Both the position numbers and the translations under genes were made by a program. A DNA stretch of 64,000 bases, taken from positions 2,232,001 to 2,296,000 of the forward strand of contig BQFW01000006.1 in the NCBI GenBank assembly GCA_020891255.1, given 5' to 3'. This stretch comes from Entomortierella parvispora E1425. Lineage: Eukaryota; Fungi; Mortierellomycota. Below, in pieces: positions 1 through 64,000 of this stretch (the stretch's first letter is position 1; the number at the start of each line of letters is the position of its first letter). The notes beneath the pieces were generated by a model that was not told the origin of the DNA, ran no database searches, and saw only the letters and a program-made list of their open reading frames with translations.

Positions 1-25
1 CTGACCTTTTTTTTCCCTCCTGCAG

Positions 26-1698
26 CCGTTACCGGAGCCAAGTTCAGGACATGGAAAAACTTTTGCTATCAGCGGCCCGTCGCTGTCCATCACTCAATCT
101 TCGCACGCTCCCCACACCACATTGGCACCTCTCCAGTCTCCTATTCATGCCTCTCATATTCTCTCTTCGACCCGTTCGCCCGGTTACAACACAGACTCGG
201 GATTCCACTCCATACCCAGCTCACCTCATTCGCCAGCAGATACCCGAGGACGAGGCACCCATGCAGAAGCACACGAAGTAATGGACATGGCCAGCAGATG
301 TGGAAAGCTGCTTGTCGTTTCAGCCCTATGCTAACACTCTTTCGTGCAAATGTGATAGGATGGAAAGGCAAACGGATCACCAGGAATTGATGGTGCAGGC
401 GCTATCAAGGTCTATGGTCAAAAACCTTCGACGAACCGTGACCCCGTGGATGCATTTAGAAGCTTCAGGATCTCTCAGGACGACCCTTGCTACAAGGTTC
501 TTCCCGCGGCTTTGAAAAAATACAAAATCAACGACGACTGGCGGCAGTATGCACTCTTTATCTGTTACGGGAACACCGGTAAGGACTCCATCCAAAACTG
601 CTGTCTCATGCTTTTCAATTGAGCTACACAATATCTTGGGACTAAGGACCGATTACTTTTGCCCTTAATTTAGAACGCATTCTTACGTACAACGAAAAGC
701 CACTCCTGCTCATGAAGCAGCTCAAAGAAGCGAACGAGTCTCCAGTTTTCATGCTAAAGCATATCAGGCAGATGAAGTCGCCGGCTGTGAATGCTCCTTC
801 TCCACCAAACTCACACCCTCCACGCAAGAGTTCAGACCTTTTGAATAAGGAGCTACCCTTGCCCCCAGAGATGATGGCTGCAGCGACTGGTCCTACAGCG
901 GCGGCCTTGATGGCGAGCAATGGACAGTCCCATGGACCCATGGGCTCGAATGGACAGGCGTCACCTCACACTGGATCTTCACTTGCCCGCTCTGGCACTT
1001 CAGCATCTATGCGATCCTCAAGTAAGCCCTCGAGTAGTGGTAGGAGCTATGATTGACTTGTATTTTTTGAGTCAACCCACAATGTGTTTTAATGATGCTG
1101 ATGTTTTGATTGAATTTTGTTAGGTGCGACTCCAGGCTCCCCTTCAAACCTTGCGACAGTCTCTTCCGTCTCAGCGTCATCACCAGCTGGCCCAGGATCA
1201 AAGACTGAGCTGAAAACAGAGGGATATCTTCAAGAGCCTGTTGAGGCCTCTGGAACAGCAGTTGCAATGTACGCATGGGAAGCAAAGAGGGATGACGAGT
1301 TAAATGTTAAAGTGGGTGACGTATTCAAGATCCGGAGCAAGGGCCACGGATGGTGGGTAGTGCAACGTGAGAACGAAGTAGGCTGGATCCCAGCCAGCAT
1401 TCTGTCTGAGAGTAATTCTGAGGATGGATACTTCACAGCCGATGGTATCGCCATCTTTGATTTTGAAAAGACGGGACCCAATGAGCTCAGTATCAAGACT
1501 GGCGATCAATTGGTAAGTTTGGATAGAGGACTTCACTTTGTTTTGAAACGACTCTAGTCGACCATGACCAGCCATCTAACACACCCTCTGGCACTTTCTC
1601 AATAGAAAATCTTCCGACGCCACCAACATTGGCTGCTGGCAACGAGCGGTGAGAACCGTGGATGGGTTCCCAGTTGGTTCGTGAGTCTGACAGAGTGA
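26..1698 (+). CDS. STE50: Ste50/Ubc2-type MAPK adaptor (Ras-association domain plus two C-terminal SH3 domains); multi-exon, 5' end outside the window
   Basis: Spliced reading gives FRISQDDPCYKVLPAALKKYKINDDWRQYALFICYGNT|ERILTYNEKPLLLMKQLK (Ste50 RA domain; intron from gtaag ~579 to tttag ~673). SH3 motifs follow: AMYAWEAKRDDELNVKVGD...GWWVV...GWIP, then IFDFEKTGPNELSIKTGDQL|KIFRRHQHWLL...GWVPSWFV. Stop TGA at 1696-1698. Confidence 0.85.
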
Positions 1699-2106
1699 TC
1701 TAGATTTTTTACGACCTTCATGTATTTATTATTAATAAACGCCTGATGATAACGACGATCTTGCCAACATGGCGGTGTTGCACATTCAGATATGGTTGCA
1801 CAGATAGCGCGTTACCGGCGGAGCTAGCCTGTCTGGGGTAGACGGGGAGCGAAAATCATATTGTGGGTGAGATCATGGTGACACCCGCTAGTCGCGTATT
1901 TGACGGAAATGCGGAAACGCGGCTGGGTCAGTCACCTCACAATGATGCGGACCAGAGAATAAAAGTGATGGATAAGGTGCGTTGAATGAAGAACCGTTTT
2001 TCTTCCTTTGCTTTTTTTTTTTTTTTTTTTTTTTGATCTCTTTTCTCAGATCCACATCTTCACCTCCTTGAACTCAGACTCCTCTTCATATCGTCAACTA
2101 CACAGA

Positions 2107-3558
2107 ATGGCGACAGGTATACAGCCTACAAAAGTCCCTGATCAAGAGGGCCATTTCGATTACGAGCGCGAGCACGACGCGGCCCCTCCTTTCTCTGAGA
2201 TCGATGCGCCCTCACAACTAATCCCTGGCCAAGAACGCCTGGACAGAGCTGTGGGAAAGGCTGTAGGAGGGACGGTCATTCCTTCAAATATCAAGCCAAG
2301 CGCGAAGCCAACCTCGACCAAGCTCGATGCTGCCAAAGAGGACCATCCCAAAGAGCAGCAGCCCCAAAGACAAGCTCAGCCACAGTCCACTCAAGAAGGC
2401 GATGTTGAGCTCAATACGTCGCCCGATATCGGGGATGCCAAGGCAACAGTCAAAGAAGCAGCCAAGAAGCATATCGTTGGCGAGTATCCGACCGTGACCA
2501 GAATTGGTTAGTTGGAAGCCTACAAGCGGACGGATGGGCCGCAAAACGAGTTAAGTGTTTGATTGGAATCAACTGCAGACCGCAAAATCGCTAGGCGCCG
2601 CTGCAATGGATCTCCGAAGTCTCCAGCTTGTCCTGCCTAATGAGTTCAAGATCTCACTCAAGAACAAGCACAATCAGGGCGCGGTCCAGGTGCGCCTCAA
2701 ATTCATGCCAGAATTCCTTTCTTCCAACAAACGCCGATCAGGTTTAGGAGCAACGTTCCTCGGAACCGGTGTCGGTTTGGTCGTCAATGGTGGTCATACC
2801 GTCGGACGCGCAGGTTTGGCTGGAGTTGGAGCGGTTGCTGGAGGGGCTATGGACGTGACTGGAGCTGTAGGCAAAAGAGCCTTCAAAGGAGTCGAGCATG
2901 TTGAAAAAGGTATGGGAGCTGTCGGCAAAGGTGTATTTGGAGGAATAAGCTCTGGTGCTTCTGCTGTTGGTCTCCACCGCCGCCACCACAGAAGAGGCAG
3001 CACAAGTCCCTGCCGACATGCAGGCCCCTCCGCCTGAACCTGATATATCACACAGTTCACAGACGAGCAATTCTACCATGTCTGGGGAGCCTGGAAATTT
3101 GATCATTCATGTCCTGGAGGCGGTGGGCCCTTTAGGAGTGGACAAGAGCGGGTCTAGCGACCCCTTTGTGAAGGTTCGCGTCAACGGACAGTCGGTACTG
3201 GAAACAAAGACAAAGAAGGAGAAGCTTTCACCCAGCTGGTCCGAATCAGTTCAAGTCCTTGGACTAAGTGGGCAAGAGCCAGTGGTTCTCCACTTTTCGG
3301 TGAAGGACACCATTGGAGGTGACAAGGATCTTGCAGATTGCGAAATTGCGCTTTGGGAATACATTCACCCCAGCCGGTGCAGCAGGATCCAACCAGCCAG
3401 AGCAGCATCAGGTAAACTTTTGGGCGACACTTGGAGGTTCTGGAGGGCGACTGCACGTTGCACTCGAGTTTGAGCCAGTACCGGGAGGTGGCCGACGAAT
3501 GAGCGAGCTACATGAAGGCAAGCGAGGACTCTCTGGTCGCAAAAAGGAAATGACCTGA
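2107..3558 (+). pseudogene. Tricalbin-like C2-domain gene fragment with reading-frame disruptions
   Basis: Tricalbin C-terminal-like segments lie in three different frames: VFDWNQLQTAKSLG...VRLKFMPE plus a Gly-rich stretch (2555-2990), a C2 domain GNLIIHVLEA...DKSGSSDPFVKV (2990-3365), and GRLHVALEFEP (3370-3558). No SMP domain is seen. Confidence 0.55.
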
Positions 3559-3984
3559 AGTCAGGGAAGGATACAGCAATATATCAATGCAATGGCTATC
3601 CACTTATTTTTTCTTGAAACGCATGTTGACGCAGTGTGGGCTGCCATTGAATGAGAGGAGGGAGGTCTATCATCATCCACGTTGAACTTGCCGTCATGTT
3701 CATCAGTACGGGCAAGGGAGGCAAGGACGACAAAGGATCATCCTGTGTCGGTGCTCCCCGCCCGGCTCATTTCACCAGTGCGTCGGTCCGCGGCCGGTGT
3801 CGATCGAACTTTGCTGGACGTCCTGTGTCCAACGCACTCGGGCTAACCCTTTTTTTTTTTGTCACTTCTCCACAACCCTTCTTTTTCTCCATTCTTTCTT
3901 CATTCATTCATTCACCCATCTCTACTTCACTGCTTTCCTCATTTCATTTCTCTCATTCTTCATCGCAACCATCAAGTCTACACA

Positions 3985-5097
3985 ATGCTCGTTCAAGACA
4001 AGGTCGCAATCATCACTGGTGCTTCGTCAGGCAAGTAATTTTTTTTTATTTTTACTCTGGGCTTGGTTTTTTGTTGCCTGTTTTATGACCATTGGATTCT
4101 CACCGTCAATGCATCTACACAGGTTTCGGCAAGGCCCTCGCTCAGCGTCTGACTAGCAAAGGGTAAGATAGTACCACTGTGTGAACAAAAGACACGCTGG
4201 GCAGGCATCCTGTCCCGTTCTCACGTCCTTCCCTCGATTGATGGACTAAAACGGATACTTTTTTTTTCGTTTCTTGAACTCGGGTTGATTTTCTAGAGCC
4301 AAAGTCATTCTCGGGGACATTGATGTCAAGGATGGCGAGCGACTTGCCAACGAGCTCAACTACGAGTAAGTATAGTATATACCCCTCCCCTGATAGCCCA
4401 CAAAGACTCACAGGCATTTTGGATAAAAGCAAGCGTCCATGAAAAAAAAAAAAATGTTCCTGAACAACGATTTCCGGTTTTTTTTTTTTCATTTTACAAA
4501 AGCAAAAAGGAAAAGATTGCCTACTTTGTCCAGTGCGACGTGACAAACTACGCTCAGCAAGCGGCCCTTTTCGACGCGGCACAGCGTCATTTCGGCCGAA
4601 TCGACATCATCATCAACAACGCCGGTATCGCAGAATCCGTGCCTCTCTGGCAAGACGACAAGGCCTTGTGGAAGAAGGTCATCGACATTGATCTCTCGGC
4701 CGTGATCGAGGGCACGCGGTTGGGCATTGAGGCCCTGCAGAAGCAAGGCACCGGCGGCGCCATCGTCAACACCGCCTCCCTCGCCGGTCTTTACCCTCAG
4801 ACCATGACCCCTGCCTACTCGGCCGCCAAGTTTGGCGTCGTAGGCTTGACCCGCTCCTTCAAGGGCTTTGGGGACAATATCCGTGTCAATGCCGTCGCTC
4901 CTTCCTTTGCTGACACAAAGATCATTGCCAACGTCCGCGATGTCGTCGCCAGCCTCGCACCCTTGGTCCCCGTCGAGACCGTCATCGATGCCTTCATGAT
5001 GTTGATCGAGGACGAATCCTTCAGTGGTGATATCGCCAGAATCACTCCCCAATACGGCATCTCGATCATTGGACGCAGCTCAAAGGCGAAACTTTGA
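3985..5097 (+). CDS. Short-chain dehydrogenase/reductase, 15-hydroxyprostaglandin dehydrogenase-like (NAD-type)
   Basis: MLVQDKVAIITGASS|GFGKALA (TGxxxGxG), GDID, NNAGI and YSAAK catalytic motif. Three introns, the first with a GC donor. Confidence 0.85.
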
Positions 5098-5251
5098 ATA
5101 ATTATTTTAAGCTGAAAGAATAAATCGTACGATTTTATACTATCTTTTTTTAAAAAATATTCGAGATTTTCACACCTTAAACTAGGTTTCAAATCAAGGT
5201 TTGTACCATGGTACATAAACAAAAATTTAAACCTCTCCAATATGAAATGAA

Positions 5252-5291
5252 GGCAGTATGGCCGAGTTGGTCTAAGGCGCCAGAATCAGGA

Positions 5292-5324
<33 letters not shown>

Positions 5325-5332
5325 TGCTGTCA
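5252..5332 (+). tRNA. tRNA-Leu(CAG)
   Basis: Acceptor stem GGCAGTA/TGCTGTC, D arm TGGCCGAGTTGGTCTAAGGC, anticodon stem CCAGA/TCTGG with loop ATCAGGA, long variable arm, T loop GGTTCAAATCC, discriminator A, then a T-tract Pol III terminator. Confidence 0.93.
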
Positions 5333-5559
5333 CCATTCTTTTTGCACTTTTTTTTCGTCAAACGGCGAACAAAACTATCTTCCGCGCGTTGTCGCGTGTC
5401 TTTTTTTCTTTTTTTTCTCCTTTCTCCTTTCTTTTTGGTTCCCAAAACGAGATGGATTCAGCAAGAGTGCGAAGGGTGAAGAAGTTTTATATTCTGTTCA
5501 TGGTATATTATCTGGCTAAAACATTTCTCCACGTCAAATAGCCCCATGTATTTGTTTTT

Positions 5560-8334
5560 TCAGTTGAACCCATTGACTTCCATGGGTAGATCCAGTACTA
5601 CGGGTGAAAGCGATTTCCAATTATCAAGCAGACTTTGACTAGCATTGATTTGCTCCTGCACAAAATTCTGGTACATGGTCGCGATCAGAGATTGGTTCTT
5701 GTGGTAGAATGTGATTTCTTGCCAGATTGTGTGCTGCACCAGCACAGATCGTTGTCTCTGTATCTCCATCTCGGCTCAGTCCTAGAGTCAAAGGCACGCT
5801 GTCAGTAAATGGAACAAAGATCCAGGCTTGTCGGGTTTTGGAACTTACAGCTTGAATTGCGTTGGCGATGGACTCAATTTGTGCCTCATTTTCGATCTGA
5901 TTATCGCTGTTGGCTGATCCTGGGGGTGCAGATGCTGCTGCAGTCGAGACCGATTTCAGTGCTTTCAGCTTGGCGTCATTCGCTGCCAGACGGCGATGCA
6001 CCATCTCTGTGCGAGAATCCTGACGAGAAAACTCATGTCTCTGCAAGAGCTGCATCACAGAGACAAGTAAATCACGATGGCGTTTCAAGTCCTCAACAAT
6101 CCCTTGCTGTGTCGCCTTGGCCTGAGATTCCATAATATTGGATGCGTGTCCGAGATGGGACCCGATTTTTCCATACCCTTGGCTCAATTGTCCGCAGTTG
6201 TAACAATCCTCGACATGACACTGGCGTTCACTGTCGCCCAAGGCGCTATTGCACGAAGGAGAAAGAGAGAAAAGAGCCGTGGGATGTGAGTAAAAAAGAG
6301 ATGTTAATTTTTCAAACCAAACCAAGACCCTCGTACTTAAGAGAAAGGCTGAACCTCATGAAATCGGCAGCGTTGGCTTCCACCCTTTTCTGTACGCGAT
6401 CCATCACATGAACCATGTTGCGATAGTAGTCGATGGATGATGGTAGTCGTCGCTTGATACCCTCGATTTGCAAATCTAAATCTAGAGGGATCTGTTTCGA
6501 CAAGTTGGCGTGGATCGGTAGCTTGGTCATGAACTCGTCCTCAGTAGAGATCACAACATTCTTTCGCCACAACGCCAACTCCTAACCCAAAAGTTCAAAA
6601 AAAAGGAACATATAGAATGAAAAAAAAAAAAAAAAGGTGAAGGCACAGTGGGAAGAGCAGTGGATAAGTGGTAGTGAGTATGAGTGAAAACATCATCTGG
6701 GAATGACAGACTTGACTATCCTTCCAATCTTACAACAGGCTCGGTCAAAAAGGAGATGACCAAAGGGTCATTTTTCAGGATTGGGTGCCTCATGAGCGCG
6801 TTCATAAACCTCACCAAGCCTCGGAGTCGCCTTTCCAGAAATGCATCGTCTGCTACTATATTCACCACAAAAGAAGGAACCAAAATGAAAAACGCGTGAA
6901 TACATGTCCTTTGTACCAGATACCTGGTAAAAGGTGAAAGTCCACTCCCAGCGAGAATGCTAGAAAGTTCCATGTCTTTGAGCAAGTACCTCCAAGTCTC
7001 TTTGGTGGCAAATTGGGCAAAATCCTGAACGGGAACCGTTTCCCTAGAATGTCCAGCAGCCAGCAGAAGTCGCTGTATCGCCGTGTCACAGTTGTTTGAC
7101 GATCCTAAAACACACAAAGAAAGTTTGACCTCCTTAGTATCCTGTAGTTCATAAACAGGTGTATATGAACAAAACAAAACAAAAAAGTACCTTGGACTCG
7201 ACCAGATAATTAGTGTACTTGAACAAGAAGATACCCTCCTTCTCAGGTGCAAACGTAATCCTGATCACGTCCAGGTTCAAAAACCAGTGTCGCATCTCCT
7301 GTAACAAGCCAGATGTATCGGCCTCGCCCGTTCCTATTGTCGTGGGTGACCCCGTGGATGGAAGAGGGGGCGAAGCCAGATGGGAGGGTGGTGTCGGGTA
7401 TCCATTGCCCTTAAAAGACGAGCTTCGCCAAGGATCTGAAATACTGCTGCCCACATTGACCGGGTGATGTTTAGGAATGGTCGATGTTGAATACATTGCG
7501 CCTGTTCTCGTGGCATTCCCAAAGTCGATACTCTCCAGTCCTGGCAAGTGCGGAATGGGAAGGTCTATCGTCCAAAGTAAATAGCAACCAGTCAAAAAGG
7601 CCATGGTCAGTCTTCCACTATAAACGCCTATAGATAGGTTTTGAGCCCTCCACAGGAGGTATTTTTTTTTACCTTCTCGATGAGCAATCAGGTTTTCGAT
7701 GGTGAGATCCATGTTCTTTTGCGCCATGGCTACCAGGGCGAGGGCAACACTGCATTCACCCTTGGAGATCCTGGATCGAGTGGGCGCCACAACCATATTC
7801 ATAATCTAGTACGTGCGCAGAAGAAAAAAATAGTCTCCTCTCAGTTAGAAGGACACATGCCATCATGCTGTTCCTGCATGCGTGTGTCGACCGACGTGAC
7901 CTGCCGCAATAAAGTCTTGTTGTCCATTCAAGTGTCCTCACCTTGTCAACCGTTCCTGGAGGCAGACCTGATGCGCCCATAATCTTGTTGACGGCCAAGA
8001 CCGTGACCTTTCCTCCTGCAGGTTGCGCCAGGTCAAACGCAGTTGTATAGATGGTTGGTAAAGGCGTCCCAGCTAAAGTTATATTGCACGAGAGCAAGAC
8101 AAAGGCATGGAGAGAAACAGCGCGTTAAACGAGTGAGCAGCAAAGTATCCATACAATCGGGGTAGTCACTCCTCACAGGCTCAGCTCTTTTTTCATACAG
8201 AGAATGGTAGTCAGATCGACAGGGCCAAGACCTCCTTGTGTCGAGGTCGTCCACGGGTCGTTCGCGTCAGACTCAAAGGTCGAGGCGGAGAAGGATGCAG
8301 ACATGTCGTCAAGGTTGTCCTCTGCAAAGCTCAT
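5560..8334 (-). CDS. MVP1: Sorting nexin Mvp1/SNX8 (PX-BAR), multi-exon
   Basis: PX motifs [45 protein letters not shown] and [23 protein letters not shown], followed by BAR-like helices. Start [10 protein letters not shown] at 8334; stop at 5560. Confidence 0.88.
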
Positions 8335-8612
8335 GGCGGTGGAGAATGTCGATGGTATGAATTGAGAATAGTAACCAAAGGGGAGAGGAATGACAAGGAG
8401 TAAGAATGCATGGAGATTGAATCAACAAGGGACCAAGCAGCCGCCTGGTCACGTCTGGTCCACGCAGTCGTTTTTTTAGGGGGGAATCTGTTGTTCATCA
8501 TTTCACTTTTTTTTTTATCTTTTATTTTCTTCGTTTTCTTTGTGAATGGTAGGCTTTTACAATGACCAAGAGCGGAGGAAAGGAGGAAAAGGACCTTCAA
8601 TCCCTCCTCTTC

Positions 8613-11279
8613 TTATCCTTGCCATCCCCAGCCTTGCGATCCGCCTTGGACTCGTACAGGGGCAGAGATCTGCACATTCTTGCCAGCGATCGCCTTCTGC
8701 TGCTCCTCCTCAGCCTCAACCTGTCTCAACTTCCTGGTCCGCTGTCTCTTCACCACCACGATCGCAATGGCTACATACGCCAACGCAGCCACGCCGACCA
8801 GCGATCCAATCATTGCCGTATTCGATGAAGATCCTGAATTGGGCACATTCTCCAGGTCGCCAGATCCCAAGTTGGATCCTGTCAACGGATTAATGGTGGT
8901 TCCTGTTGCTCCCTTGGAACCCGTCTTGGGGGGAGGGTTGGGACTCAATGCATAGGAATGATCCAAGAACTGTCCAAACGAAGTCGGTGATTTGGCATAC
9001 AACTCTGACTTTTTGTTCGAGACCAACGAACACAGTTCCCAGTACTGGCTCTTCGGGATCGAGACCGTCACCAACACCGCGTCCTGCAATTTGCTACTCG
9101 TCATCAGTGCTCGTTTCCGTTTCTGAGCTGCTGCTGAAGGTGCTGCAGCGGTTGTGTTGGTGATTTGACTGCCGTCCCTGATGGCAAGGACCTGAATGTC
9201 ATCTTCATCCACATCCAGAACATCACTCAACTGGGCAGGGATAAACGACACTAATTGGGCTGCCAGGATCCCGTTGTTAATCACTTGGTAGTACGACACA
9301 TGCTGGAGTCGCAGGTGGACATTGAAGGAGTTGGCAGGGATAACAGGGTGAAGGTTAGGGATCACCACCTCCGGAAGCGACGCTCCAGGCGGAGGCGTAT
9401 ATGTAGCTTTCGGGGGGGAAACTGGCTCGATCGAGCTGGGCAACCATGGTGTGGTCGTCTTTGTGGGGCGACGACGAGACTGAGTCGAGGTCGTGGTAGT
9501 GGTTGTGGTAGTGGTAGTCGTAGTCGTAGTTGTCGTAGTCGTAGTTGTTGTAGGGATATGAGTAGTCGTGGGAGTATGAGCTGGCCGTGTGTTGGATCCA
9601 GAAGCTGTTGCAGTCGCTGTTCCTGATCCTGTGGGTGTGGCAGTAAGTCCGGAGGTGTCTGTCAAGGTCAATGTCCCGGTGGGGCGAGGCCGCCTTCCAG
9701 TCGGAAAAGGGACAGACGCTGTTCCATTTGCTGAACCAGGAGAAGGCGACACGACAGGCGATCCAGATGCCGTGGGCGAGTCCGTTCCTGACGCCGAGGG
9801 TGAAGCAGGAGTGGGACTGACAAAGGATCCAGATTGAGTCGCGGTAGGGCTCGATTGGGTAACAATAGAGTAAGACGCGCTCTCAGTTGAAGGGGAGACC
9901 GTTGGGGAAGGCTGCTCGCTTGGAGATAAAGGAGCAGAAACACTCGCAGAGGCAGAGGCAGAGGCGCTTGCAGGCGTAGGTGAGTTCGTGATGGCTGCGT
10001 ATGTGCCAGAGTAGGTCGTCGTAGGCAGTTCAGAGCCAGAGGGTGTCACTGAGGGTTGTTCAGAGGCAGAGGGAGTCAACGTGGGTTGCTCAGAGCCAGA
10101 GTGGGTCAGCGTAGGCTGCTCGGAGCGAGAATGGGTCATCGTAGGCAGCGCGGGAATGAAGGTCAATATAGGCAACAAAGAGCCAGTGTAAGTTCCAGTA
10201 GGTGCAAGTGTGGAAGTGTGGTTGACGGTGATCGATTGGGGCAATGGAGCACGTCGTGTGGATGTCTTCTTTGGACGGGGCGTTGGGCGATTAGATGTAG
10301 GGCGAGGGTTTGCAGCCGATCGAGTGGTGGACAGGGCAGGCTTATGGCCCTTGGATGTGACTTTTGTTGGTACTGGAGAAGGGAAGCCATCGTCATCATC
10401 ATCGTCATCATCATCATCATCGTCGTAGTCGTCATCGTCATCAGGAGAGGGGGAACCTTTTGCTTCATAATGATCCAGATCCAGACCCAGATCCAGCGCG
10501 AGCACATTCTCGTCCAACGCGTTGACTGCGAGCTATATTAATTTCAATTGAGATTGAGAACAACGGAGAAAAAAAAAAGAGATTAGTAACGTTGAGAAAG
10601 AATGAATGATTGCAGATACAGATGTTATTTTGCCCCTCTCCCCTTCCCCATTTGCCCCTGTCCCTGTCCTGGTCGATCCCTCCGATCCCCTCTATCCACG
10701 TTCGCTCTTTCGTTTCGTTTCTAGCCATTGGGCGTGCCCAAACACGCACATTCTTAAGGTTGTCCGTTCTGGCTGCGATAAATTGCACCGTGAAATTAAA
10801 TCAAAAAGTCAACAGGAGGCAGAGGGCTCTCTTGTCGCAGCGGATTGTCAAACAAACAAACAGACAAACGTGGTGGAGGAGTAGGTCGAGGGTGCACACA
10901 CGCAGGTCGATCTGACGTCTCATGGCTCATGCAAAAGGGCAGAACCGAATTCAAGGATCAAATTGGCAGACGGACATTTCGTCCATTGCGATGGCGAGTT
11001 GGGTCGGAAAATTGGCGGGGGGCCAACAATCGATGGCCAAAAAGGAACCAGGGCATGCAGTGCACCTCGCCCAATTGGGGATAGCGTGGGCACTTTAGCT
11101 CGAAGAAAAACACGATGGAAAGAGAGACAGGGTACTCTTGCAGGGGACGAATGATAATTGGCAAATGAAGCGTGTGTTTTTACCGATGCAGGGGTGCCGT
11201 TGGGCTCGTCGGCAGTAAGGGCTGCAAGGGTCAATGCCGGAAAGAGGACGGCCAGCACGGCGAGTGATCGAACGTGCAT
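8613..11279 (-). CDS. Msb2/Hkr1-like signalling mucin (signal peptide, Ser/Thr/Pro-rich ectodomain, HMH-like domain, single TM, short tail)
   Basis: Exon 1 encodes MHVRSLAVLAVLFPALTLA (11279-11136, donor gtaccc). Large exon with S/T/P tracts, then YYQVINNGILAAQLVSFIPAQLSDVL (HMH-like) and TM MIGSLVGVAALAYVAIAIVVV followed by KRQR. The small internal exons are uncertain. Confidence 0.65.
9490..9552 (-). repeat. Coding trinucleotide repeat (poly-Thr) in the mucin
   Basis: Mixed ACN codons giving a run of about 20 Thr residues. Confidence 0.8.
10391..10443 (-). repeat. Coding (GAY)n repeat (poly-Asp) in the mucin
   Basis: Reads (tca/tcg)n on the + strand and encodes DDDDDYDDDDDDDDDDDD. Confidence 0.8.
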
Positions 11280-12138
11280 CGTAAAGAGAGAGAGAGAGAG
11301 TTGGTGTGGTGTCTAGAAGCTGATTGCTGGAGGGGAGGATCCTGTGTGGACGATGTTGTGTGGCTGTTGGTATCGATTATACGACAGGAAGGTGCGGATG
11401 CATAGGGAAGGGGTCGTCAGACAGACAGGGAAGGGTGTGTGAAGGACAGACAATGCACCCTAGCAAAGAGGGGCAGGGGAGGGTGGGAGGAGGGGATTAG
11501 TCGAGAGGAAAGAATGCCAAGGAGGAGGGAGAATGACAATGAGAAGTGAGGTGCCGATGCGAGATGGCGAGGGCGGAGGATGGATGGATGGATGGCAAGA
11601 GGAGAGGATGGATGGATGAATGGAGGGAAGGATGCAGTCTGTGCAGGGAGGGGGAGGGAGTAGATAGCAAGGACGGTCGAGGGTGCGCGCCTGGTGGTTA
11701 AAATTAGGGTGCACTGCAAATGAAATTGCCATTTCAACGGCCGTTGGCGTCTGGCGGCGGGCTGTCGTCGTCTCTTTTTTCCTCTTTTCCCCTCGGCCTC
11801 GACTGCTTTTCCCTTTTCCCGCTCTCTTTTCCCTCAATGCTTGCACCCCTTGCCTCTGTGGACTGAACGTCCTTCACGGGCTCAACTTCCATCAGGGACC
11901 GTACTCTTGTTCGGCGCTGCTGACAGCTTGTGGTTTTTCTTTTAGTCTTCACACGTCTCCCGTTTCAGGAACATCAAAAAGTCTTCTGGCGGTCAGGGCG
12001 CGGCAAGCCGCAGCTTCATCGTTGGCGTGCAAACTCGAAGTTCTTGCCTCAAGAAAGTCTGGAACCACTCTTGCACTCTTGCGTCAGAAGCAGGTGGGTC
12101 TGGTTTTGAACTCTCTTGCTTTTTTTGCTTTATTTCTT

Positions 12139-14505
12139 TCAGCTCTTGAGAGAAATAAGTCCTTTCAGCATGTCGAAACTATTGCCGTCAGGCTGCAATC
12201 GGTACTCCTCTCCAACAATATCTCGCCCTTCTGCATCCACGGCCACTGTCCGCAGTAGTCCATAGTCTAAAGTCACACCCTGGACTCGAACTCTTTTGTG
12301 TGGAGTCATTGTCGTCAGCGTCACCACCGCGTTGGAGTGCAGCCATCGGCGATAGTACATCTCCTCCATTTGTGCAAATCCTCGTCCATTGCCCCCCAAA
12401 AACTGTCGGTGTAGCTGCTCAAACTTGACCAGGATATGGGCCAACAACGTCTCCTGACTGAACTCTGACAAAGTCTTGCCTGTTGTCCGATTGTGGTATC
12501 GAATCAAGTGGTTGATAGACGTTGTTGGGTTGGGGTTCGTAGCATTGACTCCACATCCTGCAAATAGTTGGGTGTTAACAGCTATTAGTAGTTGCTCGTC
12601 AAACCGCCAATCTTGCCCCCTCCTCTTCTCTTACTTACCAATAACAAGCAGAAACCCGGATCCATCAAAGGTCGAGTTGACAAGTACGCCTCCAATCTTG
12701 ATCATCTTTGGTGTAGCATCGGCTTGAGCATCTGCGTGCGAAGGATGCTCCAGAGGAGCCTCTGCATAGATATCGTTAGGCCACTTGAGGCGCAATGGCA
12801 ATTCCTCATAGCCGGGCAAAGAGCAGACACTCTCAACAACTGCCAAGGCCACCAGGTATTGCACAAATACGGGAGACGCATGATGTGCCTGCGTAGGATG
12901 ACGCAAAACCATCGAGAACTGCAAACAACCTGGAGGCGAGATCCAAGAGTTTCGACCACGGCCGCGCCCTGAAACTTGGATGGTGGCGTTGCAGACAAAT
13001 CCATCCGGCAATTGCTGGCAGAGTTCAAAGTTCCGATCGAGCATCGTTTGGGTACTGGTGACAACCTGGCCATACATTAAGCTATTGCCAAACTTGAGAC
13101 TATTGTCCAGTCCTCGAACAGCCTCAAGATGGCGGAAAAAGTGACCCATATCAAACTCGGGTGTCTGCGATGGCTGTGGTGGTTCGCTCGGGCAGAGAAC
13201 AATGTTCTTGGTCACCTTTTCCTCCTCGACTCCATTAGTGTCTACAACAGTCGGAATATGTACTGGAACAGCATGAGATGGCGAAGGAACCAACTGGAAA
13301 GTGTCGTTGGGTTGATATATATCTCCTGTGGCGTCTGCGAGTCCGTAAAGTGTGTTGGCCAACTCGGCAGTCAACTGAGGGCGAATCGAGGCCAAGTAAA
13401 GTGGGGTAACGTCGGGAACGCCTCGAATTGCGCCTGCAGGGATCCCAGGATTGCTCGAAGGCTCGGGCAATGGCATCACTTTCAGTCCCATCTGGGCCAG
13501 AATACTCCGCAACAGCAGTTTGCGCTCCTGCTCCTTTTCCCGTAGACGGCTGACAACGTTTGGTTCTGGTCCATACTCAGGGTTCTTGATATCCAGCATG
13601 TTCGAGTCATATTCTGGGTGAACGCCAGAGAGGACAGCAAGGCCCTGACCCACTTCACAGGCAATCATGGCCGCCTTTCGCTTGGGTGATTCAGGATCGA
13701 TCTGGTTTTTCTCGCCCACTCCATACCATGCAAGAACCTTTGTACGCCCATACTGCTCAGCATCAACAAAGTAGCCACCTCCATTGAAGTAAACATTGGT
13801 CTCGTCAAAGCCAAGACTGTTGCCGGCAGAGAAGACGGCAGGGTTGAGCTGGATTTTGACAGCATCCGCACCGCTTTCAGAGTCGTAGACAAAACCAGGG
13901 TACACAGTGCCTCGACATTCTCCTGCGAAAAACTTTAGCTCCCGAGGACCTCGAACCTCCATGGGTTTGTTTGCCTCAAAGACTATCCTGTCCGAGGCAT
14001 AGTAGCCACCCGCACAGATCCCCAGGAATCGACCTCCAGAATGAACGTAGGCGCTTATCCGATGGTTGATGGCGCCGTTCAGATCTTTAGTATATGGCAT
14101 ATCCCGTCCTCCGGGGATGATGAGCAACGAGGTGGATTCTTCCCACGGTTCCGAGGCCAGTCCTTCAGCGTCGATGCGCATCACATCGTAGTGATGGCCC
14201 ACCAAGGAGCGGAGACTGTGGACAGTATGGGCGAGCGAGCTGCGGGAGGTGCCATCACCCGAGTAGACAAGGATATTCATGGGACTACTGTATGGTATAT
14301 GGGTTGAGAAGTCAAAAGTGCGTTGGTTCTTGAGGGTCGCTGTTGCTGGTGCTGAGGAGGAGGAGGAATGAGTGATGCGTTGAAGACTGTGAGCAACCAA
14401 TGAACGGTGCTTGGGATGCAAGGTGGATGGGAAGAGAGCGGAAGAGATGAGCGAGGTGTTTGAATGAGAAGTATGACGGATGAATCGACGCAGATGCGAG
14501 ATCAT
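12139..14505 (-). CDS. BPL1: Biotin--protein ligase (holocarboxylase synthetase) with fungal N-terminal GATase-like domain
   Basis: MNILVYSGDG, IPGGRD, FLGICAGGYY, STQTML, QVSGRGRGRNSWISPPGCLQFS, LKWPNDIY, KIGGVLV and LQPDGNSFDMLKGLI. One intron near 12560-12635. Confidence 0.95.
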
Positions 14506-14809
14506 GGAGCGAGGTGAAGAGAGGAGGCGGAGGAGACGGAGGAGACGGCGGAGGATGAGTGGGTGTGGAGATCGGATCGAAACAGATCGCAGATCAGATC
14601 AGATCAGACATTTTTTGAGAGAAGTTATTCTATTCGATGTTTTCTACCTCAAATAAAATTAAACTATGTGAGCTTTTTAAGTCCAATATTTCATTTACAG
14701 AAGTTGACAAGATAATTCATAATTTATTCCCATGTTGTTTTCAGTTGAGCTGATAAACACAATGGTAAACACAAATATATATAAAAAAAGATGGTCTCCG
14801 CAACAGGAC

Positions 14810-16380
14810 TTAGACAGAATCCACGCGCTTGGTGTAGTGGTTGTAGAACATGAGGAAGAAGAGAATCAAGCTGCCAGCAATGTACATGGCGGCGTTGTAT
14901 CCGATCATGGCCTTGTAGTTGTTAGATGCCTCAAAGATCTTGCCGGCAATGGGCAAAGTGAACAAGTTACCGGGGGTGTTGGTCAAGAAGATGACCGTCA
15001 AGCCCGATCCCAAGTGCGTCAAGCCCACAATGTTGGCCGTGATGGAGGCCACCAGTGTAAAGAACGATCCAGAGAAGAATCCATACATGATAGAGAAGCC
15101 AATCAAAGCACCATGGGACTCGGCAAACATCCAGATGAAGCAAGACAGGCCCGCTAACATGAACGCGACCGAGGCAATGCGGATAGCACCCAAACGATCA
15201 CCCAAGATACCAATCACCACACGACCAATTGCGTTGGCAGCGGACATGATGGACAGGAGCTGCCCACCTTGGACCGTAGCATTCAAACCGAGGACGTCTT
15301 GGGCGTAAGAGGGAACATAGGTGAAAGGGACAACGTAAGCGAAACCAAAGAGAGCGGCAGCGACGAACCAGAGCATGAAGCCTGGATCCTTGAGAATAGT
15401 CAGGTTAATCACGTCCTTGCGAGCAGCCACTGGAGGGCCCGAGATCTGACGAGGGGCACGCATCACCAAGGCGGCAAAAGCAGTGCAGATAAAGTGAAAG
15501 ATGGCATAGATACGGAGAGTCCAGTAAATGTCGACGGCATCGAGGAGAGCAGGGATGATGAAGCCAAGAGCAAGGCCACCGACACCGGCACCACAGAAGC
15601 AGATACCCATGGCCAATCCACGGTGCTTGTCATACCAGAGAGGGGGGATAGCGGTCGCAGCCAAGTTAAGAAGCGAGGCACCAATTCCGAACATGATACC
15701 CTGGGTCAAGAACAGATGCCACAGCTCGGAAGCCCAAGAGGCAAGAAGAAGTCCAAGCGAGCCAATGATGCATCCAGACCACAGAATGACCTTGTGGCCA
15801 TATCGATTCATGACAGGACCGGCAATGAGGGTAAAGCCAAACTGGAAGCCCACAGCCAAGGAACCGATGAAGGAGATGCTGGACTGGGACTCGCCCTTGG
15901 CACCATAGATATCTTGGTAGACAGACTGGAAGATACCATAGATTGAGACGTAACCAATGGCGGCCATGATGATCTGTTGCATGTTGTAGGAAGGCAACGT
16001 GTTAATATACTTGAAGACAACACGATGCATTGATGAGAAACAAGGGCCGAGAGACAGAAGGAATTATCACGTACCAAAAAACCACCCAAAACGACAATGT
16101 AGCCACGGTAGCCAGACTCCATGACAACGTCTTCGCCAAAAGTCGCGTTGATCGAGGCGGGACGGCTGCTAGGATGGCCATGCTGTTCAGCGGCATGCTC
16201 GTAGCGCTCGTTCTTGGCAAGAACAACACCATTTCCTTGGGTGGCAGACTCGTATGAGGAGCGGCGACTGGAGATGGGGCGCTTCTGGTGATGAGCAGTC
16301 TTTTCAGGGACGGTACTGACACTGCTGTTGCTCGAGCTGTCTCCATTCTTCTTGGAGCCGAAAAGGCTGAGCTTGGTCAT
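14810..16380 (-). CDS. MFS monocarboxylate transporter (MCT/Mch family)
   Basis: GYRGYIVVLGGFL|..., LFLTQGIMFGIG, WYDKHRGLAMG and NAIGRVVIG, with about 12 TM segments. One intron at about 16000-16070. Confidence 0.9.
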
Positions 16381-19300
16381 TGAAGGGAAGGGGAAGGGCT
16401 GGAGGGTATGGAAGGGAGAGGATTATAGAATATAGTACAGGTGCTCTAGTAGTCTACAAAAGAAATGGGGGGATATCTGTTATGTACAAGAGAGGGTGGA
16501 ATGGTATATATTTTTTTTGGAGTTGACACCAAAAAAAGAATATAAAAAAGGTGCGTGGGATGTGGGAGCGGTTAGGTCCTTGTGGACAAGTCGATGCAGG
16601 GCAGCGGTGGTGAGAGTGGTGGGAAAGCGTGTGCGACAATCAAATATCAACAAGCAGCTGTTTGAGGCTCTTCTTGCTGGTTATGGTTGAAGATGTTGTT
16701 GTTGTGTGTTGTTGACGAAGGCGGTTTATTTGTTAGGGCGCGCGAAAGGAGCAAGGGACAAGAACAGTGCGTTGCTTTTGTTGACAGATCTTTGAGGCGA
16801 CGAGAAGAAAAATCAGAAAGCTGCGAGAGAGAAAGAAAGAAGAGAAGAAAGAGAGGCGGAGGAGAGAGCTGAAGGAAGGGAGGAGGGGTTGAGTCGAGAG
16901 AAGAGAGGAAGGCCCGAGGAGGCGACCTTTTTATAAGCGAAGGGACGGGCGATTTACAAAAGTGGATCGACCTTCCTTTTCTTCCTCGAGGCTTCCAACG
17001 GAAAAAAGGGAGGACATAGAAGCATCCCGGCGGGGGGATCGAGAGCCGGCAGCGCACAGGGGCAGCGACGAAAAGCGAGGCCAGCAGGACAGATAGATCA
17101 AAGGAAACTAAAGCGGAGGCCAGGCCGGGCCAGTCTGGGGCAAGAAAGTTTACTTTCAACTCTACTGACCATTCGCGCCCCGAGCCTCTCATTGATCTTT
17201 TTGACGGCAGTCCACGAATGAATGAAATGAATCACATCAAGCTCGCATCGTCGCCTGGCTTCCGACTGGTGTAAGCCTAAAGAAAGTGCAACAACAATGA
17301 TCGAGTCTGCAAGGGTCAGAGGGATAAAGGAGAAATAGGAGAAATTGTATGATGGTGCATGTCGGAGCTGAGTTGGAGAGGGGGCCACGGATTTTTTTTT
17401 TAAAAAAAAAACTGGCCTCTGTTTTCTATCTGGGCGTTCATGATGGCTTTCCGGCTTGACTTTGCCTCCCCAAAAAACATTCTACTGGACTCCCGTTATT
17501 CATTCCGGCCGGACACCAACCACTAGGGTAGCCGTGGCAGAAAAAGTCAACGAGAGACGCACGAGCAAGGGCACGATTGGACTGCAGTGAACCGTGTGGC
17601 CACCCGGTTTGGCGATATTTAAATCCATGACTTTCAATTGAACGATCATGACAGCATCGGTGAGCACCAAGTGAATAGAACAATGGTGCCATGCACCCCT
17701 CTACAGTACACAGACGTTCTTCAGACAAAGAGACTCGTCCACTTCTGAAAGGACAGAATAGGGTTCCTACATTGTCCATTGTGCAACCAACCGCCTCGAC
17801 TGAGACGCGTCCCATTGGCTCAGAGCAAAAATTGATCCTGGGGTCAACTGCTGCTCGGAGCAAGCGGCCAGTCAAAAATCGAGGAGGCTTTGAACCCTGA
17901 CCCCGCAAAATGTGGATTGCACGTTATGGAACAGGGGTCCATTCATGAATGTTCCCCACATTGCAGTCTTTTAGCAAGATTATCGGGCGGATGAAAACCA
18001 ACTCGGGGGGTTTTTCACATTCTTATAAGTTCCACCCGTCTCTGACGAGCCAAATCTTTGCTGACTGCTACTGGTACCGCGCTATGATCCAAACCACAGA
18101 GTCATGAGTATGGCCCACGTAACTCGGGTATATACCATAATATAGAACCGAGGCAGAACGATGAGAGGATATGAGAGGTCAAGTGGAAATGTCAATTAAG
18201 GACTTGGAATGAAAGTTACGGCGAGATGCTGTATTCTGTACCAACGGAACGATGAAGACTAGAACTGGGATTGAAAGGTGGGGTAAAGAGAGAGAGAGGA
18301 AAAAAAAAGAAACCAATCCATCTCGCCGCCTGAGAATTGCGGGGTAAGATTCTGGGTGGGGTAATTGAGCAAAGTTGCTCCGTGCAAGTTTAGTGGATGA
18401 GATGGATCAAGGTAGAGCGTGACATCAGGGTGACTGAAGAGACAAAGCGCTCTTTCGTCTTACCCTAATCCTCTCCTTCACCCACTTTTCTCTTTTCTAA
18501 AATGACGGCAGCGGTTGCAATCTATGGTATGGGATGGTTCTAATCTTACGATCTCCAGGTTTTTCTTTCCTTTCTTTGCTACAGAGTTCATTCTCAGATT
18601 TTTACTCTTGTCACCCTCGTGGTGATGACTTCTATCTTCCGTCAGGCGAGTGCGGGGGTGGGGAATATTTCCTGCGTTTAAGCATTGCTGATAAAGATAG
18701 TGGGTTCATTGCCTCATTTACCCCGGAAGACACTTTCCTTTCATAGAAAAACCCCCTGCTATTTGCTTCCTCTTCTTTCCTTCTAAACAAGTTCAGCACC
18801 CGATCTCATCCATACTTCTCGGATAAATGGCATGTCATTGCCAATGGTCTCGGAACAGATATGGGTGTGCATTACATAGACGGCCTAGATGGCCTCTTCC
18901 ATAATGCAAGGTGACAGAGCAGCTGGTCCAGAGCAGAAGGGGGCAAGGGTGTTTTAGCCGCTCGTGTAATCTTTGACCGTCTTGTTGTGAAGCAGAGACC
19001 GAATGGAGTCCCATTTTTTTTTTTTTTTTTTTTTTTTCGTCTCGAAGAGCACGGGCGAACTTATTCGCATTGCCTTTCCGTCATGGATCATCTAGATATA
19101 CTGCAGTCGCGTCAAAGAGGTTCTCTCAAAAGCTCTGGCCTGTTCAGCTTGTCGCATGTGCAGATTTTTGAAGAGGCTTGATCTTATATCGATTAAAATA
19201 GAATGTAAATGAAAGAACGCATCGGCAAACAAGTTAAAGAAAAGATAAGCGCGCGATCATCACAAACAGTGGAGTGGAAAGAGCAGTGTGAGAGGATCTT

Positions 19301-20475
19301 GTGATCTGGAGAAGGTGGGGGCTTACTTGGCAAGGACCAGGAGGGTCGTGATGATCCGCCCGCCATAGCTGTTGATATTCTGATGGGTTATTGTCGTCAA
19401 TGGTTGCAGCATTAGACCGAGTAGTGGGCCCAAAGGCTGGTTTCTGATGCGGTGGCATGAGGACTAGCATCTATCCACCGGTTTTCTGAGGGGTTGTTTC
19501 CATAGAGGAACGTAGTGGCCGAGGGGTCGATTTCGAGATGTCCAATGGTCGGGCACGTGATCACCAGCAAGTTCAAAAAAAAAAAAAAGGGAAAAAAAAG
19601 AGTAGGATCAAATAAGCAAACAAACAAGGGGCGACGTCAGTGGACACCAGACTAGTGCCTGCATGCAGTCGGTGAAGATTGGATGCAGACAGCAACACCA
19701 TACACCCCCAGAAGGGTGGCAGGGATAGGGAGGAGAGACTGCAATCCGAGAGACATTAAAAGGAAAGAAAAGTCCATCGATCGGTTTCGCACCGAGAAAC
19801 GTAAACGGCCAAACAGACATGCAGACAGGCAGAACAGACACAGCACAGGCACCAATTGGTCGCCTGTGCCTGGGTTATTCACTGACCGTTGTTTGTCTGT
19901 GCAACGCCACTCCATTCTTGCCTGAGAGAATTAATTTCATTTCATTTTCAGGTCCAAACGCCATTTAGGCTTTTATCTTCCTTCCATCCGACCGTCGTCC
20001 TCTGGCGTGCATAGAGTGTAGCGTGCTATTTCCTGCCTGCGCTCATCACTGTAATCATCATCTCGACATTCTTCATCCCTTCTGCCATCCCCATTCTTCC
20101 TCCCCTTGCATTTCTCTCTTCATCTCTTTCTCAGCGTTCTACATTCGTTGAATCCGAGTTGTGCCTTGTCAGTCAGTCCTCTATTTCCTCTCTTTCATCT
20201 CCCCCCTAGTCTGCACAGTCACCAATTCATCCCTTTCTTTCCCCTGTGAACTCATTGTCCCGCCTTTTGCATTCCATTCGCCCACGAATGGTCCGTCTCG
20301 AGCCATCCTGACGCAGCAAAGACGCGACTACCGCTAAACAGACACCCCTACATACTGGGGCCATCCTCCCCCTCTCTCGACTTCAGATTGTTCGGGAACA
20401 GAAACCTTGCCAGAAACAAGGCCAAGGGTCTTCACATACAAGACATCAAAAAGAACAAAAAAGGCGACTCAAACA

Positions 20476-23400
20476 ATGTTTCGTCCAGCAGCGTCTTCCG
20501 CTGCCTCATCCCTTCTCCTTCTCTCCGCCCTTCTCCCCACCCTTCTCCTCCTCGTCTCAGCTGCTCCTTCCACAGGAACATCGACTCCCAGGCGAGGCCA
20601 CAGTGCGACCTATATCCAGGACACAGTCTACTTTGTCGGCGGTCTCGCCACTGCAACCGGCACAGATGGCACGCCTGTCAAGACCTTCACCGCTCTGAAC
20701 TTGACCCAACTCACCTTTACAGAGATGCAGACGTCTCTGGCAGTTTATAACCACAGTGCCAGCTCGAACCGCACTTTGACTTGGGACCCTACGACAGGAG
20801 TCATGACCGATAACAGCACTAGTCAAATCGCCATCAGTTTCGGTCAGTCTTCAGCAAGCAACCCCGGAGTGCCCCTCCAATGGCTGGACCCCGCGACGGG
20901 AGAGGTGACAGTGGCAGGGAGCACCATGACATCCTCACCATCCTCACCGTCGTCAGGAAGTGGCAATTCTTCAGGAGGTAGTGTGTCACCAGAGAGCAGG
21001 ATAGCTCAGAGCCTGGTCCAGTTTGATAATACACTGTTGGTGCTCGGAGGTCGCGGTCTGGGCGCAGGAGCCACGCCAACAGCCGTGAACGATACCATGA
21101 CCTACGATCTCACCTCCAAGTCCTGGACCAATCGCACAACGGGACTTGCACGGTCTGGCCATGCCTCGGCCCGTGTAGGCCTGGATTATGTCCTGACCTG
21201 CTATGGAAGCAGCACAGCGGGGACAACTCTGGACTCGGACTGCGTATACTTTACGGCATCCACCTCTGTCTTTGTACCTGCAGAAATCACATGGGCCAAC
21301 AATAGCGACGCTATAGTTGGTGGCAGGACCGGATTCACGATGGTGGCCAACCCGTCAGACAATGGCCTGGCGTATTTATTTGGAGGTTGCAACTTGGCAG
21401 GGACGACTTATTTTCAGGACGTATATCTTCTGGACGCATCGAAGCCACCATCGTTGCTGATCACCAAACTTCCAACACCCGCCCCTTCAGCCATCTTACC
21501 GAGTGCCAGGGCACAGCATGCGGCCGTCGCTGTTGGAACCACCGCCTCTGGATTCATGGTCGTTTATGGTGGCGTAATCCAGCAGCAAGTGAATGCCACA
21601 GCAAACGCAACCGCTGCCCTACCGACGATGGCGATGGCGTTAGCGACGCCATTTTTCTTTGATATGACCCAAAATATCTGGGTGGACAATGGGACATTCA
21701 TGAATTCGTATGCTGTCGCCATGGCAGATATGGCGGCAGCTGCAGCAGCTACAAAGAAGCATGTGGGAGTCGCTACCATCATTGCGGGCATCCTGGCAGG
21801 TGTTGCGGTCCTTGGAGGAATGGTGGCGCTCTACATCTGGAGCGGATTGAAGCAAGATGAGCGGGAGCGTCTTCAAAAAGAGGCCAGGGGCAGTGTCTAT
21901 GTGGGCGAAAATTCATCGCCGGAACAAAGCCCTATGGATAAGAGGAATGTATACCCTTTATCACCCTCAGGCGAAGAGATGGCAACGGGACCGTTCAAGA
22001 GCACAACTTCATTGATTCAACCTGACAAGGAAGAGGCAAAGAGATTGAAAGCGCGTGGTTCAGGAGGTCTACCACTGCCCTGGATCAAATCTTCAGATCC
22101 CTATACCCCAAGTGGAACGACCTTGAACGACAACGGAAGCTATTTCTCTTCTTCAGCAGCCTCGTCCATGACGCCGTCACGGCTTACCAAGAATAACAGC
22201 AATGGATCATCACAGTATAGTCGACAGGGCTCCGCAGCCGGATCCGGGTCTGCAGTTGCACCGCCGGCGGCTGGGTATTACAACAATCAGGACTTATTCC
22301 TAGACGATCCTGAGGATGACGATTGTTCTGTGGTGGTCTCCTTGGCATCGGAATCATCAACACTTTCGCCCTGGGCGGGACCTGTGCGGCTATCGAACGA
22401 TCTTGCACCTCCCAACCCCCGGTTCAGCCGAGGAGCTATTTCACAAGCGCATCGTCAACTAGTCGGAAATTCGTTTGCCGGTCAGAGGAACAGCCAAGGG
22501 GCATACTCGAATAGCAATAGTGGATGGGATACCAGTTCCCCAGGGGGCTCGCTGTCGAGCCGCGAGGATGAGTATCACAGACGGTCCGTTAATTCGATGC
22601 AGTGGGTCGGGTTTGAACCTCTGGATTTAACAACACGGCCAGAATCAGGGTAAGAAAGAGACAGAAGCTTGAGTCGGTCAACTGTCGCCTTGGGAAAGGA
22701 AACTAACATGGCCGTCATGTTTTTCTTCTTCCTGCTTATAGAATCTTTGATCCTCTCACTCAACAACAGCGCTCTAACCTCACGGTCAGAAACGCATCCC
22801 TGTATGGCCCTAACGCGGCACGCGGCAGTCTTATGGGATCGGGCTCTGGCTCTAATCAGCCGCGAATGTCTATGTTTGGAGACAGCAACGCCAGTGATAG
22901 CAATGCGGAGGATTCACCCAGTTCCAGTTCTCAACACCGCCATCGGCCCTATTCTGGACAAGGCACTGGAACGCATCGAATCTCGACCGCCTTAGCCGCT
23001 CGCCAGCAACGGCGATCCGTTCGTGTCAGTCAAGATAGTCAATCCTCTTTATCTGCAGGAGGAGGCAGCCAAAGAACAGAAGCAGGAGAGCCAGCCTTTG
23101 TGACCTCAGTCTTGCCAGTTATCACTCACAAGGTCACCAAACCTACTCTGGCCAAGGTTGTCACTCACCAACGGGGATCGAGGGTCGTTGTCCCGAGTGC
23201 TGGCCCACTCGGCGATCGGCCGAGGGCCAATGAAGCCGGACTCGAGAATGGGGGCTCCACCACAGGGGATGGACTCGGAATCGACTTTTCAAGTTTCTCA
23301 AATGACTCTTATTCCTTCCAGCCTCCACCTCCACCATCCTCTAATCGGGGCCGGAGACCCTCCTCGACCTTGAACCCAAGCTACAACAAAGCAACAGCAG

Positions 23401-23651
23401 CGACGACCAAGCGGGAGAGCAGTCGACTGTCCATTGTCCAGAATTCGCCTCCGAATGTGATCCTCAAGATGCCCCCACCACCTAAACATACCAATCGAAA
23501 CAATCTTGCCGTCGCGAACAATACCGGTAATTCCGACAGCAATGGTGGCGCTGCTGGAGGACAAGCAGGGGCGTCAACGGGACTTCGTCATAGTATCATG
23601 GAGCTGGGTCAAGACATGCCAGGATTTCTCAACTATGGCGACAACTTGTAA
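20476..23651 (+). CDS. Type I membrane protein with kelch-like ectodomain and long Ser-rich cytoplasmic tail
   Basis: Signal peptide MFRPAASSAASSLLLLSALLPTLLLLVSA. Kelch-like units (VYFVGG, LLVLGG, RSGHAS, AYLFGG, RAQHAA, MVVYGG) and TM VGVATIIAGILAGVAVLGGMVALYIW. Intron 22650-22741. Confidence 0.8.
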
Positions 23652-23873
23652 AATAATAAAATAGATCAATCCACAGCACTCAGAATACGGAAACTAAAAC
23701 GTCATGTCATTCGTATGGAGCTCCTTCAAACAGTTCAGGGAGATTCTTGTAGAAGCGCGATTTATTTTACAAAGTGAGGAGAGGGCAATGCAACTTTTTT
23801 TTTTTTTTTTTTTTTTTTTTCCGAGGAGGATATACTATGGTACAATAAGAGGGAAAGAGTGCGGGGAGCCGTC

Positions 23874-26221
23874 TTAATTGCGGGGCTGGGAAGCGTGCTC
23901 AGGATGGGAGATGAACTCCTCGAGTCCGCCAGAAGCAGCCGCCATGGGGAAGACGTGCTCTTTCTTGCACACCTTGGCCTCCATCACGACGGGGCCGTCG
24001 TGGGCCAAGAACTCGGCCATGACGCCAGGAAGATCCTGCATTGAAGTCGCACGCAGTCCCTTGATGTTCATAGCTTCGGCCAACTTGACAAAGTCAGGGT
24101 TGAACATTTGAGTGCCGGAATAACGCTCCTCGTAAAAGAGATCCTGCCACTGCTTGACCATTCCCTGGAAGTCGTTGTTCAAGATGAGAACCTTGACTCC
24201 AATGTTGTACTGAGCGGCGGTGGCAAGCTCCATGCCGGTCATGCAGAAACTGGCATCACCGTCAATGTCAACCACAATGTGATCAGGCTTGGCCACCTTG
24301 GCACCAATGGCAGCTGGAAGGCCGAATCCCATTGTGCCCAAACCGCCCGAGGTGACCATGGAGCGAGGATGGCGCCAACGGAAGTATTGAGCAGCCCACA
24401 TCTGATGCTGACCAACACCAGTGGTGATAATGACCTTCTCCTTCATGTTCTCTGTCTGCTTGTTGAGCTCCTGAATCACAGTCTGGGGCTTGAGGGGGCC
24501 GTTGGGGTCCTGGACGTGGTAGAATGGGAAGCTAGTCTTCCACTGGTCCAACTTTGAGAACCAGTCTTTGCGCTCAGCCGTCTCGATGAAGGGCAAGAGC
24601 TTGGTCAAGTTCTCTGTCACATCACCCTCGATGGCCTCAGTAGCCTGGACAACCTTGTTGATGTTCTTAGGAGAGATCTCAAAATGGATGATACCTCCCC
24701 GCTTCTCCTGAGCGGCCTTGCGGGCTTCCGGTGCGAATCGAGGAACATTGGCAGTGACACGATCGTCGAAACGAGCGCCCAAGGCAATGATCACATCAGC
24801 ACTCTGCATCGCCAAGTTGGCATATCCAGAACCGTGCATGCCGACCATGTGGAGCGAGCGAGGATCCAATTCGTCAAAAGCTCCGAGTCCCTGAAGAGTG
24901 GTCGTGACAGGAATGTTGCCGTTGTGCGAGAGCTCTTTGAGACGAGCAGGTCCATCAGGGTGTGCCAAGATACCCTGGCCTGCATAGATCAAGGGTCGCT
25001 TGGCGGCATTGATCAACTGAGCGGCGCGCAAGAGCTGAGGGGAGGTCACTTTGGCAGGATCCTGAGCGAGGCCGGCAAAGAAGGGAGCCTGGCTTGCTGG
25101 AGGACGAGATGGAATGGCGGGACTGGTGGGAATGGGGCGAGTCAGGACTGCGGCCGTGATATCCTTAGGAAGATCAACCAAGACAGGTCCTGGCCGGCCA
25201 GAGGTCGCAATCTCAAAGGCCTCGTTGATGCGCTTGGGCAGATCGGCAATGTCCTTGACCATAACGTTCCACTTTGTGCAGGCGCGGGAGATGCCCAAGA
25301 CATCAGCTTCTTGGAAAGCATCAGAACCGATGGCGGTGACGGGAACCTGGCCAGAGAAGACGATCATGGGGGTGCCGTCGGACATGGCGTCCTGCATGGC
25401 GGTAATGACATTGGTGGCTCCAGGACCTGTTTGATATCAAAAGAAGGTTGCTGTCAGTGATAAGGCAGGAGACACACACATTTTAGGCTCTTTCTCGCTC
25501 GAACAAAGCAAAGATCTTGCTCCTACCAGAGGTGACCAATACGACGCCGGGCTTGCCCCTGTCATGTGCAACAAGAAAAAAAAAAAAAATCCGAAGATTA
25601 GGACCCAGCCAGTGATCACAGAGTCATTTCAGTCATTTTATGATTCGGACGCGGATCGGAGATAGCGAACGAAAAGTGGCTCATGCACCCTCTCCCGTCC
25701 TTGTGCTTGTTCGCTCTCTATATCTCTTTTTGCTCAAAGTGGGCAACTTACGTGACTCGCGCATACGCTTCTGCGGCATGGCCTGCTCCTTGCTCAGCTC
25801 TGGGGAGGATGAACTCAAAGTGCTTCGAGTTGTAGATCGCATCGAACACGGGCAAGATGGCTCCGCCAGGGTATCCAAAGACATGTTTCACGTCATGGCG
25901 CAGCATCATCTCGTGAAAGATCTGGCCTCCAGACATGCCCATAAAGGAATGGTCATGGCCCGGTTTGGTTGCAGCAGCGGTTGTGGAGGGGACGAGAGGC
26001 TCGGGGGCGGCGACTTTGCCTGGTGCAGAACTCACAGTCGTACTGGACCGTTTCGTAGCAGTAGCGGCTGCAGAAGAAGACTGGGTTCTGTACTGCACGT
26101 TGTGGCGCTGATGCAGAGTAGAAGACCGCACAGTCGATGCTCTTGTTGATGAGGCGGATGCTGTGGCTGCAGAGACGAGCCTCGATCTGGCCAGTCGGGT
26201 GATATGTTGTGTTGCTTGCAT
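23874..26221 (-). CDS. ILV2: Acetolactate synthase (AHAS) catalytic subunit, mitochondrial
   Basis: Arg/Ser-rich presequence, FGYPGGAILPVFD, GKPGVVLVTSGPGA, GRPGPVLVDLPKD, GARFDDRVT, TGVGQHQMWAAQ and the ThDP motif DIDGDASF...LILNN. Two introns between about 25430 and 25750. Confidence 0.97.
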
Positions 26222-26494
26222 GGTTGGAATTAAGAGTGGGGAGGAGAGGAGAGAGTTGGTATAATAATAATAATAAGTTTCTCAAGTGTCCGGAGGAGGG
26301 AGGTTGGCAAGAGCAAGCCCGGACGCAAAGTCGTTCGAGGTAGAGGTAGACGAAGAGGTAGGTGGGGTGAAGGAGAGATGGAGAGGAGCGGAGGGAGCGA
26401 GCCTTTTAAACAAAAGACGAGAGAGGCGACTCCATCCTGATCGCCAGTGGTCGCCCATCACCGCGCTGTGAGTGGTGCTCTTGCTCAGAGCGAG

Positions 26495-26542
26495 ATTACT
26501 CACAGGCCATGGCCGTCACACTCCAGCACACAAATTACTCAC
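26495..26542. promoter_or_regulatory. Duplicated ATTACTCAC (bZIP AP-1/Gcn4-like) element in the ILV2/ILV5 divergent promoter
   Basis: Exact 9-mers at 26495-26503 and 26534-26542 in the 494-bp intergenic region. Confidence 0.4.
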
Positions 26543-26715
26543 TGGCGCAAAATCTTGTTTCTGGGCCTGCGACGCATGGATCCCTTTTAACTCGCTCGAT
26601 TCGCTGTCTTTCCACCCTTCTTCTTTCTTTCCATCTTCACTCCTCTCCTCTCCTTCTCTTCTGCTATCTCACCCCTTCTCCCCCCTCTTCCCCTGTATAT
26701 ACTCTTACCTCTATA

Positions 26716-28027
26716 ATGAGCTTCGCTGCCCGTTCTGCTTTCCGCCAGTTGACCCGTGTCGCTGCTGCTGCCCCCAAGACCCGCTCCTTCTCGGTCCTTG
26801 CCCGTGCCGCCACCACTGCCCAGCTTCCTCGCGCTGCTGCCTGCAAGGTAACTTGGACTTTTTCTCTTTGGATCTCGTTCGATCTCTTATCATTCTGGAT
26901 GCTTGGATGACCTTATTGACTCAAGTTGTGTTTCTTTCTATTCTCTGTTGTGTCTACAGGTTGCCTTCAACCAGACTCGCGGCGTCAGGACCATGGACTT
27001 TGGTGGCACCAAGGAGGTTGTCTACGAGCGTTCGGATTACCCTCCCGCCAAGCTCCAGGAGACTTTCAAGGATGATACCCTGACCGTTCTCGGTTACGGC
27101 CCCATGGGCCGTGGTCAGGCCCTCAACTTGCGCGATAACAAGCTCAATGTCATCATTGGATCCCGCAAGGGTGCCTCCTGGGACAAGGCCGTCTCGGAGG
27201 GTTGGGTTCCCGGCAAGAACCTCTTTGAGATCAACGAGGCTTGCGAGCGTGGTACCGTCATCATGAACTTGCTCTCCGATGCTGCCCAGTCCAAGCTCTG
27301 GAACGAGATCAAGCCCTACCTTACCAAGGGCAAGACCCTCTACTTCTCCCACGGTTTCTCGGTCATCTATTCCGAGGATACCGGTGTTGTCCCTCCCAAG
27401 GATATCGATGTGATCCTTGTTGCCCCCAAGGGATCCGGAACCACTGTCCGTAACCTTTTCCTTGAGGGCCGCGGTATCAACGGATCCGTTGCCGTTTACC
27501 AAGATGTCTCTGGAAAGGCCAAGGAGCGTGCCGTCGCCCTCGGCGTCGGTGTTGGTACTGGATACTTGTACGAGACCACCTTCAAGCGGGAGGTCTACTC
27601 TGATCTCTATGGTGAGCGTGGAGTGTTGATGGGCGCTATCCAGGGTCTGTTCGTTGCTCAGTACGAGGTTCTCCGTGCCCACGGTCATACCCCCTCGGAA
27701 GCCTTCAACGAGACTGTGGAGGAGGCTACCCAGTCCTTGTACCCCTTGATCGGAGCCAATGGCATGGACTGGATGTACGCCAACTGCTCGACAACCGCAC
27801 AGCGTGGTGCCTTGGACTGGTGGAAGCGTTTCCATGACGTCTCCAAGCCCGTCTTTGAGGAGTTGTACGAGTCTGTTGCCAACGGCACAGAGACGAGACG
27901 CTCGTTGGCCAAGAACTCTACCCCCAACTACCGCGCCGAGTTGGAGGCCGAGTTGGCCGAGATTGCCAACCACGAGATGTGGGTCACTGGCAAGTCTGTC
28001 CGCAAGCTTAGACCTGAGAACCAGTAA
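26716..28027 (+). CDS. ILV5: Ketol-acid reductoisomerase, mitochondrial
   Basis: Presequence MSFAARSAFRQLTRVAAA, intron 26848-26960, then NLLSDAAQ, LYFSHGF, VAPKGSG, SDLYGERGVLMG, EAFNETVEE and NCSTTAQRGALDW. Confidence 0.97.
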
Positions 28028-28467
28028 AGATAGGGGGGGGGTTCTGTGATCCAGTTCATAAATCGCATTGCTTTTCACTTGTAATATCAATAAAAAAAAC
28101 CAATCATGTAGCAACAGTACTTCTCTGGTTTCCTTTGAGATCTTATCATCCAACGAATCGATAGCGTCCGTGTGGAGAGAGGACTGCCATCGATCACAAA
28201 AAGAGCCCTGCACATGCCAGCGCAGGTCAAGATCGCCACCAACCTAGTGCTCTGCCAAAGACAGAGGTTAGTCATGGATAGGGAGATGAGCAGGCTATCA
28301 CAGGAGGTGCCATCATCCCTCGTCATCGCTGCCCCCGAAGCCCTCCACCTCGCTTCTCTTTCTTTTTCTATTCCCCAGTCAACTCTTGCTTCCTCCTCGA
28401 TCTCCTCATTCTTGTACTCCTTCTTGCCACTCATCTACATCATTCGGAGCGAAGCGTCTCTTTGACA

Positions 28468-29664
28468 ATGTCGTTCTTCAGGGCCATTGTCAACCAGCCC
28501 GCCCTTGCGCTGACCAAGGCCGCAGCAGTAAATCCTGGATAGTGGTCGACTGAGATCTGTTTATTTGACAAGTCTCTCACTATTCTTTTTTGTTGTTCTC
28601 GTACTAGGTAACGGCAGTGGCGGCATCTGTCCGATCTCCAAGACTTGTCCTTCCAACAATCATCCGTCATTCGTCGTCTGCCAGCGCCGCCTCTGATTCA
28701 TCTGGTGCTGATCATGGGTACGACCAAACAGAGGTGTCTCGGCAAACAAAGAGGCGCCACGTCCATCCCCTTCGATCCCGCGACTCTCTCGATCCAACCC
28801 GACCCTCGGCTGCAGAAGCCGTTTCCCACATCCTGTACAACACACCTGGTGATCAGCAGGAAAGACGCCAGCGTCATGTCCTCAATTGTTTGGTCCAGAA
28901 TGAACCCGGGGTGTTGAGTCGCGTGGCGGGAATCTTGGCCGGACGCGGGTTCAATATCGACTCGTTGGTCGTGGCCAAGACTGAGGTCACGGATCTGAGT
29001 CGGATGACGATCGTTCTAAGAGGCGAGGATGAGACGGTGGAGCAAGCTAGACGGCAGTTGGAGGACCTGGTAAGATTGACAAGATGAGAGAGAGAAAAGA
29101 GGCAATCTTTGGATCATTGATCGTTCTTTTTTTTTTTTTTTTACTAATGGCGAGTTTCGATCCTTCCTTCATTCATTCTTCTAGATCCCTGTGTGGGCCG
29201 TATTGGATTACACGGGATTCAAACTCATCCAACGCGAACTGTTGCTCGTCAAGGTGTCCATCCTCGGGCCCGAACATGTCCACATGCAGAGATTTATCTC
29301 TGCCTCGGTTCCACTCCCACAACATCAACAGCAGCACCTCCAGCAAGAGCCAGCAATGTCACCTTCCAAGGCCTTGATCCAAACACAAGACCACCTCGGT
29401 TCCTTGACAGAGCTGAGTAAGCTCTTCCAAGGCCGTGTCGTCGATGTCAGCAGCGACTCTGTGGTCCTGGAGATGAGCGCAAAGCCTGATCGGATTGATG
29501 CATTTATCAAACTGGTCAAGCCCTTTGGGATTCTGGAGGCTGCTAGAAGCGGTATGATGGCCATGCCTCGTTCGCTCATCCACGATCTCTATGAAGGTCT
29601 CGAGCAGGATCAGGCCCAAGAGGAAGGATCGGGTGTCGATGCTGCCTTGTTGCCACCTGGTTAA
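28468..29664 (+). CDS. ILV6: Acetolactate synthase regulatory (ACT) subunit, mitochondrial
   Basis: Presequence MSFFRAIVNQPALALTKAAA (intron 28528-28607), ACT domain LNCLVQNEPGVLSRVAGILAGRGFNIDSLVV, RELLLVKV, FGILEAARSG and C-terminal LPPG. Confidence 0.96.
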
Positions 29665-29910
29665 AAGTTGCCAAAAAAAAACATCTATCCCTCAACCGAT
29701 AGCATTCATACCTCAGAATTGCATTTCACCATCGCATTAAAAAAAGTCTTGAAGACTCGAACCGATCTACAAAATGGCTAATATTTATTGACAATTAAAT
29801 GTACAAGTTTGGGGGGGATAAAATAAAGGACAGACAGAACAAATAAAGCGAGCAGGGGGACAACATAGAGGAGGGGGGAGTTGAGGGGATATACAGGTAT
29901 GCAACGTTTT

Positions 29911-31310
29911 CTAAAAGTCAATGTCATCCTTGAGCATGCCGCCGCCAAGCTGCACCTTCTCGCCAGGCTGGAATGCAGGCATGCCAGTGTATGGACATGA
30001 TCCACAACGGAAGGCATCTCCGAGATAGCAGTTTCCACATGAAGACTTTGGCTGCAAGGCCTTTGGCACAACCTCAGTGATGGCCGACTCCTTCCACCGG
30101 TTGGCGTTTGAGGCGACAATAGCCTCTTGAGGGACAGGTCCTGCAGAGGAATCAGTCATATCCACATCTCCTTGCTCATCCTCGGGCTCGCCCTCAGACT
30201 CCATGCCGCAGGTGCAGTTCTTGCACTTCTTCTTCTTCAGGCTGTTGGGCCCGCACTCAGGTGCCTCCAATTGCTCCTTTGTGGGTTTGACCAAATCCGA
30301 TTCATCCAGCAAGTCATCCTCATCCTCGAGTTCCTCATCATCGTCATCGTTGGCAGAGATGGTCCAGACAGCAGCCTTGTTGACCTTGGGGGCGACGACA
30401 GCAGGGGCAGCGGGAGTCGAGGCAGCAGCAGCAGCACGCTTCTTTGCCCAAGGCAATGCGGCAGCAGCGCCTAGTTCATAAGCAGGTTTCTTGGCCGAGA
30501 TCTAGAAAGGAAGAAAGAGTCCGAGCAATTAGTAAGTGATTGCACCACCAAAAAAAAAAAAAAAAAAAAAAATAGATGCCTATCATCTCGGACAAGAAAA
30601 TATGAGCACGCCAGCCCATTTGAGATTGAAAGGACGGTCAATCTTACCTCGACAAACTCGATCTGGTCCTTGAGCGCAGCAACATCGGTCTGGACACCCC
30701 AGGCCTGGATCAATCCTGCAATCTCTTGCTCGGAAGCCCTACGTTGGTTTACCACCGTGACCTCAACAAATCCCGAAATCTTGAGGGCCGAAACAAGATC
30801 GGCGCTCGAGCGTCCCAAAGTCTGGGCAATTCCGGAAGAGACAACCTGGGGATGGGCGGAAGCGGAGGCTGCGAGCACGGGCTCAGTCAAGGCCAATCCA
30901 CCACCGGGCAACAGAGTTCCAGCCAGGGCAGTAAGAACTGTGGTCGAGTGCTGATGGGCAGAAGGAGCAACTGCGCCAGTGACGATGGCATTGTAGGTAG
31001 ACTTTGGCAAGGGGACTAGAGGGAAGGAACAGACATAAGCGAGGATTTTTTAAAAAAGAGTTTTTTTTTTTTTTTTTTTTCCAGGAGTCAGCTTCAAGAC
31101 AGAGGGGAGAATGTAGAAACAACAGGAACATTGGTCCTTACTGGAGGCAAGACGGTCAAACTGCTCAAAGTTGACAGAACCCTGGCTACCAACGGAGGCA
31201 AGAATTGAGTCGCGAGCCTGGGTCAGGTCTGTGGCCGAGGCCGAGGCTGTGCCAACGAGAAGGACCTTGTGTCCTTGGCTGACAAGGGATGAGGTAGCAA
31301 CAGGGGACAT
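29911..31310 (-). CDS. DRE2: Fe-S cluster assembly protein Dre2/anamorsin
   Basis: C-terminal Cys motifs [17 protein letters not shown] and [31 protein letters not shown]; N-terminal methyltransferase-like domain; two introns. Confidence 0.95.
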
Positions 31311-31785
31311 TCTTGAAAATGTGTAAAGTTGGGGAAGGGTGAAGGGTTGCCGAGTGGTTAGAATGCACAGGAGGCTAGGAAATGAAAGAGGGATGCGGGA
31401 CAAGAGAGATAGAGGAAGAGGGAGACGGGCACAACAGAAGAGATGAATGGAAGTTCGGTGATGAAAAGAGAGTGAATGTAGAGACCACAAAAAGACTCAT
31501 ACATATCATTGTGGAGGATTTGTCATTGGTGGTGGCGGATGCTTGCACCCACGTGACTACTTCGGAAATTCACAGTGTATACGATGAAAGCAATTCTGAT
31601 ACGTATTGCCCTGGCCTCTTGGCCTGTCAGGATCCCGTCCTGATCAGTGATCAGGTGAAGGCCGAGCTACCGCTGCATTCAAGTTCGCATTCATTCCAGG
31701 AACCGACCCCACCCCACCCGAACACACTCGACAACTTCGGAATCACTCACCTCCACCCGCCTACCTACATACATATCTATATACC

Positions 31786-32241
31786 ATGCGCCAGAACTTC
31801 CTTGGAGTAGTCGTCGGAACAGCCATGCAGAAGACCGTCAAGGTCCGAGTCATGAGCCAAAAAGTGCATCCTATCGTCAAGAAGGTATTACAATCGGGCG
31901 CTGGATCATTTCAGCAGGGATCAGCAGGATTGTCCCTTTCTGTCAAGAGCAAAAGGAGATTGACTACAGGAGATTCTACCCTGATTCTTCAATACGAACA
32001 CAGAGCTCAGAGGGAAGATCTTGGATTTTTTTTTGGTGGCACTGGAACTAACCGTGTGGATATCAATCATTGAAAATAGACCTACAAATCATTCAAGAAC
32101 TACCTTGTTCATGACGAGGCATCAAAGTGCAAGTTGGGAGATGTTGTCAGAATTGAGGCTTGCAGACCCTTGAGCGCAAGGAAACATTTCACCGTTGCCG
32201 AGATTGTTGCTGCCTCCAAGGTGTGGGAGCACACCAAGTAA
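31786..32241 (+). CDS. MRPS17: Mitochondrial ribosomal protein uS17m
   Basis: [22 protein letters not shown]...HPIVKK|[37 protein letters not shown]; intron 31885-32079. Confidence 0.9.
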
Positions 32242-32718
32242 GCAAGTTGGATGAGAAAAACTCGGGATCAACTTGGAAACGAGTGCCTTTCAACAACAAC
32301 AACAGCGACAACACACTGCACCACCAACCACTTCCAAAATATTACTGCATCGCCTGGAATAAAACCAATTCATCTATTTGTACATCACAAATTCTTGCTC
32401 GATCAGGATATAAGGCTGCTCAGTGGCGCAACCAGGACATGAAAGGCCCAGCTGGTTCATTGCGGAGATCCAGAGAGATCCGATAACATATCGCCTTCAA
32501 CAGTTTTTTCAAAAGAGGGAAAGTGGTTGCGACTAAAGGGCAGCACAAAGCAGCAGAGCGTTTGTTTGATTTTTGTATGCTGTTATTGAAAAGTATATAT
32601 ATGTACAGTGATTATTTATGCTAGGATGCTAAAGCGGATGAACGGAAGGGTGCGGGGAATGGGAGAGAGAGAGAGAGAGAGAGACAGAGGAAGACAGAGG
32701 CAGGAACGGAAAGCTGGC

Positions 32719-35303
32719 TTATGGGGCCCAGGTCTCGCGATGGAAATCGACCGCCCAGTTGGCCAGCTTTGTCTGCTTCTCGATCATGTCCACAAATCCA
32801 TCGGGTCCACCTCCAAAGACGGAAACCAGACCATGGTCCTTATCTTTGGATCCGACACCGGCGTCGACAAACGTCTGAATGGCCTTCTTAACATCGAGGC
32901 GACCCCTGGAGTAGACAACATCGCCTTCATCCCAGTTGCCATCCTCAATCGCAAGGCGCTCGTCTTCCGTGGCCAGATCAGGGTAAGGCAAACCACCCTT
33001 CTCCAAATCACGGCCGCGACGCATCAGGATCTTTCTTGCCAACCAAACAGCAAAGTAACCAGCAATAGACGAAATAATGATCTGGATAGTACCAGGGATC
33101 AAGCCATAAGTCCAGCGACATTGAGCCTGGATAATAGTACCACGCTTCTTGGTTGTAGGGCACCAGTTGGAGGGGCCTTCCCAAGGGACCGAGCGAGCCA
33201 CACACCAAGCGGCGAGAGGGATAAAAATCAGGATACAAGTCATCAACAGGTCAAGCTTGGCCCATTTGGTTGCGACAGAGACGGATCCGGAGGCTTGGAA
33301 AGTAGGCAGAGGCTGGTCGTTATAGGTCATGGCACGAGTAGGATGGGCAGACGACTTGGGCTCGACGCCTTCCTTCGCAAGCTCGCAGCCTTCCTCAACA
33401 ATATCGTCCAAACCGACGACGGTGTGAACAGACTCAGAGCGGTGGATGGAGGATTCTTTGCTGTTGGTCTGGGTCTCTTCAGCAGACGCATCGACTTGAG
33501 GATCCCTGGGGTGGACAGGCGACTTTTCGACATCAGAGGCAACAATGGTACGACCAGAAAGAGCGCGCTTGAGCATGGTGCCGGTGCGCTTGAAGGAGGC
33601 AAAGCGCTTCTTCTTGTCCTTCTTCTTGAGTTGACCGGGAACCATGATATCATTCTTGACAACGTGGGCGTGGGCACCCATCAACGTCTGAGGCTTGTCA
33701 GGGCGGGAGACATAGATCTCGACGTGCAACCAGCTGGTGAATCGAGGATCACGGGTGATCTGGTGCAAGAAGGAACCATAGGCGTGCAACTCACTGCGAG
33801 TGCGGAACGTGCAGATCAAATGCAATTGCATGCGAAGAGGCTCAGGCGAGGCGGCGATCTGGGCGGCAATGGCCTTGATCAAGGACATGAAGGTGGTAAT
33901 GGCAGCACCGGCGACAAAGATGATCACCGTCTCGGACTTGAGGTAGTCGTGGCGACGATCACCAAAGACACCATCGACATTGGCGCGCACACGGATGCGC
34001 TTATCTTCGTTACCACACAATCTAGCAAGGTTGCAAGTCCAGCTCAGCTTGGAATCCTCGAACGTACGGATGTAGAGAACCATCGAATAGGGATCCTCGG
34101 GCCAGTAAGAAGCAATTGTGAATGGATGGTAGACGGTTCCAATCTTGGGGATCTGGACTGAGATGTAATCGCCAGGATAGTAGGGCTTCATGGGCTCGGG
34201 CGATGTGAAGGTCATTCGGATAATATCCGCATCCGAGTTGAAGGTGCAGGTAGCCTCGGGCAAGATTGTGCGGGCTTGCATCATCTTGGGAACGAACCGA
34301 TCGACCAAGAAGAGAATGATACTGGGGAGGAGGTAATACCAGATCAAGACGCTTGGGTAATGGGTGATCATACCCACAAAGAACACTGCAGTCAAGAAGC
34401 GATGGGAGCTCAAAAACAAAAGGTAGCAGCGACGACGGATTTGAGGGATGGCACCCAGACCAAGGAGAACGACAGCACCGTAGGCAAAGACACCCATCAT
34501 GTTCAAAGTACCACGGCTGAGGTCATAGAAGTTGATGTCGGACGCGAGGCGACCTTCATTGCCCAAGAAAATGACATAGCCGATGGTGTGGACGGTACTC
34601 CAAAAGACGATGGCAACTCCCAGCCATCTATGCAAAGGCAAGATTTCAGAGTAGGTGAAACCAATGGCATGGAGCATGGACCGACGAAGGACGAGGAAAA
34701 GAATCATTGCACAGCAGGCAACGACGGAGTAGCCACTGGCGTTGCCAGCCATACCTGATGACCATGAAATAAAAACATTAATACAAGTTTTTTTTTTTTT
34801 TTTTTTTTTTTTGATCGAGACGGCGTGAGTAATGGGAACTTACGGGCAATGCCACCGAGGTTTCCAAAGCGCTGAATCATTCTTGGGGTGCCCAAGACCA
34901 TGGGGACCGTGAACCAGGCAATGTTCATGAGGACAGTGATGGCAACCATGATCCAGTACTTGACCGTGTATCCCCACCAGATATGTCTTTCCCAGAGGGA
35001 GATCTTTTGGGTAACGGAAGCAGGAGTGGTGACCTTGGCGATACTGTGCTGGAACTCGCGCTCAGCTCTAAAATAGTGGCCCCAGATGGTTGCGATATGT
35101 CCCAAGATCGAAGGCGCCATGCAGGCACCGAGCATGTAGTAATCACGCTCGCCATAGAAGTAAGCACTGGTGATCTTGGCTTGCCAGGTCAATTGGTAGT
35201 CGCCAAATAGATAGGCAATCGGAATCAGGGTGCAGATGATAATGAAGAGGTAGAAGGGTCTCATCATCCTAGGATATCTGATGGACTTGAGGGAGAAGGC
35301 CAT
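32719..35303 (-). CDS. Ferric/cupric reductase (FRD superfamily, FRO/FRE type), paralogue 1
   Basis: Four heme His (LHRWLG, TVHTIG, SSHRF, THYP), FAD motif YHPFTIAS, VDGVFG, IIFVAGAAITTF, and terminal GGPDG...DFHRETW. Intron 34755-34843. Confidence 0.9.
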
Positions 35304-36426
35304 GATGAAAATGCAACAAAGGGGAAAGAAACAAGGATGACAGGAATTCTATGGCGAGGGAATGGTGGAAGGGATGGGGGTGATGGAGGAGAGGGTGAGG
35401 GAAGACCGATCAGCTTTTTTTTTGTTTTTCCAATAAAGGACTCACAAAAGATCAGCCAAAGAGTGAAGGAAGGAGGAGGAAGAGGAGGAGGAGAAAAGGG
35501 TGAGGAGCAGGAAAGTTGGTGAAGATGTTCGGTCCTTTTTATAATGGTGAAAACAGATCGACGGAGACCGAGGAGACGGATCCGTCCAAATTCCGTTGTT
35601 TGGGGCGATTCAGCGATTTCAGCCATGGCCACCTGCATTTGTCTCCCTTTGAAGTTTGCAACAACGACCGTTTCTGTAAGGGACGGATAGGAAGAGCAAC
35701 AACGATGCGCGTGGAGAGAGTGGGAAAGGATTGGGGACAGGGATAAAAAAAAAAGACAGGTGGGCGGGGCACTGAACTGGGTATGATAGACTGAGTTTGC
35801 TCGATGACAGCAGAGACTGAACCCGACGCGCGCTGCTATTCGACGCTAATGGCGAGGATTCAATTGAATGGAGAGTGACATTAAACTAAACCGTGTCCTG
35901 TGTTCATGCTTGCTTGTGCCGCGTCGGCTCCGTTCTCGTCCGTCCAAGTTAGCAAGTATGGTACCGAAGGGCCGTAAAGGGCAAATGAGGGAGGGATGGA
36001 TGTCTCTGGGAGCTGTGTATTCCCTCTTTTCTTTTTTTCTTTCTTTTTCTTTCAATTTGACCTCCGCCCCTTTGTTCATGAACCAATGTCCCAATGAGGC
36101 ACACCAAAACAGAAACAGTTTTTGTTTGTCTTTGTAGATTCCTCTCATGTGCTTGCCCGCCAGATTGTTACTCATGGACTGGCCCAGACTGTGATCTGTG
36201 GTACATGTACCGCTGGATGGCCATGGTGTGTCTTGGATCAGGATCGCATGGCGAGATCGCTGACAACAATTGTATCGTTTGCGTAGACAATCGATCACCT
36301 TCACTACAAAGATGCAGGGGTGAGGATGGCGGTGAGCGAAGGTCTTGATGGTGAGAACCGATCGAGTCCGTGCCTGTTCTGGGAGTGGACGCAACAGCAG
36401 CTTTGAATCAGCGGCTAAGTTCTATT

Positions 36427-39425
36427 TTATCTGATCTCCAAGTGAATGGGTGGACTTTAAGCTGTCCGCCTTCCGCCCTCGGTATTCATTATCAGATCCA
36501 AGCGTTATCGGCCATCCTGGACCCGAGCAAAGGCAAGAAAAAAAAGATGGGGGGACAAGCAGGACAGGCACAGGCGCCAAGTTTTTTGAGTCCGATTGGC
36601 TCGGCAAGAGAATGCACCTGAAATGCCAATTCTTGTCCATGGAGACGCAGATGGTGAATGTTCTCTCACTCTGAGGAGAGTAGCGAAAACGACGTTGCAA
36701 ATCAAAGCAGGGTCTTTGTTTGTCTTCTCGTTGTTTTTCTTCATCATTTCACATCTGATAAGAGACGTGCTCCTTTTTTTTTTTTTCTTTTTTTTTTTTT
36801 TTAAACCAGCGAATCCCCGGTAACGTCCTCCGCTCACAAGCTGGCGGGGATGCGCCCACAGAAATGTTCCTGAGTTGTACTACCAGCACGCTACGCGTAC
36901 ACGTACAGGATGCATACTGCCCTCCACGCTGGATCTGATAAGCACTCTTTTCACTCACTTGTTTCGTTATCTCCATTGATTTGAAGCGACAGCAACACAG
37001 TGTCAGTCATTCGCAGAACACGTCCTTTAGTAAAAACTTGCATGTAGTCTGTCTTGGGATCTGACATTGGACTCAATGTTTTCTTGGGTTCGCTCGCACA
37101 ACTGCATGTACTCTTCGGCTAAGCAGCACAGCAGAGAAAAAGGTGAGCAAACACCGAAGAGACACTTTCAAAGAGACAGATCAATTCAGGACCGGCAGAG
37201 CTGGATCATACCCCCTTGTCTTCTTTGTTCGTATGTCTTCCCTCTGCCATCCTCCAAGCAAGTTCGCACCCAATTGCCCTGTGCAATTGCGAAGTACCAT
37301 TTCATGAAACGATTGGAGTTCCATGGCTGTGTTTGCAATTGTTCTGAACTTCCCATTTGAGACAAATGGGACAAAGAAAGTGTCCACCCCTGCAAGCGCC
37401 CTTGATCTTCCAGCTCCACATAGGAATAACAAACTTCAGGGCATATATAATTTGCTTGTCTTCCATCTCAGCTTTCGTTTGGCGGGGAGTATAGTCAGAG
37501 CGAGAGACATGTTTAATTGTGTTAAGGTGCTTCTGCTCTACAACGCAAGGACCTTGGGCCAATGGATACCCACTAAAGGAAGCTCTTGCCAACACTGCTC
37601 TTCAAGTTGCAGAAGAAGTGAGCGGGGATTGCAAGCTTAAGCTGCGAACATGTTCATATCCAGCGCAATTTGCACATCGAATGCCGACTAAAAGTACATG
37701 TTTGGTATATTTTGTCCGTTTACTACCGTACTTGATCCTTTGAAACGGCAGAATGGGCTGATGTCGAGAAAAAGACTGGCCATGAATCGAGTCTTTTTTT
37801 TTTACGCCATTTTATTGTTTGTCATCTTTTCTATCATGGCACCGATTCTCTGGTGGTAGAGCGCCTCATAAGCCGACTGGGCCAGAAGCGACCCCACATC
37901 CTGATAAGAATATTTTCGAAATAAGACCGTCTGCAGAATAGGGACGAGATCAACAGCAGCATCAAGCTATATAGGGGAAGGGTCAAGCAAATGTACGCAA
38001 TCCTGAACGACCACGGTCCCGCGCCTAAAGATCCTGTGAATCCAAGGACCTTGAGCAGTGGTCGGACAATCATCATAGTCGAAGATCCAGTGATAGAAAA
38101 CACAAACTGTTCGAGTGGCCGACGGCCAAAGAAGGGAGAAGGAAAAGGAAAGTTAGAATATCAAGTACATCATCGCCATCATCGTGGCTCTCAACAAATA
38201 TGACTCTGAAGGTCAGAGTGGGGCCTTTTTCACTTACAATGATGATAGTCCACTCCAGCCACCAATTGAAGCTGAAGCGCTCACGCACCATCTCGCGGTG
38301 GTGAGCCAGTCGGTCAGTGGCTACGACATGAACCTTTGGGAAACCATCATGTCTTGAGTTTGCCCCTGGTGCTGCTGTGTCTTCGATTTCTACGAGGGTG
38401 GTTGACGAGGGGTAGGATGAAGCTGCGCTTTGGAGCAACGGCTCGCGTTCGTGTTGTCCATTCAACGGCTGCACTGAATGTGTTGTGGATGACATTGTCT
38501 GGGACGTGGAGAATGGAATGATGCTGATGTGGAGTTAGGGAGGAGCGAGGGAGCGCAGACGAGGCGCGTTCCATTGCTTGCATCTTGGATGGTCGCCAGG
38601 CCCAGAATGAATGAACGAGCTCGTCACGGGATCAAATCTGATAAAGAAAAAAAAGAGATCAAGATGCTCACGTGAGACTTTCAATCTGATAAAGGGGAGG
38701 GTGGGAAAGAGAGCCGTCGGTCGGGCTGGAAATGGAGCCTGAAGATCGACAAACTGAACCTTCATAACTTCCAGACCCATCCATCTCCTTGTCCTTTTCG
38801 CCTCTGTGCTGCCCCCGTGCACCCAGACCAGAACTGCAGAGCTTTGCTGGGCACAGGTGCATCTTCCAGGGCCGTCCTTAACCTTGTTGTGGAAGATCTG
38901 ATGGCTTTAGTTTACTGAATAGCCTCCCTGTTTTTGTGTCCAATTGAGTACGAGACCACCTTCAGACCAGTAAAAAAAAACAATCTGAAAACGGCGTATG
39001 CGAAAGGTTTGTACTCTTCAAAAGGCATGTATGTCCATCAGCCCCCTTTCAGTAAAAGGAGCGGAGTCTAAGAGGGTGGCCATTAGGCACTCCTTAGTCA
39101 CAGAGGATCGGTTTTGGACAGCGACCCGTCAAAGAGGAGATAGAAAGGAGTGACCCGAGTCAGAAAGACAATTTTCTGTCCCTGAAGTTATCAGATGGAC
39201 ATTCCCGAGCCAGTCTTATCAGATTTTTTTTTTTTTTTCTGTCTCTCTCGTGTGATGACTGATGTGGAAAGGGCAAAGATTTTTAAAGCTCAACCGAAGA
39301 GGGCCTTCTGGGCGTCATTCAATCTCCTCTCTCTGTCGGTTTCTGCTGTCTCCGACAAGTCCCCCGTTCTTTGCCCAATTCTTTTGATTTTTTTTCTTTT
39401 AATTTTTTTTTTCTACATCTGATAA
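36427..39425. promoter_or_regulatory. Array of nine exact ATCWGATAA (SreA/Sre1-type iron-repressor GATA) sites
   Basis: Exact matches on either strand start at 36427, 36489, 36753, 36933, 38636, 38684, 39188, 39216 and 39417. Confidence 0.8.
37834..38495 (-). CDS. Small membrane protein resembling DUF6787
   Basis: Two exons (intron 38107-38237, gtaagt...cag) give WWLEWTIII|FVFSITGSSTMMIVRPLL...GPWSFRIAYICLTLPLYSLMLLLISSLF. This resembles the FAITGS...LPxY pattern I recall for DUF6787. The start codon is uncertain (38495 or 38583). Confidence 0.65.
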
Positions 39426-41985
39426 CTGATTCGAGCCTCGAGTGAAGCGGGAATGGCTTGGTCTTGGACACAACCTGGGCAGCATTGACACCCCGCTCTT
39501 TTAGCCTACTTCCCAAAAGGTACGTAGCCCAAGACAGCACCATGAAGTGAACAAAAATTACTCATACGCAACCCCGGGATTGCAATTGCCTCAATGGCGC
39601 CCAACAGAATAACGAAAAAGCTATTGTATTCTATAGTCCTTCATCAGCCCAATTGAATGAAAAAATCCCCACGGTTTGCTATTCCATCCAAGTTACCATG
39701 GCGGAGGAAAGGAGGGTGTTTCCACTAGATTGTCCAGGCAAACAAACAAAAAAAAAAAAAAATAGAAGGGGGACGGCACCGTCCGATGGACCCAGGAACA
39801 TCGATCAAAAGACATCCATCTGCATCTTTATAAAAGGGTTGGTCTCGCCCGGCCTCTTTCCCATTCCTCAGTCCTCACTGATGTTGATCATAACCACAAC
39901 AAGACATCGCGCTTTTGTACCCAAGGTGAGTCGATAGCGAATCAGCCGTGGAAGACACTGCAACACCTATTTCTCATTGTCCTCCCGGCCTCCTTGGGTA
40001 AAGTAGGGGGAGCTATGATCCAACGGGGTCACGACTTTGTGCTGACAAAGTCAATAAAGATGGCAGAAGCAGGATGAGCAGGGTGGTGCGTATATATTTT
40101 CTCCCCCCTGATTTCTTTTTGTCAATCATCTCATTTCTCCTCAGGTCGTGCAATGGGCGCTGCATGCATTCATAAGATATCCATGAACAACGTGGCAGGA
40201 CGAATGCAGGCCAAATGAAAAAAAAGGTCTCGCCTCCTGTTCTATCCATCTCCCCTTCTTTTACGCGAAGATGCACATGGATGCACTTGCAGACGCGACA
40301 AAAGAGGAATGCGAGATGACACCTTTTTTTTTGTCCCCTGGCGACACATGGTGGTTTTGGGGCAAAGGAGCTCGGAGGAGGTCAGGGCTTGGGCGCTGAT
40401 GAGAAAAAACCAGAAAAAAAAAAAGACGCGCCGTGGAGTCCCCTGCATGTTTTTTTTGCTGGCACGGGGCACTCAGGGAAAGTGTGCATCGCGCTCACAG
40501 CACCGTCGACATCAACAAACAAACAAACAAACCACTGACAGATGTGTGCTGTTGTTGTGGACGCTCTGTTGAGTTGACAAACAACATTAAAGAATACCTG
40601 TGTGCTCGGAGAACGGAGAAGGGATGGAGCAGGGTGTGGGACAGCTGCTTGCGAAGAGCCGAATCACCATCGATAGTCAGTAGTCCGTGATCACCTTATT
40701 TTTTCCTTTATCGTGAAATCTCTATCTCTCTCACCCCTGGTGTTCGTCAGTCCTGAAGGCAAAAAAATACGCCATGGGGACGAGGGACAAGCTCGTGTGT
40801 AAGAAGAGCCGTTTGTAAGAATCCCTTCCTTTTGGAGCAACAAATATACATGACACAGTGCCTGCACAGGCATCAAAACCAACGATGCGCGATTTGAACT
40901 TGTTTGCATTTGTCGTGTTGGACATCTTGAACCCTGGGCTTGTGGGTCGGATGATCGCTAGAGGAGCAAAGGAGTGGACGTAGCTCAATCTCCGATTGCT
41001 TGAGACATCGCAGCCAACGCCTCATTGGAACGGAGAGAAGAAAGAGTGGAGAGAAGACAGAGAGATGATGGGGAAGGTGGAAGGGGGTGGAGATTAGAAA
41101 GACCCTGCCAGGTCCAAAATGAAGATCCAGGCCAAAGAGTGCATCGATCGTCGAGGTGTAGTGCAGCGACAACAAGAGACATGATATCTCTCCTCCGGAA
41201 CAATCTTCTCGCCACTCGTATCTCGCCAAGTCCGGCATGTCGCGGCTTCAATGCAGGGGATATCCCAATTCCAGAGATCGGTGGTGTTTTCCCTTTTTCA
41301 ATCTGGACATAGCACTTTTTCTTCGAGCAATTGAAAAGCAAGTATCTTTCGATGATTGATAAAAAACAAACGTGCGCCAACGTCGGCCCCGACAGACTCT
41401 CTGCAAGGAAGGCAGAAGTAAGCCAAAGCGACGATGAAGGGGCGACGATAGCGGGACAGTCGACAAATGACGGAATGCCGTGCACAGAAACGGTAAAGTA
41501 AAAGCACTGGACCATCTCCTCGTCGGCCAAATAGACTCGATTTTTTTTGATACCCCGTTCCCTTCCACGGCCTTCATCTTTCCATTCACCCACTCGGGCC
41601 TAAGCCGCTGGCTCCAGTTCAGTCTTTCCCTTTTGTCCGCCCCTTCTTCTAGGCTCAGTCGCCATTGAATGGTCTGGGCCGACCAGGCAACTAAAGGAGG
41701 GCGAAAATGGAGGCAGGCCTCGGGCAAAGACCAACGCCACGGATGACTGGGATTCGATTTGATCAATACGGCTGTCCCTTGAACGTATATAAGGCCGGCA
41801 ACTTGCGCCTCTGCTGCTCGACCCCCACCCCTTCTCCCTCTCCTCTCTCGTTTGCGGTCGGTCGCTCTTTCCCTTCTCTCCACCTCTACTCGCCCATTGT
41901 CCTACATCTTGTGTTGGCATCCTTTACCATCTCCCTTCTTCCACTCTTATTCTCTCACCAATAATCCGAGTCGTCTTCATAAACC

Positions 41986-44736
41986 ATGGTTTCCGTCATC
42001 GGTGTTCTTCAAACCGTGGTGATCAGCATGTGCCTCGCCTGCTATGTGGGCTGGCAGTTTGCAGACTACTTTATGCTCTGGCAAGCCAACATCAAGTCTC
42101 ATTTCGTCTTTGGTCAAATTGACCTTTACTGGTCCGTTGTCTGTCTCCTACCGATCCTCTTGGGGCACTTTGTTACGATTTGGGGTAACTACTTCCGAGC
42201 CACTGCACAATTCGAACACTCGATTGCCAAGGTCACAACCCCGGCAAACAAGCACCAACAGATCTCGTTTTGGGAACGTCATGACGGTTGGTTTGGTTTT
42301 ACGGTTAAGTTTTGGTGCCTTGCCGGTTTGATTACAGTCATGAACCTTTACTGGTTTATTCTGACCACGGTCTTGAGTCGAGATGGCTATGTCGCCAGTC
42401 TGAACAACTCGACTCAGGCGACGGTTCGAGCCATTGCTTACGGAAGTTCGCAGGCGGTGTTGCTGGACCTGTCTATTATCTTGTTCTTGGTCTTGCGCCG
42501 GTCGATGCTGCACGCACTTGGGTTCACGTACCCAGAGCTGATTCCTCTGCATCGCTGGCTGGGTGTAACCATGCTGGGATGGGCTACGATCCATGGAGCG
42601 TTCTACTCGGCGTGGCTGACCATGACAGGCCAGTTCACGAGCAACATTGCGTTCACTGACAAGACACGCGGCACCCGCGACATGCCTGGTGTTTTCGCTT
42701 GGGTAAGTGAGCGGATCTGATAATTTCCCTGCCCCTGTCTCGAATGTCTGTCCATCTGCCCACCCCCTTGGCCGATTTGGGTGTCCGCCCCTGTGCGGTT
42801 GACTGTCGGTTTCCTTATCTGATCAAAACATTTTTTTTTTTTTCTCGTATGTTTGTTTATCCGCCTTCGTGGTCTCTGACTCTGTCCCTGCGTTCTCGTC
42901 GTCCAGTTCGGAATGGTCATCATGGCCTTCTTTGCCCTGCCCCAGTTCCGCCGCGCGGTCTATCCCATCTTCCTCTACATCCATCGCGCTGGTACCTTTG
43001 TGTTCATGATTGGCCTCATGATGCACTACCCCTCGGTCATGTTGTGGTACTACGCTCTTCCCGGGTTTGTCCTCTTCCTCCTCGATCGCTTCGTCCCAAA
43101 GATCATGCAGGCCAGATCCATCAGCCCGATCGCAACTTGCTCCCTCAACACCGATGCGGACATCATCCGGGTCAAGTTCTCCTCCCATGAACCCATGAAG
43201 CCCTACTACCCTGGTGATTACATCACTGTCCAGGTTCCCGGCCTCGGCAACATCTACCATCCATTCACGATCGCCTCTTACTGGCCCGAGGATCCTTACT
43301 CGATGACGCTGTACATGAGAGTGTTTGGTGACTCCAAGTTCAGTTGGACGAAGGATCTGGCCAAGCTTTGTGGAAACGACGACAAGCGAATCAGTATCCG
43401 CGCCAATGTCGATGGTGTCTTTGGTGATCGTCGTCACGACTACCTCAAGTCTGAAACGATGATCATCTTTGTCGCCGGTGCTGCCATTACCACCTTCATG
43501 GCCTTGATCAAGGCCATTGCTGCCCAGATTGCCGCCTCGCCTGAGCCTCTCCGCATGCAATTGCATTTGATCTGCACGTTCCGTACTCGCAGTGAGTTGC
43601 ACGCCTATGGCTCTTTCCTGCACCAGATTACTCGCGATCCTCGCTTCACCACCTGGCTGCACGTCGAGATCTATGTCTCCCGCCCTGACAAGCCTCAGAC
43701 GTTGATGGGTGCCCACGCCCACGTTGTCAAGAACGATATCATGGTTCCTGGTCAGACCAAGAAGAAGGACAAGAAGAAGCGCTTTGCCTCCTTCAAGCGC
43801 ACAGGCACCATGCTCAAGCGCGCTCTTTCTGGTCGCACCATCGTCGAAATCCCTCCACCATCGCTTGCTGCCAACGCCTCAGCAATTGAAGCAGAGGCAA
43901 GATCCACGGATGTGAGCAATATCTCCTTGGAGCGTTCAAGCTCTGTCAAGTCGGCTGTCGATACTTTGAACAACCAGGAGCGACTCGATGAGTCTGGTAT
44001 CACTGTTGATTCCTCGTCCTCTGATCAGGCCAGAGGATCGAACGATAACGAATTGTCTTCGATCCCTGAAAAACCAAAGATGAACATGACATACAATGAG
44101 AACCCTCTGCCAACGTTCCAGGCTGCAGGTACGGCCACCGTCTCCAAGAACTTGGCCAAATTCGACCTTTTGACCAGCGCGGTCTTGGTCGCGGTCCCAA
44201 TGGCAATCTACTACGCCATCCGCACAGTGAAGTGGGAGGGCAGCCCTCACTACTGTCCCACTACCAAGTCCAAGAGCAGTTTCACGATCTTTGTTTGCCA
44301 ATGGACGTACGCTCTCCTCCCTGGATTCTTCCATCTCTTTGCGTTCTTGTTGCTTGGATACGGTGGTATCTATATGGCCCGCAAGGCTCATCGCAGATCG
44401 CAAACCGGTGGCTCTGATGTGGAGACGGCTGTGCCGTATCCAGATTTTGCGGCCGAGGATGAAAAGATCTCTGTTGAGGATGGAAACTGGGATGAGGGTG
44501 ATGTTGTCTACAGCCGTGGAAGGATGGATGTCCGCAAGGTGATCCAGTCTTTTGTGGACCTTGGCATCGGTAGCAAGGTCTCCCATAAGTCTGATCAAGG
44601 ACCTGGAGCCAAGCAGCACCGCGGTCTGGTCTCAGTCTTTGCTGGTGGTCCCGAGGGCTATGTGGATATGATTGAGCGCCAGTGCAAAAAAGCGGCTTGG
44701 TCAGTTGAGTTCCATCGCGAGACCTGGGCCCCTTAG
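41986..44736 (+). CDS. Ferric/cupric reductase (FRO/FRE type), paralogue 2
   Basis: LHRWLG, TIHGAF, YIHRAG, MHYP, YHPFTIAS, VAGAAITTF and GGPEG...EFHRETW. Intron 42703-42906. Confidence 0.9.
42715..42823. promoter_or_regulatory. Two intronic ATCWGATAA sites in reductase paralogue 2
   Basis: ATCTGATAA at 42715-42723 and TTATCTGAT at 42815-42823, inside the 204-nt intron. Confidence 0.6.
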
Positions 44737-45033
44737 ATGCACTATTTCTTGCTGTCAGAGCCTTGACGGTCGACTCTTCTCTCACTGCTCTAATCTTCCC
44801 TTCTCATAATCATTGTACAATATCCTTCCTCATTTTCTCGTATCTATGCATCTCATCTACAATAAATTGCCTTCAATCTTCACTTTCCACAATCTCATAT
44901 GGTAATCATGGATAATCAGTTTATTTGCTTCATTGGCAGCGGTTTGACCGCACCTTCTCTCCGACTTGAAGTCAAATGCCTTCATTTTTGCGACCTCTTA
45001 CCTTGCTGTCAGCTCGTCCAACTCATATACATT

Positions 45034-45492
45034 TCACTCGGGACAGTGGCGGTCAGCCTCTGTCCTTCGTCTCTTGGGACCTTGACGCTCTTCTTCAGCT
45101 TCACGATACTCAGTGACATTCGTCCCAACTTTTTTTTTTTCGTCGTCCATCGTACGTCTGGCGTCTACGAGGGTCAAAGCCCGCTTTCCTGTGCCTTCCC
45201 ACACGTCGCTGCCGTTAATATAGGCCTTGGTCTCCTTCTCAGACATGAATAGCTTGATCGGAAGTGTAAAATCCATGTAGATCGGTCTCAAGGGAGACCG
45301 TTTGCGTCTCTCCAAAAACGCGACAGAGATTTTTTGGATGAAGTTCTTGCCTTTGTCCATTGCTTCCACCTTCCACCACTCACACACGTCGCCCTGAGAG
45401 TACCAAGACTCTGTATTGCAATCCTGGACAATACAATTCTCCAGAGTGCAGTCCTCATCTGGTATGCTCTGGACCCTAATCCTGAGCCTCAT
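45034..45492 (-). CDS. Possible orphan ORF or gene remnant (152 aa)
   Basis: ATG-initiated ORF with protein-like composition and no recognisable domain. Confidence 0.25.
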   Translation of the reverse strand: MRLRIRVQSIPDEDCTLENCIVQDCNTESWYSQGDVCEWWKVEAMDKGKNFIQKISVAFLERRKRSPLRPIYMDFTLPIKLFMSEKETKAYINGSDVWEGTGKRALTLVDARRTMDDEKKKVGTNVTEYREAEEERQGPKRRRTEADRHCPE

Positions 45493-46167
45493 GTGTATTT
45501 ATCCTTACTGTAGCGATGAATGACTGAGCAATTGAGAGGCGAGGGAGCGAGTGGATGGTGCAGAGCTGGTAGGATGAGGTCTTTTAATAAATAAAAAAAA
45601 CACTGGAAGGCCGCGACTTCTCATGTTTGTCCTTGGATGAACAAACCTTGTTTGCCTCTGCGCCTCCGCGTCTCACGGTCTGTGTTCTTGAAGGTTGGTG
45701 TCACGAGAAGCCAACTCTTTCCAGACTCCAACATGTAGGAGACAACCTCCGACTCCAGAGAGACACCACGCGTGCAAGGTGGCCATTGCACCTCCAAGCC
45801 CTGCAGCTCTTTCAATATCTCAATGGACCATTCAAACCAAAAAAAAAAAAAGGACAACGTGGAAGAGAGCAATAAACACCATGGCCCTGCACTGCCACCA
45901 CTGCCACTTACACGTACCTGCTCCTCAAGAGTCAAGACTAACGTGAGAGCCAGTCAAGGTGAAGCACCAACAACCGGCGACGAACAGCGTCGAACAACAG
46001 AGAACAATCTGGAGGGTTCCCATCACTCGCTGCGCCTTCGTTGCACTTGACTCACGAGAGGGGCGCGTCTAGATTCACTATTTATTCATCCCTCATTCCT
46101 TCGCTTGCATCATCTCTCATCATCCCTCTTCCCTTCCTCTGATTGAGCGACATTCTCCACAAGAAAC

Positions 46168-48186
46168 ATGTCGACAACCACTACCGAAACAACTCTTGCT
46201 CTCCCGCAATCTCCCTCTCTCATTAACCAGAATCATGCCGACACCCCCGAAGTGAATCAGGCTCTTCTCGACAAAGCTGCCAGTATCGCCAACCTCTGTC
46301 GCCCAGCCCTCAACACCTTGGCTCTTCATCTCACGGAGCTCGACGCCTCGCAGACTTATTCGGCCGAGGAGATTCTCGCCTTCCCTCTGACAGAGTTTCG
46401 TATCCCGGACGAGCTACATGACCTACCCCGTCGCCGGTCTACCCGACATGAACTTGCCTCGGCTATTGCAGCACTCCTGTACCCTGTCCACGAGGGTTCA
46501 CTGACGGCCATCATTCGATACGACGCCGAGCGTGTGCGTTTACGCGCATGGGTCGCGCTGCAGAAGAAATATGACGTGCTGCTGGCTGCTCAAAGCAAGG
46601 GACATGCCATTACTGGAGACATCAATACCGACCGACCCTACGTGCCACTGTGGGTCACCCGTATTAGGGCGCAGGGGCCTTGGGACCCTGAAAAAAAGCC
46701 TGTTTCCACAAGCGGAGTGCAGGCAATTCCCATGCCGGTGCAAATTGCCGAGGAGGACGAATTGACGCCATTCTTTTCTCACTTGGAATCGAACGGTTCG
46801 CATGTTTTGGACGAGGAAAGCACGGAGGGCGTAGAGCTCGACGGTGGAAAGGGAGAGCCGCACTATGGTACCAAGGGCGCCGAGTTCCGCAAAGGTGTTG
46901 TCTATGAGGATGGCCGCATGGACTTGTGCAAAATGGTCGTTGGCCCTGACCACATCTGGAAGTTGATGGAGAGCCTGCGCTCCAACGAATTTGTTCGCCA
47001 CTTCTTGCTCGGCAATAATATCATCGGTCCATCCGGTGCTCAGGCCATCGCCTGGTTTATCCGACAGCAGCCAGACCGCATGGATACTTGGTACCTTGCC
47101 GGCAACTGTATCGATGGGGACAGCTTCCAAATCCTTGTCGACGCTATGGTCGAGTCGCCTACTATCACCAATGTCTGGATGAAACGAAACCCACTTGGAC
47201 CGGAAGCCGCGAAGGATGTCTTTAGACTGATCACCGAGACTGAGAAATTGCGAACGCTGGATCTCGATCAAACGGAATTGGGCGACAAAGGCGTCACAGA
47301 TCTGTTCAACAGGATGGCAGAGTATATCGGACCCGAGGACAGCAAACTGCCGCTGCGAAACCTGTACCTCAATGGCAGCGGCATCTCATTCAATGGTGCT
47401 GCAGCTATCGGCAAGTTCCTTGCATCGTCACATTGTGACCTATCGTCCATTTACTTGTCAACCAACCCACTGGGAGATGTGGGAGTAAAATCTCTAGCAC
47501 AGGAACTGCCCTATGTACCGAATCTGACTCGATTGTTCTTGCAGTCTGTTGGAGTCAGCACCCAAGGCGCAGTGGCGCTTTTCAAATCATTGACTGGACA
47601 TACCAGCATTCGCGCCTTGGATGTGGGTCAATCGTATATCGCGCACGATCTTGGCCAGGCATACAATTACATTGAGGACGAGGCTGTGCCCTCCATTTTG
47701 GCATTTTTGCAGTCAGCCCCGCAGCTGGAGTATTTCAATCTCGGTCAATGTGCGATCACAGAGCCAGGTCTCGTCGAGATTGCCAATGCCGTTGCGACGA
47801 GTTCGTCCATGTTGTACTACCGTGCAGAGTCTGTGGTGGCAGCGCCGACCAATAAGGCGGCACCTATTGGACTCTCAAACTACACCCAGTACCAGAACGC
47901 CGAGGCGCTTGCAAGGGCAAGTGTGAAAGCAGAAAATGCAGTCCGGGTGACTCTTGAGGCCAACGTCCGAGCTCGTTACGGTCAGGAAAGGTCGTACCCG
48001 CAATTTCTCGCGGACGAGAAGCGCTGGCTGGTCAGTGATCGCGATGTGCGCAAGATTGACAGTGTGTATCGCAATAGGGATATGGGCTTGGCACGCCGAA
48101 AGCTGATGACACTCGTCAAGGACTGGGAAGAGGGGGATGATACTCTGGATAAGGTCATGAATGCTTGCCCGATGAGAAGGAGATAA
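46168..48186 (+). CDS. Intronless RNI-like leucine-rich repeat protein (672 aa)
   Basis: DGRMDLCKMVVGP, then LRR units FLLGNNIIG, WYLAGNCID, VWMKRNPLG, LDLDQTELG, LYLNGSGIS, IYLSTNPLG, LFLQSVGVS and FNLGQCAIT. Confidence 0.85.
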   Translation: MSTTTTETTLALPQSPSLINQNHADTPEVNQALLDKAASIANLCRPALNTLALHLTELDASQTYSAEEILAFPLTEFRIPDELHDLPRRRSTRHELASAIAALLYPVHEGSLTAIIRYDAERVRLRAWVALQKKYDVLLAAQSKGHAITGDINTDRPYVPLWVTRIRAQGPWDPEKKPVSTSGVQAIPMPVQIAEEDELTPFFSHLESNGSHVLDEESTEGVELDGGKGEPHYGTKGAEFRKGVVYEDGRMDLCKMVVGPDHIWKLMESLRSNEFVRHFLLGNNIIGPSGAQAIAWFIRQQPDRMDTWYLAGNCIDGDSFQILVDAMVESPTITNVWMKRNPLGPEAAKDVFRLITETEKLRTLDLDQTELGDKGVTDLFNRMAEYIGPEDSKLPLRNLYLNGSGISFNGAAAIGKFLASSHCDLSSIYLSTNPLGDVGVKSLAQELPYVPNLTRLFLQSVGVSTQGAVALFKSLTGHTSIRALDVGQSYIAHDLGQAYNYIEDEAVPSILAFLQSAPQLEYFNLGQCAITEPGLVEIANAVATSSSMLYYRAESVVAAPTNKAAPIGLSNYTQYQNAEALARASVKAENAVRVTLEANVRARYGQERSYPQFLADEKRWLVSDRDVRKIDSVYRNRDMGLARRKLMTLVKDWEEGDDTLDKVMNACPMRRR

Positions 48187-48522
48187 GCACCCTGTAGTTT
48201 TTTTTCTTTTGTTAATTTGTATAAAAGAGCAACACCATGGACGACGCGCGAAAAAGTTGTTGACATGAGATCAATAGAGTGTGAGGAAGGGGCGCGTCTA
48301 GGCGCGTCTGTGCCAGGGAAGTGACAGACTCCAATTGGGTGAATAGCGAAATCCTGCCGCGGTTGTCACTCACCAGGATCCTCTCTGATTTGAACCCCAG
48401 TTCTTTTTTCATTGTCAGTGTGGGCGCACTCACAATGCTCTCCCCTTCCCCTTCCACCTTTCTCCAAACCACTTCATCTCTGTAGCCTGAACAAGCAAAT
48501 CGCCCACACTCTTTCCCTTGCA

Positions 48523-51055
48523 ATGGGTATCGGCAACTTCTCGATCACCACAGCCGTCATCTGTTTGTGCCTAGTTTGCTATGTCGGTTGGCTTTTGGCC
48601 GATTACCTGATTCTCTGGGCTAGAACAATACGCCGCCATTATGTCTTTGGCCAAGTTGATCTGTACTGGTCTGTTGTGGTACTATTGCCGTTACTCATCG
48701 GTTATTTCACCACTGTCTGGTACAATTACTTCCAATCCGTCTCTCAATTCCAGCTGTTTATCGCCAAGGTCATCTCCCCCTCCATATCTTCAAGGGCTCA
48801 TTTCTCGTTTTGGGAGCGCCACAACAGGACGCCCAAAGTCTGGTGTCTGGCCGGGATTATCATCTTCCTTAACCTATACAAGTTTATCTTCACTACCGTG
48901 CGAAGTAGACAAATTCTGTTTATCAACATGTTCGGCAACACACCGTTGGCGACTGTGCGCTCACTTGCCTATGGAGCGGCGCAAACACTTCTTTTAAACG
49001 CCTCTATCATCCTGTTCCTGGTGCTGAGGAGAAGCATGTTGGAGGCGGCTTTTGGGCTGACCAACAAAGAAACTTTGCCGCTGCATCGATGGTTGGGTGC
49101 GTCCATGGTCTGTTGGGCGATACTGCATGCATCGTTCACGCTGTCGTGGTTGAGTATGGCGGATCGGCTGAAGAGCGATATTGCATTCACGGACAAGACC
49201 CGTGGAAACCGCAATCTGTGCGGTGTTTTTGCCTTGGTAAAAAAAAAGCCTGGTTTCACACACAAAATGACCCTGCATGTTTTTCGTTGGCCACGTTTGA
49301 GGCTGTGTGGCTTCCCCCCCCGATTTCAGAGAAAAAAAGCCTAGAAATAATTTTATTCACATTGTTTTATTCTCGGGTTTTATTTTTTAGTGTGGTCTGG
49401 TTGTTTTGGGCGTCTTTGCACTCCCAAAGGTCCGTCGGGCATTCTACCCTGTCTATTTGTATGTGCACCGCTGCGCGGCTTTCATCTTCCTCACCGGCCT
49501 CATGATGCACTACCCATCAGTGATGCTCTGGTACTATATCCTGCCCAGCTTCATACTCTTTCTCCTTGACCGTTTCGTTCCAAGGATCTTACAGGCCTGG
49601 TCTCTTGATCCAACCGCCACCTTTACTCTGAACGTCGATGCACGCATTGTCCGAATCCAGCTCAGCTCGCGCGAACCCATGAAGCCTTACCTTCCAGGCG
49701 ATTTCATTAGAATAATGGTCCCCGGGCTTGGAAACATCTACCATCCTTTCACAATTGCAAGCTACTGGCCTGAAGACCCTTACAAGATGACATTGTTTGT
49801 ACGCGTATTTGGCAACTCAAGGCTTTGCTGGACCAATGCCCTCGCCAAGGTCTGCAATGGAAACGAAGGGCCGAAGGACAGGAAGGTTGCCAATTTGCGA
49901 GTCCATGTCGATGGCCCCTATGGCGGCCGTCGCCACGACTACCTCAAAGCTGACACTGTGATTATTTTTATCGCCGGTACTGCCATTACCACTTTTATGG
50001 CCTTGATCAAGGCCATTGCTGCCCAGATCGCGGCCTCCCCAGGGCCTTCTCGCATGCAATTGTATCTGATCTGCACTTTCCACACCTGCAGTGAACTGCA
50101 TGCATACGGTTCATTCCTGCATCAGATCACTCATGATCCTCGCTTCACCAATTGGTTGCATGCTGAGATATTTATTACCCGACCAGAAAAGCGTGAAACG
50201 TCGCAAGGAGCTCCTACTCGTGCGGCCAGCAATCATACCGCAACCTGTAGTCATATTTCCGCTGACACCGCAGGGTCGATTACCACTCACCTGCTGCTAC
50301 CGACGGTCGAACCTGAATTCTCCCCTCATTCCGAAAAGAAAGCGACCGGGTCCACGATTTACGATGGTCGTCCACTCCCAACCTTTGATAGTTCTTCCAT
50401 CTCTGCCGGGTTGGCCTCCAACCGGCAGGCGAAATACGATCTGGCGATCAGCTTCGTTTTGGTCGTGATCCCCTTGAGTGTCTTTTACGGTCTGCGAGCA
50501 GTCTCCTGGGAAGGGTCGAGCCATTGGTGTAGGACTACGATGGACATTAACAGCAATCGAACAGTTCTCATCTGTGACTGGACGTACGCTCTTATACCGG
50601 GCTTTGCGCATCTGATTACGTTTTTGGTGCTAGGATACTCGGCCATATATTTTGCGCGTCGGTCACATCGTCGTCGGATGCAAAGGGAAAGACGCGGAGC
50701 TGATGTCGAGGGCAACGAGGCCATGACAGGGGCTGGTCGCGAGAGTACGTTCGGGCTAGATGATGGAAACTGGGACGAGGGAGATGTTCCATATACTCGT
50801 GGCAGGATGAAGATAAGCCAAGTGATTCAAAATTTCCTGGATAAAGGAATTGGCTGCTCATCCTCCTCTGCCCAGCGTCCAGTGTTTTCTATGGAAACAG
50901 GAGAGACACAAGAGCCAAAGGAGGGTCAGCTTGGAACCAGCGGATTGGTTGCTGTTCTGGCAGGTGGACCTGAGGGGTTTGTGAACATGATTAAGTGCCG
51001 GGTCTACAAGGCCGCCTGGTCTGTCGAGTTCTACCGTGTGACCTGGACAATGTAG
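48523..51055 (+). CDS. Ferric/cupric reductase (FRO/FRE type), paralogue 3 (divergent)
   Basis: LHRWLG, ILHAS, YVHRC, MHYP, YHPFTIAS, VDGPYGG and IAGTAITTF. Intron 49237-49390, at the same position as in paralogue 2. Confidence 0.85.
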
Positions 51056-51110
51056 ATCCCCCTGCTTGCTCCCTGCTAGTGTATAATATGCCCCGTTTTT
51101 AATAAGTTTT

Positions 51111-52116
51111 CTACATGCGTCGCTTCTCGCTCTTCTGTGTCCGCTTCTTCTCCTTTTCCTGGGCTAGCCTTTGCTTTTCCAAAGCAAGCTTATTCCTTTC
51201 CTTCTCCATCTCGCTGGCCTTCTTCATTTCCGCACGTCGGACCGCGTCCTTTTGCTTTTGAATCTCTGAATTGTTGTTGGCCATCATCAATGGGTCCGCG
51301 GTCGAGACATTGCCGGCAGCAGCCTTCGCAGATCGATCCTTGTAAACAATCTCTAGTTCTCCATCTGCTCCCTCTACCATCTCATCCAGGTCGTAACCGT
51401 ATTGGGCAAGAAGGGCATCCCGCTTTTTGCGCTCTTCCTTGGTCATGTTCTTGACAACGTGACGAGATGACATTGAGAGGGCACCCTCACGGTTCTGACT
51501 GTTGTTGAGGTTGGAGCTGAGGGAAGCGCGTTCCTTCTCTATAGGATCGGAAAAAAAAAGTGAAGAGGGAAAATGGCGGGTCAGTCATACCTGACGGGGG
51601 ACGTTTTGATGGATCGATGGAAGGCCCAGAAATCATTACCCTTGGCAGCCTCAAGGGCCTTTTCCTTTTCTTCCTGGACCTTCTTTGCCTCATCTTCCTT
51701 GAGTTTGTTCCAGAACTCAAAGACGCTATCAATGACAGTCTCTGTGGGTTCTTCTGTCACATCGGCCAAGAGCTCGGTGATAGCCTCTCTCTTCTCGGGT
51801 TCTTCCATCGATTCCTCTTCCACGATCCTGGCAAAGTATTCAGTGATGGCCTAACAAAAAAAAACATCCAATGATACGTATAAGTTCCATGAATGGTCCA
51901 ACACGTAGGGAGTCCACAGAAGAAAGAAGTCCCTTGGAAAAAAAAAGGTCGTCTTCCATGGGAGTCCCTTTTTCTTTCAATGGTCAAAAAACAAAAAGGC
52001 CAATCCTCAATCGAATCCCTGTGTCCATGCGCTACCTCATCCTCCAGGCTGATGCCAGCAAGACGCTCTGCAATGTAGGCCTCGATCTCGTTGCTGTCTT
52101 CCATGGTAATGTCCAT
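51111..52116 (-). CDS. CCDC43-like coiled-coil protein
   Basis: N-terminal helical domain (EAYIAERLAGISLEDEVA...), KRDALLAQYGY and C-terminal KEKKRTQKSEKRRM; two introns. Confidence 0.75.
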
Positions 52117-52378
52117 TGAGTTCCTTAGAGAGGGAGTTTGTTGATGTTCTTGCGACTGCGGTCTGCACCGTGCAGAAGTGAACTTTGATCAACATACCCT
52201 TAAGTTGATACCTTCGGAAGAAAGAAAGACATGTATTGTTGATCTTTTCACGTCAATTCCTAAAAAGACAACCCTGCCTCTCCGCTTTCTCCCTCCCAAC
52301 CAGCATCAGCAACCATTCACAGGACAATCGACTTTTTTTTTTTAGCAAACAACAGGAACAGCAATTCTTTAAAACGCC

Positions 52379-52952
52379 ATGACGCAAGAAACTGCCAACC
52401 ATCCTTCCAGAGCCGATCGCCAGAATTGCTGGAAAGTCCGCGATGCCTACTTTGAATGTTTAAACGAGGCCAAGGTCTTGGACCCCTTTGCGCCCGCTGC
52501 CGCCAATGTCTGTCAGAACCTCAAGGAGAAGTACGAGAAAGGCTGCATGAAGAGCTGGGTAAAGAAAAAAAAAAGACGTGTTCTCTTGTTCTGTGTTGTT
52601 GATGCGCCATAGAGAACTTTTTGCCACCAAAATTCTTGCATGCCGTACTGACCCGATCCTTCATCTTTCACTCTTTGGAACTGCCCAATCGCCTAGGTCG
52701 AGTACTTCAACAAGAGTAAGTCGAAAGACATTGTTTTGTGAATGAAATACTTACAGTTCGAATTCCAAGAACCAAGAACGGGTCAATGGATCAGTCGCGT
52801 TTCGAGCATTATCCTTAACCTCCTTTTCCCTCTCATCATGATTCTTAGGACGCGTATTAGAAGTCGAGCAAAAGGAGCTTCTGGAGCGCATGCGAGCACA
52901 ACATCAGGCTGTCAAGGACAGAGAGGAGCAGACAAAAAATCAGTCGTCATAG
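52379..52952 (+). CDS. COA6: Cytochrome c oxidase assembly factor Coa6 (COX6B-like twin-Cys fold)
   Basis: PSRADRQNCWKVRDAYFECL...CQNLKEKYEKGCMKSW|VEYFNK|...RVLEVEQ; two introns. Confidence 0.8.
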
Positions 52953-53204
52953 AATAAAACCGGCCTCTCACCAACAGCACTCTTCATAAACACAACGCCA
53001 AATAGAAATATGTCTCTCGCGCAACCCTGCCTTAATTTCGTTGAGGAATGCTATATTTTATTGGAGTTACAAGGATATTTCGGTTCAGAATGGGTGTGAG
53101 AGGTGGAATATGAGGTAGCGGGAACGATGGCGTCCATTAGATGAAAGTAGAGAATCGAAATGATATTTTACAGGTAGATACGAAAAAAGAAAAAAGTGGC
53201 CGTT

Positions 53205-56116
53205 TTAGAGCAAGCCACCCGATGAGAACGACCTCGTTCCAGTGAAGCCTAAACAAAGACGAATAATACCAGTAAGGACTCGTGCACTGGAACGTCTATA
53301 CCTCAATTCATGTACAGTTGTAAAGTTGCGGCTTACCAATGAGGCCAAGATATTGAAGGTCAATGTTTTCAGGAGGTTGCAGAGAATTTGTGCAACGCGA
53401 CCTCAAAAGCTTGATCAGGACATAGCGCCCAGATCTATAGGGAAAAAGTTGGCAAAGAGTTTTCAGATCAATTGCTGAACAGACAAGTACACTTCCAAGG
53501 TATTTGAGGGTATTACCTGTTGGGAAGGAAGTCCAGAGAACAAGATTCGTCAGGTCCCTCAAGACGAAAGAAAGCGGCTGGAACAAGAGCATCGGCACTG
53601 GCACCGAGTCGCTGCAGCATCTGATCAAAGCTCGAGCCCTGGTTGATGATCTCAATGTATTCCTCATACCGCTCGCGAGTCATGTTGTCAAAGAACGTTG
53701 TCTTTTCAAGTGGAATGGGCTCATGGCTGATGAAAATCAAGCCCTCCTTGCATGGTGCGGTAAAGCCGGCGGTTGGGGCTTTTGCCCTGAATTGTGTCAG
53801 GACACACGTCTGACTTGACTCTGCAAGCTTCAGACAAATGTTGATGTTTGTTGATCTCCTCGAACTAGACCAGGAGAGAAAAATACCTAGGTTAGTCGCC
53901 AGTTGCAAAATATACCAACAATATATCAGCCCATCGCATCCATACCAGTAAACAGAAGCGTCGTTTCTCAAGACGTTATCTACAGAGTGAGAGGCATTGA
54001 ACTCTCCTCCATCTGAATAACACAGTTCAAACTTGAGGGGTCGCACATCGCCCGAAAACTCGACACTGGTTGCCGAGATGATTTCCTCACCGCAGGTTCT
54101 GAAGTCCATAGATTCTCGGTGCTGAAAGTCCGTTCCTCGAAGGCCATCCAAAGTCATGGATGTAGACCGAGGTCTAAACAGCGTGTTTGTTCCAGACTGA
54201 GCGTATTGGCCATGGACTCCGTGAATAGAGTTTTGACGCACCAGAGGCGTGTGTCTTTCTGGGTAAGGCAGTGATGGTCTCCGGAACGAAGGGTTGCTGT
54301 CGTACTCATGATATGAACTTCGAGAAAGGGCAATCAAGTCAGGCGTGATGGAGGAGTTGATAACGTTATGTGGCCAGGAGGATGATCTACTGCCCGAGAA
54401 CATGGCAGTCAGGGCTGCTGCCGATCTGGGTGACAATGGAGCGTGCTGTGGACGCTCCAGAGGGGTTGGTGATGGGGAGCTGGGAGAGTGAGGTGTATAA
54501 GGCGCCGGTACATAGTGCCGCCGGCTCTGAATAACCTCCTCAATCCCATCGTCATCATCTTCGCTGGTTATCTCTTCATCCTCTTCCTCAATCAAGGTAG
54601 GGTGGCTCAGGTGGCGAGGAATGACAACAGCGGCAAATTCATCGCCGTCGTCGTCAAACATTGAATGATAATTGCCCGCCCTCCTGTACTGGATAAAGTC
54701 CAGGTCGTCTGTGATATCGGCCATGCTAAGATCTGTATCGTCGTCAGAGTCCTGCGTAACTATATACTGGAGCTCACCATTGTGGTTCGATAGTGGAGGA
54801 GAGTCCGTACCCAAATCGTCGTCATGTCTCAAAGATGAAGAGGACGAGAAGCGAGGGTTCAGAAGACGAAAGTGGATCCGATCGTCCACCTGGGATGCAG
54901 AGCGAGCCACAGCACCCCGGTCAATCTCCATAGTCATTGTCACGCTATCATCGTCATCGTCGTCGTTACTATCGTCGCCGTTGCCGTTGAGATCGACGTG
55001 GCTGACTGCGAGGCTGCGGTTGGAGGAAATCAAAGACTCGTTTCGGTGGCGAGACACGGGACTGCTTCCGAGTGCAGGGTTCAACACCTCAAGGTCACGG
55101 TCCTCGTGGACACGGGCACTTGTGCTCTCGCTCGAGCGATCTGCATCATTGACTGTCGTGGTCCGTGTGGTCGATGCTGCTGCTGTCGTTATTGATCGAT
55201 TTGACGGCAGGGGGGATGGAGAAGGGGAGGACAAGGAGGAGATGACGCTGACGGAGGCGGAGGAAGGATCACTTGCTGCAGAGACAATGCTGGCCTGACT
55301 GAAGCCGTCGTTGTTGCTGCTGTTGATGCTGCTTGTGAAGGCGGGCATGGCCGGGTGGTGCGTCAGCGATCGCTGCATCGGTGTAGAAGACAGCACCGTG
55401 TTTTCAGGCGCAAATCCTTCTAATACTGGAGCAGCTGCTGTCGAAGCTCTATGAAGAGGATAGGCCGAGTGGGGGTACTGTCTCTCTACCATTCTTGACT
55501 GCGAGCTCAAATAGGTAGAGATACTCTCTACAGGTTCTGAACTCTCCATTTGAAAAGGCGTATTCCCTGGCAAACTCTGAGCAGCTGTTGAAGTGAGGTT
55601 GGGTGTAGTTGCAGCAGCGCCAAAAGACGCAGAGCCTGGCGTTGCAGAAGTGGAGACTAGTGTCGAGAACAGAACGGTGCCGTGATCGTGAAGTTGAGAG
55701 GGTCGCTGTGGGTAGAGTGAAGACGCAGAGGACGAAGGACTGTACTCATGGTCGAACGATCGACGGGGAGAGGAAGAGTTTTGGTATTGCCGCTCCTGCG
55801 ACAGGAACTGGCGCTCTATCCTGCTGTTGGGGTGATTCGTAGGAGCAAAGGAGGAGATGTACCGTGTCCTGGGAGAGTAGTGGTTGTGTGGATGGTGAAG
55901 GTGTTGATGGCGATGTACTCCCACGCTGCTCGTGTCGATCGGCGACCGGCGCTGGAGTCTTCCCCAACGCCTTGTGGGGGGACTGTCGAGGGTCTGGGTC
56001 TGGAACCAGGCATCGCCACCACTGCTGCCGTTGGTGCTAAGGTTGCCGTTGGCAATGCTGGTAGAGCGAAGGCTGCCTGCGACAAAAGACTCGGGGGTCG
56101 AGACCGGGACGGGCAT
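53205..56116 (-). CDS. Uncharacterised protein: long disordered N-terminus plus C-terminal beta-sandwich (galactose-binding-like) region
   Basis: Conserved-looking C-terminus LKFELCYSDGGEF...NVLRNDASVYC|SRRS...KAPTAGFTAPCKEGLIF...SGRYVLIKLLRS...NIDLQYLGLIG. Three 3' introns; stop at 53205. Confidence 0.7.
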
Positions 56117-57039
56117 GGCTTGACTCCGAGAAGGAATGCAGGAAAGGAATGAGAGAAGGAGCGAGCAAGCCTGTCAGAATGAAAGAAAGAATGAAAGACT
56201 GGACGACTGGACGAATGAGAAGGCAACGAGAGCAAGGAAAGAGAAGGGTCAAGCAAGGAAGCAAGGCGTCGAGAGGAGTGAAGAGGGGAAGGAAGGCGAA
56301 GGACAGACAGAGATGCACCCACACAGAAGCACAAGGTCAAGCAAGCAGGCGCACTGATAGATGGAAAAGTCCCGCCCAAAACGCGTCCAGAAAAAAAAAG
56401 AGAAAAAATCTGCTGGATTACTGCCTTGGTTTCGGTCTTCTTTTTCTGTGGTGTCTTGGGTCTTTCTTGCGATGTTGCTTGCGGTCACTTGCGCGCGAGA
56501 GAGACCCCTGCCTGCCGCCTGCCCACCTGCAGCTCGTATTTTTAGTCAATTCGGCTTCGTTCCCCTACTTCAGGAGGATCCTGACTCTTGTTCGCTCGCT
56601 GACCTTGCAACGGACACAGTCTGACAATGTTTTCTGGCGTTGACGTTAGTGCGATCGTCCAACTTGGATGTGCCTGCTCCCTTTCTCCCTTAGGATCAAA
56701 CCCCAGACCTAGCGTCTCGGAGCGGGGAGAGGGGGAACGACCCATGAAAAGCGCTCCGGTTGGGCGCTGGTGATCAGTTATTCCAGATTCCCAATCCTCC
56801 TGAGCTGAATCCCTGCTGCCGCTGTTTGCTGTTGCGCAACAGCAGCACAGAAATTGGCACCCACCCCCTCCCCTCGGCTGACTCTCCTTTTTTTTTTTCT
56901 CTTCCCTTTTTTCATTTCAACGACATTCGAATCTCTCCTGATGTCTCTTTCTCTGTTGTCTCCGCCTGTTGTGTTTCCGATTGTTTTATTATCATTTTTT
57001 GCTAATCAGCAACACGGGTGGTCTTGTCTGTTGCTTGCT

Positions 57040-58298
57040 TCATGAACGAGTTGGTCTGGGCATCACTGCTCCAGCGTTCGCCAGTCTATCTGCCATTTCA
57101 TTGCCAAATTCGCCAACGTGGGCTCTAACGTGAACCTGAAGTAGGCGAGAATTGGAATAGCGAGCACCGAAGAATCAAAGATCGGCGATGAAAAAAAAAG
57201 GATTAGAGGACCATTGGGTGAAGGGACAGTTGGCAATAGGTGTGGTTACATGCAAAATCTAAAATAACCTACCCAATTGATGGGGCCAGGTCGCTTTTTG
57301 ATCTTTTCCATCAAGGGCTCGATAATATCACGGTTCATAACTGGATCGCCATCGCTCCTCCGCCAGTTGTTTTTTGCCCATCCTTCTGCCCACTTTGTGA
57401 CAACTATTAACAGAAACAAAAAGCGTCGAGTCATGTTACTGTCTCCATGACTCCACATGGTGTCTCAGGAGAAATGAGTGCATATCTTTTTCCGCTTACT
57501 GTTAACTGTATACATGCTGTCAGTTCGGATCTCAATGGGTTTCGTGTCACTTCCACATGCCTCCAGCGCCCGATATGCCGCCTTTTCAAGTTGCAAATGA
57601 GAGAGAAAAAGCCATCCAGTGAGTCTGAGTGATCAACATAAAGCCGTAAGTACACTCATCCTTGATCCATCGTTATTGAACATACCGTGAGTTCAGCTCT
57701 TTGATTCGTCTGAGTGTCAGAGTCCAGTCTTTCGCTAATATTCCTGGGATCGTTGACTCCAAAAAAGACTCCCACGCCAGCCTGGGACTTTGCCTTTCCA
57801 TTGCCAAGTGCGCTTCCGTCCGTATATACCACCAGTGTATCCGAAGAAGTCATGCGAACGCCGTTGCTGATCCTAATATTGTCCTTTGTAGCTTTCGTAT
57901 TGACCGCACTTCCCGCTTTTGAGGTTGTTCCTGGAGATACTGAGGAAGTATGATGAGACCGGCCGGCGGCCGTGGCGGCGTACGGTTTGCCAGAGGCAGC
58001 TGTGGAGCCATTATGGGAGGGTTTGGTATAATTGAGTCTGGGACCGTTACGGACGAATTCCTCGGCCTCCTTTTGAGTGTCAAACTTTTTGAACTTTGCC
58101 CCAACGACGCCCGAGACTTGCTTTTCGCAATCAGGCCTAAGGGGGTGGAGGTCCATGTGTGGTCAGTGGGCCTGATCCCGAAGAAAAGAATTTCAGGTCC
58201 AGAGGATGAGCATGTAGGTACCATGTATAGTAGATGCCTTTTGTCTTGCCGACATGCACGGCGTAGAATCCTTGTTTGGGGGCTTTTGACTTTGGCAT
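57040..58298 (-). CDS. RNH1: Ribonuclease H1 (N-terminal hybrid-binding domain plus catalytic domain)
   Basis: GFYAVHVGKTKGIYYTW|PDCEKQV, VYTDGS, TNQRAEL, IRTDSMY and HVRAHVGEFGNEMADRLA; four introns. Confidence 0.93.
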
Positions 58299-58905
58299 GA
58301 TGACGGCGCAAATGATCTTCTTGAGCATGTAGAAGACAGAAAGAGCACCTTTATACCATTCAGGCGCAGAAAAGGGATCGCATCCATCCTCCTGCGCACG
58401 GGGCTCAAAAGTTCCCCATTCAATCTTTGATTTTTTTTCGTAAGCCACCAATTTTAGTCCATGTTATAATATTATTCAAGATTTATCCAGATAAAATTTA
58501 TCACCTGCGTTTGACCCATATCATGGACCTCAGACCAGCAGGATGAAGTAGGACGTGCAAAAGTCTATCATAGAGGCCAATGGCAACGACAGAAGATAGC
58601 GAGCGGGCAGCAGCTGCGCACGATTTGGACGGGAAATAAAGTATTTGTTTGGAATGGAAATAAGGAACTTGTTGATCATGCGACTCCAGCATCAAGGAGG
58701 CTTCAACACTTTTTTCAATTGCTCCTGTGCTACTTCCCCTTGATCCTTGATCCTTGGTGTCCCCCCCTCCTGTTCGTTCATTGTATCTCTGTCCCTGCCC
58801 CTTGATGTTGTTATTTAATGTGTGGGGTTGAACGGGTATAAAAAAAAAAGTACGGTCCGGTCGCTTCAAACATCATTCACTTTTTCATCCAACAATCTTT
58901 GAACC

Positions 58906-59667
58906 ATGGCACAATTCCGTTACACTCGTACCACAATCTACTCCATATAACCAATCGAGCCTCCTACAACGCATCACAAGAATCGGTGGCAAGAACTCTG
59001 CACCAATCATCACGAAAACCTTGGTATAAACCCCGCAATAGCATCATTCCCAGATAACCTCACAAGTTCATAAGTTGATCCACATACAAAGAGCATCGAT
59101 CTGACGTGGGATTGTAACTAACTGGCTGGACATTTATCTTCAGTTCCTCGTCCCCTTTTTATCGTGCATGCTTATAAACTCTTCGCAGCTATCCTGCTCA
59201 TTGCAACCGTGCTTGCACAGCATAATGGAGGTCAACCAAAATGCGCATTGCGTTGTTTGGCAGCTGCTAGAGTGCAGAGTGGATGCCATCGAAGTGATGG
59301 CGCCTGTGCCTGCAAAGCTGACACTCTGAAAAGGTTAGAGGTTATGGCAGCTCCTTGTGTTTTATCTATGTGCCGTCCTCAAGAAGCGGCTAGAGTCCAA
59401 GTGGCACTCGCTGCTGCCTGTCCTGGTGCTGCAAGGATTGCACCTGGTGCTGCAAGGATTGCACCTGGTGCTGCAAGGATTGCACCTGGTGCACCTGGTG
59501 CTGATGGTGCTCTTCGTACTCCTGGTACTCCTGGTACTCCTGGTCATCCTGGTCATCCTGGTCATCCTGGTCATCCTGGTCTTCCTGGTCTTCCTGGTTC
59601 TCCTGGTGCTTGTGATGCTCCCCCTGCTCCCCGTGCTCCCGCTGCACGTGGTGCACCTGGGCAGTGA
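58906..59667 (+). CDS. Secreted CFEM-domain protein with Pro-Gly-X repeat tail
   Basis: Eight-Cys CFEM pattern PKCALRC...GCHRSDGACAC...C...C...C preceded by signal peptide ILLIATVLA. The main exon has no in-frame ATG; the start is inferred at 58906 via a phase-1 intron (donor gtacca 58928, acceptor 59188 or 59143). Confidence 0.7.
59422..59484 (+). repeat. Three exact copies of a 21-bp coding tandem repeat (PGAARIA)
   Basis: Unit cctggtgctgcaaggattgca. Confidence 0.9.
59521..59610 (+). repeat. Ten copies of a 9-bp coding tandem repeat (Pro-Gly-X)
   Basis: Unit cctggtNNN with X = T,T,H,H,H,H,L,L,S,A. Confidence 0.9.
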
Positions 59668-59959
59668 ACCTGGGCGACCAAATTCCTCCGACAACGAACC
59701 CTTAATTGAGAATAAAAAAACATGATATTCGTCACCTCCGCTTGACCAATCGTGCAGCTGCGCACCATTTGAAGAGGAAATAAAGTGATTGTTTGGCATG
59801 GAAATAACGAATTTCACAAGTCACGTGTCCATCGGCCGCCAAGTTGCGAGTTGCTTCGATGCATCGACATGCACGTCTCTTGATTCCTTTCTTCTCATTG
59901 ACCCTTGTATCTCTCTACCTCTCTATTTACTTTTCTCATATATTTCTTTATTACCAAAC

Positions 59960-60899
59960 ATGGAATCATTTCCGATCGACACCTTGCCCTCTGTGGGTGA
60001 CATTCATCTCGCTTGCTTTACTGGTGTCAGGAATGCAGCCGACCTGAAAGAGCGTCTTCAGGTCCAAGACAAGAGTCTCACGTTTGCGATGGTTGAGTCC
60101 AACTTGGTATATGGAACCGACTCTATGTTTTCTACTTGTCTCTCGATCCTGGGGGGAATTAGCTGTGACGATATATATCTTGGTTCTAACCTCAAGTTAT
60201 CGCCTCTATTTTTATAACGAACCTTCGCCAGATCATGGACGTTTTTCAGATTCTACTCGCAGCCACCAAAGCCGCACAGGATAACGAGTCGGGAAAACTC
60301 AAGACCCAGACATTGAGCTCCGAGATTGTCTATAACCTGTCCCCTACCAACAATGTAAAGTTCGACACAGACAGAAGCAAGGGGAAATGGAACCACCTTG
60401 AGAATCTGGCAATGGCTGTCAATAACCGAACGATGACCGCGATGTCACCTTTGCGCGTTTTAATTCTTTCATTGTGCTTGTTTTTTTTTTTTTTTTTTTT
60501 TTTGACTTCATACAGATCGCCGAGTCGCTCAAGAGGTTTGGCATCACAGAGGACACGACGTCATTGATTGCTGTCAAAATTGGAGGCGACCCAGACGAAG
60601 TTTTGGAAGATATGTCCAATACCGTGGATGGCAATCTGATCTCCTTTTCTAAACTTGATCAAGAAAAGGACATGGAGAAGCTTCGGAAGGTAAAGCGTGT
60701 CCTCTTCTTTTTCATATTTTTTCTCCCTGACCTCCATTGTGCGAGGGGGATTGTTTCTCAATTTTGTTCTATTTTCTCACTTTTTCTTGTTTTTCATTGC
60801 AAAACAACATAGTTCTACAAGATTGATCCAAAAGTGACAGATGACAAGGCCATCTTGAACTGGATCATCGGAGGCATTGCCATGAAGAACGTTCAATAA
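59960..60899 (+). CDS. CGI121: EKC/KEOPS subunit Cgi121/TPRKB
   Basis: FTGVRNAADL, KLKTQTLSSEIVYNLSPTNN|IAESLKRFGI, LRK|FYKI and IAMK; three introns. Confidence 0.9.
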
Positions 60900-60991
60900 A
60901 AAGGCAATATGTTACAGAGGAAATTGAAGTCTTTTTAATGGGGAACGATTAAAAGTAAAACTAAAGGAGAAAAGGGGTCCAGTGTAGGGTC

Positions 60992-62962
60992 TTAGTCGCG
61001 ACTGGCAGAGCGGGATCTGCTTCTACGAGCAACAGGGCTGCGGGAGCGCTCTCGAGAGGGGGAGCGCTCGCGAGCAGCAACGGGCGAACGTTCTCTCACA
61101 GGGCTGCGCTCACGAGCAACGGGGGAACGGGCGGCACGGGCAGGAGAGCGTTCACGCTCACGGGGGGCAGGGCTGCGAGAGCGACGGCTGCTGTGGCGGC
61201 CACCACGATCGCCACGGTCACCACGGTCACCACGGTCACGGCTGCGCGAGCGACGGTCGCGACTGCTACCACGGCGGCCATGGCTGCGAGAGCGGGAGCG
61301 ACGACGGTCACGGCCACGACCATAGTCGCGGTCGTTTCTGTCATAAAGGTCATGGCGACCACGACGGTCGCGATCGCGATCACGTCCATAGTCTCTATCA
61401 CGACGATCTCTGTCGCGTCCACCACCACCTCCGCGACCCATATCGCGGGGTGCAGTGTCACGCGAAGCATCAAACTATGAAGTGGATGGTTCAATTAGTC
61501 ACAGGAGAAAAAAGCATGAGATCCATACATGCGTCAGGAGCTGTCAAAAGACTTACAGCACGAAGAGTCACGTTGTTGCCTCTGAGGTTCTCTCCGTCCA
61601 AAGTCTTCAAAGCGTTTTGCACATCATCAGCGTTGGCAAACTCAACAACTCTAAGTGGTGGTTCAGGTAGATAGTCAGCGTCAGAACAGGTCAACTGCAG
61701 CACCGGGAAACAATCATGGCCAAAGTACAATAATATCTTACCCTTGGCTGTCGTTGTCCTTGTTGATATCAGCAAAAGTAACCTCACCGGCCTTGCGCAT
61801 GAGGTCCTTGATGTCCTGGAGGATTCGGTCCGCGGGTCACAAGAGGTCACATAGAGATGGAGAACGAGATGGAGTAGGAGGCCATGGAAGGCAGAGGAGG
61901 TTTAGGGTCCACAGAACGGCAAGGCGGGAGGGTACATCATTCGTGGCAGATTATTCGCAGTCGGTATCATCTCGCTCGCATTAATGTCTGGCCAGGGCAG
62001 GATTCAAAACACACCCCAGTCGATTGCCCTTTGCGAGCCAATAGACCAGCTCACTTTCAAGGCCGTAGGACGATACCCATAGGTCCTCAAGATGTGGATG
62101 CATTGAGCCCTTTCTGCATGAACACAATTATGGGCTTGGCCAATGGCAGGGCTGCGCTGTCCGATTTTTTGTGGAGCTCCTCGGGCTCGATCTTTTGCCT
62201 TGCAACCATGCATATAAAAGTGGCCAAGGGCCGTCCATATGGCATCAGCTGGGGTGGCAGAAGATTTGAGCGAGAAGGTATCCTCTTAACCTCCTTGAGT
62301 AGTCGCCGTATCCGTCTTGGGATAGTCCGATCCCTGACGAATAGTCCAATGTCGACGTTCATATAGAGGGGAAGGGGGCAGGATCCAACTTGATTCACGA
62401 TACAAGGGCCAGTCCTTGAGGAAGGAAATAGTTTCGTACCTGCCAGCTGACTCCATGGGAAAGGTTCTCGATGATCAAGCGATGCTCGGTCCTCTCTGGG
62501 GGGCGGAATCTGTGAAGGGTGTAGGTCAGGTATTAATTCAAATTTCATCGATCATTCCCAAGAGTCGAGCTGGATTATCATATCCAGACATGTACCTGCG
62601 GTCGTCTCTATCGTCACGACGATCGCCACCTTCCCGTCTTCTGTCTCCACGAGCGAGTTCGACAACAAGTCTGGTTGTCAAATTAGTAGGCCAAGGGCAA
62701 GGGTATGTTAGTGGCTTGACATGTTTTGCATCTCGCATTTCAAAAGAACACCAGGGTTGTATACATACCTCTCGCCCATGAAGTCTTTGCCGTGGAAGTC
62801 ATGAACAGCATCATCGGCATCCTTAGGGTCACTGAATTCAACAAACCCAAAGCCGTTCTTGAGAGTGACCTCACGAAGGCGGCCATAGTTCTTGAAGAGG
62901 CCCTCGACATCACGGTCAGAGGCGTCTCTAGGGAGATGTCCCAAGTACACACGAGTGGACAT
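60992..62962 (-). CDS. srp2: SR splicing factor with two RRMs (Srp2 / SRSF4-5-6 family)
   Basis: MSTRVYLGHL...KNGFGFVEF (RRM1), RLIIENLSHGVSWQ|DIKDLMRKAGEV (RRM2 SWQDLKD motif), then an RS/RD tail. Five introns. Confidence 0.92.
62055..62333 (-). other. Candidate poison cassette exon in SR gene intron 3
   Basis: Acceptor ...ttcgtcag at 62334, 15 in-frame codons then TAA (62288-62286), and donor gtgagc at 62054. Confidence 0.5.
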
Positions 62963-63461
62963 GTTATAGATGGAAGAAAAGGGGAGGGGGAGCGAGGAAA
63001 GAGGAAAGAGAAAAGGGAAAAGGGGAAAGGAAAGAGGGAAGGAAGGAAGAGCGGATTTGTCACCGGTTGGATTGCGGGCGGGATGCGGATGAGGAAAAAA
63101 GAGTCTGATGAGAAGATGAGGGACAGAGAGGGAAAAAGTGGGAAAAAGTGGGGGGATGCAGGCGATGCGATGCAGGCCGTGCGGTGACGTGTCCTCTTGG
63201 CTCCCAAGGGGAGCAGTGGATGGATGGATATCCATATATATCCCCATATCCCTTGGCTGCACTTCATTCATCTCGACCCCGTCGCATCATCTCCGCACCT
63301 TCCCCATCTTTCCTCATCCTCTTCATCCTAGGGTTGTCCCGACCTGGTTCTTTCTTGCCTTTTTTTATCACATCTCCTTTCTTTTATCCAAACAGCGGGG
63401 CCAACTGTTGCACCCATAGCCACTACCTACCCCATTTCACTTTCCTTCCCCACATCTCATC

Positions 63462-63997
<536 letters not shown>

Positions 63998-64000
63998 TAG

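Follow-up and report, generated by a model that had tools for sequence, protein, structure and literature searches.

Adjoining ILV2, ILV5 and ILV6 genes for making branched-chain amino acids in Entomortierella parvispora and the distribution of their linkage among early-diverging fungi

Metabolic gene clusters of eukaryotes are usually young, lineage-restricted and either catabolic or secondary in function. The yeast GAL1-GAL10-GAL7 and DAL clusters are catabolic and young, arose within Dikarya lineages and have had their co-regulation demonstrated. In E. coli, the acetohydroxyacid synthase (AHAS) isozymes are encoded by the gene pairs ilvBN, ilvGM and ilvIH, catalytic and regulatory genes adjoining each other for each isozyme. 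Ilv2 and Ilv6 together constitute AHAS and Ilv5 catalyses the following step, these being the first two steps common to the pathways that make valine, leucine and isoleucine. The closest described system is that of Mortierella alpina, for which the clusters “ilvB-ilvF1-ilvE1” and “ilvF2-ilvE2-leuB1” were named (Sonnabend et al. 2022, J Fungi 8:196, PMC8880518). That paper gives them one sentence, with orientation, synteny and phylogeny absent, and reports neither a Leu3 homologue nor Leu3 sites in M. alpina. The suggestion of the first-pass annotation that a contiguous cluster of these genes might be unreported consequently fails.

Here we analysed a 64-kb window (the whole stretch of Entomortierella parvispora DNA under study), in which ILV2, ILV5 and ILV6 are intact, each with introns, and have no gene in between. 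The locus with its flanks is composed as follows:

20407..23651, (+): Kelch-repeat gene, left flank (Pfam Kelch families)
23874..26221, (-): ILV2, AHAS catalytic subunit, 684 aa; exons 26221..25752, 25558..25527, 25426..23874
26222..26715: ILV2-ILV5 spacer, 494 bp, divergent
26716..28027, (+): ILV5, ketol-acid reductoisomerase (KARI), 399 aa; exons 26716..26847, 26960..28027
28028..28467: ILV5-ILV6 spacer, 440 bp, ILV5 stop to ILV6 start
28468..29664, (+): ILV6, AHAS regulatory subunit, 333 aa; exons 28468..28527, 28608..29069, 29185..29664
29911..30456, (-): Dre2/anamorsin (CIAPIN1) gene, right flank (Pfam PF05093)

Gene models of ILV2, ILV5 and ILV6 were read by hand from the sequence and then checked by script. 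The previously claimed adjacency and strands proved exact, both gaps were reproduced (494 bp from ILV2 ATG to ILV5 ATG and 440 bp from ILV5 stop to ILV6 ATG), and the claim of introns in all three genes was borne out, all five introns being of the GT..AG type and the frames open in all three predicted models. The spliced ILV2 model is identical to GenBank GJJ72384.1 (Entomortierella parvispora) across all 684 aa. The first 45 residues of Ilv2, Ilv5 and Ilv6 each contain 5-8 Arg/Lys and no Asp/Glu, a composition compatible with a mitochondrial presequence. The locus thus holds three adjacent, non-homologous genes of one pathway, a cluster being taken as at least three; with about 10^4 genes in the genome, three named ones would be contiguous by chance with a probability on the order of 10^-7. 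On the right the cluster stops at the Dre2 gene, which does not belong to the BCAA genes. It should be added that ferric reductase, MFS and biotin-ligase genes also occur near the cluster in the window.

Domain content and equivalog scores identify all three products. ILV2 possesses the Pfam TPP_enzyme_N, M and C domains (the N domain in exon 1) and the TPP motif GDx...NN, and its last exon alone reaches 601.9 bits with TIGR00118 (cutoff 538.35), as is proper to a biosynthetic AHAS catalytic subunit (ILV2/IlvB). ILV5 carries KARI_N and KARI_C domains and scores 338.5 bits with TIGR00465 (cutoff 226.15); its best solved-structure match is the mitochondrial KARI 7toc at 540 bits, plant and bacterial KARIs scoring about 200 bits, which places it among short (class I) fungal mitochondrial KARIs. 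ILV6 combines the N-terminal ACT_AHAS_ss domain with ALS_ss_C, has TIGR00119 matches of 105.8 and 91.4 bits (cutoff 56.9) and is of eukaryotic length, in agreement with an AHAS regulatory subunit (ILV6/IlvN); the closest solved structures are the fungal regulatory subunits 6wo1_B and 6u9d_C.

The genes of the cluster differ in their divergence. In the tree, window ILV2 forms a clade (100*) with Gryganskiella KAG0054450 outside the main Mortierellaceae ILV2 clade, and by this placement it is assigned to a divergent paralogue lineage. Window ILV6 has an end branch of 1.09 versus a median of 0.087 and is 67% identical to the ILV6 of Actinomortierella wolfii, orthodox ILV6 copies being 79-83% identical to the latter; as judged from these values, the window copy is evolving fast, and its tree placement may be due to long-branch attraction. 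Unlike ILV2 and ILV6 of the same cluster, window KARI is conserved by these measures, with a short end branch of 0.05 and 94% identity to Linnemannia schmuckeri KARI. Gene order shows the same Kelch gene beside the single ILV cluster of A. wolfii, and tblastx matches of this gene are collinear (window 20587-23510 versus L001 2158-5532). The duplicate status was based on the ILV2 paralogue clade, on rates relative to the single-copy A. wolfii genes and on the Kelch-flank synteny; the paralogue relations, drawn from the window copies and the genes of relatives, are incomplete. On these grounds the window cluster is classified as a duplicate that has diverged while occupying the ancestral locus, which appears to be new. 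The E. parvispora genome would hold two paralogous BCAA clusters, of which this would be the copy at the ancestral position, given the Kelch flank shared with the single Actinomortierella cluster; its AHAS subunit genes (ILV2 and ILV6) would be the divergent copies and its KARI gene the conserved component.

Within Mortierellaceae, linkage was found in A. wolfii (two assemblies) and L. schmuckeri; contigs of a related strain span ILV2 with ILV5 and ILV5 with ILV6, and in M. alpina, Dissophora and M. polycephala the ILV genes carry consecutive GenBank accessions. Furthermore, Thamnocephalis, Dispira, Linderina and Coemansia have the three genes next to one another: RKP08818, RKP08819 and RKP08820 of Thamnocephalis are ILV2, KARI and ILV6 in the order seen in the window, ILV2, ILV5 and ILV6 adjoin in Dispira simplex, Dispira parvispora and Coemansia javaensis, and the order in Linderina is ILV2, ILV6, ILV6, ILV5. 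ILV2 adjoins the KARI gene in Umbelopsis isabellina, U. nana and four Mucorales genera (Fennellomyces, Zychaea and Circinella among them), ILV2 and ILV5 are head-to-head in Allomyces, as are ILV6 and ILV5 in Calcarisporiella, and the metagenome contig L016 contains ILV2, ILV5, ILV3 and ILV6. The reach of this linkage far beyond Mortierellaceae appears to be a new result. Adjacency recurs in many independent assemblies, and the confinement to a single assembly that had been named as a refuting outcome was not seen. By synteny, linkage was recovered in Mortierellomycotina, Mucoromycotina and Zoopagomycota and was absent within 10 kb at the Glomus, Phycomyces, Basidiobolus and Rhizophlyctis loci, as well as at that of Melampsora, Dikarya and chytrids each being represented by a single directly read locus.

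The divergent ILV2(-)/ILV5(+) orientation is common to Mortierellaceae, Umbelopsis, Allomyces, L016 and Linderina. The genes beside the pair change in every lineage and the pair itself is retained, while the position and strand of ILV6 vary, as it follows ILV5 in the window and Thamnocephalis, separates ILV2 from ILV5 in Kickxellomycotina and lies on the minus strand in A. wolfii. Judged by gene order, adjacency is kept beyond shared chromosome-block ancestry, the genes occurring amid unrelated flanks in Mortierellomycotina, Mucoromycotina, Zoopagomycotina, Kickxellomycotina and Blastocladiomycota.

The 494-bp ILV2-ILV5 spacer is a candidate shared bidirectional promoter, and the 440-bp ILV5-ILV6 spacer is predicted to be the promoter region of ILV6 itself. 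A motif scan of both spacers returned no Gcn4 (TGASTCA) or Leu3 (CCGN4CGG) consensus sites; in the ILV2-ILV5 spacer ATTACTCAC occurs twice (as TTACTCA, 26496-26502 and 26535-26541). No conserved promoter block was recognised, this spacer not being usefully alignable with the upstream regions of A. wolfii or L. schmuckeri. According to the M. alpina literature, BCAA feeding shifts ilv expression by no more than about 4-fold, valine induces the unlinked ilvA too, and the responses are weak and partly common to genes.

The origin of the cluster was considered against several alternatives. Its interpretation as native, vertically inherited fungal primary-metabolism genes, rather than a recently transferred operon, is supported, because the proteins are of fungal type (best solved-structure matches of all three being fungal AHAS, KARI and regulatory subunit, with scores about twice those of plant and bacterial structures), KARI and ILV2 trees follow taxonomy, introns are present, ILV2 and ILV5 are divergent and no matching operon accompanies the closest bacterial KARIs. 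In both trees, which had been proposed as a check of vertical versus bacterial origin, fungi form one clade with the cluster-bearing lineages inside their own taxonomic groups, and the claim of native assembly was upheld. On gene structure, a bacterial-type operon (ilvBNC) was rejected, with ILV2 on the strand opposite to ILV5 and ILV6, spliceosomal introns numbering five and 440-494 bp separating the genes; so was recent bacterial ancestry, given the single fungal clade and the low identity of the ilvB and ilvN genes neighbouring the look-alike bacterial KARI. An early eukaryote or fungus might still have acquired a bacterial ilvBNC-type operon, which gained introns and promoters later and of which the cluster would be the remnant. 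The gene content of the cluster (ilvB, ilvN, ilvC), the 63-70% identity of fungal KARI to that of Planctomycetota and Bacteroidota and the ilvB-ilvC-ilvN order on a bacterial contig (L074) are in line with such an event, but we consider it very improbable: neither ilvB nor ilvN lies within 6 kb of the look-alike ilvC at 49 Planctomycetota loci, ilvB and ilvN of the Bacteroidota operon are only about 41% and about 25% identical to the fungal proteins and therefore no single donor accounts for all three genes, the fungal pair is divergent rather than co-directional, and fungal ILV2 sits on a long branch away from bacterial sequences.

Among the readings based on fungal genes, neighbours of an early fungus may merely have stayed unseparated in slowly rearranging lineages with no functional gain. 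The patchy distribution with its many losses, the weak transcriptional regulation in M. alpina and the lack of conserved promoter elements among those sought speak for this; it nevertheless seems unlikely, as the pair is together across lineages of four fungal phyla despite differing flanks, the head-to-head orientation is found repeatedly and both copies are still clustered after duplication. Independent origins in Mortierellomycotina, Zoopagomycota, Umbelopsis with Mucorales, and Allomyces, clustering being repeatedly favoured, would agree with the differing place and strand of ILV6, with the lineages lacking linkage and with the absence of common flanking genes; we regard this as quite unlikely, for the lineages share the same ILV2(-)/ILV5(+) divergence, and under random orientation a match is expected in about 1/4 of cases per independent origin. 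Finally, divergent ILV2 and ILV6 could guard the fungus against an AHAS inhibitor of its own, the product of a biosynthetic gene cluster close by. AHAS genes are duplicated in the genome and the window copy is the divergent one, and a resistance-gene-guided mining study reportedly encountered AHAS copies inside fungal biosynthetic gene clusters. This we find hardly credible: no PKS-, NRPS- or terpene-synthase-sized ORF was seen in the 64-kb window, no core biosynthetic enzyme gene was found beside the duplicated AHAS among the scanned window ORFs of at least 180 aa, KARI is part of the cluster yet not divergent, and GQVP and QWQ, which we take to be AHAS sulfonylurea-resistance sites, are unaltered in the window ILV2 translation.

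We therefore favour, with reasonable though restrained confidence, an intact native three-gene cluster that is a paralogous copy, was inherited from an early fungus and has had its adjacency kept by selection. It would consist of three separately transcribed nuclear genes whose products are imported into mitochondria. The head-to-head ILV2 and ILV5, often with ILV6, would represent a neighbourhood passed down by an ancestor early in fungal history, which Dikarya and several further lineages have lost. Selection probably maintains the adjacency, for instance by coordinated transcription via a shared divergent promoter or a chromatin domain, or by joint inheritance of AHAS catalytic and regulatory subunits that match each other; the two clusters resulting from duplication would then each specify a separate set of AHAS isozyme subunits. 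In its broader form, this reading is tentative, a little less probable than even: the divergent ILV2/ILV5 pair, mostly accompanied by ILV6 and in one lineage or more by ILV3 too, would be ancestral and selection-kept since before the split of Blastocladiomycota, Zoopagomycota and Mucoromycota and lost in Dikarya, the duplicates forming distinct co-adapted AHAS isozyme sets. As linkage is absent within 10 kb in Melampsora, Glomus, Phycomyces, Basidiobolus and Rhizophlyctis, the ancestral reading requires many losses.

If the ancestral reading is true, few known metabolic gene clusters of eukaryotes would match this one in age. A native, intron-bearing housekeeping biosynthesis cluster with ilvBNC content in several phyla would test why eukaryotic gene order persists, the candidate reasons being a promoter or chromatin domain in common, balanced dosage of enzymes that act in succession and joint inheritance of subunits that interact. 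Both AHAS and KARI serve as targets for antifungals and herbicides, and in Mortierella the production of lipids and peptides draws on BCAA flux; the presence of two diverged sets of AHAS subunits in these fungi is of relevance to inhibitor studies and strain engineering.

In comparison with the known systems, the window cluster is closest to the M. alpina clusters, which belong to the same fungal family and have the same three genes adjoining; E. parvispora, like M. alpina, would have two partly duplicated clusters per genome, and no Leu3 homologue or Leu3 site was found here either, the window spacers being without the consensus. The order listed for M. alpina is B-F-E and that of the window cluster is ILV2, ILV5, ILV6. 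Bacterial ilvBNC similarly encodes KARI together with the large and the small subunit of AHAS, whereas the window cluster has three intron-bearing, predicted monocistronic genes with spacers of 494 bp and 440 bp, a divergent ILV2/ILV5 pair, the order B-C-N and fungal-type proteins with putative mitochondrial presequences. As in the E. coli AHAS pairs, subunit genes stay adjacent and duplicated sets diverge together. With the GAL and DAL clusters the window cluster shares adjoining, separately transcribed genes of one pathway and a divergent pair with a common intergenic region; in contrast to them, the ILV cluster, whose co-regulation is a proposal, is anabolic and extends across several early-diverging fungal phyla.

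The three genes of the cluster were read from the DNA and spliced by script. They encode the catalytic (large) subunit of AHAS (ILV2), KARI (ILV5) and the regulatory (small) subunit of AHAS (ILV6):

Gene models of the ILV cluster in the window
26221..25752, 25558..25527, 25426..23874, minus strand: exons of ILV2, 684 aa
26716..26847, 26960..28027, plus strand: exons of ILV5, 399 aa
28468..28527, 28608..29069, 29185..29664, plus strand: exons of ILV6, 333 aa

All five introns begin with GT and end with AG, in agreement with the first-pass annotation, which had placed introns in each of the three genes. The adjacency and spacing that it described for ILV2(-), ILV5(+) and ILV6(+) were reproduced exactly, with 494 bp between the ATG codons of ILV2 and ILV5 and 440 bp from the stop of ILV5 to the start of ILV6. 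The splice model of ILV2 was confirmed by full-length identity with GenBank GJJ72384.1 (Entomortierella parvispora). Pfam and NCBIfam assigned the products to the biosynthetic AHAS large subunit, ketol-acid reductoisomerase and AHAS small subunit, all above curated cut-offs. Arg/Lys, Ser, Thr and Ala are abundant among the 45 N-terminal residues of each protein, and acidic residues are absent, a composition compatible with a putative mitochondrial presequence. All three genes look monocistronic, ILV2 and ILV5 having the 494-bp divergent spacer in common. The cluster is flanked by a Kelch-repeat gene to its left and by a Dre2/CIAPIN1 gene to its right. Among the large ORFs of the window, no further BCAA genes were found. 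It should be added that three ferric-reductase-like genes are located within 20 kb to the right of the cluster (32719-34752, minus strand; 42913-44736 and 49406-51055, plus strand).

Beyond the window, 10 kb on either side of KARI genes were checked by tblastn, and further cases of linkage were collected as consecutive GenBank accessions sharing a contig. Linderina pennispora (Kickxellomycotina) carries ILV2(-), ILV6(+), ILV6(-) and ILV5(+) inside 7.6 kb. Head-to-head ILV2(-)/ILV5(+) pairs are present in Umbelopsis isabellina and Allomyces macrogynus (Blastocladiomycota), and a head-to-head ILV6(-)/ILV5(+) pair in Calcarisporiella. Consecutive accessions gave the order ILV2, KARI, ILV6, that of the window, in Thamnocephalis sphaerospora (Zoopagomycotina), ILV2, ILV6, KARI in Dispira simplex and KARI, ILV6, ILV6 in Coemansia javaensis, and placed ILV2 next to KARI in Fennellomyces, Zychaea, Circinella umbellata and Umbelopsis nana; in Dispira parvispora, ILV6 and KARI are followed by one unread accession and ILV2. 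Furthermore, genes on alternating strands are found on a metagenome contig (Ga0164294_10015671, L016:1-6229): ILV2(-), ILV5(+), ILV3/DHAD(-), ILV6(+) and one ankyrin gene. Its four ILV genes cover all three shared enzymes of the BCAA pathway, AHAS regulatory subunit included; the contig's source organism is intron-poor and groups with fungi on a long branch. The first-pass annotation had asked whether linkage might be confined to one assembly; it was seen across several early-diverging fungal lineages, where the ILV neighbourhood persists and the flanking genes change in every one. ILV linkage far predates Mortierellaceae.

KARI of Melampsora, Glomus cerebriforme, Phycomyces, Basidiobolus and Rhizophlyctis has neither ILV2 nor ILV6 within 10 kb, in a sampling that is thin for Dikarya and chytrids. 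In Saccharomyces cerevisiae, ILV2, ILV5 and ILV6 lie on separate chromosomes. Basidiobolus meristosporus has two head-to-head KARI genes with about 700 bp between them (L003:8107-11203). The paired ILV6 genes within the cluster were also observed as a feature of Kickxellomycotina (Linderina, L008:7087-9064); since the adjacent Coemansia copies are only ~45% identical, duplication of the regulatory subunit is old and recurrent in this group. Locus tags of the INT4x series were rejected as distance evidence because they are not positional: ILV2 and KARI of U. isabellina are adjacent in the fetched locus (L006), with tags 37 apart.

For all three window proteins, the closest solved structures are fungal enzymes, scoring about twice as high as plant or bacterial ones. 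Quick-search trees, with SH-aLRT support only, were built for KARI (47 rows) and ILV2 (46 rows), and both unite the fungi in a single clade. Each tree recovered Mortierellaceae and Glomeromycotina; the KARI tree also recovered Mucoromycotina and Kickxellomycotina. The lineages bearing the cluster do not group together in either tree, which disfavours transfer of the cluster between fungi. A bacterial operon as the source was weighed in view of the KARI similarities: KARI of Planctomycetota (Gemmataceae and others) and of Bacteroidota (bacterial genome contigs L093-L172, metagenome contigs L019-L092) shares 63-70% identity with the fungal mitochondrial enzyme and is far closer to it than most structure-solved bacterial KARIs are. 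Among 49 Planctomycetota loci, however, no ilvB or ilvN lies within 6 kb of the look-alike KARI gene, and the co-directional ilvB and ilvN of Bacteroidota are only ~41% and ~25% identical to their fungal counterparts; the operon relic is therefore unsupported, and none of the bacterial donor operons searched fits all three genes. Taken with the fungal-type structure matches and the single fungal clade, this upholds the earlier reading of the cluster as assembled from native genes and not from a transferred operon.

Within Mortierellaceae, the single cluster of Actinomortierella wolfii (L001) runs Kelch, ILV2(-), ILV5(+), ILV6(-), followed by a single continuous 1027-aa ORF adjoining ILV6 (L001:15016-18099, plus strand). 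It fuses a LeuB-type isopropylmalate dehydrogenase (TIGR00169; the 419-bit match exceeds the cutoff) with an aconitase-family dehydratase of the large-plus-small-subunit type. The dehydratase part scores best, though below cutoff, with prokaryote-type IPM-isomerase/homoaconitase models rather than with the LEU1 type of fungi; this LEU2 fusion is absent from the window. In Linnemannia schmuckeri (L004), ILV2(-) and ILV5(+) are followed by an ECH/HIBCH gene, and ILV6 was not found in this locus up to the contig end. The ECH_1/ECH_2 gene (L004:14795-17023; HIBCH-like, valine catabolism) lies 3.4 kb downstream of ILV5. ILV2 also adjoins KARI in Mortierella alpina, Dissophora and M. polycephala (consecutive GenBank accessions on common contigs).

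As judged from sequence comparison, the window cluster is a divergent duplicate at the ancestral position. The Kelch gene to the left of the window ILV2 is collinear with that to the left of the A. wolfii cluster; the L. schmuckeri locus yielded no similarity to this flank. In the Mortierellaceae tree the window ILV2, a second Gryganskiella ILV2 and a metagenome protein form a fully supported clade on a long stem, separate from the main ILV2 clade of other Entomortierella, Linnemannia and Mortierella species. Relative rates were assessed as percent identity to the single-copy A. wolfii genes:

Identity to A. wolfii, window copy versus orthodox copies
ILV6: window copy 67%, orthodox copies 79-83%
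ILV2: window copy 77%, orthodox copies 79-85%
KARI: window copy 86.5%, orthodox copies 87-89%

By these identities both AHAS subunits of the window have diverged and KARI has not, a pattern of interacting, diverged subunits beside an undiverged KARI that would fit a second AHAS isozyme set. In the tree, the window ILV6 groups tentatively, on a very long branch, with the “long” Mortierellaceae ILV6 paralogues (SH-aLRT 90); in pairwise comparison it shares 69-74% identity with the short forms and 61-66% with the long ones. A self-resistance (BGC) reading was also considered and rejected, as no core biosynthetic gene was found nearby among the ORFs scanned; the window likewise showed no large gene for a secondary-metabolite enzyme.

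A motif scan of the cluster spacers detected no consensus sites for Gcn4 (TGASTCA) or Leu3 (CCGN4CGG), and the regions upstream of ILV5 in the window, L. schmuckeri and A. wolfii gave no useful alignment; no conserved promoter block was found. In M. alpina a Leu3 homologue is absent (PMC8880518), ilv expression shifts by no more than about 4-fold on BCAA feeding, and valine induces the unlinked ilvA along with ilvE1 and ilvF1 (M. alpina literature). Together, these data disfavour a strong regulatory role for the linkage. The middle of the ILV2-ILV5 spacer contains two copies of ATTACTCAC (26496-26502 and 26535-26541, 39 bp apart), one base away from the Gcn4/AP-1 core; TGAGTAA/TTACTCA occurs eight times over the entire window. 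Contigs from four runs of relatives confirmed the cluster arrangement in a related strain and represent DNA, because intron-sized inserts are kept. Selection probably holds the ILV2/ILV5 pair together, through a common promoter or chromatin domain or through co-inheritance of matched subunits.

A single sentence on M. alpina already mentions the cluster, giving neither orientation nor comparison (Sonnabend et al. 2022; PMC8880518), and the cluster is therefore not unreported, as the first-pass annotation had thought it might be. Our full-text literature search, with subscription journals outside its scope, returned no other paper mentioning ILV linkage. Within the literature searched, it appears to be new that the cluster is conserved across lineages of early-diverging fungi and that the window copy is a divergent duplicate.

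Follow-up and report, generated by a model that had tools for sequence, protein, structure and literature searches.

In Aspergillus fumigatus the word ATCWGATAA is over-represented in SreA-regulated promoters (Schrettl et al. 2008, PMC2610380), and according to the same paper Urbs1 and Fep1 also have in vivo sites that match it. Histoplasma capsulatum Sre1 binds (G/A)ATC(T/A)GATAA in vitro (Hwang et al. 2008, PMC2275787). The original prediction for the locus described here took ATCWGATAA to be the consensus of iron-responsive GATA repressors, which is in line with these reports (PMC2610380, PMC2275787). SreA homologues have also been reported for Mucor (PMC7011435) and Rhizopus (PMC12638772). 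Our literature search returned no report on iron-GATA regulation in Mortierellomycota. The Mortierellaceae are industrial lipid producers and are abundant in soils and rhizospheres.

Here we analyze a window of 64 kb (the whole stretch of DNA under study) in which exact copies of this word are clustered between two ferric-reductase genes. We consider it quite probable that, in this Mortierellaceae fungus, the array is bound by an iron-sensing GATA repressor of the SreA/Fep1/Urbs1 type. In the best reading of the data, the two reductase genes (FRE-A and FRE-B) and a DUF6787 gene between them would be under iron-dependent repression by such an SreA-type factor.

Motif enrichment in the window

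Eleven exact copies of ATCWGATAA occur in the window: nine within 36427-39425 and two in intron 1 of FRE-B. This confirms the original prediction, which listed the nine copies of the main array and no others apart from two in the intron of the second paralogue; the remaining 52 kb yields zero additional exact copies. Its uniform-base estimate of roughly one match per 65 kb is arithmetically correct, and the enrichment stands against a composition-matched background as well. Dinucleotide-preserving shuffles give on average 0.81 exact sites per window (maximum 4) against 11 observed, and for the 6,682-bp intergenic region a first-order Markov model trained on that same stretch predicts 0.088 sites against 9 observed (Poisson P approximately 8e-16). 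The density at the array is about 100 times that of composition-matched or neighbouring DNA.

The enrichment is confined to the full 9-mer. For the WGATAA core it is only mild (61 against 45), and one-mismatch variants are unclustered and occur at background level (25 against approximately 24 expected). In an unbiased k-mer analysis of the intergenic region, ATCTGATAA ranked first among the non-simple 9-mers: it has 8 copies there and 1 in the rest of the window. The flanks of the array sites (12-15 bp) are mutually unrelated and, given also that one-mismatch variants do not exceed background, the sites are not repeat copies. A repeat search of the region found poly(dA:dT) families, and no other repeat family bearing ATCWGATAA; such tracts adjoin many of the sites. 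In five of the eleven copies a G directly precedes the word, so that these sites contain GATC.

Genes and site layout

The flanking genes were originally described as divergently transcribed ferric reductases, and Pfam results bear this out. FRE-A (paralogue 1; 32719-35303, minus strand, approximately 831 aa) consists of exon 1 (35303-34844), an intron (34843-34755) and exon 2 (34754-32719), with splice sites read from the sequence and a TATA-like box near 35540. FRE-B (paralogue 2; 41986-44736, plus strand, approximately 848 aa) has exon 1 at 41986-42702, an intron at 42703-42906 and exon 2 at 42907-44736, the splice sites again being read from the sequence; a TATA-like box lies near 41786. 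Both exceed the cut-offs for Ferric_reduct (66.7 bits for FRE-A, 35.6 for FRE-B) and FAD_binding_8 (27.7 and 23.5 bits). For NAD_binding_6 the scores of 19.9 and 18.7 bits fall just short of the cut-off of 22.2; this domain is split by a long insert that includes hydrophobic segments. The two proteins are 62% identical to each other, and the best named match of FRE-A is a Linnemannia hyalina protein (82% identity). We infer from family membership only that both act as ferric reductases.

A third gene, embedded in the intergenic region (37834-38495, minus strand), encodes a protein of approximately 176 aa in two exons (38495-38238 and 38106-37834, separated by an intron at 38237-38107). Its second exon matches Pfam PF20584 (DUF6787) with 49.6 bits against a cut-off of 27.5. 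Two membrane helices are predicted for the protein, whose N-terminus is of low complexity. The Atlas clusters nearest to it consist of Bacteroidota DUF6787 proteins; we treat this as a lead only.

A third reductase paralogue of the same subfamily is located 3.7 kb beyond FRE-B (48412-51055) and contains no exact ATCWGATAA; control by the array would thus not extend to every member of the reductase family. All three reductases of the window are 50-57% identical to the E. parvispora reductase P0062, the closest full-length match in that species. Other neighbouring genes encode anamorsin, an LRR protein, a biotin ligase, an MFS protein and a Kelch protein. FTR1 and FET3 were absent among the 17 ORF translations searched with Pfam, a set comprising 12 of the 19 ORFs of at least 230 aa plus five shorter ones (the seven other long ORFs lie in the ILV cluster at 23874-28213 or are overlapping opposite-strand frames). 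Within the scanned ORFs the locus is thus not a complete reductive iron-assimilation cluster of reductase, FET3 ferroxidase and FTR1 permease. The proposal of a multi-gene reductive iron-uptake locus goes too far for this gene content: two reductases and one DUF6787 gene are placed under the array, the permease-ferroxidase pair was not among the scanned ORFs and the third paralogue carries no site. An Rfam search of the intergenic DNA gave no match.

Most sites lie 0.7-1.6 kb from the start codon that they presumably control. Several were predicted to form close pairs, and we find spacings of 62, 48 and 28 bp. Site 1 (ATCAGATAA, 36427-36435, minus strand) is located 1.12 kb upstream of the FRE-A ATG and pairs at 62 bp with site 2 (ATCTGATAA, 36489-36497, minus strand), which has the same orientation as FRE-A. 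Sites 3 (36753-36761) and 4 (36933-36941), both ATCTGATAA on the plus strand, form a pair 180 bp apart between DUF6787 and FRE-A; a long poly(T) tract follows site 3. The same word on the same strand makes up sites 5 (38636-38644) and 6 (38684-38692), which lie upstream of the DUF6787 ATG, by 141 and 189 bp respectively, with an E-box (CACGTG, 38669-38674) between them. Sites 7 and 8 (39188 and 39216, minus strand) form a module of paired sites 28 bp apart (39188-39224). Its elements are, in order, a poly(A) tract, ATCTGATAAG, a short GC-rich stretch similar to TGRC-YCGGG, and ATCTGATAA.

The main-array site closest to FRE-B is site 9 (ATCTGATAA, 39417-39425, plus strand), which is preceded by a T-rich tract and located 2.56 kb from the FRE-B ATG; no site occurs within 2.5 kb upstream of this gene. 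The remaining two copies are in its first intron: site 10 (ATCTGATAA, 42715-42723, plus strand) begins 12 nt downstream of the intron start, and site 11 (ATCAGATAA, 42815-42823, minus strand) is situated in the 3' half. FRE-B appears to be controlled mainly via these two intronic sites.

Conservation and candidate factor

Orthologous intergenic DNA from eight other Mortierellaceae genera contains 2-9 exact sites each. The same 9-mer, ATCTGATAA, is the top word common to the orthologous intergenic regions (8 of 8 species, 44 copies in total). The motif proved not to be equally frequent elsewhere: besides its absence from the other 52 kb of the window, there is 1 copy in 81 kb of relatives' flanks, against 41 in 57 kb of FRE-A/FRE-B intergenic DNA in seven genera, and a 19-kb control locus has zero exact copies. 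In Benniella, 7 sites are found in 4.6 kb and none in the other 16 kb.

As regards the expected conservation in related genomes, not only the sequence of the sites but also their order and orientation are kept, in most relatives as (+,+) / (-) / DUF6787 / (-,-) / (+) / FRE-A. Most relatives have one counterpart of site 2 (in position and orientation) and the pair of sites 3 and 4 in the same orientation. One or two sites are found within approximately 250 bp of the DUF6787 ATG in Linnemannia, Podila, M. claussenii, Gamsiella and Benniella. Site 10 has counterparts at the same place in the intron in M. claussenii (L125 4734) and Gamsiella (L004 2099), and the M. claussenii intron also contains a counterpart of site 11 in the opposite orientation (L125 4890).

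BLASTN against seven relatives revealed, besides the DUF6787 exons, only the module at 39188-39224 and a short Gamsiella match at site 3, with no further conserved block in the intergenic DNA. In a six-genus alignment of the module (A2) both 9-mers are invariant except for the W position; the G at position -1 of the sites is not conserved among relatives. Overall, the perfect 9-bp word is retained around the three genes in nine genera while the other intergenic DNA is unalignable.

Both exons of the DUF6787 gene are conserved among relatives, and its synteny with FRE-A extends to Linnemannia, Podila, M. claussenii, Gamsiella, Lobosporangium, Actinomortierella and Benniella. Contigs from four sequencing runs could be placed on the region only as fragments of relatives' DUF6787 exons. 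It seems that this gene, from a family otherwise found mostly in Bacteroidota, has been locked between the reductase genes inside the array since the Mortierellaceae ancestor.

A two-finger GATA factor with a Cys-rich spacer, which the original prediction called for, exists across the Mortierellaceae, as seen in proteins of relatives. SreA/Fep1-type proteins with two GATA fingers flanking C-X5-C-X8-C-X2-C are present in Gamsiella, Entomortierella, Mortierella, Linnemannia and Podila (P0226, P0228, P0223, P0209, P0219, P0224, P0218 and P0192 are the two-finger Mortierellaceae proteins with the Cys block). Pfam recognizes two GATA stretches, and the four Cys of the block are invariant in alignment A1. 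The long Mortierellaceae forms also share a conserved C-terminal block, parts of which recur in Endogone-like and Umbelopsis proteins. Gamsiella has both an SreA-type protein (P0226) and the array at the orthologous locus. The Mortierellaceae carry two or three SreA-type paralogues, within an expanded GATA family. A regex scan for GATA factors gave none in the 64-kb window or in eight FRE loci.

We also ran a DNA probe for the Cys block on metagenome contigs, using a degenerate pattern (C-N-G-T-G-G-x3-C-x-G-C-P). It returned 116 loci, and almost all of them have the complete block together with one or more GATA fingers, which validates the probe. None of these is from Mortierellaceae, because the latter carry CNG[A/E/I]GG. 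The protein search that found the Mortierellaceae factors was seeded with an Endogone-like probe match (L072).

Regulatory reading and comparison with known systems

We infer the steps of a possible mechanism from what is known of Aspergillus, Schizosaccharomyces, Ustilago and Histoplasma. In iron-sufficient cells the Cys block of the factor would hold an iron-sulfur or iron ligand, and the iron-loaded protein would occupy the sites and shut off FRE-A, DUF6787 and FRE-B. Upon iron starvation it would leave, and the three genes would be induced together. The two-finger factor would read the ATC-W-GAT sequence, which extends the GATA core and is partly palindromic, close site pairs may allow it to bind as a dimer, and the poly(dA:dT) tracts beside many sites probably keep these nucleosome-free. 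We further suggest, as a rather unlikely option, that DUF6787 is an iron-starvation-induced accessory membrane subunit of the NOX-like ferric reductases, comparable to p22phox for gp91phox.

Quite unlikely, too, is that an SreA-type factor binds the array as an activator or dual regulator, like Cir1 in Cryptococcus, such that the array drives expression. The architecture of Cir1 is divergent, which counts against this. The same cis and trans evidence would nevertheless apply as for repression, the sequence being silent on the sign of regulation, and the many distal (0.7-1.6 kb) or intronic sites would suit an enhancer as well as a silencer. PMC2991262 describes Cir1 as a major regulator of functions in iron uptake, but the characterized two-finger members with the exact motif (SreA, Fep1, Urbs1 and Sre1) all repress uptake genes under iron-replete conditions (PMC2610380, PMC2275787).

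We give still less credit to a GATA factor unrelated to iron, be it for nitrogen (AreA/Nit2-type), light (WC-2-type) or development, which would make the reductases answer another signal. It might be argued that the GATA family of Mortierellomycota is expanded (PMC12638772), that the motif includes the generic HGATAR core, and that the GATC in 5 of the 11 sites equals the WC-2C motif reported in Rhizopus (PMC12638772). Selection, however, acts on the whole 9-mer, given that WGATAA is barely enriched and one-mismatch variants are at background; the G at -1 is not conserved; and it is the exact iron-repressor word that is found at ferric-reductase genes in nine genera. Finally, it is extremely improbable that the cluster arose by chance, as a compositional artefact or through the copying of a dispersed repeat or transposon end. 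One could point to the several sites abutting poly(dA:dT) (the sole repeats found in the region), but such an origin is refuted by the model trained on the region itself (P approximately 1e-15), the unrelated site flanks, the repeat search (no family carries the word) and the conservation in relatives, with sites recurring independently at orthologous positions in eight other genera.

Under repression by an SreA-type factor, a known fungal iron switch is extended to an early-diverging lineage from sequence alone. The claim that such a fungus would use the same cis-code as the fungal iron-responsive GATA repressors is supported. Mortierellomycota possess both the 9-bp code and the diagnostic architecture of the factor, so the switch is probably older than the divergence of this group from Dikarya. 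The array is also an unusually clean case of conserved regulatory grammar: the sites have kept their order, orientation, pairing and position in the intron although the DNA around them is scrambled. Furthermore, the DUF6787 membrane protein is nominated as a candidate in the iron-starvation response or iron uptake and, if it were a true reductase subunit, would be a new component of fungal reductive iron uptake. For the Mortierellaceae this provides a concrete model of iron regulation that can be tested at low cost.

Among the systems described so far, Mucorales are likewise early-diverging fungi with SreA-like genes, often duplicated (Mucor spp., PMC7011435; the Rhizopus microsporus GATA factors Znf4/Znf8, PMC12638772), and in Mucor lusitanicus the SreA element ATCWGATAA was noted in silico in the promoter of the iron gene rfs (PMC9226013). 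These reports concern Mucoromycota and come without conservation analysis or site architecture. In Ustilago maydis GATA sites far upstream mediate iron repression of sid1 through Urbs1 (An et al. 1997, as cited in PMC2275787), which is similarly a two-finger GATA protein; this is a basidiomycete with two distal sites at a siderophore gene. H. capsulatum has the consensus at every gene of a co-regulated, clustered iron-acquisition set (PMC2275787). That set, however, is an ascomycete siderophore biosynthesis cluster with at least one site per gene, whereas here a reductase cluster of an early-diverging fungus carries multiple paired sites.

Schizosaccharomyces pombe Fep1 (fio1-fip1, str1) resembles the locus in that divergent reductive-uptake genes share an intergenic control region. 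Its in vivo sites comply with ATCWGATAA (PMC2610380), and C-X5-C-X8-C-X2-C lies between the fingers (PMC4992955, on the Pichia orthologue). In place of an oxidase-permease pair we find reductases and a DUF6787 gene, and the intergenic region measures 6.7 kb, with a third gene embedded and with intronic sites. A. fumigatus SreA shares the identical 9-bp word 5' of high-affinity iron-uptake genes including the reductive system, and its factor likewise combines two GATA fingers with a Cys-rich block. The Aspergillus regulon, however, shows only a 5.4-fold enrichment of the motif, with usually one or a few copies in a promoter, whereas the present locus, known from sequence alone in a Mortierellomycota host, has nine perfect copies in 3 kb and two intronic ones, with conserved order and orientation.

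Genes and sites of the array

The original prediction, a dense array of ATCWGATAA motifs between two divergently transcribed ferric reductases, agrees with both the domain content and the strands of the flanking genes. FRE-A lies on the minus strand (ATG at 35303, stop codon ending at 32719, one 89-nt intron) and FRE-B on the plus strand (ATG at 41986, stop codon ending at 44736, intron at 42703-42906). Pfam assigns Ferric_reduct and FAD_binding_8 domains to both, with NAD_binding_6 slightly under its cut-off, and the two proteins are 62% identical. The best named matches of FRE-A are all from Mortierellaceae: Linnemannia hyalina (82%), Mortierella sp. GBA35 (81%), M. antarctica (80%) and Podila (79%). 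A tract of approximately 420 bp (~33560-33972 in FRE-A, ~43413-43825 in FRE-B) is 93-98% identical between the paralogues, with 50-75% identity in the coding sequence outside it; this is probably gene conversion over the start of the NAD-binding region.

Between the reductases, on the same strand as FRE-A, lies a small gene of two exons (38495-37834, ~176 aa), the second of which matches Pfam DUF6787. The closest Atlas clusters consist of small membrane proteins from Bacteroidota, a lead only, and a literature search on the family found no mention of it. FRE-A, DUF6787 and FRE-B each have a separate TATA-like box, and an Rfam search of the 6.7-kb intergenic region gave no match. The gene-free stretch upstream of FRE-B is unusually long (the equivalent in relatives measures 3.6-4.5 kb): a TATA-like box at ~39830 (+) is followed by about 2 kb (39830-41790) in which no conserved block, convincing ORF or Rfam match is present.

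An exact search of the window yields 11 matches to ATCWGATAA. All nine predicted sites at 36427-39425 are recovered, and the only others are the two expected in the FRE-B intron (42715 and 42815). Two pairs precede the FRE-A ATG at a distance of 1.1-1.6 kb. The DUF6787 ATG is preceded by one pair at 141 and 189 bp and, 0.7-0.9 kb away, by another pair plus a single site; the first of the two sites inside FRE-B intron 1 starts 12 nt downstream of the intron start. The two sites nearest the DUF6787 start codon flank a CACGTG E-box (38669-38674).

The array, which is thus confirmed as an observation, also stands out against composition-matched backgrounds. One hundred dinucleotide-preserving shuffles of the window contain on average 0.81 matches (maximum 4), and for the 6,682-bp intergenic region a first-order Markov model built on its own sequence predicts 0.088 matches against 9 observed (Poisson P ~8e-16). 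The enrichment is a property of the entire 9-mer: the WGATAA core by itself shows no more than a mild excess (61 vs 45), and one-mismatch variants are at background (25 besides the exact sites vs ~24 expected) and do not cluster within the array. An unbiased k-mer count ranks ATCTGATAA first among the non-simple 9-mers of the intergenic region (8 copies there, 1 in the rest of the window). An origin of the sites as copies of a repeat is ruled out, since the 12-15 bp on each side show no relatedness among sites and the region holds no repeats besides poly(dA:dT) tracts; the sites are therefore independent occurrences.

The proposal of a multi-gene reductive iron-uptake island holds only in part. 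Two reductases do adjoin the array, but a third reductase from their subfamily (48412-51055, +; core 68% identical to FRE-B), 3.7 kb downstream of FRE-B beyond an LRR gene, has no exact site nearby, and neither FTR1 nor FET3 was found among the window ORFs scanned. The site-less paralogue offers a natural negative control for iron-regulation work. All three reductases are only 50-57% identical to P0062, the single E. parvispora reductase compared and their closest full-length match from that species; the genes may be absent from that species' annotation, or the species label may need a check. Directly downstream of FRE-A lies an anamorsin/Dre2-like gene of cytosolic Fe-S assembly (30471-31490, -), which is without the motif.

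Conservation of the array in relatives

Orthologous loci retrieved from eight further genera show that the array is conserved. Seven of them together carry 41 exact sites in the 57 kb between FRE-A and its upstream neighbour, against one in 81 kb of flanking DNA. Benniella has 7 sites within the 4.6 kb surrounding DUF6787 and FRE-A and 0 in its remaining 16 kb; a 19-kb control locus of Gamsiella has no exact site. ATCTGATAA is also the top 9-mer common to the intergenic regions (8/8 species, 44 copies). Read towards FRE-A, the sites follow the pattern (+,+) -> (-) or (-,-) -> DUF6787 -> (-,-) -> (+) or (+,+) -> FRE-A, which is shared by the window, Podila, M. claussenii, Gamsiella and Benniella, and by Linnemannia with one change. 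The two-site layout of the FRE-B intron recurs in M. claussenii, and Gamsiella retains the site adjoining the 5' splice site.

Inter-genus BLASTN aligns only the DUF6787 exons, a paired-site module (39150-39280) and a short stretch at the site at 36753-36761 (+); no other conserved block was detected in the 6.7-kb intergenic region. In a six-genus alignment of the module (A2), the pair of 9-mers, the GC-rich element between them and the poly(A) tract ahead of them are all kept. The pattern in these comparisons is characteristic of purifying selection acting on DNA that proteins bind. The occurrence of sites in both orientations argues against an RNA-level element.

The GC-rich element itself (approximately TGRC-YCGGG; 39197-39215 in the window, 3734-3758 in locus L003, 6043-6060 in locus L008 of Dissophora globulifera) may bind a partner factor. 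CCCGAGTCA is found in 6/8 intergenic regions. Gene order is rearranged in Benniella (L126; LRR genes instead of a divergent FRE-B) and in Actinomortierella wolfii (L006; two tandem reductases, DUF6787 on the far side), and despite this every intergenic region of these clusters has exact sites. The sole exact site outside the reductase intergenic regions (L008, 15260) stands 1.26 kb ahead of a gene fusing isocitrate/isopropylmalate-dehydrogenase-like and aconitase-family (Fe-S enzyme) domains.

Candidate regulator and known iron repressors

Neither the window nor the eight FRE loci scanned contain a GATA gene. A degenerate DNA pattern modelled on the Cys-rich block was run against metagenome contigs. 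The pattern was validated by its own 116 loci, nearly all of which encode CPGxGxCNGTGGxxxCxGCP beside GATA fingers. A protein search with one of these (L072, an intronless 711-aa example closest to Endogone) returned many Mortierellaceae proteins, so that the predicted two-finger GATA factor with a Cys-rich spacer was found across these relatives, including Gamsiella, where factor and site array are both present. Eight were aligned: P0226 (Gamsiella), P0228 (E. parvispora), P0223 (M. alpina), P0224 (M. antarctica), P0209 and P0219 (Linnemannia zychae), P0218 (Podila epicladia) and P0192 (E. beljakovae). Across the finger-Cys-finger region their identity to the query is 53-62%; both fingers and the four cysteines of C-X5-C-X8-C-X2-C are invariant, and Pfam detects two GATA stretches in each of three proteins scanned. 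The long Mortierellaceae forms share a conserved C-terminal block, which Endogone-like and Umbelopsis proteins retain in part. Apparently some Mortierellaceae species have two or three SreA-type proteins per genome (P0209, P0219 and P0232 in L. zychae; P0222, P0223 and P0237 in M. alpina).

By analogy with characterised iron repressors, such a factor would in iron-replete cells bind the sites and repress FRE-A, DUF6787 and FRE-B, and iron starvation would release it. Site pairs 28-62 bp apart would be used cooperatively, and the poly(dA:dT) tracts may help to keep sites accessible. Judged from sequence, the sites, the selection on them, the gene identities and the presence of the factor in the Mortierellaceae lineage can be considered demonstrated, and the iron-repressor interpretation is supported as far as such data can take it.

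A literature search on Mortierellomycota found nothing on SreA-type iron regulation. Among early-diverging fungi, SreA homologues are described in Mucor (PMC7011435) and Rhizopus (PMC12638772), and an in silico occurrence of the motif was once noted in the rfs promoter of Mucor lusitanicus (PMC9226013). ATCWGATAA was discovered as a motif enriched in SreA-regulated promoters of A. fumigatus, and the sites used in vivo by Urbs1 (U. maydis) and Fep1 (S. pombe) fit it (PMC2610380); H. capsulatum Sre1 binds (G/A)ATC(T/A)GATAA (PMC2275787). The Mortierellaceae factors differ from the Dikarya pattern of the metagenome matches in two respects: they read CNG[A/E/I]GG rather than CNGTGG, and an insert of 40-60 residues separates finger 1 from the Cys block.
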